64,000 nt of DNA from Oikopleura dioica (lineage: Eukaryota; Animalia; Chordata), in contig OU015568.1 of NCBI GenBank assembly GCA_907165135.1, positions 1,984,001 to 2,048,000 of the forward strand. The letters run 5' to 3'. The notes under the pieces were generated by a model. It did not search any database, was not told the origin of the DNA, and saw only the letters and a list, made by a program, of their open reading frames with translations. The stretch's first letter is position 1, and every line of letters begins with the position of its first letter. The translations under genes and the position numbers were made by a program. Below, piece by piece: positions 1 to 64,000 of the stretch.

Positions 1-235
1 ACAAGTTGACTTTCTCAATCTCCATGTCCTGTAACTCAAAAAACTCCAAAGAAAGTCTCTCTTTTTCTCTATTCAGAAAATCCGCGGAAATCATCGACTT
101 CATAATTTTAAACTTGACATCATTTTCTCCTCCATCTTCTAGCCTCGTGATGATTCTTTTGAGCTTGTTGTAGTCGACATATTCCGACCTCCATTCAGAA
201 GTGAGCTTTTCTTGAATCTCTTGGCCGAATTTCAT
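1..235 (-). CDS. XPR1: SPX-domain N-terminus of XPR1-like phosphate exporter (continues off the left edge)
   Basis: Manual translation from ATG at 235: MKFGQEIQEKLTSEWRSEYVDYNKLKRII...EFFELQDMEIEKVNL. This matches the SPX signature MKF..L.....EW...Y..Y..LK. In animals SPX is found in XPR1. Not in the ORF track because it is truncated by the window edge. Confidence 0.8.
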   Translation of the reverse strand, partial: MKFGQEIQEKLTSEWRSEYVDYNKLKRIITRLEDGGENDVKFKIMKSMISADFLNREKERLSLEFFELQDMEIEKVNL

Positions 236-293
236 CTCTTTTTATCTCAAGATTGGGTCTTGAGCTATTTTCGATGAAAAATAGGTCATCAAC

Positions 294-641
294 TTTATTG
301 CTGACACGCCATACCTATTTACGGTGAAAAATTCTTACTTTTAATTGCTGCGACCTACATATTGTCTGATTTTGTTTAGCTCATTGTCGAAAGAAAATTT
401 ATTCATTTTATTGATTGTTAAATTCTAGTGACAAAAGGGATAGACAATCAATCGTTCTTTTCTTTTGTATCTTTCTTAAATTTTTCAGGATTGTTGAAAA
501 ATTCTTCTGCCCCTCGATCGTCGTAAGCATCGGCACACCAAGTGTTTCCGGCAATAAAAATGCTATAATCAGCTATTAAAATAAAAACAGTGGTTACAAC
601 AAGACCTGCCAGAACTTGCAAAAGACCTAAAGCTCCAAAAA
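294..641 (-). pseudogene. Duplicated, frameshifted 3' fragment of the SLC22 gene (last intron, last exon, 3' UTR to AATAAA)
   Basis: Direct repeat of 6117-6467. It has a C4 run at 510-513 where the intact copy has C5 (6335-6339), which shifts the LPETLGVPMLTTIEG exon out of frame. Confidence 0.85.
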
Positions 642-1450
642 TGTTAAAAAAGTAAAATTGACTTGACCCTGAAAAACATTATCGGCCCCGACCCTAGATG
701 ACCTTGAAAAATGACAATTAAAAAGGAGGGAACAGGCTGTAAAAGTGTCGGACAAGCAGTCAGGAGTCAAGAGTCAAGTTCTCATAAAGGAGCTGAAAAA
801 CTGTTTTTAGCTACCTTGGACGTAGAATTGTTCACAATCAGGCCAACCTGTACGTGAAAGGCTCGATTTTCAGAGAAAAATACGAGAGAATGATCAATCC
901 TCTTCCAGAAACAAAGATCCGGGTATTTATAATTTCCAGTGGAAAATTCCCGAAAACATTAGATAAAACTTATTTAATCAAAGTGCATTGATTGCGACTG
1001 CATCGGATTTTTACGACAAAAAGGAAAGAAAGTTTATTTATTCCCGGACAAAATTTTGACAAGTCGGAGCATTCACACTCAGAAATATGACACAAACAGA
1101 GCGAAGAAGAAGAAAAAGTGGAAGAAAAAAATCACCTCGCAAGCTAGTTTGGCAGAGCATGGGAACGCAACAACTGCTCAAAAATACACTTATCTTTCGC
1201 TGGGTTCTTTGTTCTGGATTACGATTATGCTCATAGGTATTTTGTTTTATTTTACTCGTAGCCGAGCGCGCAGCAGTCTAGCTGCAACGACACGCCCCGG
1301 TGCTCGAAATACGGGAAGCTTATTGGCGTTGAAGGCATATTTACGCTAACCGCTCCCCGACGGGTTAACTATACGACGACAAATGTGCCATTAGGGTTCT
1401 TTCCGAAATTTAAACTTTCAGAGTTTTTTTCTCCTAAAACTTCTAATTAA

Positions 1451-1561
1451 GGGGATGGTAGTCGGTTTTGCGAAAATTGGAATTTTGAATTCCTCTTTTC
1501 AGATTCTGAAAGCTCGTAAAGAGAGCTACAAAATTCCTATTTAAAACCGACTACAAACCCC
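1451..1561. mobile_element. 111-bp TTAA MITE (Kolobok-like termini)
   Basis: TTAA|GGGGATGGTAGTCGGTTTT ... AAAACCGACTACAAACCCC|TTAA. The 19-bp TIR has 2 mismatches and TTAA is duplicated on both sides. Confidence 0.75.
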
Positions 1562-4541
1562 TTAACAGCAAATGTTTACTCCCTGGAGAAATCTCGCGGT
1601 GTCACAACTTATCTGACTTCGACTTGCCATCGAAATTACAAAGAATGTCTCAAAATCGCCACAATGGATTACTGCGGGCATTTGATGAAAATATGCGTTA
1701 TAAGTAAAAGATTTCTGCGCCCCCTGCCAGTAACCAAGATCGAACAAGAAAAACCTGCACGTGTTGTTTTTTCCGAAGAGGAAAACGGAAGAAATCTTCT
1801 GCGCTGTCAAAAGAAACAGTTTTACGACCAAAAGATTTGTCGCCATCTGTGTTCGAAAACGCTCGTTTTGGAGTCAACAAGAACAAACCCGATTTCTCCT
1901 TGCGAGTCGATGTGTTTTGAATTGACAAGATCTAATGGCCAGGTTTGTCCATTCCAAAAGAATTGTAGAAATGGCTGTCCTTGTCCTTCTTACGAGTGCG
2001 AGAAATTAACGTCAAGTCAAAAGTTGATTCCTGTATTCGACATGCGCTGGGATTCCAACGAGAACAGTACCTTGGATGAAAGCGTTTTCGATGCTTTCCA
2101 GTTTTCAACTTCGTCAACGTCAACAATGTCAATGTCGGCTTCGTCAACATCCACTTCTTCAATGTCAACTTCCTCGTCGGCTATTTTAACTACCTCAACG
2201 TCATTTACCTCATTGACGACGGCTCTAACCACAGCATATACGTCTGATATGTCAGTGTCAACGATATCTACATTGTCAACATACTCCAACGACATTCTTA
2301 CATTGATACCCCCCGAAGAAATAAAACTGATAAGCGGTCGTTGGAAGAACCGCGAGAAACAGATTAAAAATGGTCGCTTCAGATTTCTGTTCTCCGACTT
2401 CAATAAAACTGCTCGACATTTAAATGCTTTCGATCAGCTTTTTCCTTATGAAAGTTTTTTCTTCTCAGCTTTTATTTGAAGATTTTAAATCAGTAAAAAC
2501 GGAAAAGTCAATTGGTGCTACTTTTCTGAACGGAGAGCATTATTTGGTCGATACCCTAGGAAACTTGTTGAAAATCAACGAAAACGGACATGCTCCAGTT
2601 TTTATCCCAAGTCTAAACAAACAAAGGTAGTTTTATTCTTTGCCATAACTTGATTAAATTAAATTTTCAGAGGCTACTTTGTCTTTCACTTTGGATCATC
2701 CATCGGAACTCATCAAATTGAGATTCTCCTAGAAGAGAGAGGAGTAAAAGTGTTTCCAGTTGTCGTTATCTGAAAAAGGTCGAAAAGAATGTATTGTGCT
2801 TCCTGAAAACAATTTTCGATCCTTTAAAGCCGGCCAACTGGAAGAACAGACAAATGCTATTTCTACGCTCCGGCTTACAATTTAGACCGTTTTGAAGAAG
2901 CCCAGGGTTTCATCGCAAGCAATCACTTTAACGCGAAAGTTTCTTCTGTCAGCTTCAAGGAAATCTTTTATTTGATGAGCGTCAGGCTCGGAGACCATTT
3001 TTTAAAACTGTCGACAACAAGGAGCTTGAGCAGAATTGCCAAAAACGAAGAATCGGAAAAGGGCTGGAAGAAAGGCGAGTTTGGAGTGCCGAGAGAACTG
3101 AAAGATCAAGAGCCAGTCCACGTGATGCCTTTGGAACGAGTTGAAATCGTTCTCAGAGTTCTAAGACACAGTTCACTAGTTTTAACTTGAAAAGATCGAC
3201 ACAGGCAGACTGCTTTTGGTTCTCGTGACGAGAAGTATAACGCTCTCGAACACGCTGTACTCAGTGCTCTTGGAAGCCGAAGGGCAGTTTCTGACCATAG
3301 GCCGCGACTGGGTCGGATCCCTGGTCAAGTACGATCAAAATGCTCTCTGCTTCTCGACCTTGTTTTCTGAGGATGATCCATTTTACACAGATCAAAAGGG
3401 AATCAACAACGACGAATGCAGCTACTTCGCAAACGCAATCGCCAATACCGAGAAAATTTATTTGCAAAGTTCGGTTTTTGAATTCATTTTTGAGATCAAA
3501 TTTAATTTCGGAGAGGATATTACATTATTTAGCTTATCAATTTTCTTTCGGCTGCGCTCGGGAACAAGTGTTAAATTTTGCGTCAGGGTCTGAAGAGCTA
3601 AATAAAAAGTCGCGAAAATATAAGAGTCTCAATCTTTTATCCATCTCCGCGAGAAAAGCCAGACTCTAACTCGGGTATTCGACACAGGTTGCCGAGCTCG
3701 AAAAATGTAAAATCCTTGAAAATACCTGGTCGAGCTCGACCTTGTCCAAATCGAGGCGCAAGGAAAAATGCACGTGACAAGTAACCCCTATTTCGCATTT
3801 CACGACGACGTCTTTCCAGCTTTTGCCAAAAATGCTGTCTCACAGTCGAAATTCCCGGCCGTTGTATTTTCTCAAACACTCATTCCGGATCATCCATTTT
3901 CCGGGCTGGAAGGATTAAACCATATTGCAACTGCTGAGGCCAAATTGAATGCGAAAGATACTTTCGAATTCGAAGTCGATTTTCAGGAAAAAACGCGATT
4001 TTCAAAAGCAACAAGAATTCTTGAGAATACATTTTTCGACGGAACAGTTTTCTTTAGCTTTGGAGTTGGTGGAAATGACTCTCTTTGGATAGATTCTGAT
4101 TATTTGGAGGGACGATTTATTCTGCCGTCGAAGGCTGCTCGATTGACAAAGATTCGACTTCATTTCAAAAAGTCTTTTCTTGAAATTCTCGAGGATCAGT
4201 GATATTTTACCCTCGCACTCTTGATTATTCGCATTTTTTTAAACACAAGAATAATATCTGTAAAAGATTCCAAAGCAAAAGACGCAAACTCTTTCGAAAA
4301 TCAAGACGACCGGCCTTGAAAATGTGAAAAATAAAAAATTCCGTGTTTTTAAATTTGACTTTCGCGTTGAAATCAAGAATTATTTTTATACGTCCGAGTT
4401 CGAAGAAAAAACTCTGCTGGTCATGGGCGCAAACATTAACAAGGCGTTTAAGATGTCCTTCGGGGGATCGACTAAGACGGCAGTGACGATGGTGGCGCGA
4501 ACTAAAGATTTTCTCGAAGATGGCCCTTTTTGTCTTGTTAG

Positions 4542-5042
4542 CAGAGTTGCAAATTTGCTGAGCTGAGTGAGCTGAGCTGGCTGAGTGAGCTGAGCAGTCG
4601 CTCAGCTCAGCTCAGCTCACTGATTTTCGAAAGTGAATTTATCTGCTCAGCTCAGCTCAGCTCAGACAATAATCACTCAGCTCAGCTCAGCTCAGCTCAA
4701 TTATTCTCGAACATGATCTGTTCTGCTCAGCTCAGACAAGTATCATTCAGCTCAGCTCAGCTCAATGATTTTAACACAATTTTACTACTAAAAAACAGTA
4801 AAAAATAGCTCAAATCAGCTCACTCAGCTCAGCTCAGCTCTAATTAGGGTCTGCTCAGATCAACTACCTTAAAAAAAGGTCTGCTCAGCTCAGCTCAATG
4901 ACCTCTGAAAATGGCCAGCTCAGCTCAGCTCAGCTCAGTGAGCTCCGAAATAGGCCAGCTCAGCTCAGCTCAGCTCAGAGAATTTCTCACTCAGCTCAGC
5001 TCAGCTCAGCTCAGCGAAAATAAAGCCAAATTTGCAACTCTG
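4542..5042. mobile_element. hAT-like MITE filled with (GCTCA)n arrays
   Basis: Perfect 16-bp TIR CAGAGTTGCAAATTTG and 8-bp TSD CTTGTTAG (4534-4541 and 5043-5050). Excision restores the frame ...GPFCLVRNELHVFGG. Confidence 0.92.
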
Positions 5043-6272
5043 CTTGTTAGAAATGAGCTCCATGTCTTTGGCGGGAGACGAGATGATCGAAAAGTAAGAA
5101 AATGAAAGAAAAGTAATTGAAAATAACTGAATAAGGTGGCAAAATTGGATGGTTGTGTCTGGAAAGAGCAGAATACCCGTTTAATTTACAGATTTTCAAT
5201 CGGCTCTGCAGCGATTGCAATCAAGGATGGTGAACGAGCTCTTATTTGCTTCAATGTCGACGAAAATAAAAAATGCGAGATTTTCGATGCATCGGGCTCG
5301 GCGTCGACTTACGCAGCGAATTATGGGCATTATGGAGGAAAGCTTGGCTTCTACAACGGAAAGCCAACCACAGTTGGAACATCACTTGGCAGCAAAATGG
5401 AAAAGAAGAAAGTCGAAATGCTCGATTCCTCTGGCTGGGCGTTCTTGAGCGATTTTCCATAGTATTTTACAAACTTGATTTGATTTCGTTAACAATTCTC
5501 TAAGTGAGGTAGGTCATCATGTCTTGATTGGCCTTCCAACCGGAAGTCTTGTTCTCGCTGGAGGACGAAAATTTGCGGATAGTCGCTGGATCCCCTACTC
5601 GACAATCTCGCTCCTTAAAAACAGCAGCTGGCTACAAATCGGAAATCTGCGAAATGTAAAAATTCCAGACTCTTAAAAAAAAAGAAAACTTTTAGGCGGA
5701 CTACTATCAATCGGCTATTATTGTCGAAAACTCAATTTTCATCGTTTCTGGCGCCGTTAGTCCGTATGCAATTGAACGAATTGATTTTGAAGGGGATCAA
5801 TTGATCAACCAAGAAGTCATTGGAAGCCATACTTGGTGCTATTTGCCTATCCTTTTCGCTGTTCCTGCTGATTATTGCGTTTAGAACTGACGCTTGCTTT
5901 TTTAACTGAATTCACAAACGCGAGCTGGCGAAAACAAGTTTATTATATCGAGCGTCGAGATTCTTCTCAAATCAACTGTTCTTTGCACTCTCGGAAGCGA
6001 GTTCAAATCTACCTGCTCTAAATAATTCTCGTCTCTGTTAACTCCTGCATTTAAAGACTGAAACATTATTTTCCTCTTTGATATCGTTTCCCCGAGAGAT
6101 TCGATTTTCCGTAAATTTTATTGCTGATACGCCTAAGCTATTTCTGGTCAAAAGATTTTACTTTTAATTGCTGCGACCTACATATTGTCTGATTTTGTTT
6201 AGCTCATTTCCGAAAAAAAAAATTAATTCATTTTATTGATTGTTAAATTCTAGTGACAAAAGGGATAAACAA

Positions 6273-8375
6273 TCAATTGTTCTCTTCTTCTGCATCTTTC
6301 TTAAATTTCTCAGGATTGTTGTAAAATTCTTCTGCCCCCTCAATCGTCGTAAGCATCGGCACGCCAAGTGTTTCCGGCAATAAAAATGCTATAATCAACT
6401 GTTAAAATAAAGACAGTGGGTACAACAAGACCTGTCAGAACTTGCAAAAGCCCTAAAGCTCCAAAAACGACAAACGGAAGCCAACTGGTCGTATTGCCGA
6501 GACCATTGATTAGCGGCGCAACCATGCCTCCGATTCTCCCGCCAGCGGATGAGAGACCAACGCCAATTCCTCGAACTGGAGTTGGGAACATTTCCGACGC
6601 GTGGACATAAACTGAGATCAGTTTAAATGCATTCAAGATGTTTTATTGTGTACCTATTCCAAAAGTCCCCGCAACGCCAAATTTTCCTGCAAAGGCGCAT
6701 GTCGCTTTGAGCGTCCCGTAAGTGCCATTGTCTGGATATTCATTTTGAAGGTAGTCGAAGACAGCTGTTAGGAAACAGCCAGCTGAGCCGAGGAGCATTG
6801 TCCAGACGGTTCCCCATTTTCTTCCTGTTTATGAGTCAAAAAACGCTTGAAATCAAGGAAGAAAATCGGTAAAAACTCTTTCCTATGAATTTCAAGTCCA
6901 TAAAGAAAGGCAGTAAAATGTAGCAAACGATATCGATCATCGCATTAATGAAATTTGAAATGAACAAAGAAGAACCTAAATTTCCAGCGCCAAGCGCAAG
7001 GCCGTAGAAAACAAGCGTCGTAGCAAACCACTGATACATTTCGACCAAAGTGATGATTCTCATTTTCTTTGGCTTGAGAAGATCAATTTGCGTGTATGTT
7101 TTGCCTCCAGCGTCGCTTTTCTGTTGAGCTTTCACCGAGCCTTCGAGCTGCTCTAGAAACTTGTCTTCCGTCTCGATCTCGTATTTTTGCCCGATGAGTT
7201 TCACATTTTCTTTTGCATCGTCGTACCGTTTTTGCGAGAAAATCCATGCCGTCGAATACGGAAGATAGACAAATATCGGGATGACAAAAACTGGAGCGAG
7301 GGCAAGAACGATCATTTGGTCTTGCCAATCTTTGATGAGATATCCAACCAGGGAAAGAAGAGCGTAGCCAACAGCAAAGATTCCTTGAGTCACACAACCG
7401 AACCAGGTTCGCCATTTGGGACCGATAATTTCCATCGTATAAACGAAAGTCCCAGTTCCAGCGGAAATCGAAAAGAAGCCAGAAATCATTCTGATCACCG
7501 CATAACTCCAAACTCCAGCACTTTTCGGCAGAAAAATCAAAGGAATCTGAACGACAATCAAGCAGCAAGAAGCGATCACGGATGCCTTCGTTCTTCCGAT
7601 CTTGTCACAGATTGGGCCGAAAATGAAGACACCGAAGAATAAACCAGAAAAGAAAATTGAAGAAATGGTCGATTCGATGTATGCGTTTTCGCATACAAGC
7701 TCGTAATCGGTCGTTACAGTTCTTGTGAAAACAGACTGGTCGAAAATGTAACCAGTAGAGCATGCCTCGATCTCTATTAACTCATTTATTCGATTCTAGT
7801 AAATAAAGATACCTAATGAAGCAGTTTTGCCTTCTATCTCATTGATGCAGTTTTCAAGAGTCATATTCTGAGAGCAGAGAGATTCGATATTGACGTATTG
7901 AGAGCATGAATCTTCCGGTGAGAAGACAAGACCTTCGGCATAATTTGTACGGTATCTTTCATCCAGTGCACTTTTGCACCGAAATTCTAGATTGGGTTAA
8001 CATGGCATCATAAGGTCATTTATAAGGTATTCAATATGTATTAAAACAAATGATAAAAATTGAATAATATATGAAATATGTAATAATGTACTTATGAGCT
8101 TCGTCTATGACAAGAATGCCTCGCTAACTATGAGAAACCCTTCCTGGTGTAGCCTGAAGAATAATCGAGCCAACTTGCACCAATCCTCCGACGACCCAGC
8201 AATAGTTCACCAAGAAAAACCACAGCACTTGTAGCCACGAGACATGAGGGAACTTTGTAAAGAAAAAGTCAAACCCCAACTTCGAGTCTTCCAAAAGCTC
8301 CTTGTTCTCCATCTTCGGAGGCCTCTGCTCTCTATTTGAATCTTGAAGCTCTGTACTCTCTGGGTCGATTTTCAT
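6273..8375 (-). CDS. SLC22-family organic cation/anion transporter (multi-exon)
   Basis: MFS/SLC22 motifs: MEIIGPKWRTW, LPYSTAW (PESPRW-like), YVHASEMFPTPVRGIGVG, LPETLG. Multiple TM helices. Stop TGA at 6273-6275. Confidence 0.9.
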
Positions 8376-9030
8376 GATGCCGGCTCAAAGTTAAAATAAC
8401 ATAGAAAAATGTAAAAATCAGAATTCTTCCTTTCGGAATAGCTTTTAAGCGTCTTGTTAAAAAGTTTATTGAGTACTCTGAGAACTCCGATGAACGGTTC
8501 TGTATATATAATCTCAAATATTACACTTGTCTGTTCAAAAAGAGAAAATTTTCCACAAGTCTTTTTTGTCGAGTTGAGTGATTTTGCTGATTCATGAATT
8601 TCATTAATGATTTTCACAGTAATTTTTATTGTAAGATTTAAAATCTAATATAAATCATAATGCAAAACATTATGAAAACCGAGTTCCTTATTCTTCAGAT
8701 TAATTTCTTCTCTAATTTAATCAAATCGACATTTCAGTCTGGTTTTGCCGAAAGTCTATTTACGTGAGAATGTATTTTGCCGATAGGAAGAGTAAGCAAT
8801 AGTGAAACAGATGAAGAAATTCAATGAATTTTGTTTACTCTTAGGAGGCCTGTCAGTTTATCGTCAAAAGAAGCTCTTTTTTAACGGCGAGTTTATGAAA
8901 TTAGCATTATCCTCATAATGTAAAATATTTTAAAAAATCATAACGGGTTTCAAGTTTTATTCAATTTAATAATTATATGACAGGATGCATTAGAAAATGT
9001 TTTTTATTTAAGTTTTTTCTGTTGAACTTC

Positions 9031-12000
9031 TTAGACTGGCGGTATCAATTTGACTTCTGGGATAATTTCAAATCCATCCAGCCTTGCTTCCTTTGATTCT
9101 TCATCATAAATTAGTTTAAAATACTCTTTTTCTGAACTAGAGATTAAAATAATATCGCCGTGTGATTCTTTTTTCGGTCAAAAATTGCATATTTGAATTG
9201 CCGGTCTCAAATGTTTATGACCGTTATCCTATTGCTCTGAGATCTTTGAAAATCGGATTTTCAAGATCAAATCGTTCTTTAATATTGTCATGACGAAAAT
9301 TTGTTTCGATTCTGGAAATTCGACTGAAACGACCATAAATATATCTTTTAAGGCTTTAAGAGTAATCGTTTGTTAAAGAAAATATGATAATATAAATAAA
9401 AAAAATTTTAAAAACATTTAAAGCTTTACTGTAGAGAATGATAAAGTAAGAGGCTTTTGTCCATGATTGCTCTTTATAGCGTCCACCCCAGCGGCTTTTA
9501 AGCTCGAACTCGCGGTATCTGAAAACTGCGACAAAAAGAATTCCTTTCCGATCTTTATAAACAGATTTTTGTATTCTTCAAAATATCAGAGAGAAAATTC
9601 ATAAATTTGCTTTCCTGGAATAGGGTAAAAATCGTTGATGGCTGTATCATAAGGAAAACTGTCTTCAACTCGGTCGCTGGTTGAAAACCAGTAGTTTGAT
9701 GTACCATGAGACTCATTTTTAAATTCAAACCGCCAGAGCGGATCCTCATATGTCCAAAATTTCCAATCTCTGTTAAAATTATTTATCGTTATGAATTCGA
9801 TATTTCTTGAGACAAGATTCACTGAAAGAATGAAAAGCTTGTTTTCGAAAACGAATGATCGTCGTCTGTAGATTCCGTAAGTATTTGCGAGTTCCCTAGA
9901 TTCTGCTTTAGCTTCAAATATGATTTTTCTTCCTTGTTTCTCTGGGTCGACAAAGAAACATTTTGCTGGATACTTAATCGGACTACTAAAATACATTTAT
10001 TTAAAAGAGATATCGGATTTGAACGATATATATTTTACCAAAACCAAAAGAAATCATTAAAAACAGCGGCAACACTTTTCGGTAAATTTGTTTCAAATGA
10101 ACCATATCCAAGTTGATTCCAATTGAACAAATTGTTATTTCCGTAAGCTTGCAGGAATGATTCAGTACCAATCTCTGTTAATGCATGATTAAGGACCCTC
10201 GGTCAATTGGAAATAATCTTTTCAAATTAATGATTTTTAACAAGCAGGCAAATGAATCACAGTTCCTACATTTTGTATAGCATTTTCGCCTGCAGGAACT
10301 TTGTACGCTCCCAAATATCCGTTAATTAAATAGTGATTTCCTTTAAGATACAAGATTGCGAAGCCCATCAACGGTTCATCAACTAGAATTACAGCCATTT
10401 TTACGCCAGATAAATCATTTAAAAAGATATGGTTATTATATATGATTCATATAATATAGTTCATATAAGTTATATATGGGCATATATAATATAAGCATAC
10501 ATGTCAGTATCGGGAATTCTGGAGAATATCGAAGTGATTCATGATTCGGCAACGTAAATTCTCGCAATTGTAAAATCATCCTTTCGAACACTTTGTGGAT
10601 ACTCAATGATTTCAAGTCAAAAGAAACAAGTCGAGACAAATGTCTGTAGTCCGGTGAAGTTATTTCGTAAGGTGATCTTAGAGGCGGATCGTTTTATAAT
10701 TTAGTAGCATTTTATTAGCATTTAAATTTTTCATAAAATCGTAGCCTTTCAGCAGTTTCTCAAAACTATAAAACCCTACTTATAGACTTAATGTAATAGA
10801 CTATTACTAGGCCTCGGACGTAAAAAATCATCACCACCAGCCGGTCGTCGTACGGTAACAAGAATAGGCTCATTCGAAAGCTCTTAAAAAGGACTTTCTG
10901 TTGGGCTTATAAAAAAACTGGGCCATGTCCTCCTTTTTCGATATATTTGATTTTGAAGGTAAGCTTCGAAAAATATTTTTCAAAATAACTCGTATCAGAA
11001 AGGGAGGGCCCAGTTTTTTTATCGGTCAAATAGAAAGCCCTTATCAAGAGCTTTCGAATGAGCCCACTCTTGTTCCCGTACGATGACCGGATGATGAAAA
11101 TCGTCTTTTTTACGTCCGAGGCCTAACTATTACTAAGAGTCTATATTATAGACTCTATAGTCTAAAGTCTTTAGTCTTCTATAGTCTTTATGAGTCACTA
11201 TAAAAAGATTGTTACAACGATCCTTGTCTTTCTAAATGGATTTCTTTCAACCGTTTGATCATCAAGCTCAAATAATGGATCAGAAGAATTGTAATAAAAC
11301 CCGAATGTCATTTTTCTGGTGTCGATGCTCTCACATTTGTAAAAAGGACATGGACATCCATTAGGACAATTTTTCTCGAAAGGACAGATCTCACTCGACT
11401 GACCAGCATCACTCATCAGTGCTTTACAAAGCTCTTGGCATTCACGATCGTCGTCTTCCTCAATTTTGGAGCAGTAACGAAAGCATAATATCTGATCTAT
11501 AAATGGCAGTTAAACTAAGAGGTGAAATGATTATTATTTTTTACCGTAAAAATTCAATCTTCTACATCTTTTGAGATTAATTTGCTGCTCTTCCTCGGAA
11601 TAAGTGAATATTTGTAAAACCTTGCTTTCTTCAATAACAGAAATTTCACCCTGTGGAAACTCGAAATCACCAAATTCCTGCATACATCTTTTGAATCGCG
11701 GGTAGCACTCGTTGAAAGAAAAGTCGAGCATGCATTGTTTATAGCTCTTTCCACAGTTGAGCGTTTTAAAAGTCAAAACAGGACCAAGTTTCTCAATGCC
11801 AGCAAAATTTGTCGCAAGAATGATGGACTGCCAAAAGATGAATCCCAAAACTGCATAAGTGTATTTTTGCTTATTTGTTGAAAATCCGCTAAGATTCAAA
11901 TTAATAAATCGCCATGGAGGGCATATAAAAATCAACTCGTCTTATTAAAATATCAGAACTTACTGGGGCTCGAGGTCAAATTTTCCAACATTCAAATAAG

Positions 12001-12082
12001 AATAAAGCGGTTTTGATTTATCTGGAACGAGAATAAGGTTTCCTTCCATTTTCCTAACCACTCCCGTGCAGTGGCACTCCAT
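9031..12082 (-). CDS. Cys-rich type-II membrane family member, copy 2 (apparently without the kelch-like C-terminal module)
   Basis: Homologous to copy 1: QKYTYAVLGFIFW, FTYSEEEQQINLKRCRRLNFY, ICPFEKNCPNGCPCPFYKCE, LKGNHYLI. The ATG at 12082 and the 3' end near 9031 were inferred by hand. Confidence 0.65.
10808..11125. mobile_element. 318-bp hAT-like MITE with long imperfect inverted arms
   Basis: TIR TAGGCCTCGGACGTAAAAAA, with arms that stay similar further inward. 8-bp TSD ACTATTAC (10800-10807 and 11126-11133). Confidence 0.88.
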
Positions 12083-13226
12083 ACACTGAATTCGTTACGG
12101 AAAAAGTAATTATTTTACATGAAATAACCTGTATTTTTTCTCTGTCGCTCATTTTCTGAGATAGAAAAAAGTCAAATGAGAAAAATGAGAGAACAAAAGT
12201 ATGAATTTTCGCTCAGAAAGGTCAAAAAGAACGACTACGAAGGGCATAATCCGAGTCCTGACGAGTTTGAACTTTCATCTTCGTGCAGTCACTGGAGTGT
12301 ACTTTACGTCGTAGTCCTCAAAGCACTCTTCCTTGATCTCATTTACAAATTAAGGTTGTGAGCTTTACTTTTATAAATTTTCCAATTTTATCATTTTCAA
12401 ACAAACCCAAACAACGATAAAAATTAATCACGAGCCTGGTGCACCATCCATCACAATTACGCACTTAGTGGGATGAAAACGCGCCGCCACCGATTCACGG
12501 GCTCTGCTTCTCGCTGACATGCGCCTATTTGTCCAAATCGGTGCTTTTCTGACGGTCATTTTTTAACTCAATTGCTTTCTCATTAATCAATGATTGGGAT
12601 GATACCATCATTCTTGACAATAATTAGTTGTTCAAAAAGAATTTCATTTTATTTTCAGCGGTTTTTCTTTTCATTTTTTGTTCGAAAATTTATCAGTATT
12701 ATTGGCAAAGGAAAGACAAGAAGAATGATATTCACACATTTTGTCTGAAAATAGCTGGATTAAAATTTCACGGTCAATGAAAATCGAGATGATTGGGATT
12801 TCCGGGCGATCGCACCTCGCTCCAAAAATAAATCGAATTCTACCGTTAGTTTTCTTTTCTTTGGCTAAGCGTTTTACAATAAAACGGCGATATCGATTCG
12901 TGCTCCGTCCGAGTGGGAAAGAATTCGTCCCTGTCAACATCCGACAAAGACACTTTTTATGTGCTCACTTGGCTGAATTATTAATCGCAGTTTGTCGATT
13001 ACCGTGTGATTTGGACAGAATCGAGGACACGGAGGAATTGACTCGATGGTCATTTATTCATTATTGTTAGCACTGAGCAGCATGAATATCATTTTAAGGG
13101 GTTACTCCCTTAATTTGTCGTATAATCGAATCTGATCTCGGTATCCTGTGTGGAAAATCTGACTCAGGGTTCTCAAAAAACCAGGGTCTCTCAATCCAGA
13201 AAGCTAAATTTTAGTGAGAATATTAA

Positions 13227-13594
13227 GGCTAGGGTGGTCGATTTGGCCAAAGCAGAGCTCATAAACTCTGGACTTATGAATGAATACCCAGTTATAGGTT
13301 TTAAATATAGAACTGTCCTAGATCTTCTGAATTACAGAAGGTTTTTTTGTTCTGCCAAGATTTCTGCGAAATTTCGGAGTTTTGAGCCTTGAATATTGGC
13401 TATTTTCGCGATTTTGGCCGAGATGCCAACTTTGAAGCCTCCGGAAGTGATTTTTTTCTTGGTAGAACAAAAAAACCTTCTGTTATTCTGAAGATCTAGG
13501 ATAGATCTTTATTTTTAGCCATTACTGGGTATTCTAGCATTCATAAGTCCAGAGTTTATGAGCTCTGCTTTGGGCCAAATCGACCACCCTAGCC
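13227..13594. mobile_element. 368-bp TTAA MITE (Kolobok-like) with long TIRs
   Basis: TTAA|GGCTAGGGTGGTCGATTTGG ... CCAAATCGACCACCCTAGCC|TTAA. The arms match for over 100 bp. Confidence 0.88.
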
Positions 13595-14138
13595 TTAAAT
13601 TATTATTCCAAGTTTTCTCCGATCAAGGTCTAAAAAATCCTCGATCTCCAAAAAATTTATTTCCCTTGGCCAGATAATCTCCCCTGCGACTTCCAGCTGC
13701 GGCCCCGAAAAGGCGCTTTCCGACTTCGCTTCAGCGGGAGGCCGCGGAAAAAAATTCGCGCGCGAAAGGGAGGGCGCCGAGGAGCTAAAATGCGCATTCG
13801 CGTCGCGCGCGCCACGGCTCCTCCCAAATGCGAAATTATTTTTTGAATCAAAAAATCCTTACGCGAATATTTTGATTAAATTCGCCCCGTTTTTTTTTCA
13901 AAGGGGATTTGATTTTTCGAAGAAAGAGACCGTTTTGAAGACAAGAAAGAGATCTGATAAGAAAACTTCCTGAAGAAAATATATTGAGGTAAAATTATAA
14001 TTTATTTTATTAGATTTTAATCAAATCGCAATTTCTAAGCCAAAAATGATCCCTAAATTTTTCAGTCTTTTATTTTCGGAACTCAAGAATCATCCCTTTT
14101 ATTTTCTTCGATATTTACTCAAGCCCTTGTTTTGTCTA

Positions 14139-14457
14139 CTGTGGCATCCGCTACTAGTTGGCAGTCAAAAGCGCCCCTCCTGCCAACTAGTAGCAGTGAG
14201 CGCGCGCCGCCGGGGTCCGGGACCGTTTTCCTTTCCCAGCAGGAAATCATGCAAATATCTCGGACTTTTTTGGTTGGTTCGAGACCCAAAAACCATTCCG
14301 GAAATGGTTCTTTTTGTAAAACTTCGAATTTGAACGGTTTGATTAGCGCAAATTCTATTTCCAGCCCCAAATTAGGCTGGCTTATCAGGCCGAAAAGCGC
14401 GCGGGGTGCCAACTAGTAGCGGAATTTCGCACTGCCAACCAGTAGCGGACGCCATAG
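14139..14457. mobile_element. 319-bp TA-flanked MITE (Tc1/mariner-like target)
   Basis: TA|CTGTGGCATCCGCTACTAGTTGGCAGT ... ACTGCCAACCAGTAGCGGACGCCATAG|TA. Internal repeats of the CTACTAGTTGGCA motif. Confidence 0.75.
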
Positions 14458-14815
14458 TATTTTTTCAAAATCCCTTCCACTTTATCATTCTCCGCCCCAA
14501 GTTCTGCTAAATCATGAATCAAGTCGCTTGAAGTGAATTCAGAAGAGCATTTGTTTCAATAAGTGATCTAACTTTTAATAAGAAATAAGCTCGATATGCA
14601 TATCTGCATTTTTTGCTTTGGGCGAATCGATCAAACTAAAATCTGACAGATCGTCGCCACATGACACGCTCATCCATCTCACTTGCAGCACATTCCAGAC
14701 TTACAATAAATGCCATCCCTCTTCTCAGAGTCGTTTAAGGGGGTCAACATCGGTTTCAGACATTTTTTCAAACTGAAAAAAAATTTCAAAAAGCCACTAT
14801 AAATATTAAAAATAT

Positions 14816-14874
14816 AAAAAGCCGCGCTTAGTACGGCTAAACTTAATATGGTCAAAGCCGCAAGCGGCTTCTCG
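14816..14874. repeat. Twin-hairpin AAGCCGC..GCGGCTT repeat
   Basis: AAAAAGCCGCGCTTAGTACGGCT followed by AAAGCCGCAAGCGGCTTCTCG. The same module occurs at 15848-15901 and 17503-17558. Confidence 0.7.
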
Positions 14875-15847
14875 ACGTATTTTATATCAAAAATAATACC
14901 GGTATTCTCCAGTAATATTCACTGAAAGAGGCATTTACTGGTATAAGTAATCAGATTTGGGCTCTCCGTTGACCGGTTAATCGGGTTGCTCGGGACAGCC
15001 GAAACCTTCCTCACCTGCAAGGCCTTTTTTCGTGGCACAAGCCGATAAGAAATTTCCTTACCTCTATCGCTAGCCAACACTCTTACTGCGGGCACTAGAC
15101 TCTAGCCTGATAAAGGTCGGTGCGAAGGACTGAAGTTTATTTTAGTTAAATCAATGCTAAATTGAGACGAATTTTCTTACAAAATCAAGAAAAACGGTAT
15201 TGATAATTTTGGAAAGCGCAAAACGGCTTGGCTTTAATTTTGCGAAAATCCATCACAATCGCTCGGATCCGCGGAGGAAGATCCATCAAGTCCCTTCCGA
15301 CCGCGGTTACTCGAAAATTGGCCCTTTGAAGCACTTTCAGAGCGGAAATGACCGGTAGCGCAAACTTTTTTTAAATCACTGGAATTTCCAACTTCTTGAA
15401 AACTTTTCGATTTTTCAAGTTTTTCGATTATTTGCCCGAGAAAATCACGATCTTTCTTTTGGCTGAAATTTACACTTGATTCGTACGGCTCGGGAAATAT
15501 TTGTTCCGCCCAAGATCGGCATTTTCCGATGACCGGCCCGGTCATTTGTATATTTCCAATAAAATAATCATCGCCTGGCTCGTCGATTCGGGATCAATCT
15601 TTTTTCTTGTTTTGCTCGTTGCTATTTATAGCGCTGGGAAATTCGCATCGTTCCTGTTTGAGCAAAAGCGCTTATCGCGTCGCTGAAATTTGCATTGGGA
15701 TCAATCACTGCTAAATATAGACGGGGCGAAAAGCTGGAAAATCTGGGGCAATAAAAGAGCCGCTAATCCGCGAAATATTTTTCCGATCGAGAAATGAGCA
15801 TCTTCAGCAGATTCTCGAATCAAAAAGGGCTTGGAAAAAAAGAACGT

Positions 15848-15901
15848 TAGCCGCGCTTTGTGCGGCTTTTTCTTTAGCTCGAAGCCGCAAGCGGCTTCTC
15901 G
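15848..15901. repeat. Twin-hairpin AAGCCGC..GCGGCTT repeat
   Basis: TAGCCGCGCTTTGTGCGGCTTTT ... GAAGCCGCAAGCGGCTTCTCG. Confidence 0.7.
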
Positions 15902-16329
15902 GAAAAGTTCAATGTCTTGAATAAAGTTTTAATCCTCCTTCATTTTGATTGAAAGCTGAATAAAAAATGAAGTTCCGTTCTATCAAAAGAGGCCTTGTAA
16001 ATCGTCGAATTCAAAAGCAAAAGAACTGACAAATAAAGAAATCTTCAAAAAAGCTGGAGCTTCCCACGTCGCCCGGCGGAGCGCCAAATTTCTCATTTTG
16101 AGGAATATTTTGAACATTGGGCGAAACCTTTTCAAGCCGGTGTAATATCAAACAACGCACCTTTATTCAAAATCATCTCAAAACAAATTCGACGAGTACT
16201 AGTTCTATTTGTAGATTAAGCTTTTTTCTATTGTCAAAATACGTTCAATTTATTTTCAATAAAAAATAAGGTCAATAAGAGCAAATCTATAGTGTTGCTA
16301 GAAAATTGCATTTATGTTTGGCTTAGAAA

Positions 16330-16475
16330 CCTGTGTAAAAACCTGAGTCAGGGTCTTATCATGAAAAGCCGCATAGCGGCTTTTTTCAAAACAAAGCCGC
16401 AGAGCGGCTTCGGCCAAAAAACAAGTTCAACAAATTAGAACAGCTTGACAAACCTGACTCAGGTTTTCACACAGG
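16330..16475. repeat. 146-bp inverted-repeat element enclosing two AAGCCGC hairpins
   Basis: CCTGTGTAAAAACCTGAGTCAGG ... CCTGACTCAGGTTTTCACACAGG. No TSD recognised. Confidence 0.6.
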
Positions 16476-17468
16476 ATTCCTGGCATTTATATTAATCACT
16501 CTCTTATGATGAAATTTTGTGATTTGGAAATTCTTCTGATTCGAATCTGATCCGCTATCCGCTCATAAAGCAATTAACCCGGTTATGCTTCGGGTTTTTT
16601 TTTGTATTTCTCGCGTGAGAAAACTTATGGTTCGAGCATATGCTCCGCCCTGAGCCTGTCAAGAACTATTTGACAAATTAGAATCAATAACGACCGTGCT
16701 CACTCAGCAAAGAGCAAATCCAAAACGTACAGTTAGGTTTTGAGCAGATGGCACGTAAAGGGTTTCTCGGTAATTGGGGAGAGAGGAGGCTAGTCAAGTG
16801 TACAAATTACTTAGCCAGGGTTCATGGGCCAGAGGGCCGAAAAGGGGATTGATTTCGCGAAGGTAAATGGCAGATGGTTTATGTGGACAGTTTGAGTTTA
16901 CTGGACTTGATGATAATTTAATTAGAAACTACTAACGCTAATTGATTAATCTCTTTCCTTTGAAGTTTTTCGGAAGAAATATAACAAAGTGACGCCCTTA
17001 TTTTTATACTTATTTCAAATAAGTTATTTGGCTATATTTGGCGAGCTTGAGCCTTAAAATTTTGACTTTCGATCATTTCCTTTCCAATTTTTTCCGGGGC
17101 CAAGGTGTGAGGATCCTATTTTCGTAAGTTTCCCCCATTTCCTGCGCTCATAAAAACGCGCTCGAGCCCGTGATGGATCAGTTCCCACAGGGTGCGATTT
17201 GCAAACACACTGCCCCTAGTATTTAGTCGAGTCGGTGAATCCTACATGCGCGTTTTGAATCAGCTCCTTAAATATAATTTCGTATAAATATAAAATGAAT
17301 CAATTGACATTTGGGCGACAGGGCGTTTTTATTCTTGCCCTGGCGGAGCTCCATGGACTTGTCGATAATCTGGTAACATTTGTGGAGACTTTTGAGTGCC
17401 AAGTGCTCTTTGGACAATTGAGGGTTCATAAAAAGAAATGACTCTCTTCTATACATATTTTTTGAAAT

Positions 17469-17558
17469 CGAGAAGCCGCTTGCGACTTCGAGAAGATTTG
17501 TGAAAGCCGCGCTTTGCGCGGCTTCATTACTTGGCTCGAAGCCGCAAGCGGCTTCTCG
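17469..17558. repeat. 90-bp triple-hairpin element with 24-bp inverted ends
   Basis: CGAGAAGCCGCTTGCGACTTCGAG ... CTCGAAGCCGCAAGCGGCTTCTCG (1 mismatch), with a central AAGCCGCGCTTTGCGCGGCTT. Confidence 0.7.
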
Positions 17559-17958
17559 ACTGCTTTTGATTTTAAAAAATATTTGGAAGGGTAGTCTTAT
17601 AATTTGACTTTTCTGTAGGGATGATGAAAATACAAGAAAAAACATTCCAGGGCGTGTATTCGTTGACGATGTTCCACTTAGTCGCGCCTGAATTCAGCTG
17701 CATTCGGCGATTTTGGACGCTAAGTCGCCGGATCATCTGGCAAGCGTGTCCCCTTATTTTTCTTATCTCGACTCATTTTGGATTTTTATTTATTATCATT
17801 TTTCTTCCCCGGTTTTGCGGTTTCGAATCATATTTTGATTCTTGGCCGCAGCTTGAGCTGGCAAGAGCTTGTGGATGTTGCTGCTCCTGCTCCTGCAACA
17901 TGTATTAGATAAGCAAATGACACGGAAGCGTTTTTGGGCGAAGATAAGAGCGCCCGGC

Positions 17959-17976
17959 ACCGCCATCTAGTGGTCA
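17959..17976 (-). promoter_or_regulatory. CTCF-like motif
   Basis: The minus strand reads TGACCACTAGATGGCGGT, close to the CTCF core consensus CCAC(C/T)AG(A/G)(G/T)GGC(A/G). Motif match only. Confidence 0.35.
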
Positions 17977-18888
17977 ATCTTCCGGAGTTGAATTGGGCTA
18001 TCGAAAGATATTAAAATGATAGGACAATGGAAATTTGTTTTACAGTAATTTCCCCCTCCAGATTTGGATTGCACAAAAAAGACCACGATGCGCGAATGGG
18101 TTAGATTTCTTTATTGACCCAACTCGCAGCGGATCATCCCCTCTTGCCAAATAACAACAACAAAACTCTCCTCGTAACACTATTTGCCCATCAGTTGCTT
18201 GTTTGCAAAATCATCGTCGTCAAATATTTGCTCTTCAGCTCATCCCCATTTTCCGCGATTCCGCGATTTTTCTTCCCAGTCGCTTCTTGCTGGGAGAAAA
18301 TGCAGATGACTAGTGGATCGAGTGTTTCTTTTGTTAGGGGGGAGAAAATGGCTGAACCAACATTCGGAGAATCAAATAGATTAGCTAGGGAGGTGTATGG
18401 ATGATTCTTGTTTTTCCAGTTGACATTACGTCGAGGCTTTATTCAAGAATTTTTGTACAAGAGAATGGCAATGAACAAGTTTTTTAGGGGGCTGACAATT
18501 TAACCAGCGCCACAAAAATGTCCATTATGCGCGTTTGAGTTAACTCTAAAAAAGCGTAGAATTTTAATTAGTCTACTGAATATTTCTCAAATACGGTCCC
18601 TTCAAAAGAGCAAAATTCCCCCCTCTTCTGCCAAAAACTTTTCAAGAACATAAATTCCTTACTTCAAAGGGTCCTTTTGTTATTTTCCGCTGACGTTTTG
18701 CTTTTGCGCGAGTGACAAGTTGAGCACTTGGCAGATTTGAAATTCACTTTTGACGATTATTATTTTAGACTTGCGGAGAAGAAAGCGATCATCTGACAGG
18801 GGGCGGAAATTCGCTGAAATTTGGAAAAGAAACAACAGCAGAAAAAACAAAAAGGGCGTCGTTTTGAAGCTGCTCTGAAAGAAAAATA

Positions 18889-21800
18889 ATGGAAGTGGAT
18901 GAGACAAACTCGAAACCGGATGATCAAACGAACCTTATTCCAACAAATAACGGTAAGAGAATGGAAGCGATTTTTAAGGATCTACCCTTTGATAATCAAA
19001 ATTCTTCAAAAAAGCTTTTAGATTCTTTAAAAATCCCTAAACTCCCTTCAAACTGATAAGAAATCCCCTTAGCGGGGCGTCACCCTATCGTCTGAGAAAA
19101 TCTCTGTTTACCACTTTGCCCCCTCCCTTAGACCAAAATCACCGAGCGCGCGGAAAAATACCAATTGGTGATCTTATAAAACAAACAGACCGGTTATCTG
19201 ACCGCAATACCATGCCGCGGTCCCTTTTTGTGTCCGAGTGTGATAAGCCCAGAAAGGTCAACTGCGGCTGATCCCAAGTCGGACGCGCGTTTATCCGCGG
19301 CGATTAGCCCCGATGACCGGTAGCTTCTATTTCCAAGCGGGCGAAAATTTGAAGCTAAATGTCAGGCTTATTTGTAACCCAGGGATTTATTTACAAGAAT
19401 TAAGGGCGTCAACGCTCAGCTTAGAAATCTCATTCATTTCAAATCATTTTTGAATGACTACCTCTTTTACAGTAGGGAAACCCTTTCGAAATTTCTGGCC
19501 CTGGTTCAGATTTTTGCTAACCTGATCAGTGATCAATATCCCCTTTGCTCTTACCCGCTTAATTCAGCAGATCGAACTTGCTCTCGCTGTTTTATGCACT
19601 GAAATCGTTTTCAAAATTCGCGGCATCCCCTTTCTTCTCCCGTCTTCTCCCGCTCCCCAAAAGGCCAATCCGGCTTACCCCCTGTTTTGATAAAGAAAAT
19701 TTAGCGCAGCCTTCTTGGCTCTTTCCAATGGTGCAAAGGTGCAGCCACGGGCCAATCTGGCGCCGGAGAAAATAAAGAATTATCGCTATAAAATAAACAC
19801 TCTTCTAATTACCGTAAATTATAAAATTCAAAATGCCAAAATTCAATTATTTCTATTTTAGAACCAGTTGATGAAAAAACATTCGACGAGTCATCTTCTT
19901 CGGAGACTTCTCAGCCTCATTCTTCGGGATACAACTCGCATGGAGATGCATCAGAAGAGCCGATTCCTCCAGGAGTAATTGATAACTTCGTGGATCATCG
20001 AACTATACAGGTAAATTAAGGGTGTACCTGCCCTTAGTCAAATGAATGGATTTCTTAAAATATAATTTATCTTTTGATTTTTCTTTTTTGAAAAAGCCGC
20101 AAGCGGCTTTTTATTTATAGTTTCTTCTCTAGAACCCGTCAAACAACGAGTTTTGTATCCAGATGTGCGTTTCCTTAATTCTATTTCCCCCTTCTTTCTT
20201 CCCAAAACCGCCGGATGTTTTGAGCTCCCTGCGACTTACCGACAAATTTTCTTTTTGTATTTCAATCCGGTGATCCGGAAATTTTCCCCTGTCCAGCCGC
20301 GAACGACGATCATAACAAAATCGCTTTGTTTAGCCGACAGATTATCCAGCGTTGAACTTGGAGCGGGACAACTACTGGCGCAACTCGCAAAACTCATTCT
20401 CGCACTTTATTCCCGCGAGCAGGATCAGCAACAGGCCGAGTCCAGGTGAGCGGAAATTGGGAATGGGGAGATAATATTTCCCACAGGATGAATACAGCGC
20501 GATCCGGAGGTGATTTCTAGCGTTTTTAGAAAGCAGGATTAGAGTACTAAAGGGAACATGACTAGCAGAACAAAATGACTACTGATTGAAACAATTTTTG
20601 TTAAGAAAATATTTTTCTAGAGCTCCAAAATTGTCAAATTCTTTCAGAATACAGGGGTTAAAATTTGTCATTTCTGGTGCTGAAATTCTATTTCCACTTT
20701 CCTTCTTCCACTTTCGGGAACTTCTTTGAAGCTCAAAGAACAAGTTGAAATTTTGAATCGCCAATCGGTTTCTCATAGAAAAGAGGGCAGGCACTTGAAA
20801 GGATGAAGGATGGAGCACCCGATCTGCACTTGGACGGGGCTCAAGAATTTGTGCACTTTCTGTCACGTGACAAAGTGCGATTGGCCTTTCCCACAATTGT
20901 AAAATTTCTTAATTTCGAATTCAAATTTTCGATCCATCAAACAATCTAACAAAGCATAATCTGTAACCTAAACATCCAAACATCGCAAAATCCGAATAGT
21001 CGGAAACCAAGGTTGGCCGCCATCCAACGTAAAGTAATAATAACAAGCAAAAGAGGCTAAAACTAGATAAGCTAGACAATCCAACACGCGTTAGTCGACA
21101 AAAAGCTTCCGTTTGGGTAATTTTTGGCAGCTGACATGAACAGAATTTGTTCGGAAGGACGATTTGTCTAGTTCTTTTTACAAATGGGCTTACGTAAACT
21201 TCAAATTTGCGCCTGTAGAATCGAAATTAAGGGCTTCCCTTTTATAAATTTAAAAGACAAAAACGATGATCCATCATCTTCACAAGTGAAAGTTCCTGAA
21301 TTGAAAGTGTTTGAGCTGAAGAGCCGCTTTATGGCGCTAGAGGAGCTTTCTGAATGGTACTTTAGACACGCACTTGAAGCGATTTCAAGTGAACTTTGAT
21401 TCTGTAACGAGCCAAAAAACCGCTTTCTTCTTGATTCCCTAATACTATATTTTATATTTTCAATATCGAAATGATCAATAAGCAGATAAACGTCTCCCGA
21501 GACGCGTTGCGAGACAGTAATTAAGAACGATTCAACCTTTTAGAAAAAATAGAAAAGGAGATATAAGTGTAATGAGAAATGAAGATTTTAATATTTGATG
21601 GGTTCTATCACTGGACGGTGGCCAGCGCCCTGTCGGCCATCGCTGAATTCGTCTCCATCGGCCTGTCGCGTTTGATAGTTTTCATGTTGAGTGATATTAC
21701 ACTGTATATATGCATGTACAGACAGTTTTCTTATACAATGAATTCGAAAAGAGCCCATCGAGGATACAGTTGAAATATTGGCAGTGCCTTTTTCAAAAAA

Positions 21801-24800
21801 TAAAGCTGAAAAAGGGTTGAAAAAATCAAGCCAACTTCAATTGCATGTAATTATATTCGGTCTAGCCCCATTTTTCGCCGGTCTGAGCTGCCTCTCGGAA
21901 GTGAACACTTGACAGGGAGTGTCTTGAAAATGAAGTTTCGGAATTCTTTTACCAGATTATGCAAAAACGCGTGCATCACCTCCTTTCTATTTGGAATTCT
22001 AGAGGCCGCCTCGATTGGTGCCTTTTTGTCGCTTTGGATTATCGCCAATTTACCAGTAGTATTTCCATTTTCAGTATTTTTGGAGGACGAAATATACAAA
22101 GGGCGATTTCCGTGGCTTTTTTGGCAATTAAAGGATTCAGAACGGCGTTTTTTGATCATTCCATTTTCGCCGACTGAAGACCAAAGAGTCTCGATCCATC
22201 AAATTTCGCTGTTTGTCCAATTTTAAGGTGCTTAGGCTTCAATTTTCAGTAATTTGGCGCCTTACACCGGCTCGGTCGAACATTAAATTATTTTGACAAG
22301 TTTAAAACTTTGCGGCAGCGCAAAACTTTTTGTTTATGCACCTCGCGAAATCATATCGAAATCATTTGATAAGCAATTTTCTGTATGAAAAATTATTAGA
22401 TACGCGAATATATCATCTTGATTAGCCGAATTTAATAAACTACCGTTGACCTTCTCCATATGCCCTTTCTTCATTTCTATAACCTGGCAGGTGTGTGCCT
22501 AGATCGCTCATTTTCCATATGCCAGAATATAAAATAAATATATACCAAGAGTCACGTGATTTTGTCAGGTTCAATCCATCACGCTTATTACCAAGCAAAT
22601 CAATATTTTACTTCAAGTTTTAGACGGAAATGCTTTGATCCGGGCATCCGTAATCGCAGATTTTGCTACTGATATCGAATTTAATGAGCACTTACCTTCA
22701 TATCTCAAGAAAACAGAAGAATTTCAAAAATCAAGAAGAAAAAATCGACAAATTAACCACTAAATTGGCCCAAAACTCAAGTATCTTTGGATAAATTTGC
22801 ACATGAATAATTTCCAATTAAGGGAGGAGCCTCAAGTACACCACATTAAATAATTGACTCCGGTTTTTTTTCTAGCGGTTTTTTTCTTGGCGCCCCTCCA
22901 GCCGAGCAAACTGTATTTTGTCCTCAATTAAAACTTAGGCGGGATGATGCGCTTTTTTAATTTTCTGGAAAATTTGGGCTGAAAATTAACGCTTGACACC
23001 TTGATCCGCTTTTTGCGAGAAAAAGCACTTGGCGAACACAGCTTTGACGGATCCAATTTTGACACGCGCAGAGTTTTTTTCTTGGAGGAAAAAAGCGCAT
23101 TATTGAATTAGATAAACAGATGTTTGGAGAAACGGAGGAAAAAATTAGGGCTAATGGAATTTAAAATTTCTTTCAGCTTTTATTTTCGAATTGAAGCTTT
23201 GAAAGTTCCTTTCGGAGAAATCTAACCGTCTGCGGTTTGTCCGCGATGCTCAAAATTGTGTCCTAATCCGCTGAACGGGACTAGACGACACTATGTAAAA
23301 TCAAGGAACCGCTCAGCAGGTGCGCCTCCGAGAAAAAATCCCGAGAGATATCGACATTCCGGCCCAATTACCAACAATTTTCGCTCGCTTATTCAATGTA
23401 CAGTAGGGTGCAATCAAATAAGAGGCAAAAAGGAAGCACTGATTAGCTAAGAAAAACATGCGTGGAAAACCCCTTCATTACGAATTGAGCTGCAAAAGTG
23501 AGAAAGAGTGACACCGCTTGGCACCGTTTGAGCTCTTTTTCTGGCACATTCACTGACAATTAGCCTGATTAAAATTGATCACCAGTGACAGAGCCACATA
23601 CAGTTCGCTCATATCACCATCACCCGCGGGTTATACACACGACTCGGGAGGCGATACAGTCTTTGAAGAACGAATATCGAATGGATGGATTAGCTCCGCT
23701 GAGATTTCAAAACTCTGAAGCATCACGCTGTGTTCATCCTTTGTGGCAGTTTTCTGCCGTGTTTTGAATTTATAAATTTAAATTGAACTGGGAAAATAGA
23801 ATCATAAACGAAATCTCATTTCATTTTTAGCTGTGGCGAGACATAATCAGCAGAATCAGATGTACTACGACTCGATTCCACCAGAAGCAAGAGGTGAGTT
23901 TAGCTTGTATGAGTAGAAATTAAAATATTTTGAATTTAAACAGTTTAAAATAATAGTATTTTAAGTAAAATATAACTTGATAATTATCAAATCATTGTAA
24001 AAGTCAAGGGGTGCAATACTCCAATATTCGCTGTACCTAATTTTTAATTTTCGAATTTGGCTTTCATAAAAAAAGTTTTTTGATAAAAGTCAAAACCATT
24101 TTATGGTTTCTTAAATTTCAATTTTCAGATCATTCCCGCGAGCAAATGACCTGCCAGTCGATCCAGTCGCTCAACGGAAACAATCGCCAACAACACATGT
24201 GGACCGCCAGATCTGGGTAAGCTTTATTTTCCTCCTCCTCCGGGTCATCGAAAACACATGTTAGATAAGAAAAAATTCCTTCGCCCCCTAAATAAAAAAT
24301 AAGTTTTTCCGTCGCGCATTTTCTCCAGATTAACTGACGATAAGGTCAGTCGCTACTCAGCGCGGCGTGAAATTTCCAAAATGCCAACTCGCCAATTGTA
24401 TTGGGTTTTGAAAGAGATGGGATGATTCAATGCCAACACGGCGGAGATCGGCCAAGTACCCAAAATAACCACTAAGCGCAGCTGATTCACTAAGACGCAT
24501 GAAGTTGGACAAAGTGGGATTGGAAGAATTAAGACATTAGAGTTGTTAATGGCTCTGCAGCTGCGTGATTCATACGCTGATTTCTAAACTTACCTTTTAG
24601 TGCGAGTTACATTCCGTCACACTACGCCCAGCCGAATCATCTGTCCGCATCTGCCGGCTACTCCTACACTCCAAATCACGTCCGGGTCTCATCAAACTTG
24701 ACCGATGTCAAGTCACAGAAGAAACCGGACAAGTCGGATAAATGTTTCAAATGGCGCGGTCTCATTGCGATTCTCTCCGCCGCCTGCATAATTTTACTCC

Positions 24801-36517: not shown

Positions 36518-39500
36518 ATGCTTGCTGCAAGAATCCAGCCCTCCTATTTGACTACTACTTGTCAAGCTGGTTTCAAAAGCTGCACTTTGACGAACGAAAT
36601 GAACCTCTGTGCTCATCTGCTTCATCAATGCACGAAATCGAAGAATTTTACTCAACCTCTTGTGCCCCTTTCAGACAAAAAAATTAACGAAGATGGTCTT
36701 GTATTCTCTGAGGAAGAAAATGGGATCAATCGCCGACGATGCAAGAAGCAACAGTTCTATGACCAAATGGTTTGCCGGCATTTGTGTTCGAACACCATCG
36801 TTCTGAAATCAACGAGGAAAGTCGCCTTTAAAACCTGCGAGAAATTGTGCTTTGAGTTAACAAGATCTACCTCTGATGCTGGCCAAATTTGTCCTTTTGA
36901 TAAATACTGTCAATCTGGCTGTCCCTGTAAGGACTACCAGTGCGAGAAGATTGAAAACGATCAGACAATGATTCCAGCTTGGGACTTGAGAAATCAAACA
37001 ATCAAAGGAAAAGTCAGATTATTTTTATAAGTTTTCTTGAAGTAGCCATCATGGCTTACCCTCATGCCGCATAGAATAAACCAACTTTCTGTGTGAGGAC
37101 AATGTTGCGTATTCGGTTTTTTAACATGTCTAGCTCAGGCAAGCATCGATAGTGGCGGTGTGGTACTTCAGAGAAAGCGCCCTCTTGCGCCATTTTCTGA
37201 AAAAAAAACGAAAATAGGAGCGCGCAGCGACAAAACGACCTCGAAATCAAGCACTCCTGGCCTTTACTCATCCCATTTTTGAGTCCGCTTTCGATTGTCT
37301 AACAGGTAGGAATTGTCCCCATGCCTACTCTCTCCTATCCCTCTCGCCTCTTACCACCAAAAACATCAACACACGAGAAACGAACTTCTGACGACCATAC
37401 CGACCGTATCGCAAAGCCACTATTAATAATAGTCTATTATGCTTGCCTGCTGGCAAATTAGGGTCCTAACAGCCGCACTACCGAAAAATTGTTAGGGTTC
37501 TAACTCAAAATTAGTGCGAATTAGTGCGGCATCCCCGTCCTACCCGTCCTATTTTTTTTCTTTGATATTTTTTCGTCTATTAGGACTGAATCGCCGTCCT
37601 AACCGTACTAATTAGGAGGCTCTTTTTCATCATCCAATCGGCGCGCGCTTCCCACCAGGCGCGGAGGACAAATTGGTGGAAGATTGAAAAAAGAATGGAG
37701 CTGAATGGATGAGAAAAACGAATGACCCGCCATGATTCAAAATCGAATTCAATATATAATGAATGCTGATGAACTATTTTCTCTTTGTTATTTGCAGTAA
37801 AGGGTTCAAAATATATGCGAGACAAATTTCAGAGGCAGAAATGAAAAATAAGGACAGTTGCAACGCCTTTTACTTTTCAAGTAACATATTTTTTCTTTAA
37901 ATAGCTATATTAAAACAGCCTTATCTCAAAAAATCTAAAAGCCGCAATCTCAATAATGGGTGTTTATATGTAACAGACACTTGGCTTTTATCCTCAATAA
38001 AAATTTTATGCATAGCTATTGGGAATATTTTTTAAAAATTTTTTTTCTAATGTCCGAACAGGACTAATATGGAAAATTTCACGTTTTTAAAAGGAATCTC
38101 CAAGAATTTTTTCTGGTTTATAGGTGCTAGAAACATGGTCAATGGCTTATATTGGAGCTTTCTAAGCGTTTTCTACTCATAACTGGAATAATAAATGATC
38201 TGGGTATCCTCTGAGATTTTCTAGCGCCTCGAAGTTGACTGAAACTACCAGATACGAGAATTCAAGAATTTGAACTTTTGTTCTAGGCGTGCTATGATTA
38301 CGATCGATAGCTTTTCTTGAAGCTAAGTAATCACTGAATTCATCGACGTGATATTTTTGGAACCAGCTGGTCATTCTGGTGGTTCGTCGCGGTCCAAACC
38401 TTCGGATGGATTGAGATCCGGCAATATGTATATCAGAATGCATATTTTTTGATAAGAAGTCGTTCCAACAGATTTTCAAACAAAACCATTCCGTTGACCG
38501 ACCGTTTCACAGCGGTTCCAAACGGTTCACGCTCCGAGTATTCACAAAATATTGAAATATGTATATCAAAATGCCTCTCTACTCAAGAGGCCTCTTTAAA
38601 ACTCATTTTCGAACAGAACCACTTGGCTAACCGCCCGGTTCACAGTGGTTCAAAGCGGTTCACGGTCTGAATACTCACAAAATATTGAAATATGTATATC
38701 AAAATGCCTATCTACTCAAGAGGACTCTTTAAAACTTACTTTCGAACAGAACCACTTGGCTTACCGCCCGGTTCACAGCGGCTCAGAGCGGTTCACGGTC
38801 TGAATATTCACAGAATATTGAAAGATGAACATTAAAATGCTTTTCTACTCAAGAGGAGTCTTTTAAACTGATTTACGAACCAAAGCACTTGGCTAACCGC
38901 CCAGTTCAGAGCGGTTCAGAGTAGTTCACGCTCTAAGTATTCACAAAATGCTGAAATATAAATATCAAAATGTATCTATAAGTCTTTTTAACAGATATTC
39001 GAACCAAACTACTTGGCTAAATGACTGGTTCGTCGTGGTTCAAGACAGTTCATCTTCTATTTACAGTCCCATTCATAAAATTGAGTCTGCGACGGGGCGA
39101 AGCTGATCCGAAGGTGAGGCCAGTCTCGTTTATTCAATTGAGTCGGTGACGGGGCGAAACCGACCCGAAGGGGAAGCCAGTCTCGCTTATTCAATTGAGT
39201 TTGCGACGGGGCCAAGCCGACCCGAACGGGAGGCCAGTCTCGTTTATTCAATTGAATCTGTGACGGGGCGAAGCCGACCCGAAGGGAGGCCAGTCTCGTT
39301 TATTCAATTAAGTTTGCGACGGGGCAAAGTCGACCCGAAGGGAGGCCAGTCTCGTTTATTCAATTGAGTCAGTGACGAGGCGAAGCCGACCCGAAGGGGA
39401 GGCCAGTATCGTTTATTCAATTGAGTCAGTGACGGGGCGAAGCCGACCCGAAGGGAGGCCAGTCTCGTTTATTCAATTGAGTCTGTGACGGGGCGAATCC

Positions 39501-42500
39501 GACCGGAAGGGAGGCCAGTCTCGTTTATTCAATTCAGTTTGCGACGGGGCGAAGCCGACCAGAAGGGGACGCCAGTCTCGTTCATTCAATTCAGTTTGCG
39601 ACGGGGCGAAGCCGACCCGAAGGGGAGGCCAGTCTCGTTCATTCAATTCAGTTTGCGACGGGGCGAAGCCGACCAGAAGGGGACGCCAGTCTCGTTCATT
39701 CAATTCAGTTTGCGACAAGGCGAAGCCGACCCGAAGGGGAGGCCAGTCTCGTTTATTCAATTGAGTCTGCGACGTGGCGAAGCCGATCCGAAGGGAGGCC
39801 AGTCTCGTTTATTCGCAGACTAAATTGAATAAACTGGACTGGCCATTCGGATCGACCTGGCCCCGTCCCAGACTGTATTGAATAAATGGAACCGGCCTCC
39901 CCTTCTGGTCGGCTTTGCCCCGTCGCAAACTTAATTGAATAAACGAGACTGGCCTCCCTTCGGGTCGGCTTTGCCTCGTCACAGACTCAATTGAATAAAC
40001 GAGACTAGCCTCCCCTTCGGGTCGGCTTCGCCCCGTCACTGACTCAATTGAATAAACGATACTGGCCTCCCTTCGGGTCGGCTTCGCTCGTCACTGACTC
40101 AATTGAATAAACGATACTGGTCTCCCCTTCGGGTCGTCTTCGCCTCGTCACTGACTCAATTGAATAAACGAGACTGGCCTCCCCTTCGGGTCGGCTTCGC
40201 CCCGTCGCAAACTGAATTGAATGAACGAGACTGGCGTCCCCTTCTGGTCGGCTTCGCCCCGTCGCAAACTGAATTGAATAAACGAGACTGGCCTCCCCTT
40301 CCGGTCGGATTCGCCCCGTCACAGACTCAATTGAATAAACGAGACTGGCCTCCCCTTCGGGTCGGCTTCGCCCCGTCACTGACTCAATTGAATAAAGGAT
40401 ACTGGCATCCCCTTCGGGTCGGCTTCGCCTCGTCACTGACTCAATTGAATAAACGAGACTGGCCTCCCTTCGGGTCGACTTTGCCCCGTCGCAAACTTAA
40501 TTGAATAAACGAGACTGGCCTCCCCTTCGGGTCGGCTTCGCCCCGTCACAGATTCAATTGAATAAACGAGACTGGCCTCCCGTTCGGGTCGGCTTGGCCC
40601 CGTCGCAGACTCAATTTTATGAATGAGACTGTAAATAGAAGATGAACTGTCTTGAACCACGACGAACCAGTCATTTAGCCAAGTAGTTTGGTTCGAATAT
40701 CTGTTAAAAAGACTTATAGATACATTTTGATATTTATATTTCAGCATTTTGTGAATACTTAGAGCGTGAACTACTCTGAACCGCTCTGAACCGGGCGGTT
40801 AGCCAAGTGCTTTGGTTCGTAAATCAGTTTAAAAGACTCCTTTTGAGTAGAAAAGCATTTTAATGTACATCTTTCAATATTCTGTGAATATTCAGACCGT
40901 GAACCGCTCTGAACCGCTGTGAACCGGGCGGTAAGCCAAGTGGTTCTGTTCGAAAGTAAGTTTAAAAGAGTCCTCTTGAGTCGATAGGCATTTTGATATA
41001 CATATTTCAATATTTTGTGAGTATTCAGACCGTGAACCGCTTTGAACCACTGTGAACCGGGCGGTTAGCCAAGTGGTTCTGTTCGAAAATCAGTTTGAAA
41101 AATTCCTTTTTAGTAGAGAAGCATTTTTATATACATATTTCAATATTTTGTGAATACTCGGAGCGTGAACCGTTTTGAACCGCTGTGAACCGGTCGGTCA
41201 ACGAAGTGGTTTTGTTTGAAAATCTGTTGGAACGACTTCTTATCAAAAAATATGCATTTTGATATATATATTGCCGGATCTCAATCCATCCAAAGGTTTG
41301 AACCGCGACGAACCACCAGAATGACCAGCTGGTTCCAAAAATATCACGTCGATGAATTCAGTGATTACTGAGCTTCAAGAAAAGCTATCGATCGTAATCA
41401 TAGCACGCCTAGAACAAAAGTTCAAATTCTTGAATCCCGTATAATTATCACGTTTTTTTTGAAACTTTAAAAATTATTTAAAAAATATTCCCAACTCTCA
41501 CGGCATCGAGACATATATCATTCGAATCGCCAGCTTCTGCGTTTTCGATACATATATATTTCCCTTTTGCGGCTTTCAAAAAATTTTTTTGTGTCCGACC
41601 CTATTCTAAAAGACCTAATTGAGCTTGATTTTATTCAGCAAACATCTGAAAAGAAAATGCATATCACGAGTAATCCATTTTTCGCATTTCATGATGATGT
41701 CTTTCCAGCTTTTGCGAAAAACATCGCATCTCAGAGATTATTTCCTCCGTCAGGAAACGCTCCCAAAACTATAAAACATAAGTTCCAAGGGAAAAAATGC
41801 ACTCACAGTTGAGAGCTCATTTGATTCAGCAAGTGGCCTTTCCCCTCCTTATCCGCGCGTGCTTATTCCCGACTTTGCTTTTGCTACCTTCAAAACTGAT
41901 GTCGAGCGCTTTTCTTTCACATCTTTCAACGAATTTGACCACATTTCTTCCTTTAAACTCGATTATAACGAAACGAGAAAACTCAATCTTGATCTGAAGA
42001 CAACAAATCAAGGAACTGCGACGAGAATTCTTGACTTTCAATTTTTCAATGGAAAGTCGCTTTTTCAAATGAGACTGTTTCAAAATGGCTCGCTCGGAAC
42101 AATATCTGATTATTTTCAAGATGAAATAATTCTCGACAATCTTACGCTATCTCACTGGATTTCGATTGAAATCAACTTTATTGCTCAAAACGACTCTACT
42201 ATCATATTTGAAGTCAATAACAACAGTACAACACTTGCATCAAGGACGATGATCGACTTTCAAAAAATCATCGATAATCGTGTCCGTCTCTTCAAATTCG
42301 ACGAAGTTGTTGAGCTCAAAAATGTGTTCTTCTTTCAAAATCAGCCGAAACAGATCAGTGTTATTTTCAACGATGATATGTTTGAAATCGAGTATGCTCT
42401 GTTTGGCGATGGCTCGAGAAAGGAAATAAAAATATCTCCACCGACAGAAATCGGCCGTACTCTTGCAGAATATACGGATTTCAGCACCTTTGGGATGGTA

Positions 42501-45500
42501 AATGATCAGTTTTATGTTTTTGGAGGGAATAAGGATGCAAGAAAGGTTGTCAAAATGGATAAACTTGATGTCTAACTCCGTTTTTAAAGATAGCGCGACT
42601 TGAAAAATGTGGACTTGTGGAGGTTCAAGCAAGGTTTCAGTCGAAATTCCTTGCGTCTTCCTCTAGTTTGACAATCAATGGCGGTAAAACAGGTAAATTT
42701 TAGAGAAAATGTGAGCATCGATGACAAATAATGGTTTATAATTAAAGGGTCAATGCATTTGCTGGAAACACACTCCCACTGAGACTCTAGCTCCTGGGAA
42801 TAAAAGACAACAATTCTAGTATTTAGCTGCTGCTTCTACTTTATTCGAGAGACAACTGACCAGCCGAGACTGGCACTGCGCGCGCAACGTCCCACTGATC
42901 AGTATCAAAGTTCAACGGGTTCGCCCGGAATGCGCTAACCCTTTACCTCCCCTTGATACAGAACAGTGCGACAATAAGTAAGATACAGGTAGAATGTCCC
43001 TTTCGGGCTCGAAGGAACATCGGTAGAGTTGGGACAGTCGGCGGCAGATTTTTTGAAGAGATTTTTGTACGGTGGTGAAGCAGCAAACTTTTTGATCCTA
43101 AGCAGTAGACAACTTCCCAATCCCCAAAAAGCATCAGAAACCCAATTGCCAACACTAGCCTTCGTACTTTTTCTTCGTAGAATCCAGCGAGAGGCGGGAT
43201 GGACGGAGAATATTTCGCTTGGGGTGAGGAGAAGACGGGTTGGAAGTAGATCTTTGGGGTTGTGACGAAGCCAGGATCGGGAGCGAAGATGGGATCAGAG
43301 ATGTTGACTCCGTCGCCGAGCCAGATTTTGGAGCTTCGAATAGAGGCTTTGGCGGAGCGATCGGAGGGAGAGAAGATGGGATCTTTTCGGGCGGCTTGGG
43401 CTTGCGTGACCGAGATTGTGACTCGATACCCTTACCTCCCCTAGTCACATGATCGTTCTGCTTTATTTTCGACTTGAAGTTTTTGATCAAGTGTGGCCAT
43501 TCGGTCAAGTCCAGATTTTGATCGTAGTTATCAAGGGAAGAAACTCTTTTCTCGATCGCGACGACATGGGAACGATGAATAAGGTCAACGGGGCGGTTTG
43601 AGTTTTCGACGAGGCAGACCTGCTGGTTGGTAGATTTGAGGGTGGAGGGGCCATTCCATTTTGCGTTGGAGTTTTTGGCGTCTCCGGCGAGTGAGCGTAG
43701 CTTGACAACTTGGGGTTTCAGTTTCGAAGCTTCGGTGAACTCGAACTTTATGTTTCCAAGTAAATTGCTTACTGAGTAGGAGGAGATATTGCTGTTGCGC
43801 AAAAAATCTCGTCCTAAGAGTGCTGGGCGGCATCGGCCATCCATCACAGTTGCGGCGAGCTCGAACTGAGGGCCTTTGTCGAATCTAACCTTGCAGTAGA
43901 GGGTTCCCCTTGGAGTTTCAGCTACTCCGCTAATACCGGCTACATCGTGGTTTGGAGCGCTCAAATTGCGTAGCACGTTTTGGGGAATCACATGCGAAGG
44001 CAGAATCGTTAAATATGCGCCAGCATCGAATTCGATGTTGCAGTCGAACGAATCTTGTCCTGACTGAAATGTGGCGCGTAGAAAGTATCCAGGGCGAGAT
44101 TCGACCTTTTCGGTCAGGTGCACTGGAATTGCAGAGAAGAGGGCATGGACATCGGCGAAATTATCGGGTTCCACATTGTAGTGGCTTTTACGCTGCATTT
44201 GGTCGGGCTTTTCGGACTTCTCGTCCTTTTTCTGCGCAGAATTCGGGTCCCGATTGTGCCAAGAGCGTTTACCCTCGCCATGTTTTCCATAACCTTGCTT
44301 TTGTTTGTTGTTGGATCCGGGTTGAGTTTTGTTGACGTTGATGACATCTGAAGAAACGCGGTTTCGGCGACTGGTCTCGGCTTTGAGTGCGAGGTCATTA
44401 AGCGTGAAGGTTTTGTCGATGGAGGTCAGAAGGGCATTGTAAGTGTCGGGCTCCTGGTCTCGGAGGGCTCTGACAGCGAACATTGTTGCCCATGCTTCGT
44501 GGATATCTTCTACATTTGGCTCAGCATCGTTGTTAGCGGCTTTGAAGGTTTCGAGAAACGCGGCTTTTGCCTCAGCAAGTTTTGTAGCTAGCTCGGATGT
44601 AAAATGAGTCACGGGGCGCGATCGGTCAAAAACGATGTCGCTGACATCGAGCATCAGTAGAAAATGCGAGATTTTTGGGCCATAGTGCTTTTTTAGAAGC
44701 CCGATGGCGGCGTCGACGTCGTCACAGGCGCGGAGATCGTTACCGATAAATCGGGCGACGTTCGGAGCTAGTTTGCTGGTAAGAGCGTTGAGGAATATTT
44801 TTTCGTCGCCGTCGCGGCGTAGATGACTGTCTTTGAATACCCTCATCGCTGTTATGAAATCCACGAACTGGCCGGGGCTATTCCCTTTGAAGGGCTGGAT
44901 TGACGCGAAGCTTTTGTAGAACAAGTTGCATATGTGCTGCTCGCGCTGGTCGTATTCCCTGTTGGAATTTTCGGCCGGTGGATTGGCGTATTTGCGTTTT
45001 CGGACCAGGTCCTTGTAGTGCAAGAATAGCTCGCGTTCTTTTTGGAGCTGTTCTTCCTTCATTGTGAGTAGTGCTTTATCAGTCGGAGCCGATTTGAGCT
45101 TCTTGTCGAGATCAGCGATGAAGTCGGCGATTTGTTCCAGGGCCCCGTCGCATCTTTCGACGGTTTCGGGGAGATTTGGCATCTCCGAGATCTACTAGAA
45201 CGGGCGAATCACTGATTTCGAGGATTTCTACCTTGACCGACCCGTTTCTCAAAGACAAGAATTGTCTAGGAGAAATTTACGGGGTTTGAAGAGCAAATGG
45301 AGATTCAATAGCGGTCGTAGCAGTTGATTGATGTCGAAACTTGGCGGGAGATGTGCGATTTGGAAGAGCTGCCGGGCTAAGAGGAGCCGATTTACTGCTT
45401 TCGAGCGAAATTACCTCGACCGGTCCGACTAACTGAGACTTTTGGGGGTCAAAGTTAGATAACGGACTTGGAGAGCGCGAAATGTCGTTGAAAATAGGCG

Positions 45501-46858
45501 TCAGCGGCGGCGCGAGATCGAAATCGCAGCGGTTGCTCAAGTTGACGTGGCAAAACGGTTGGCGCGGCGGTACTTTTCCACACGCGGCGAATACCGAAAG
45601 TAAGTACACGAGTGCTGATCCAGGTTCGTAACGGCCTTGGGCGGAGAAAAACGCTGGACAGGGTAGAAGACGATCAAAAGTTGGGTAGGGTGGGTGGTAT
45701 TTGTCGAATCGTAGGGTACTCAGCTGATTTTGGAGAATTTGGAGCGATGAGATGGATGTGTCGAGCGGTAGACAAGGTGGAGGGTTGAAGGTGTAAGTTC
45801 TGGGGCCGCGGGAGTTCTCTATGTCGAATGAAGCGTAGTCTCTGACACCACTAAAGGGTCAATGCATTTGCTGGAAACACACTCCCACTGAGACTCTAGC
45901 TCCTGGGAATAAAAGACAACAAAAAAGACTAGTATTTAGCTGCTGCTTCTACTTTATTCGAGAGACAACTGACCAGCCGAGACTGGCACTGCGCGCGCAA
46001 CGTCCCACTGATCAGTATCAAAGTTCAACGGGTTCGCCCGGAATGCGCTAACCCTTTATAATGTATTTAGCGATGGTTTGTTTTGCTTGGGACTCGAAAA
46101 ACAGTGCTGAAAAGAATAGAGCGTGTGAGCTGTTTGATGGATTTAATGTTTCGAGTTTTATAAGCACCAATGAAGGGCACTATCAAGGACGCCTGGGTAT
46201 GCACAATGGAAGACCGACCGCGATTGCTGGTAAAACCTATCCCTACTTGAACGAAGGTTACTCGGAAACTTTGACCGAAGAAGGCTGGGTCGAAATCGAA
46301 AGACACCCCAGGTATTTTTCTGAAAGTGAATTGACGATGTTAATTATGATGATCCTCAAGATCGATGTCGTTGTTTTCCGTCGTCGGATTTCCTGCTGGA
46401 GCACTCGCAACGTTGGGCGGATGGAACGGTGGAGATGGAAAACAGATGAATGAAATTTGGTTGCTCGAAGAGAACTGGAATCTTATAGGAACACTTCTTC
46501 AGGTTATCAATTTTTTATTAAAGTGATAGCTATTAGCTTATTTTTAATTAAATTTATTCAGCCGATGTACGGTGGATCGTCAATTTTGATTGAGGAATCG
46601 AGTGTTTACCTCTTTCCGGGTAACAACCGCGATGATGCCAGAGCTATTCAGAGAATAACAATAGGCAAGGATGAAAAACATAAAATAGCTGGTTATTTGG
46701 TACACCTTGACTTTTATAAAACCACCACAGAAGTAATTTTGTGAATTTTTTTGAAAGATGGAAATGATGTCACGAAAATCGAAGTTGTTGGATACCACTC
46801 AAAGTACACTCGTTCTCCGATTATTTTTGTATCACCACTCAATCTGTGCTCCGTTTAA
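36518..46858 (+). CDS. Cys-rich / kelch-like family member, copy 3, interrupted by large insertions
   Basis: Cys module at 36518-37010 (CRHLCSN...ICPFDKYCQSGCPCKDYQCE), MHITSNPFFAFHDDVFPAFAKN at about 41658, kelch-like exons FYVFGG (about 42510) and LGMHNGRPTAIAG (about 46200), ending ...SPLNLCSV* at 46858. That these pieces form one gene is inferred from colinearity with copy 1. Confidence 0.6.
37266..37358 (+). ncRNA. Spliced-leader (SL) RNA gene copy
   Basis: 37266-37305 reads ACTCATCCCATTTTTGAGTCCGCTTTCGATTGTCTAACAG, the 40-nt O. dioica SL exon as I recall it, with one difference at 37288. It is followed immediately by a donor GTAGG and a GTAGG...CCTAC hairpin. The 3' end is approximate. 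Confidence 0.85.
38369..39050 (+). repeat. ~133-bp tandem array (left arm; mirrored at about 40640-41320)
   Basis: CCGGTTCACAGCGG-type anchors at about 38502, 38635, 38768 and 38901, with degenerate flanking units. Confidence 0.85.
39075..40620. repeat. 56-57-bp minisatellite, 13 forward plus about 14 inverted units
   Basis: Unit GACGGGGCGAAGCCGACCCGAAGGG(G)AGGCCAGTCTCGTTTATTCAATTGAGTCTGT. Forward anchors at 39091, 39148, 39205 ... 39771. Confidence 0.92.
43155..45182 (-). CDS. gag-pol: Gag-aspartic protease ORF fused in frame to an integrase-like C-terminal tail; RT, RNase H and IN core absent
   Basis: Coiled-coil/capsid-like Gag, protease motifs IEFDAGA and ALLGRDFL, and a Pro/Ser-rich tail ending KRNILRPSRL. 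No YxDD or DDE motifs. Confidence 0.85.
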   Translation of the reverse strand: MPNLPETVERCDGALEQIADFIADLDKKLKSAPTDKALLTMKEEQLQKERELFLHYKDLVRKRKYANPPAENSNREYDQREQHICNLFYKSFASIQPFKGNSPGQFVDFITAMRVFKDSHLRRDGDEKIFLNALTSKLAPNVARFIGNDLRACDDVDAAIGLLKKHYGPKISHFLLMLDVSDIVFDRSRPVTHFTSELATKLAEAKAAFLETFKAANNDAEPNVEDIHEAWATMFAVRALRDQEPDTYNALLTSIDKTFTLNDLALKAETSRRNRVSSDVINVNKTQPGSNNKQKQGYGKHGEGKRSWHNRDPNSAQKKDEKSEKPDQMQRKSHYNVEPDNFADVHALFSAIPVHLTEKVESRPGYFLRATFQSGQDSFDCNIEFDAGAYLTILPSHVIPQNVLRNLSAPNHDVAGISGVAETPRGTLYCKVRFDKGPQFELAATVMDGRCRPALLGRDFLRNSNISSYSVSNLLGNIKFEFTEASKLKPQVVKLRSLAGDAKNSNAKWNGPSTLKSTNQQVCLVENSNRPVDLIHRSHVVAIEKRVSSLDNYDQNLDLTEWPHLIKNFKSKIKQNDHVTRGGKGIESQSRSRKPKPPEKIPSSLPPIAPPKPLFEAPKSGSATESTSLIPSSLPILASSQPQRSTSNPSSPHPKRNILRPSRLSLDSTKKKYEG
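45841..45850 (-). promoter_or_regulatory. Primer-binding site (tRNA-Leu-like)
   Basis: TGGTGTCAGA, one nt inside the 5' LTR, complementary to a ...TCTGACACCA tRNA 3' end. Confidence 0.7.
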
Positions 46859-47250
46859 AAGATGTTGTAAAATTAAATTTTAACAAAATAAAACACTCAC
46901 AATTGAACAAGACTAAGTCGTTACAAGCACTGAATAACAATAATCAATCTCGATAAGAAGACAATTTATGTGTGGTTTTATGACGGAAGAAAAATTATGG
47001 TCTCGAACTTTTGTAGAAAAAAGCAAGTTTGTTCTGGCGCCAAAGCGTGAAAAAAGATGAACTTTCCCGCGCGCTGCGATTGGCCAAAACCTGGCGCTTT
47101 CCAATTTTATGCTTCGAGAATTGAGAGAAAAGAGGATGACCTGAATTGCTGATTCTAATCAATTTAGAGAATACTTGAAAACTGCTGCTCATTTCGCGTG
47201 AACATAGAAATTAAGAAACCAATTTTACTTTCTAGAGAAATCGTCGGCAG

Positions 47251-49068
47251 ATGACTTTTCGAGATCAGTTGAGATCGTACGGTCGGTACCATGCCATCGC
47301 CTTTTTCGGTACATTCATCACTTATGCCTTCTTCCACGCTTCTCGAAAAACCCTCAGTAATTCGAAGGATTCTATCTCCCTTTTCTGGACCAACCCCGAA
47401 TTCAATTCTACCTGGCCAGCTCCGTAAGTCCTTCATCTACTTTTTCTGTCCTTACAAAAGAGAAATTTAGAAATGACATGAAGAATTGGGCGAAAAATGC
47501 GATGTTCGAGAGCTACGAAGATGCTTCTGTTTATTTGGGCGTTTTAGACACGACTTTTATGGCATGCTATTCGATCGGGCTGTTTATTTCCGGATGGATT
47601 GGTGAACGAGTCGAGGTAAATAACTGATTTCCTTCTTCAACGTAATGAAAATTTCTAGCTGCGAAAATTTCTCGCTTTTGGAACGCTCCTAAATGCCTTG
47701 ACTCTCTTCACATTCGGCTGCATTCTTCCCTGGACAAACTGCACTTCGAAATTCCTCTGGGCTCTCGTCTGGGGCCTTAATGGCTTCTCCCAATCAACAG
47801 GCTGGCCGACGGTTGTTTCTATCATGGGAAATTGGTTTGGCATGGAAGGAAGAGGTCTGATTCTTGGAGTTTGGTCCGCCTGCCAGAGCGTCGGAAACAT
47901 CATGGGAGCGATGATGGTGAATGACTTTCTCGAGTATGGTTTTGATATGAGCTTTTTGTTCGTTTCCTGCTGCTTGCTTTGCCTCTCAGGTAAAGAGTAG
48001 GATTGACGCTTTCTTGTTAATTTATGATAAAAGGGATCATCTTCGTTTCCATGGTCGACCATCCCAAAATGGTTGGCCTCCCTTCTGTAGACGGAGACGA
48101 AGAACAAGACGACCAGGTTGCGATTATGGACGATCAGGACAATCCGCTAGACGATACACTTGAAGATCCACCATCCGTCAAAATTACGACTCATGGCCAA
48201 GCCGTTACTTTTTTCGACGCAATCAAGGTTTTCTTCTTTCTGCCGATTTCTATTGAGCATTTTTTTTCTAGCTTCCTGGAGTGGCCGAGTATAGCATCAG
48301 TTATTTCGCCCTGAAACTAGTCAACTACAGTTTCTTCTTTTGGCTGCCGTACTACATTCACAATGTCTTTCACTGGCCCGATAGTGAGTCGAATTCGGTT
48401 TCAATTTGGTTCGACGTTGGTGGAATCATTGGAGGCGTCGTTGGTGGAGTAGGCAGCGATCTTTGGGGACTCAGGAACAGTTTGAAAATCCTTTTTCTTT
48501 CGTATCGTTTCCGGGTGTTGAAAAACTGAAAAAAGATCACCTGTTGTCTTTGGAATGGCTCTTTCTGCGGTTCCAAGTCTCGTTGGGCTCAATAACTCGC
48601 CTCCAACAAAAGCTGCTGCAAGTTCTCTCATGGCGCTCGTCGGCTTTTTCGTCGGTGGAGCTTCCAACATTATCGGTGCTGCTTGCGCCGCAGGTACTCT
48701 AGAATAAATCAACGTTTCTTCAACCTGTTTTTCTAGACCTCGGAAAAGCCGCGATTGAAAATGGCATGCCCTCAGCAGTCGCCATTGTCACAGGAATCAT
48801 CGACGGAACTGGCTCTGTCGGAGCAGCAGTTGGGCAAATCGCCATTCCAGAGATTGAAAACAACTTTGGGTGGAGTAAGGTTTTCTACATGTTCATGGCG
48901 GCTGGGCTGATCTCTGCAGTGGCTCTGATTCCCGTTGTTTACCGAGAAATCAAGCGAAGCAGGAGGAGTTCAAGTTCGAACGAGGAAGAGTCGAGAGTGG
49001 AGCATTTAGAAGATTCCGGGAGGTTTCAAAATAAAACGACTAGTATTCCGCTTTTCGAAATCGGCTAG
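47251..49068 (+). CDS. SLC37A3: Sugar-phosphate exchanger SLC37A3-like (MFS)
   Basis: YAFFHASRKTLSN, LNGFSQSTGWPTVVSIMGNWFG, ACQSVGNIMG, LKLVNYSFFFWLPYY, VTGIIDGTGSVGAAVGQ. Confidence 0.88.
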
Positions 49069-49627
49069 TTAGTAATTAGCGAGCCTTATTTAGTAGTAAT
49101 CCTATTCCTACCTAGTATAAGTTCAAGCATTGACGATGCTGCATTGTACAATTATAAATCTGTAAATCTGCCAATTCTTTAGCTCAAAGTTGCAATATAG
49201 TCAATTTTACCTATCAACCAGGTTGATTCAACCTAATTTTACCTATTTCTAAATCCGTTTTTATGTGAAAAATTTTGAAATCTTGAAAAAGACCTCAACG
49301 AATAATTCCACATTTCTGCACTTCTGCGATCGATGATCAGCTGTTTCATTTTTTTTTCAATTCAAGTCTGTTGCATTCATCTTTACTTCTATTTACTTAA
49401 TTCTTGTACCAGCTACTGTAGTACCTACTACTGATAGTGTATCAGCCGAGGTTCTTTTTCAACATTCAATTTTTCGCCCAGATCTTACCTTTTTTACCAT
49501 TTTTCATCATTTTTTATCGTATTAAAAGTTTATTCATGAAAGAATAATATATTCAATAAAAGAACACAATCAACCCAACCCACTTTTTAAAGGAAAATGA
49601 ACAGCGCGCACTAGTAGCTGCTCGAAA

Positions 49628-52600
49628 ATGGCGCAAAGTTGGTCGGAATTATGGGCTCACTCGGGATGGGTTGAGCTCTTTGTTGCGGCGCTGATCATTT
49701 TCATCACGACATCGGCGATTCTCTTCATTCCTTCGAAGAAAAACGAGGGCGAGGATGCGAATGGGAATACGAGAGAGGATAAGAGTGGAGAAAACTCAAC
49801 GCCGCCCGAGTCGGATGAGACGAAAAACAAGCTTCCACGGCAATATCGTCGAGTAACTACTTAATTCTTCGAGAAACAGACTTATTCTGATTCTAGCTCA
49901 AACGACAAGCGACGAAGAAGTTCGACGAGTTTAAACGCGCAACGCATTCGAAAATTATCAGTATTCATGATAAACTAAGAGACGGTTTACCTACCGGTAA
50001 TCAGAGTTATTCAATTCACTTACCAGTACAGTTACACTCACATTTACCCACAGTATCACAGTTAATTTAATCTCACGAATAGAATACAAGAGTTGAAATG
50101 GTTGTGGTTCAAATTAAAAATCACTGATTCGGAATGATTCATTTTGCCAAGTTGATCAAGTAATTACTGCATGGATCTTTTCTGACTAGCACTAGAATCG
50201 AAAGAACTAACGGGTCTTTTTCTCTTCTCTAGGTCAACCGTACTTCAATATTCCTAAGATCTCGCACTCTGGTAGACCACTAACGCAAAAGGTACAGAAT
50301 TCGCATGAAAAAACTCTAACGATTCTCTCTTCCTCTATTATTTTATCTTCAGCCCCTTCTTCTTTCAGGAACGAACTCAAATTCTCCTGAAAAAGCTCCT
50401 GCAGCTTGAAAAAGAACCCGAGCACCTCCTGGTCAAGCAGATTCCGGAGTATTTATTGAAAGGATCTGAAGTGGAAACTGATGATCGATTGCCTTCCGAG
50501 TTCCAGTTTTTGCTCAAAACTGTCCGAGTTTTTGGACACTTTGACAAGCCGGTGTTTCTGTCGCTCTGTAAACACATGAAAGTACAAGAGCTCAAGCAAG
50601 ATGAGTACTTGTTCAAGATCGGGGACAAGGACGAGTGGATTTACGTTGTCCAGGTACAGTACCACGGTGTTTTCATCTTTCATTTTTCACTAGACTGGCG
50701 CAATTGACCTCTTCGTCCAGCAAGGAAGCCATGAAAAGCTTATCGCAGAAGTCCGCCCTGGGGAGTCCATCGCGTCTCTTCTCTCTGTTCTTGATGTCCT
50801 TACAGGACACGCAGCACCATACAAGACCGTTTCCGCAAAAGCCCGCGTAACATCGACGATTATCAAGTTGCCAGCGAGCTCGATTCTCAAAGAGTTTGAA
50901 AACTTTCCCGCCAGTTTGGTTCGGATTGTCCAAATGATCATGCTTCGTCTCCAGCGAGTGACCTTCCTCGCGCTTCATGACTATCTCGGTTTATCTGAAG
51001 AATTGATCGATGCGCAGGCGAAATCGTCTCTTCATCGAACTCCTTCGCGAAACAGCAGCTTACGAACCTCTGTGTCTTCCGACGAAATGAACGGGCCTCT
51101 GAACTCACCAGAAACCCCAAATCGCAACGAAAAAACTCACTCTCTTCGACGAACAAGCTCGTTTTCCAGCCGAAGACCGCGTTTCAACGAAGTAGCAACA
51201 GTATTCGAAACGGCCGAGGATGGAGTTTCAGAACCAGCAACTTACAAACAAGGCAAAAATGACAACAATGATTTCAACAACGCGATTGAACGAGCCTTCT
51301 GCCGCGACACCGATGACAATCTGTCCGATTCCGCCATCAAGGAGCATCCAAAGAGTCCAAAATCTCCTCAACCAAGGAAGAATCCAAATCAAAACCGCCG
51401 TGAAAGTTTTCTTCCTTTCTTCGACGAGGAAATGTTTGAAGACGCCGTTTCCGAGCTTGCTGATATCTTTGGCTTAGAGAACACTGATGCGATTACTGAT
51501 AAATTGGATATGGCGAAAGTCGAAGGAGGAACGGTCATCTGCGACGAGGGCGATCAAGACCTCTGCCTGTACTACATAGTTTCTGGCTGCCTTGTCGCTC
51601 AGCAGCGCTGTGGCGATCGGTCTGCAACGCTTTACGAAGCTACGAGAGGCTCGATCTCCGGCCAATTGAGTGTTCTCACAGGCGAGCCAACATTCTTTAA
51701 AACGACGGCGAGGGAAAACTCAATCCTCTTGAAGATGCAAAAGTCTGACTTTTACGCTCTTATGCGCGACTACCCCCGCGTGGTTTTGAATCTAGCCGCC
51801 ACTGTAGTCTCTCGACTGTCGAAATTCGTCCGACAAATTGACTTCGCGCTCGATTGGGTGCAATATGAAGCTGGGCAAAAACTTTTTGCGGAAAATGAAC
51901 AAGCGGATTGCATCTACATTGTCCTAAGTGGTCGGTTGAGAGGAGTGAAGGAAGACGGAATCGTCTGCGAGTTTGGAAGGGGAGAGACTGTCGGACTTAT
52001 GGATCTCTTCCGATCCCGGGTGAGAACTCTTTCGGTCCATGCTGTTCGAGACACGGAGGTTGCCAAGATTCCAGCTGCGCTGATGGAGCATATCAAACGC
52101 CTCTTTCCGTCAACGATTCAGAACATCATTGCGCTTATGACAGACCAAGTAGCCATCAATCACAGCAATCGTCTCATGGCTAATCAGCAGAACATCTTCA
52201 ACAAGGAAACATACGGTGGCCTAGCAAATCAGCTCGCAAATGTATCAACTGTCGCAGTCCTTACTTCTGATCCTGACGTGCCGCTAGAAATTTTCTCTAT
52301 AGAAATTTCAAACGCTTTGAACGCACATGGAAAGGTGCAGCGATTGGCAAGTGATTTGGTCAAGCGACGACTGGGCGAGAGGATCTTTGAAGTCCAAAAT
52401 GAATTTCGCTTGACAACATGGCTCGGGCAGCAGGAAGATATTCACAGAGTAACGATCTACCAGTGCGACGAGAAGCTGACGGAGTGGACAAAGAGGTGCT
52501 TGAGACAGGCTGATTGTATTTTGGTCGTTGCTCTTGGCGGCTCAAAGTCGAAGATGGGCAGTTTGGAGAAGGAAATTGAAAACTTCGCGACAAGAGCATT

Positions 52601-54263
52601 GAAAGGTAAGAAACCCTTCCGGTTGAAATTTCAACTGTTCAGTTTTGGTTTTGCTCCACAATGAAGAAGCAGAAACTCCTTACAAGACTGCCGAGTGGCT
52701 CAACATCCGCGGATGGTTAACAACACATTTCCACGTAAAAGTGCCTTCTTTGATGATGAAACGAAATGCTACGCGCTTGAGGAAAGAAGTTTTGCTCAAA
52801 ATTCGAGAGAAGAATGAAAGCCCATTTTCTGACTTTTCCCGTTTGGCGCGATTTATCACTGGACGATCTATTGGTGTCGTATTTGGTGGAGGAGGTGCGC
52901 GAGGAGTCACACAGGTTTTAAAAGGTCTTGAAAGAATTGAAATTACTTTCATTTAGATTGCATTTATTGAACAGCTGATTGCAAAAGGAATTCCTATTGA
53001 TATGGTTGGTGGGACTTCGATTGGGTCACTAGTTGGCGCACTCTATGCGAAGTATAGAAATGTAGAGACCATGAATGTGCATATGAAAGACTTCTGCAAG
53101 AGAATGTCATCTTTGTTTGCGAAGATTTTGGATATCACGTATCCCATTACAGGAATGGACAAGCTAACGGATTTTACCTACCTGATTTTCCTTTTGCTGA
53201 TTAATTCTCACGGAAAAAGGAATTTTGTTTTGCCATAATATCAGTTGCTAAAAACATTTATGGTTGTCCATTTAAAAAGCGATGTTCAGCGGACGCGGCT
53301 TCAACCGAGAAATTCAGCAAACTCTGATGGAAACGCAAATCGAAGATCTTTGGATCCCCTACTTTGCCATTTCTACAGATCTTACTAAACAAAGAATGCG
53401 TGTCCATACGTATGGAAGTCTATGGAGATATGTAAGGGGTTCAATGACACTGACTGGTTATTTGCCACCGATGTGCGATCCAAGAGATGGTCACTATTTG
53501 GTCGATGGAGGTTACATAAATAATTTGCCGGTGGATGTTGCCAAAACGAGAGGAGCGAATATTGTTCTAGCAATCGGTAGGTTTTCTTAGATTTCTCTGA
53601 AAAACATGTTTTATCAAAAGATGTTGGCGCTCGAGAATCCGCAGATCTGTACAACTACGGCGACTACATCTCCGGTTGGTATCTTCTTTGGCAAAAGTGG
53701 TGGCCCTGGGCAAAGACTCTCCGAATCCCAGATCTCAACGAGATCCAGTCACGACTGGCATACATCGCAAACAACCATCTCCTCGAAGAATTCATCAACA
53801 ACGATGAATGCGTTTACTTACGCTGCGATAACATTGAAAAATTCGCGACAATGGGTAAGTGCCCATGGTACAAGCAGTCGACTGCTCTCGTCAATATCTT
53901 TAGATTTCGATAAATTTGGGCCGATCTACGAGTTTGGGCGAGAAAATGCTTCTGGACTCCTGACCGATGAGATTGTTGAAAACGTCAAAAGTACCTTTTC
54001 CGACGTTTCAAGAACGATGATAAAGAAAAAGACAAAACGATCGCCAACGTTTGTAGGAACGTTGGATACCTTTTTGACAATTTTCTTATTCAATAAGACT
54101 TATTGAAACGGAAATGTATCCAAGAAAAGACCTTGCCGCTGTTTTTGAAAAGCTCCCGACTCCACTAAAGACATCCGTTTCGCGAGCTTTTCTCTCTGAA
54201 CACTCGGAAAACGAGGACGAGGATGCGCATCATCGGCTCAACCACGGCTACATATCTGGCTAG
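49628..54263 (+). CDS. PNPLA6: Neuropathy target esterase / swiss cheese (cNMP-binding domains plus patatin)
   Basis: N-terminal TM, three cNMP-type regions, patatin motifs GGGGARG, GGTSIGS (GxSxG) and [14 protein letters not shown]6 and PNPLA7 cannot be distinguished. Confidence 0.92.
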
Positions 54264-54394
54264 CTGCTCACAGAAGTATCACTGTACTTATATATCTTCC
54301 CGATCACCCAGACCTTACACACTGTTGTTTGAATCTACCTCTGACAGAAAACGAGATGTTGAAATATATATAAAATTTTTATTTAAATAGCGAT

Positions 54395-54908
54395 TCATTC
54401 GAAGTTATTGTTGTAAATTAACTTTGTCTTCGACTTTCTTGACTTTTCTTTGATTGGTTTTTCATCGAGCTGTTTCTCGTGAAATGCTTCTAAAACGCCT
54501 TGAGAATTGATGATCTTTTTGGCCCAGGCAGCAATCGCAAAAGCAGCGTAGGCTTTTCCAGCAGTAAAGATAAACCCTGAATTCTTTGAATTCCTTGTAA
54601 GAAATGGTTAATTTTACCTGAGAAGGAACCAGGGTAGAGATCCTGTAGCCAGTTTAGAACAAAAATATGAATTCCAGTTGACAAAAACGCATCAAACAAA
54701 TACTTCATGTTGGAAGCCATCTGTTTCAGGATACTACAGCACCACTCAGGCCTTTAAAAATATCGTCGATACTCAAAATCGAAATATTGCCTTACCGATC
54801 AACCGGGAGAATGAAGACAACAACGCCAAGTGTGATCATAAAAATCAAGCATCGAAGAAATTGTGGAAGAACATCGGCGCTAATTGATAGATTCTTCTCC
54901 TTCGCCAT
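54395..54908 (-). CDS. Small multi-pass membrane protein, unknown function
   Basis: Manual splice across two short GT-AG introns gives MAKEKNLSISADVLPQFLRCLIFMITLGVVVFILPVDRPEW...FIFTAGKAYAAFAIAAWAKK...KSRKSKTK. Confidence 0.5.
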
Positions 54909-55039
54909 TTTGCTTTTCTTGTAAACTGAAGTTTTCTTCCTTGTTTGTTTGGAAAGATCGTTACTGTTCTAGAGACAATCTCTAGAAAGCCAATCAATCA
55001 ACAAGTTTTGTTTCTTATTGTGGCAGAAAAGAGAAAGAC

Positions 55040-56555
55040 ATGGGAGCTTCTCCGAAGAAAAAAGTATCCTACGATGCGCTGGAAGAAATGAAGAAACGAA
55101 TCGCTGCCAAGGAATCTATCCGCAATTCCCTAGGAACTGTTCAAAGAAAGAATTGAGAGACAAACTTAATTGCTTTTGTGAGCATATAAAAGACCGGAAA
55201 GATAAGCTTCGGCTAGCGATTATGCTGGTCATGAGTCTGATTTTCGTCCTTTCTGTTTTCGGACTCGCTGTTTTGAAATCTACTTCTGAAATTACCGCTA
55301 CCGCTACTGTTGCTCCCACTGCTGCTCCACTGACAACGACCCGTAAGTCTTCTTGATCCTCTCTTTCTATTTTTCATTCTTCAGCTGCTTGGAGACCGTG
55401 GCCAAACACGCCCTACGAGCTATATGCCTACTATCACTGCGGAGTGAATCCAGCATTATCACTCGCCAATGTCACTCCCGATAAAAACGCAAAAGTCACC
55501 GACTGGCCAATGCTCGTTACAGTCACTCGAGCTTCCTGTGGTGGGGGAGCTTCTTGTAATCTAACACTAGAATCGACAGTTGTTACGAATGTCTGCATGG
55601 GAGTGGCTGTTGATAGGTGAGTCGTCCAAAATCAAGGAGGAAAATCGTGGTAATCAACGAGTTTTAAGCCGGACGATTTGGGCAAGAGCAAGTTGTTTAC
55701 AGCCGAATGGAAGAGAAAATCTTCAGAATTATCCTCTCGCAACAGGAACTCGTATTCTCTCACGCTTTTCTTCATCTTTAAAAACAATGAGAACCCGGCT
55801 AGATGAGGATAATTTCTATGTCATCACCGGCCAAAACCTCGAACTAACAACGCTGAAAGAGAACTCTCTCCTTGCCATCGAATCTCTTTGGCCTTCGAGT
55901 CAATACAACACGACCATGGATTTTTCGAATTTCCAGCAGAACGATCTTCTCATTCTCCGCACCAAAATTGACATGACTGATTTCGTCCCTGCCTGCATCC
56001 CTGACCTGCAGCAAGATGCAAACGCGGCCGGACAGGTGCCCAAGAAATGCTGGTTTATCGGACTAAATGGATATGGAGGAGCTTTTCAGGTTCCGGCGAC
56101 GATGCTGGGCGATTCAGAGGAATCGTTTCGCAAAAATAACTTGAAATTCACGAAGAGAATTTCTGAAACTTTGAAAAGTGCAATGATAATTTTATTCTGA
56201 ATAACAAGCTTGATTTTACGAATCAATTCTGCGCCAAGGCTATTTCGGACTTTGACAAAATTGCATGCGGAAAGGACTTCATTTTTGCATGCGACTACGA
56301 GACTCAATTTGGTGATCGAAAACTGGTTGCTTTTGGAAACATGATTTATCACCCTTTTCAAGACTGCACCCATTTGGATAATATCTTCATCTTCAACAGG
56401 TAATCAAAACTCACCCCATTTTTTTCTTATACTACTGATATAATATCAGGTTTGCTTATGAATACGAAATGCTCTGCTGTGGACAGACTGAAGAGCCAAA
56501 ATATGGACCCTGTATTTATGTCAACTGCACTGAACAACCTTTGAGCTACCCATGA
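55040..56555 (+). CDS. Type-II membrane trypsin-fold protease homolog, probably inactive
   Basis: TM helix LAIMLVMSLIFVLSVFGLAVL and a Thr-rich stalk. WPMLVTV..SCGG, QNDLLILR and DFVPACIP...KCWFIG follow the trypsin pattern, but the AAHC and GDSGGP motifs are missing. Confidence 0.6.
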
Positions 56556-56789
56556 ATAAAGCCACATTTTATGAAGATTTATTGTCTTTTTGTTGAAGAA
56601 TGAAGGTTAGTTACACTCACACCCGGCGAATTTGACGGCGAAATTGTTGCAAATTGATTACTGCTTCCACTAAAACGATGAAATGAGAATTGATTGCTAA
56701 GAGATAGATTAGTGGTGATTTCTAAAGAATAATCAAGTTGGGAATCACACCAAACTTTTCTAATTGTTGTCAACGAGTTTTTAAATGCG

Positions 56790-57430
56790 CTAATTGACGG
56801 CGGCAATATTCCACCAACCATCGCCGTTGATTTCGTTCTCCATCTCAGTATCCGCATTTTGCACGTGTAGTTTTATTTCTCGAAGCGATGTTTCCTAGAA
56901 TTGTGGAGATCAAAAAGCTTCAAAAGGGGCGAACCTGAATTTCCCCTCCGAGCAAAATTTCGTCCAAAACAGCGTGGACTCGTTCGAAATTGAAGATAAC
57001 GTCGAGCTCGCAAACGTTTCCAAAGTAACGATCAAGCGCTAGAAAAGCATTACAGCGCTAGCAAGACGAAAGAATATACCTTCGACAATTCTATGGATTA
57101 AAGCAAGCGCTAAAAGCTCATTTTCATCCTCATCTACTCCAATGCAAAAGAACAGGGAAGCATATCGTTTATAAATATATTTAACGCCTTGAATTCATCT
57201 ATAAATTCAGCGCAGAAGTTCAATAAAAAAACCTTTATGGTGGAAAATATTCGAATAGTTTCCATTTCTATTCAATGCCATTTGTATCACTTCATGGTTC
57301 GTTTTATTTCTTCAAATTTTATCATTCAGTTTTTTCTTCCTTCTCACCTTATTTTTTCAGGCACACTTAGGAACCATTTGCTAAGTCTCAACCTTCCATG
57401 CCTTGAAAAAAGAATGACGCTTCTGTACAT
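56790..57430 (-). CDS. AP1S: Clathrin adaptor complex small (sigma) subunit, AP1S-like
   Basis: Manual splice: [20 protein letters not shown]...[22 protein letters not shown]...[38 protein letters not shown]. Missed by the ORF track because of introns. Confidence 0.85.
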
Positions 57431-57729
57431 TCTCTGCGAGTTTTAATTCACTAACAGAACAATAAATTTTCTCTCTCTTTTGTCTTTCGGTTTTTATCAG
57501 TCCTAACTGCGCCCTGGAAAAATGTCAAAGAAAAGGAAGAATTAATCAAATGTTTATTTCACAGGGAGCTACGCTTTGCCCGGATCGTATTTATGAATTT
57601 TATGACTCAGGGAGTGTGTAATATCGCAAACGAAGAGTTATTGTTCTTTTTAACGCTTGAATTTCCTCTTGGTCAAAACAAAGAGCTCTCCATTATGGAC
57701 TCATAATAGAAAAAAGGGAAGACTGCAGA

Positions 57730-58681
57730 TTATTGAGCTACCGGGCGGAGCAAGATGAAGGAGAAAAGAATGAACAGAAAACTCGCAAGCATAATCAATG
57801 ATACAAAAAGCTTTTCCCTTGCTTCTTTCATGATCGGATGGTCGTTCCAATTTCTCCGGCGCCATTCAACATTCGATCCGGAAGCGTTTTCCATCGGAAG
57901 GGGGATCTCGGGAATCGGTTTGTTGAGAAATTTCGCAAGAGGCTCCCAACCATCTTAATTTCCTTCATAAAAGATTCGTTGATTGCATTTACCTTTGACA
58001 TTCCACACAAGAAGCCGAGAAGCCGGAACACTTCTGGTTACCCGTAAAATATGATCGTTGTAATTTTCGATCATCATTGCTTTGTTCTCGATGAAAAATC
58101 TTTCATACTCTTCTTGAAAGCAAAAGTCAAAGCCCGGTTTTATTTTGAGGAATCTCTCCATCCAAAGCTGCACTAGAATGACGAATTATTCATGAAACAG
58201 TTGGACTCGGTAGTCTTACTGATTTTCATTTGTCGCTTGGCTGTTTTGCCCATAAAACCAAACGACATCAGAAAAAGCAAAAGCCAAAAGGGAAAAATTC
58301 CACCGATGGAATATTTTCTCAGACTTCGTACCCATCGCAGTCGCGATTCGAACCACTGCTCTCCTGAATCTCGAACTGTCAGAATCACCTTGGCTTTTGG
58401 ACAATGCGTGACAAATTCTCGCCAATATAGGGTTGATGGAACATCTTGGTTTGCGTTGTAGCCTCGCTTTTTGTACTCTCTAAGAAAACGTATTGAAATC
58501 GCAATAGAAAATCTTACCGAAGAATTCGAGAAAAGGGAATCTTTCTCTCCATTATTCTCAGCCATGTTTTGTTCATTTCCACATTTTCCATCAAATCGGC
58601 GACTTTGTATCCAAAGTGATTCAAACAGGCCGACAAGGTTTTTGACCCTGTTTTCGGAAAACCAACGCATATTACTTTCAT
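57730..58681 (-). CDS. Sulfotransferase-like P-loop protein (Sulfotransfer_4 type) with hydrophobic segments
   Basis: MKVICVGFPKTGSKTL, DVPSTLYWREF..CPKAKVILTVRDSGEQWFES, LLVWNVK..GWEPLAKFL, C-terminal TM. Confidence 0.8.
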
Positions 58682-58995
58682 TTTCTCGATTTTGTTTTTG
58701 AAGAAGAAGAACTTTCGTAAATCCAAATTCATTCTATGCTTCAGTAGAGCGTGAAATAACTCAAATTGATATAGAATTATGTTGAATCTAAGGTACCTTA
58801 GCGGTAGCTAGATCTTTTCGAAGATAAGTGAGATACAAGCTGTGATTTCTCGAGCGATATCTTTATCCACCTGTGACGCTATTTATTTACTGGTTCGATG
58901 ATGCATCTCATTCAGATTCCAAATTTCACAGTTTTCGCGACAATATAAATTCGAGTTTCAAATCGAATTTTAGCGAATTTCAATTTTCAAACAAA

Positions 58996-61900
58996 ATGAA
59001 GGTCATATTTCTTTTTCTTTTCCTGAGGCTTGATTGTGTCAGTTTGAATGGACTTTTTATACCCGGTATGATGCCGACAGAGATGAACCAAGATCAGAGA
59101 CAGCAGTTTGATCCAGCTTTGCTTTCGCTTTTGAGCAATGGTGAGGGTTCTTCGTCAGAATTGATGAAGTCGCAGCTAATGGCACAAATGGGCAATTCTG
59201 AAAATCAAGCACAAATCAACCCGATGCTTTTGTCATTTTTGAATGATGACAAAAGTGATGTGGACGTCTCTGAAATGATGAAGGCTCAGATGATGTCGCA
59301 AATGGGTTCTATTGGAAATTCAATTAATCCGATGCTTATGTCCATGCTCAATGACGATGGTGACCAGGATTTTTCAGCGAAAGAAATGATGAAGGCGCAA
59401 ATGATGAGCCAGATGTCTTCTTCCGGCACTCCAATCAATCCGATGCTGCTGTCTTTCCTGAATGATGATGACGAAAACGATAATGGGTCGAAATCGACAA
59501 CAGAGATGCTGAAGCAACAAATGTTAGCTCAGATGTCAGCCTCCGGCGATCCTGTCAGTCAGATGATGGTCCAATCTTTTCTCAATAAAAATGATGAAAG
59601 CTCGGAGTCAAAATCGCCATCCGAACTACTCAAGAATCAAATGCTTGCGCAAATGGCAACAAGTGGTTCAATTAACCCGATGATGCTGACCATGTTGGAC
59701 GAGGCGGATGACGTTGGCGGGGATAAAATTGACAGAATGAAAATGGAAATGCTCAACCAGTTGATCCGAGATCCAGAGACCTACAAAATGGCTAGCACAT
59801 TGAAAGCAATTCTAGACGATCGAGATGGAGACATCGACTTGACGAGTTTGATGAATCAAAAAATGGTCCCCGCATTTGACTTTGACGATCAATTTGATGT
59901 CGGAAGCATGCAAGACCAAGACCGATCTATGCTATCAAAATCAAGGCCACCAACTCCACCTCCACTTGACAAGTCAGAAGTCATGTTTTCGCTCAAGTAT
60001 CCTCAGTTCAAAGATGAAAAGGTATCTGGTCTTGCGAAGACATTCTCGACCTTCGATCAGAACATGGAAGAGAACTCAGAAAGACTGGAAGATTTCGCGA
60101 TCGAGATTATGGTCAACATTGACTACAAAAAAGGTAAACCAGAAAAAATGCTAATGAAATAATTTTTGAATTAAAGACCCACTGAAAATGCTGAATTTCA
60201 TCGATTTCTCAACAAATGATACACTTGGAAACACCCCGATGATCCTCGCGATTGGAAATCTTATCAACAACCAGTGTTTCTCGAAAGGCTCCATCCATGA
60301 CTTCGCAATATCCGTACTCGAGAACAATTACAGCTTCGATGCGTACAGAACCTCAGCTGGAATCGCCACGATTCAACGAGAGATAAAACTTTCTGTTCCT
60401 TGGCAAAGTGTTCTCGAAAAAGACACTCTGGCAGCAGATGAGCTGAAAGAAACAATCTCGCAGATGATAAAGAGGGACTTCAGAATGAGTGAATTCGAGA
60501 GACTGTCCGTTACGGTAAAGAGTCTCACACCTTCGCAATCGATCGCTGACGATGAAATAATGGTCGAAGCCCTCGTAGAATTCTCTGCAAAACGAACCCA
60601 AAACACGCAGGAAAACGATCTTGCGATAGCGATAGAGGAGATTGTTAAAGACTCATTCCTTTTCACCGAGATTGCAATTCCGGAAAAGGACAAAGACGAG
60701 ATCCTCCAGGGCTCTTTGGAGAAATCCGTGCGTGTCGTCCTCAAATCTGGCTGGAGCAATGAACTGAACGAGCCTGAATCTCTTTACTCGAAACAGCTGA
60801 AATCCGTGATTGAGCAAGCTTTTGTCGACTCTCCAGTTTGGCTGACGTTTGGGCCACTGGAAATTTCCGTCGAAAATTTGAAACGATCGACAGTTTTTTA
60901 CTTTGGCATCGAAGCTAACATGACGATCAAAGGAATCACGTCGGAGGAGGAGTGGAAAGACATCTTCGACTATTTAAAAACAGTACCAAAAGAAGGGCAT
61001 TTTATCGGTACGAGTGAATTTTCATCAAGAATTTAAAAATAATTCATTTTCAGGTGCCGTTGCTCAGCAGCAATCTGGTCAAGCTGTTGAAGAGATGCAG
61101 GCTGTAACGACAGAAGCTCCAAAAGAATTCATCGTGGTGGACAATACTCACGAGATAATTCTCTCGCTCTACTTCAACGAAAACTTAGAGGATCCATCAT
61201 CAGGGGCCTACAAGCAGTATAAGAAAATTCTCGATCTTTCTTTGGCAGAGGACGACAAAAATATCGAAATTCTTCAGTTCAAAAAAGCTTCTAGTGGAAT
61301 GACCTTGGCAAAGATCAATTTTCCACAAGGTAAAATTAAAGTTGTATTAACCATAATTTCCTTTTATTTTGAGCAAATTTTATTCATTTTTTTCTCTTTG
61401 AGATGACTTAAATTACCTAACCGCTTCAACAGCTCTGACGATTGCATTGAAAATACCAATTTCACTTTCATGGTCTCTTCAGATTATCAATTCGAGGACA
61501 TTAAAAAGAAAGTCGACGCTGCTTATTTCCTCGACTTTCCTGAACAGACAAGACGTAGAAAGCGGTCCTTAGTTTCGAAACCGAATACATCTGTATCCAA
61601 CCGTCAAATTCTTCTCGTCCTTGCTCTCCAATACATCTCAGGGAAAATTCTAGTGCCATTCAACGAAATTGCTTTGCTTCAAAATGAAGAAAACTCCTTT
61701 TTAGTCGATGCTGCCTTTGAATTTCTCGTCAAAGACTACCAAAGAGGTATGCTTTTATTTGAATAATTATACCTAGAAACTTCAAAATGATATTTTTAAA
61801 TATTCTTATTTTCATTCCTTAGTTCACGAGTCAATATCAACAAAAGGTAACTCCGACCCCCTTCATGCGATGATACTGTATCTCAACAGACTAACGGAAT

Positions 61901-62004
61901 CGGAAACGCTGAAAGTCAACAACTTCCTGAGCTTCTTTTTCAACCCCGAATCGTTGATGGTCTATCAAGTCGCGCTGCAACAATTCTCCAATGCCTGCCT
62001 GTAA
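58996..62004 (+). CDS. Secreted protein with Met/Gln/Ser-rich repeats and SEA-like domains
   Basis: Signal peptide MKVIFLFLFLRLDC, six ~36-40 aa INPMLLSFLNDD...EMMKAQMMSQM repeats, and SEA-like WSNELNEPESLYSKQL and FNENLEDPSSGAYKQY. May be more than one gene. Confidence 0.6.
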
Positions 62005-62105
62005 TCACTGTACATATTATACCCTGTATAATAAAAAGATAGCAATTGAATAGTCATGCTTTATTGTTCATGAAGAAAATAAGCATCATTAAAAGCGCGA
62101 TTAAT

Positions 62106-62513
62106 TTACTTCTTGACGCAGGAAATCTTTCCAGGCTTTCGCTTCCAGCCCTTGTTGGACTTGCACTTGACAACTCCGTCGGACCAGGGTCTGTTCTGCT
62201 TATCGGAGAATTGTTGGAAGCCTTTGTTGCATTGGAGCTTGCACTTTCGGCCCTTGCCTTTTTTGGTACCGTCATCGTTCAAGTTTCGCTGGCACTTCCA
62301 CTTGCCATTTTCAACAGCTGGAATTTTCTGACCCTTGCACATTCCTAGAAAAATTAAACGCTAATCTTATAAAGAAAACTTACCTGGTCCTTTCTCGTCG
62401 ACATCGAGAGCTCTCCAAGTTTTGCCATCCTCCGATTGTTGACCCTGATCGTCAAAATAGACGTCGACGAGCTGAGCTGACAAAGCACCGAAAAAAAGTC
62501 CCAAAAGCTTCAT
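62106..62513 (-). CDS. Small secreted Lys-rich protein with a sushi/CCP-like module
   Basis: Signal MKLLGLFFGALSA, one intron, then C..IPAVENGKWKC...CKLQCNKGF...VVKCKSNKGW....ISC. Confidence 0.7.
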
Positions 62514-62834
62514 TTTTTCAAAAGACTCTGATTCGAACCGCCGACCGAATCGTTTTTATGCGCGTGAGATAAGATAGACCGCCAGCTGTGGTAAGATTAA
62601 TTCAGAGAAACGAATTCATGTCACATGAGTATAAACAGGCTTGATTTAAGGTTTATCTTTGGGATTTAGAAAATATTCTCAGCATTTTTCAATCATTTGA
62701 CTTATCGACTAAGTCTTAGTATAAAGTCGCCAGTTTAGTCTTGTTGCAAGCAATCTTTTCTATCAAGAACCGTTAAATGGAGCTTTCAAGCCAAGTTAGG
62801 ATTTCGAGTTCAGAACCTTTGTTTTTCAAAAGTC

Positions 62835-62906
62835 CTCCCGAACCGGGAATCGAACCCGGGCCGCCGGAGTGAGAATCTGGAATCCTAACCCCTAGACCAT
62901 TCGGGA
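62835..62906 (-). tRNA. tRNA-Glu(CTC)
   Basis: TCCCGAATGGTCTAGGGGTTAGGATTCCAGATT-CTC-ACTCCGGCGGCCCGGGTTCGATTCCCGGTTCGGGA. Perfect acceptor stem, A and B boxes, and a downstream TTTT. Confidence 0.9.
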
Positions 62907-64000
62907 CTTGTCTAACGACCTCAAGATAGTACCCACGCCCGAAGTTGTACTGGGAGTCTTTCAGTTACACCATAGATAATTATTTGGTCGACAGACAATC
63001 GAAGGTTTTCCAACTCAGACTCAACGACCGTCACAAACAAATAAGACTCCAGTTCAATGAATTCATTCTGAATCAGAATTTCTGATATCTTGTTTCGATC
63101 TTGTTGACAAACCATGGATCGACTAACGCTGGCTTTGGAATATCAAAATGTCAATCATGTTCATCACTCCTGAAATCCGCCAAAGGTTCAACTCACCTCC
63201 CTCTAAGCTTCAACTTTTAGCTTTATTTCAAATACCAAGCTGAGTCAGAAGAGAAAGCATCGCTTACTGAGCATGAAAGTTAACTTATTTCGTTTCATAT
63301 TTAGAAACATCGCGGGAGCTGTTTATCAATAAACCGAGGTCGCATAAACAACGCTCGGGAGTGCTATGAAATTTTCGGTTTTATGCTCGTGATTAATATT
63401 TGTCCTTGGGGTTTGATTTCAACTTGATTCACTGATCAGTCACTGATCATCAGTGATCAATGATCATTCTGGATCATCGCAACATAGAATTAGAAAGAAA
63501 AAAGAATTCATGAAATTTTTCAAAGAGAAATTTTATTGAAGCTCTCTTTTTCTATAATTGAATATTATTCTATGAGCGTAAATAAAATTATTATTTTTCA
63601 ACACGAGGAATTGAATTTTTCTAATGCCTCTTTCTGTCTAAATTTCGAATATCCGCGTGATTGATGTATTGGCATTAGGCCCTTTGTCGGTTTCTATAGA
63701 AGCACTGACTCTAGGATAACCGCGCAAACGCAGAAACCGTGTGGTTTTGACCCTGCGTCACAAGCGATCAGCTATCCGGAAGCAACCGATAATATATTTT
63801 GATGCGTGTCGGCCAGCTACTTATATCCAGCATCCGGTTGGAAAAAATTTAAAGAGAAATCAAATATAAAATAATGAAAATAAATTGTGAAACTTTACTA
63901 CTTTTTCTTTGGCAGAAAATACAGGTATGATCGTACGAAAACTCCGCGCATATTAACCCTTTTATAGGGTAATCGAATTGAGTGGAAATTCGAAGGACCC

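Follow-up and report, generated by a model that had tools for sequence, protein, structure and literature searches.

A 3.2-kb palindrome at positions 38255–41439 of the window (the whole 64,000-nt stretch of Oikopleura dioica DNA analysed here) raises the question of what kind of element it represents, where that element ends and how it came to lie in this genome.

The palindrome and its tandem arrays

The palindrome was found to be real. It contains an inverted repeat with arms of 970 nt each (38260–39229 and 40466–41435), which are 96% complementary. Tandem Repeats Finder located, in mirrored order, 133-bp arrays (3.8 and 4.1 copies) and 57-bp arrays (13.0 and 14.5 copies). The initial annotation had described two nested arrays per arm; the mirrored order and the 57-bp counts of 13 and 14 were borne out, but each 133-bp array holds about four units and not about five. 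The remark that there was almost no spacer was also accurate, as the centre comprises ~9 nt, and the copy number of the 57-bp units does differ between the arms. In a global alignment the arms were 93.2% identical overall, the gaps being mostly one extra unit near the axis. Identity was 97.2% in the terminal module, 96.2% in the 133-bp array, 99.1% in the junction module and 89.2% in the 57-bp array. A few unit variants were mirrored across the axis within a copy, in agreement with the partial mirroring described before. As single-stranded DNA, the central 1431 nt were predicted to fold into a single long hairpin (–727 kcal/mol). Taken singly, 57-bp and 133-bp units were predicted to fold no better than shuffled sequences (z of –1.2, +0.2 and –0.9).

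The locus belongs to a repeat cluster, with a spliced-leader RNA gene unit at 37154–37367, a 289-bp interspersed repeat at 37449–37737 and an LTR element downstream, and none of the eight flanking ORFs had a Pfam match. A transcript through the palindrome would form a very long hairpin, and hairpin-RNA loci derived from inverted repeats have reportedly been found in a fly study. It is nevertheless very improbable that the palindrome has been co-opted by the host to supply hairpin RNA or small RNAs or to play some other structural role: no conservation was seen beyond the transposon family, the window copy is decaying, and an Rfam search of 30000–50000 found nothing.

True borders of the element

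The initial annotation placed the ends of the element at 38255 and 41439 and took the TA at each end as the target-site duplication (TSD). Both assignments proved wrong. The 30 nt outside the left 'end' were conserved in every copy, even in relatives only 70% identical, and the 30 nt outside the right 'end' were conserved in young copies. A Tc1/mariner-like element would be expected to have TA duplicated immediately next to its inverted repeat, and flanks that differ from copy to copy. This was not observed, the flanks being conserved between copies. Both TAs lie inside conserved sequence, the left one in a stretch shared by all foldback relatives and the right one within the conserved right unique region. 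Copies at other loci have in common 516–690 bp of left flank and 168 bp of right flank, bounded by 8-bp duplications. Although the palindrome itself is real and TA abuts both ends of the inverted repeat, these observations make it extremely improbable that 38255–41439 represents an entire, independent foldback element from an undescribed family with TA duplications.

Judged from the extent of homology with other copies, the repeated unit is window 37739–41603 (Table 1). Alignment of four full left ends set the element start at TAGGGTCGGACAC. The full copies have terminal inverted repeats (TIRs) of 13–20 bp, TAGGGTCGGACAC..., at both ends, with perfect 8-bp duplications in four of four (CTCTAGAT, CTATAGAT, GTATAGAC and CTCCAGAT). 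They measure ~2.0 to 13.5 kb, the palindromic core being flanked by non-inverted unique regions, ~600 bp to its left and 168 bp to its right. The window copy, which would be about 4.0 kb if intact, has kept its right terminus; its left terminus was lost at the junction with the 289-bp interspersed repeat, a second TAGGGTCGGACAC was sought in the window without success, and the left copy of the TSD is absent, having been lost with the truncation. Because the left terminus is lost, the copy is probably immobile.

Most probably, window 37739–41603 derives from a composite, non-autonomous hAT-like cut-and-paste transposon of O. dioica and represents a copy truncated at its 5' end. The earlier reading of a transposon-derived modular foldback was right as to the foldback DNA and the modular arms, but what had been delimited is the core of a larger composite and not a complete element. 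For the window, this means that the palindrome belongs to a truncated, probably immobile copy and not to an active novel transposon. No prior description of the family was found in the papers searched; judged against these papers, the family is new and the kind of element known.

Table 1. Features of the composite element copy, in window coordinates
Feature	Position	Strand	Remarks
Left unique region, composite element (5'-truncated)	37739..38156	+	Matches positions 173–602 of full copies; first 172 bp, including left TIR, absent
98-bp stretch	38157..38254	+	Homologous to pure foldback family; extends left arm outward, no right mirror
Left terminal module of palindrome	38255..38471	+	The 'end' of the initial annotation
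Left 133-bp array	38472..38972	+	~4 units, 3 with foldback-terminus core GGCTWACCGC
Left junction module	38973..39078	+	Between the two arrays
Left 57-bp array	39079..39814	+	13 units
Centre of symmetry	39815..39823	.	Spacer ~9 nt
Right 57-bp array	39824..40614	-	Inverted; 14 full units in the module map (Tandem Repeats Finder: 14.5)
Right junction module	40617..40722	-	
Right 133-bp array	40723..41223	-	~4 units
Right terminal module of palindrome	41224..41435	-	
Right unique region of composite	41436..41603	+	Ends in TIR TAGGGTCGGACAC (41591-41603, minus strand)
TTCTAAAA	41604..41611	.	Surviving right-hand copy of presumed 8-bp TSD; fits nTnnnnAn, central TA

A foldback family as the source of the core

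A second family, commoner than the composite one, was found to consist of true foldbacks with TAGGCTTACCGCGG termini. Perfect 8-bp duplications flanked all six of its elements with both ends read. The foldback terminus occurred 40 times in the genome, versus 14 for the control. The terminal sequence TAGGGTCGGAC occurred 67 times (reversed control, 13), usually in pairs 200–560 bp apart, and several unrelated short families have the same terminus as the composite.

The core modules were 84–91% identical to foldback elements with TAGGCTTA(C/T)CGCGG termini. Elsewhere in the genome, 57-bp arrays appeared as opposed plus/minus pairs, mostly within mapped foldback elements. Repeats are absent from the outer ~450 bp of both arms in pure foldbacks, and the core of the composite is without the foldback family's own termini. 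As judged from sequence comparison, the palindromic core is derived from the foldback family. A nested insertion that subsequently lost both of its foldback tips might have brought it into the composite; alternatively, it might have been captured as filler DNA when a gap was repaired. Eight GGTTCA motifs were counted in the whole left arm (38255–39078), all in the same orientation; with their internal foldback-terminus cores and oriented GGTTCA motifs, the 133-bp units are most likely arrays of putative transposase-binding sites.

Ends, duplications and target choice

The TIRs of hAT elements such as Ac, hobo and Hermes start with the motif (C/T)A(G/A)NG. Both O. dioica families have short TIRs with this start motif, TAGGGTCGGACAC... 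in the composite and TAGGCTTACCGCGG in the foldback family. These termini begin with TAGGG or TAGGC, as in Ac. It was previously reported that hAT elements possess 10–25-bp termini and 8-bp duplications (PMC3942097), and that the target consensus of Buster is nnnTAnnn (PMC3517528). Exactly 8 bp was duplicated in 10/10 elements with both ends read (four composite and six foldback), that is, the hAT length was found in both families. All five composite targets fit nTnnnnAn, the pattern of the Ac group, and four of them have a central TA. None of the nine foldback targets fit nTnnnnAn or nnnTAnnn; all nine insertion sites have a central AT (positions 4–5). The ends and duplications point to the hAT superfamily. 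Mobilisation of both families would occur in trans, through hAT-type transposases: one with Ac/Buster-like target choice acting on the composite, and one preferring NNNATNNN acting on the foldback family.

Search for a transposase

Neither family was found to contain a transposase gene, nor was one found between the inspected terminus pairs, a set that excluded C3:196712-199508 and C14:70727-71966 (pairs 2.8 and 1.2 kb apart) and the unpaired foldback termini. The larger relatives L031–L035 were rejected as transposase carriers, since their centres held only more 57-bp units and their long ORFs were repeat read-through with no Pfam family above the cut-off. Genome matches to PF05699 (hAT dimerisation domain) were rejected as a master as well, as they lay in other families with CAGGG... 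termini. Profile scans of the genome with PF14372, PF14291 and PF02892 (zf-BED) gave nothing relevant, and exon searches were run one exon at a time. Of the items that the initial annotation proposed to seek genome-wide, relatives and TSDs (of 8 bp) were found; a hAT transposase in a family member with the same termini, the sought master, was found neither in the larger relatives nor in the profile searches.

One element of 5,017 bp (L037:4188-9204) has TAGGGTTGGCC as its terminus and is flanked by an 8-bp duplication, TTACTTAG. Only the first ~11 nt and an A-run are in common with the composite ends. It encodes a homologue of P0002 (773 aa), a protein invisible to Pfam. When the P0002 model was compared with 48,161 chains by VIA-align, the sole match with Z ≥8 was Hermes transposase (Z of 9.7, 207 residues aligned; next best 6.7), to be read against a poor model (mean pLDDT 59) and the fact that Z below ~13 can arise by chance in helical models. 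Foldseek on the same model returned nothing. The 297-aa ORF of the 5-kb element matched nothing in Pfam or among PDB sequences and did not resemble the local PF05699-bearing ORF; one close match was obtained in a word search. From its modelled structure, the P0002-type protein is a probable Hermes-like transposase, and the enzyme of the composite may be a member of the same Pfam-invisible, Hermes-like clade as the protein of the 5-kb element with its similar terminus.

An alternative placement for the families would be a different superfamily that duplicates ~8 bp, either P/Galileo-like or MULE/Foldback. P elements also duplicate 8 bp, at a target motif containing CAGAC, and the classic foldback of Drosophila, FB, belongs to MULE. 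Another classic foldback, Galileo, belongs to P (PMC4168063). A hAT transposase in combination with exactly these termini was not found, and the NNNATNNN preference of the foldback family matches no published hAT consensus. Such an assignment is still improbable in view of the constant 8-bp length, the Ac-like TAGGG or TAGGC starts, the fit of all composite duplications to nTnnnnAn and the Hermes match of the protein from the similar-terminus element. A genome scan with PF12017 (P transposase) gave no match, which carries little weight, because the controls of that search were silent too.

Within the hAT-like assignment, we consider a broader proposal speculative and rather doubtful: that a lineage-specific, Pfam-invisible hAT-like clade (the P0002 family) drives several foldback and composite families, one with an unreported NNNATNNN preference, that the cores are homogenised by arm-to-arm conversion with the tips staying distinct, and that the cores are rearrangement hotspots in a very compact genome. 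Core identity was 99% within an element versus 95–96% between elements, and the two element tips remain distinct.

Instability among sister copies

The same architecture was observed at four other loci with different flanks. The unique regions of the five young copies (window, C2, C4, C5a and C5b) were 96.5–99% identical, yet the internal structure differed in each, which upheld the rearrangement-proneness anticipated for the palindrome. Module maps, given as 133-bp/57-bp units on the left and 57-bp/133-bp units on the right, read 4/13 and 14/4 for the window copy, 1/5 and 7/4 for C2, 3/6 and 17/4 for C4, and 1/0 and 0/4 for C5b. In C5a (13.5 kb), 2.65 kb has been triplicated internally and another element has contributed an insertion of 5 kb. 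The changes among the sister copies comprised central and one-sided unit deletions, loss of all 57-bp units, triplication and insertion. These results are direct evidence that the long palindrome is structurally unstable. Arm-specific substitutions were common to several copies, and because they are shared in this way, the palindrome is, on the sequence record, older than the spread of the family.

The assembly is nanopore-based (PMC8008620), and fold-back chimeras occur in nanopore data. That the palindrome is such an assembly or sequencing artefact is scarcely credible, however, as the architecture recurs at the four other loci and at ≥17 loci of the parent foldback family. Moreover, the two arms of the window palindrome differ at 105 aligned positions, with arm-specific variants common to other copies, which a one-strand chimera would not give.

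Comparison with known systems

The composite family resembles non-autonomous hAT elements and hAT MITEs (Ds, Mar and BuT2 MITEs) in its short termini starting with TAGGG, its perfect 8-bp duplications that differ by copy, its lack of coding capacity and its target pattern nTnnnnAn / nnnTAnnn. It differs from them in that the interior is a 1.2–3.2-kb palindrome of nested tandem arrays, and in that the search for an autonomous partner sharing its exact termini found none; the closest candidate for its enzyme is Pfam-invisible.

Drosophila FB elements likewise have long inverted tandem-repeat arms with variable unit numbers, mostly lack a transposase and are unstable. However, FB is linked to MULE-type enzymes, makes 9–10-bp duplications and has repeats reaching the tips, whereas the O. 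dioica elements duplicate 8 bp (10/10), their arrays are internal, and the window family has non-inverted unique ends. Compared by description, the sea-urchin TU elements likewise live in a deuterostome, duplicate 8 bp and have long inverted arms of modular build that contain tandem sub-repeats. The initial annotation had set the palindrome apart from TU by TSD length; this contrast falls away because the duplication is 8 bp and not TA. The unit sizes and composite ends are specific to the O. dioica family.

Galileo, with its P-type transposase, resembles the O. dioica elements in its very variable arm length, internal tandem repeats (~140 bp in Galileo), insertions of other elements, many two-arm copies without transposase and proneness to rearrangement (PMC4168063). 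Its duplications are 7 bp with the consensus GTANTAC (PMC4168063), whereas the O. dioica families duplicate 8 bp.

Significance for the O. dioica genome

The genome of O. dioica is among the smallest of animals. In the Okinawa assembly (OKI2018_I69), 44% of repeats are unclassified (PMC8008620). One such unclassified repeat is now assigned to two related families with 8-bp TSDs, true ends and target preferences. The five sister copies document the speed at which a palindrome of kilobase size breaks down through central deletions, duplications and truncations. A probable Hermes-like transposase was missed by domain scans, which may explain why such elements stay unclassified.

Palindrome and modules in the window

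The palindrome was confirmed as a real feature, but it had been wrongly delimited in the initial annotation. A repeat search of the window returned inverted arms of 970 nt each, 96% complementary, together with many additional register-shifted arm pairs due to the internal repeats. Over their full length the two arms were 93.2% identical by global alignment; by module, identity was 99.1% for the junction, 97.2% for the terminal module, 96.2% for the 133-bp array and 89.2% for the 57-bp array. Module mapping showed, from left to right, a terminal module, 4 × 133 bp, a junction and 13 × 57 bp, followed past a centre of ~9 nt by 14 × 57 bp, a junction, 4 × 133 bp and a terminal module. The proposed module order and the 13 and ~14 57-bp units matched this map, but the proposed ~5 133-bp units were reduced to four per arm.

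As single-stranded DNA, the central 1431 nt folded into a single long hairpin (–727 kcal/mol). Single 57-bp units within 39079–40631 folded no better than shuffles. GCGAAGC, a motif known to form a very stable DNA mini-hairpin, was present in this interval in 16 out of 27 57-bp units, on the same unit strand every time.

Positions of the features analyzed (window coordinates unless a locus is named)
Feature	Position	Size or copies	Remarks
Spliced-leader RNA gene unit	37154–37367		leader start near 37267
Interspersed repeat	37449–37737	289 bp	complete
Homology with other young copies	37739 to about 41603
Inverted arms	38260–39229 / 40466–41435	970 nt each	repeat search
133-bp array, left	38472–38972	3.8 copies	Tandem Repeats Finder
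57-bp array, left	39079–39814	13.0 copies	Tandem Repeats Finder
57-bp array, right	39816–40631	14.5 copies	Tandem Repeats Finder
133-bp array, right	40723–41272	4.1 copies	Tandem Repeats Finder
Right terminus of window copy	41591–41603		followed by TTCTAAAA
Sister copy C5a	G000:C5:8579950–8593421	13.5 kb	internal 2.65-kb triplication, 5-kb foreign insertion
Foreign insertion in C5a	L037:4188–9204 (G000:C5:8582306–8587322)	5,017 bp	inside terminal module
hAT element, two copies	L055:1492–5857 and L056:4205–8571	4.4 kb	terminus CAGGGTGTCAAATC

Borders and truncation of the window copy

The assembly was searched with the terminal 216 bp of the palindrome, and 30 nt outside each of the 41 matches were compared. 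The left flank outside the annotated end was the same in every copy and recognisable even in relatives of 70% identity, and the right flank was common to the young copies (the window copy and its sister loci). The ends placed at 38255 and 41439 therefore lie inside the element. By alignment of four full left ends, the true start was found to be TAGGGTCGGACACAGAAAAAA, an inverted match of the right end, which finishes in GTGTCCGACCCTA. All four full copies were bounded by perfect 8-bp direct repeats (CTCTAGAT, CTATAGAT, GTATAGAC and CTCCAGAT) rather than by the TA duplication originally proposed.

The window copy matched only positions 173–700 of the full 700-bp left-end query, and no second terminus was found anywhere in the window, which showed that it is 5′-truncated. 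It is a truncated, probably immobile copy of a composite, hAT-like non-autonomous element with a foldback palindrome core. The 289-bp repeat stops precisely at the break (37738/37739) from which the truncated element runs on, so that the left 172 bp may have been lost through insertion of this repeat. At least 20 genome copies of the repeat are 95–99% identical, and terminal inverted repeats are not obvious in it. The spliced-leader unit upstream of it, which Rfam did not report at gathering threshold, has at least 30 genome copies (84–90% identity), elsewhere often as inverted pairs.

A foldback core inside foreign ends

From left to right, the composite family consists of a left terminus with a unique region of ~600 bp, a 98-bp stretch homologous to the foldbacks that occurs on the left side only, the palindrome, and a unique region of 168 bp with the right terminus. 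The palindromic core was related to another, more abundant family made up of true foldbacks, with 84–91% identity to its closest subfamily and 70–78% to the others. The outer part of the foldback family was absent from the core (~220 bp missing on the left, ~320 bp on the right), indicating that the core rides inside foreign ends. The terminal sequence TAGGGTCGGAC occurred 67 times genome-wide versus 13 for its control, mostly as pairs 200–560 bp apart, so it also bounds several short element families. In O. dioica OKI2018_I69, 44% of predicted repeats have no classification, and introns have a median length of 49 bp (PMC8008620). The literature searched did not describe any foldback elements from Oikopleura; the composite family is new, though of an already known kind.

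Five complete foldback elements (L031–L035, 4.6–7.8 kb) carried the termini TAGGCTTACCGCGG and perfect 8-bp duplications (AGCATGTG, ATTATGGG, CAAATAGA, CCTATCGG and TCAATATT), and a 950-bp member was flanked by CTTATTCC. AT stood at positions 4–5 in 9/9 independent insertion sites. The foldback terminus occurred 40 times genome-wide versus 14 for the reversed control. The 57-bp unit had 411 genome matches; those listed formed opposed plus and minus blocks, mostly inside mapped foldback elements. The centres of the large members held only additional 57-bp units, their long ORFs were repeat read-through, and no Pfam family scored above cut-off in them.

In the subfamily L033/L034/L035, arms were 99.0–99.3% identical within elements versus 95.1–96.4% between elements, which indicates homogenisation within each element. 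Despite this, when the first 40 nt of each end were compared, L033, L034, L035 and a further element, L030, each had an ‘a’ tip at one end and a ‘b’ tip at the other, differing over ~15 nt just inside the terminus while the remaining arm was 99% identical. This suggests that the two ends are functionally distinct and shielded from homogenisation.

The commonest 6-mer of the arms, GGTTCA, was strictly oriented (8 plus and 0 minus in the left arm of the window copy, 11 to 0 in L034). The core motif of the foldback terminus, GGCTWACCGC, was present in three out of four 133-bp units in each arm, oriented as a true terminus would be, a count reached in 0 of 100 shuffles. From these motifs we infer that the arrays are multiplied putative transposase-binding sites.

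Instability of the sister copies

Although the five young copies were 96.5–99.0% identical in their unique left regions, no two had the same module map. Written as 133-bp/57-bp units for the left and right sides, the maps were 4/13 and 14/4 in the window, 1/5 and 7/4 in C2, 3/6 and 17/4 in C4, and 1/0 and 0/4 in C5b. The fifth copy, C5a, was bounded by the single duplication CTCCAGAT; its triplicated segment, arranged in tandem, extends from the unique left part across most of the palindrome.

Arm-specific diagnostic substitutions (left versus right) recurred across copies, which implied that the palindrome is older than the spread of the family and that the arms evolved mostly independently. 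A few sites agreed within a copy, a pattern compatible with occasional arm-to-arm conversion. The composite family provides a useful record of instability.

Superfamily assignment and a candidate transposase

Targets of the form nTnnnnAn are preferred by the Ac group, and TAGGG is the terminal sequence of Ac. hAT elements are recognised by 8-bp duplications and termini of 10–25 bp (PMC3942097), and the Buster group prefers nnnTAnnn (PMC3517528). The composite family agreed in duplication length, terminus length and Ac-like end, and its target sites fitted nTnnnnAn in 5/5 cases, with a central TA in 4/5; the foldback family agreed in both lengths, but 0/9 of its sites fitted either target pattern. 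Since target preferences differ, the two families would be moved by two different transposases.

No transposase with the exact composite or foldback termini was found. Genome matches bearing PF05699 belonged to families with other termini (CAGGGTGTCAAATC or CAGGGCTGCCGAATTC). Genome searches with PF14372, PF14291 and PF12017 returned nothing (the PF12017 controls were silent too), and the zf-BED search gave one unrelated match.

Separately, the 4.4-kb hAT element was observed to carry PF05699 at seven near-identical genome sites, with 98.4% identity between the two copies compared, which makes this element a probably active one. Short tandem arrays are found inside it, and ~1 kb away there is an element of roughly 200 bp that ends in TAGGGTCGGAC.

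The foreign insertion in C5a was flanked by the 8-bp duplication TTACTTAG. Its terminus, TAGGGTTGGCCAAAAAAA, in which an A-run follows TAGGGTTGGCC, agreed with that of the composite family at 9 of 11 positions; the two elements shared no subterminal sequence. The minus strand carried a split gene, whose 297-aa exon had one close match by word search. By exhaustive search this exon was 61% identical to P0002, a 773-aa homologue whose alignment covered the entire split gene. P0002 had no Pfam domain and no PDB match by sequence. Its AlphaFold model was weak (mean pLDDT 59, confident core at residues 430–570), and Foldseek found nothing with it. When VIA-align compared the model with 48,161 chains, the single match with Z ≥ 8 was the Hermes transposase 8edg_A (Z 9.7; 207 residues aligned at rmsd 5.0, model 335–632 on chain 198–609; next best 6.7). 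By eye, VLGxDGS, SDSAAN, C-x-x-H and DCERSFS in the protein were ordered like hAT catalytic blocks. P0002 and the gene of the 5-kb element probably represent a hAT clade invisible to Pfam. This candidate clade could plausibly supply the enzyme moving the composite family, and offers a useful lead towards a hidden clade of transposases.
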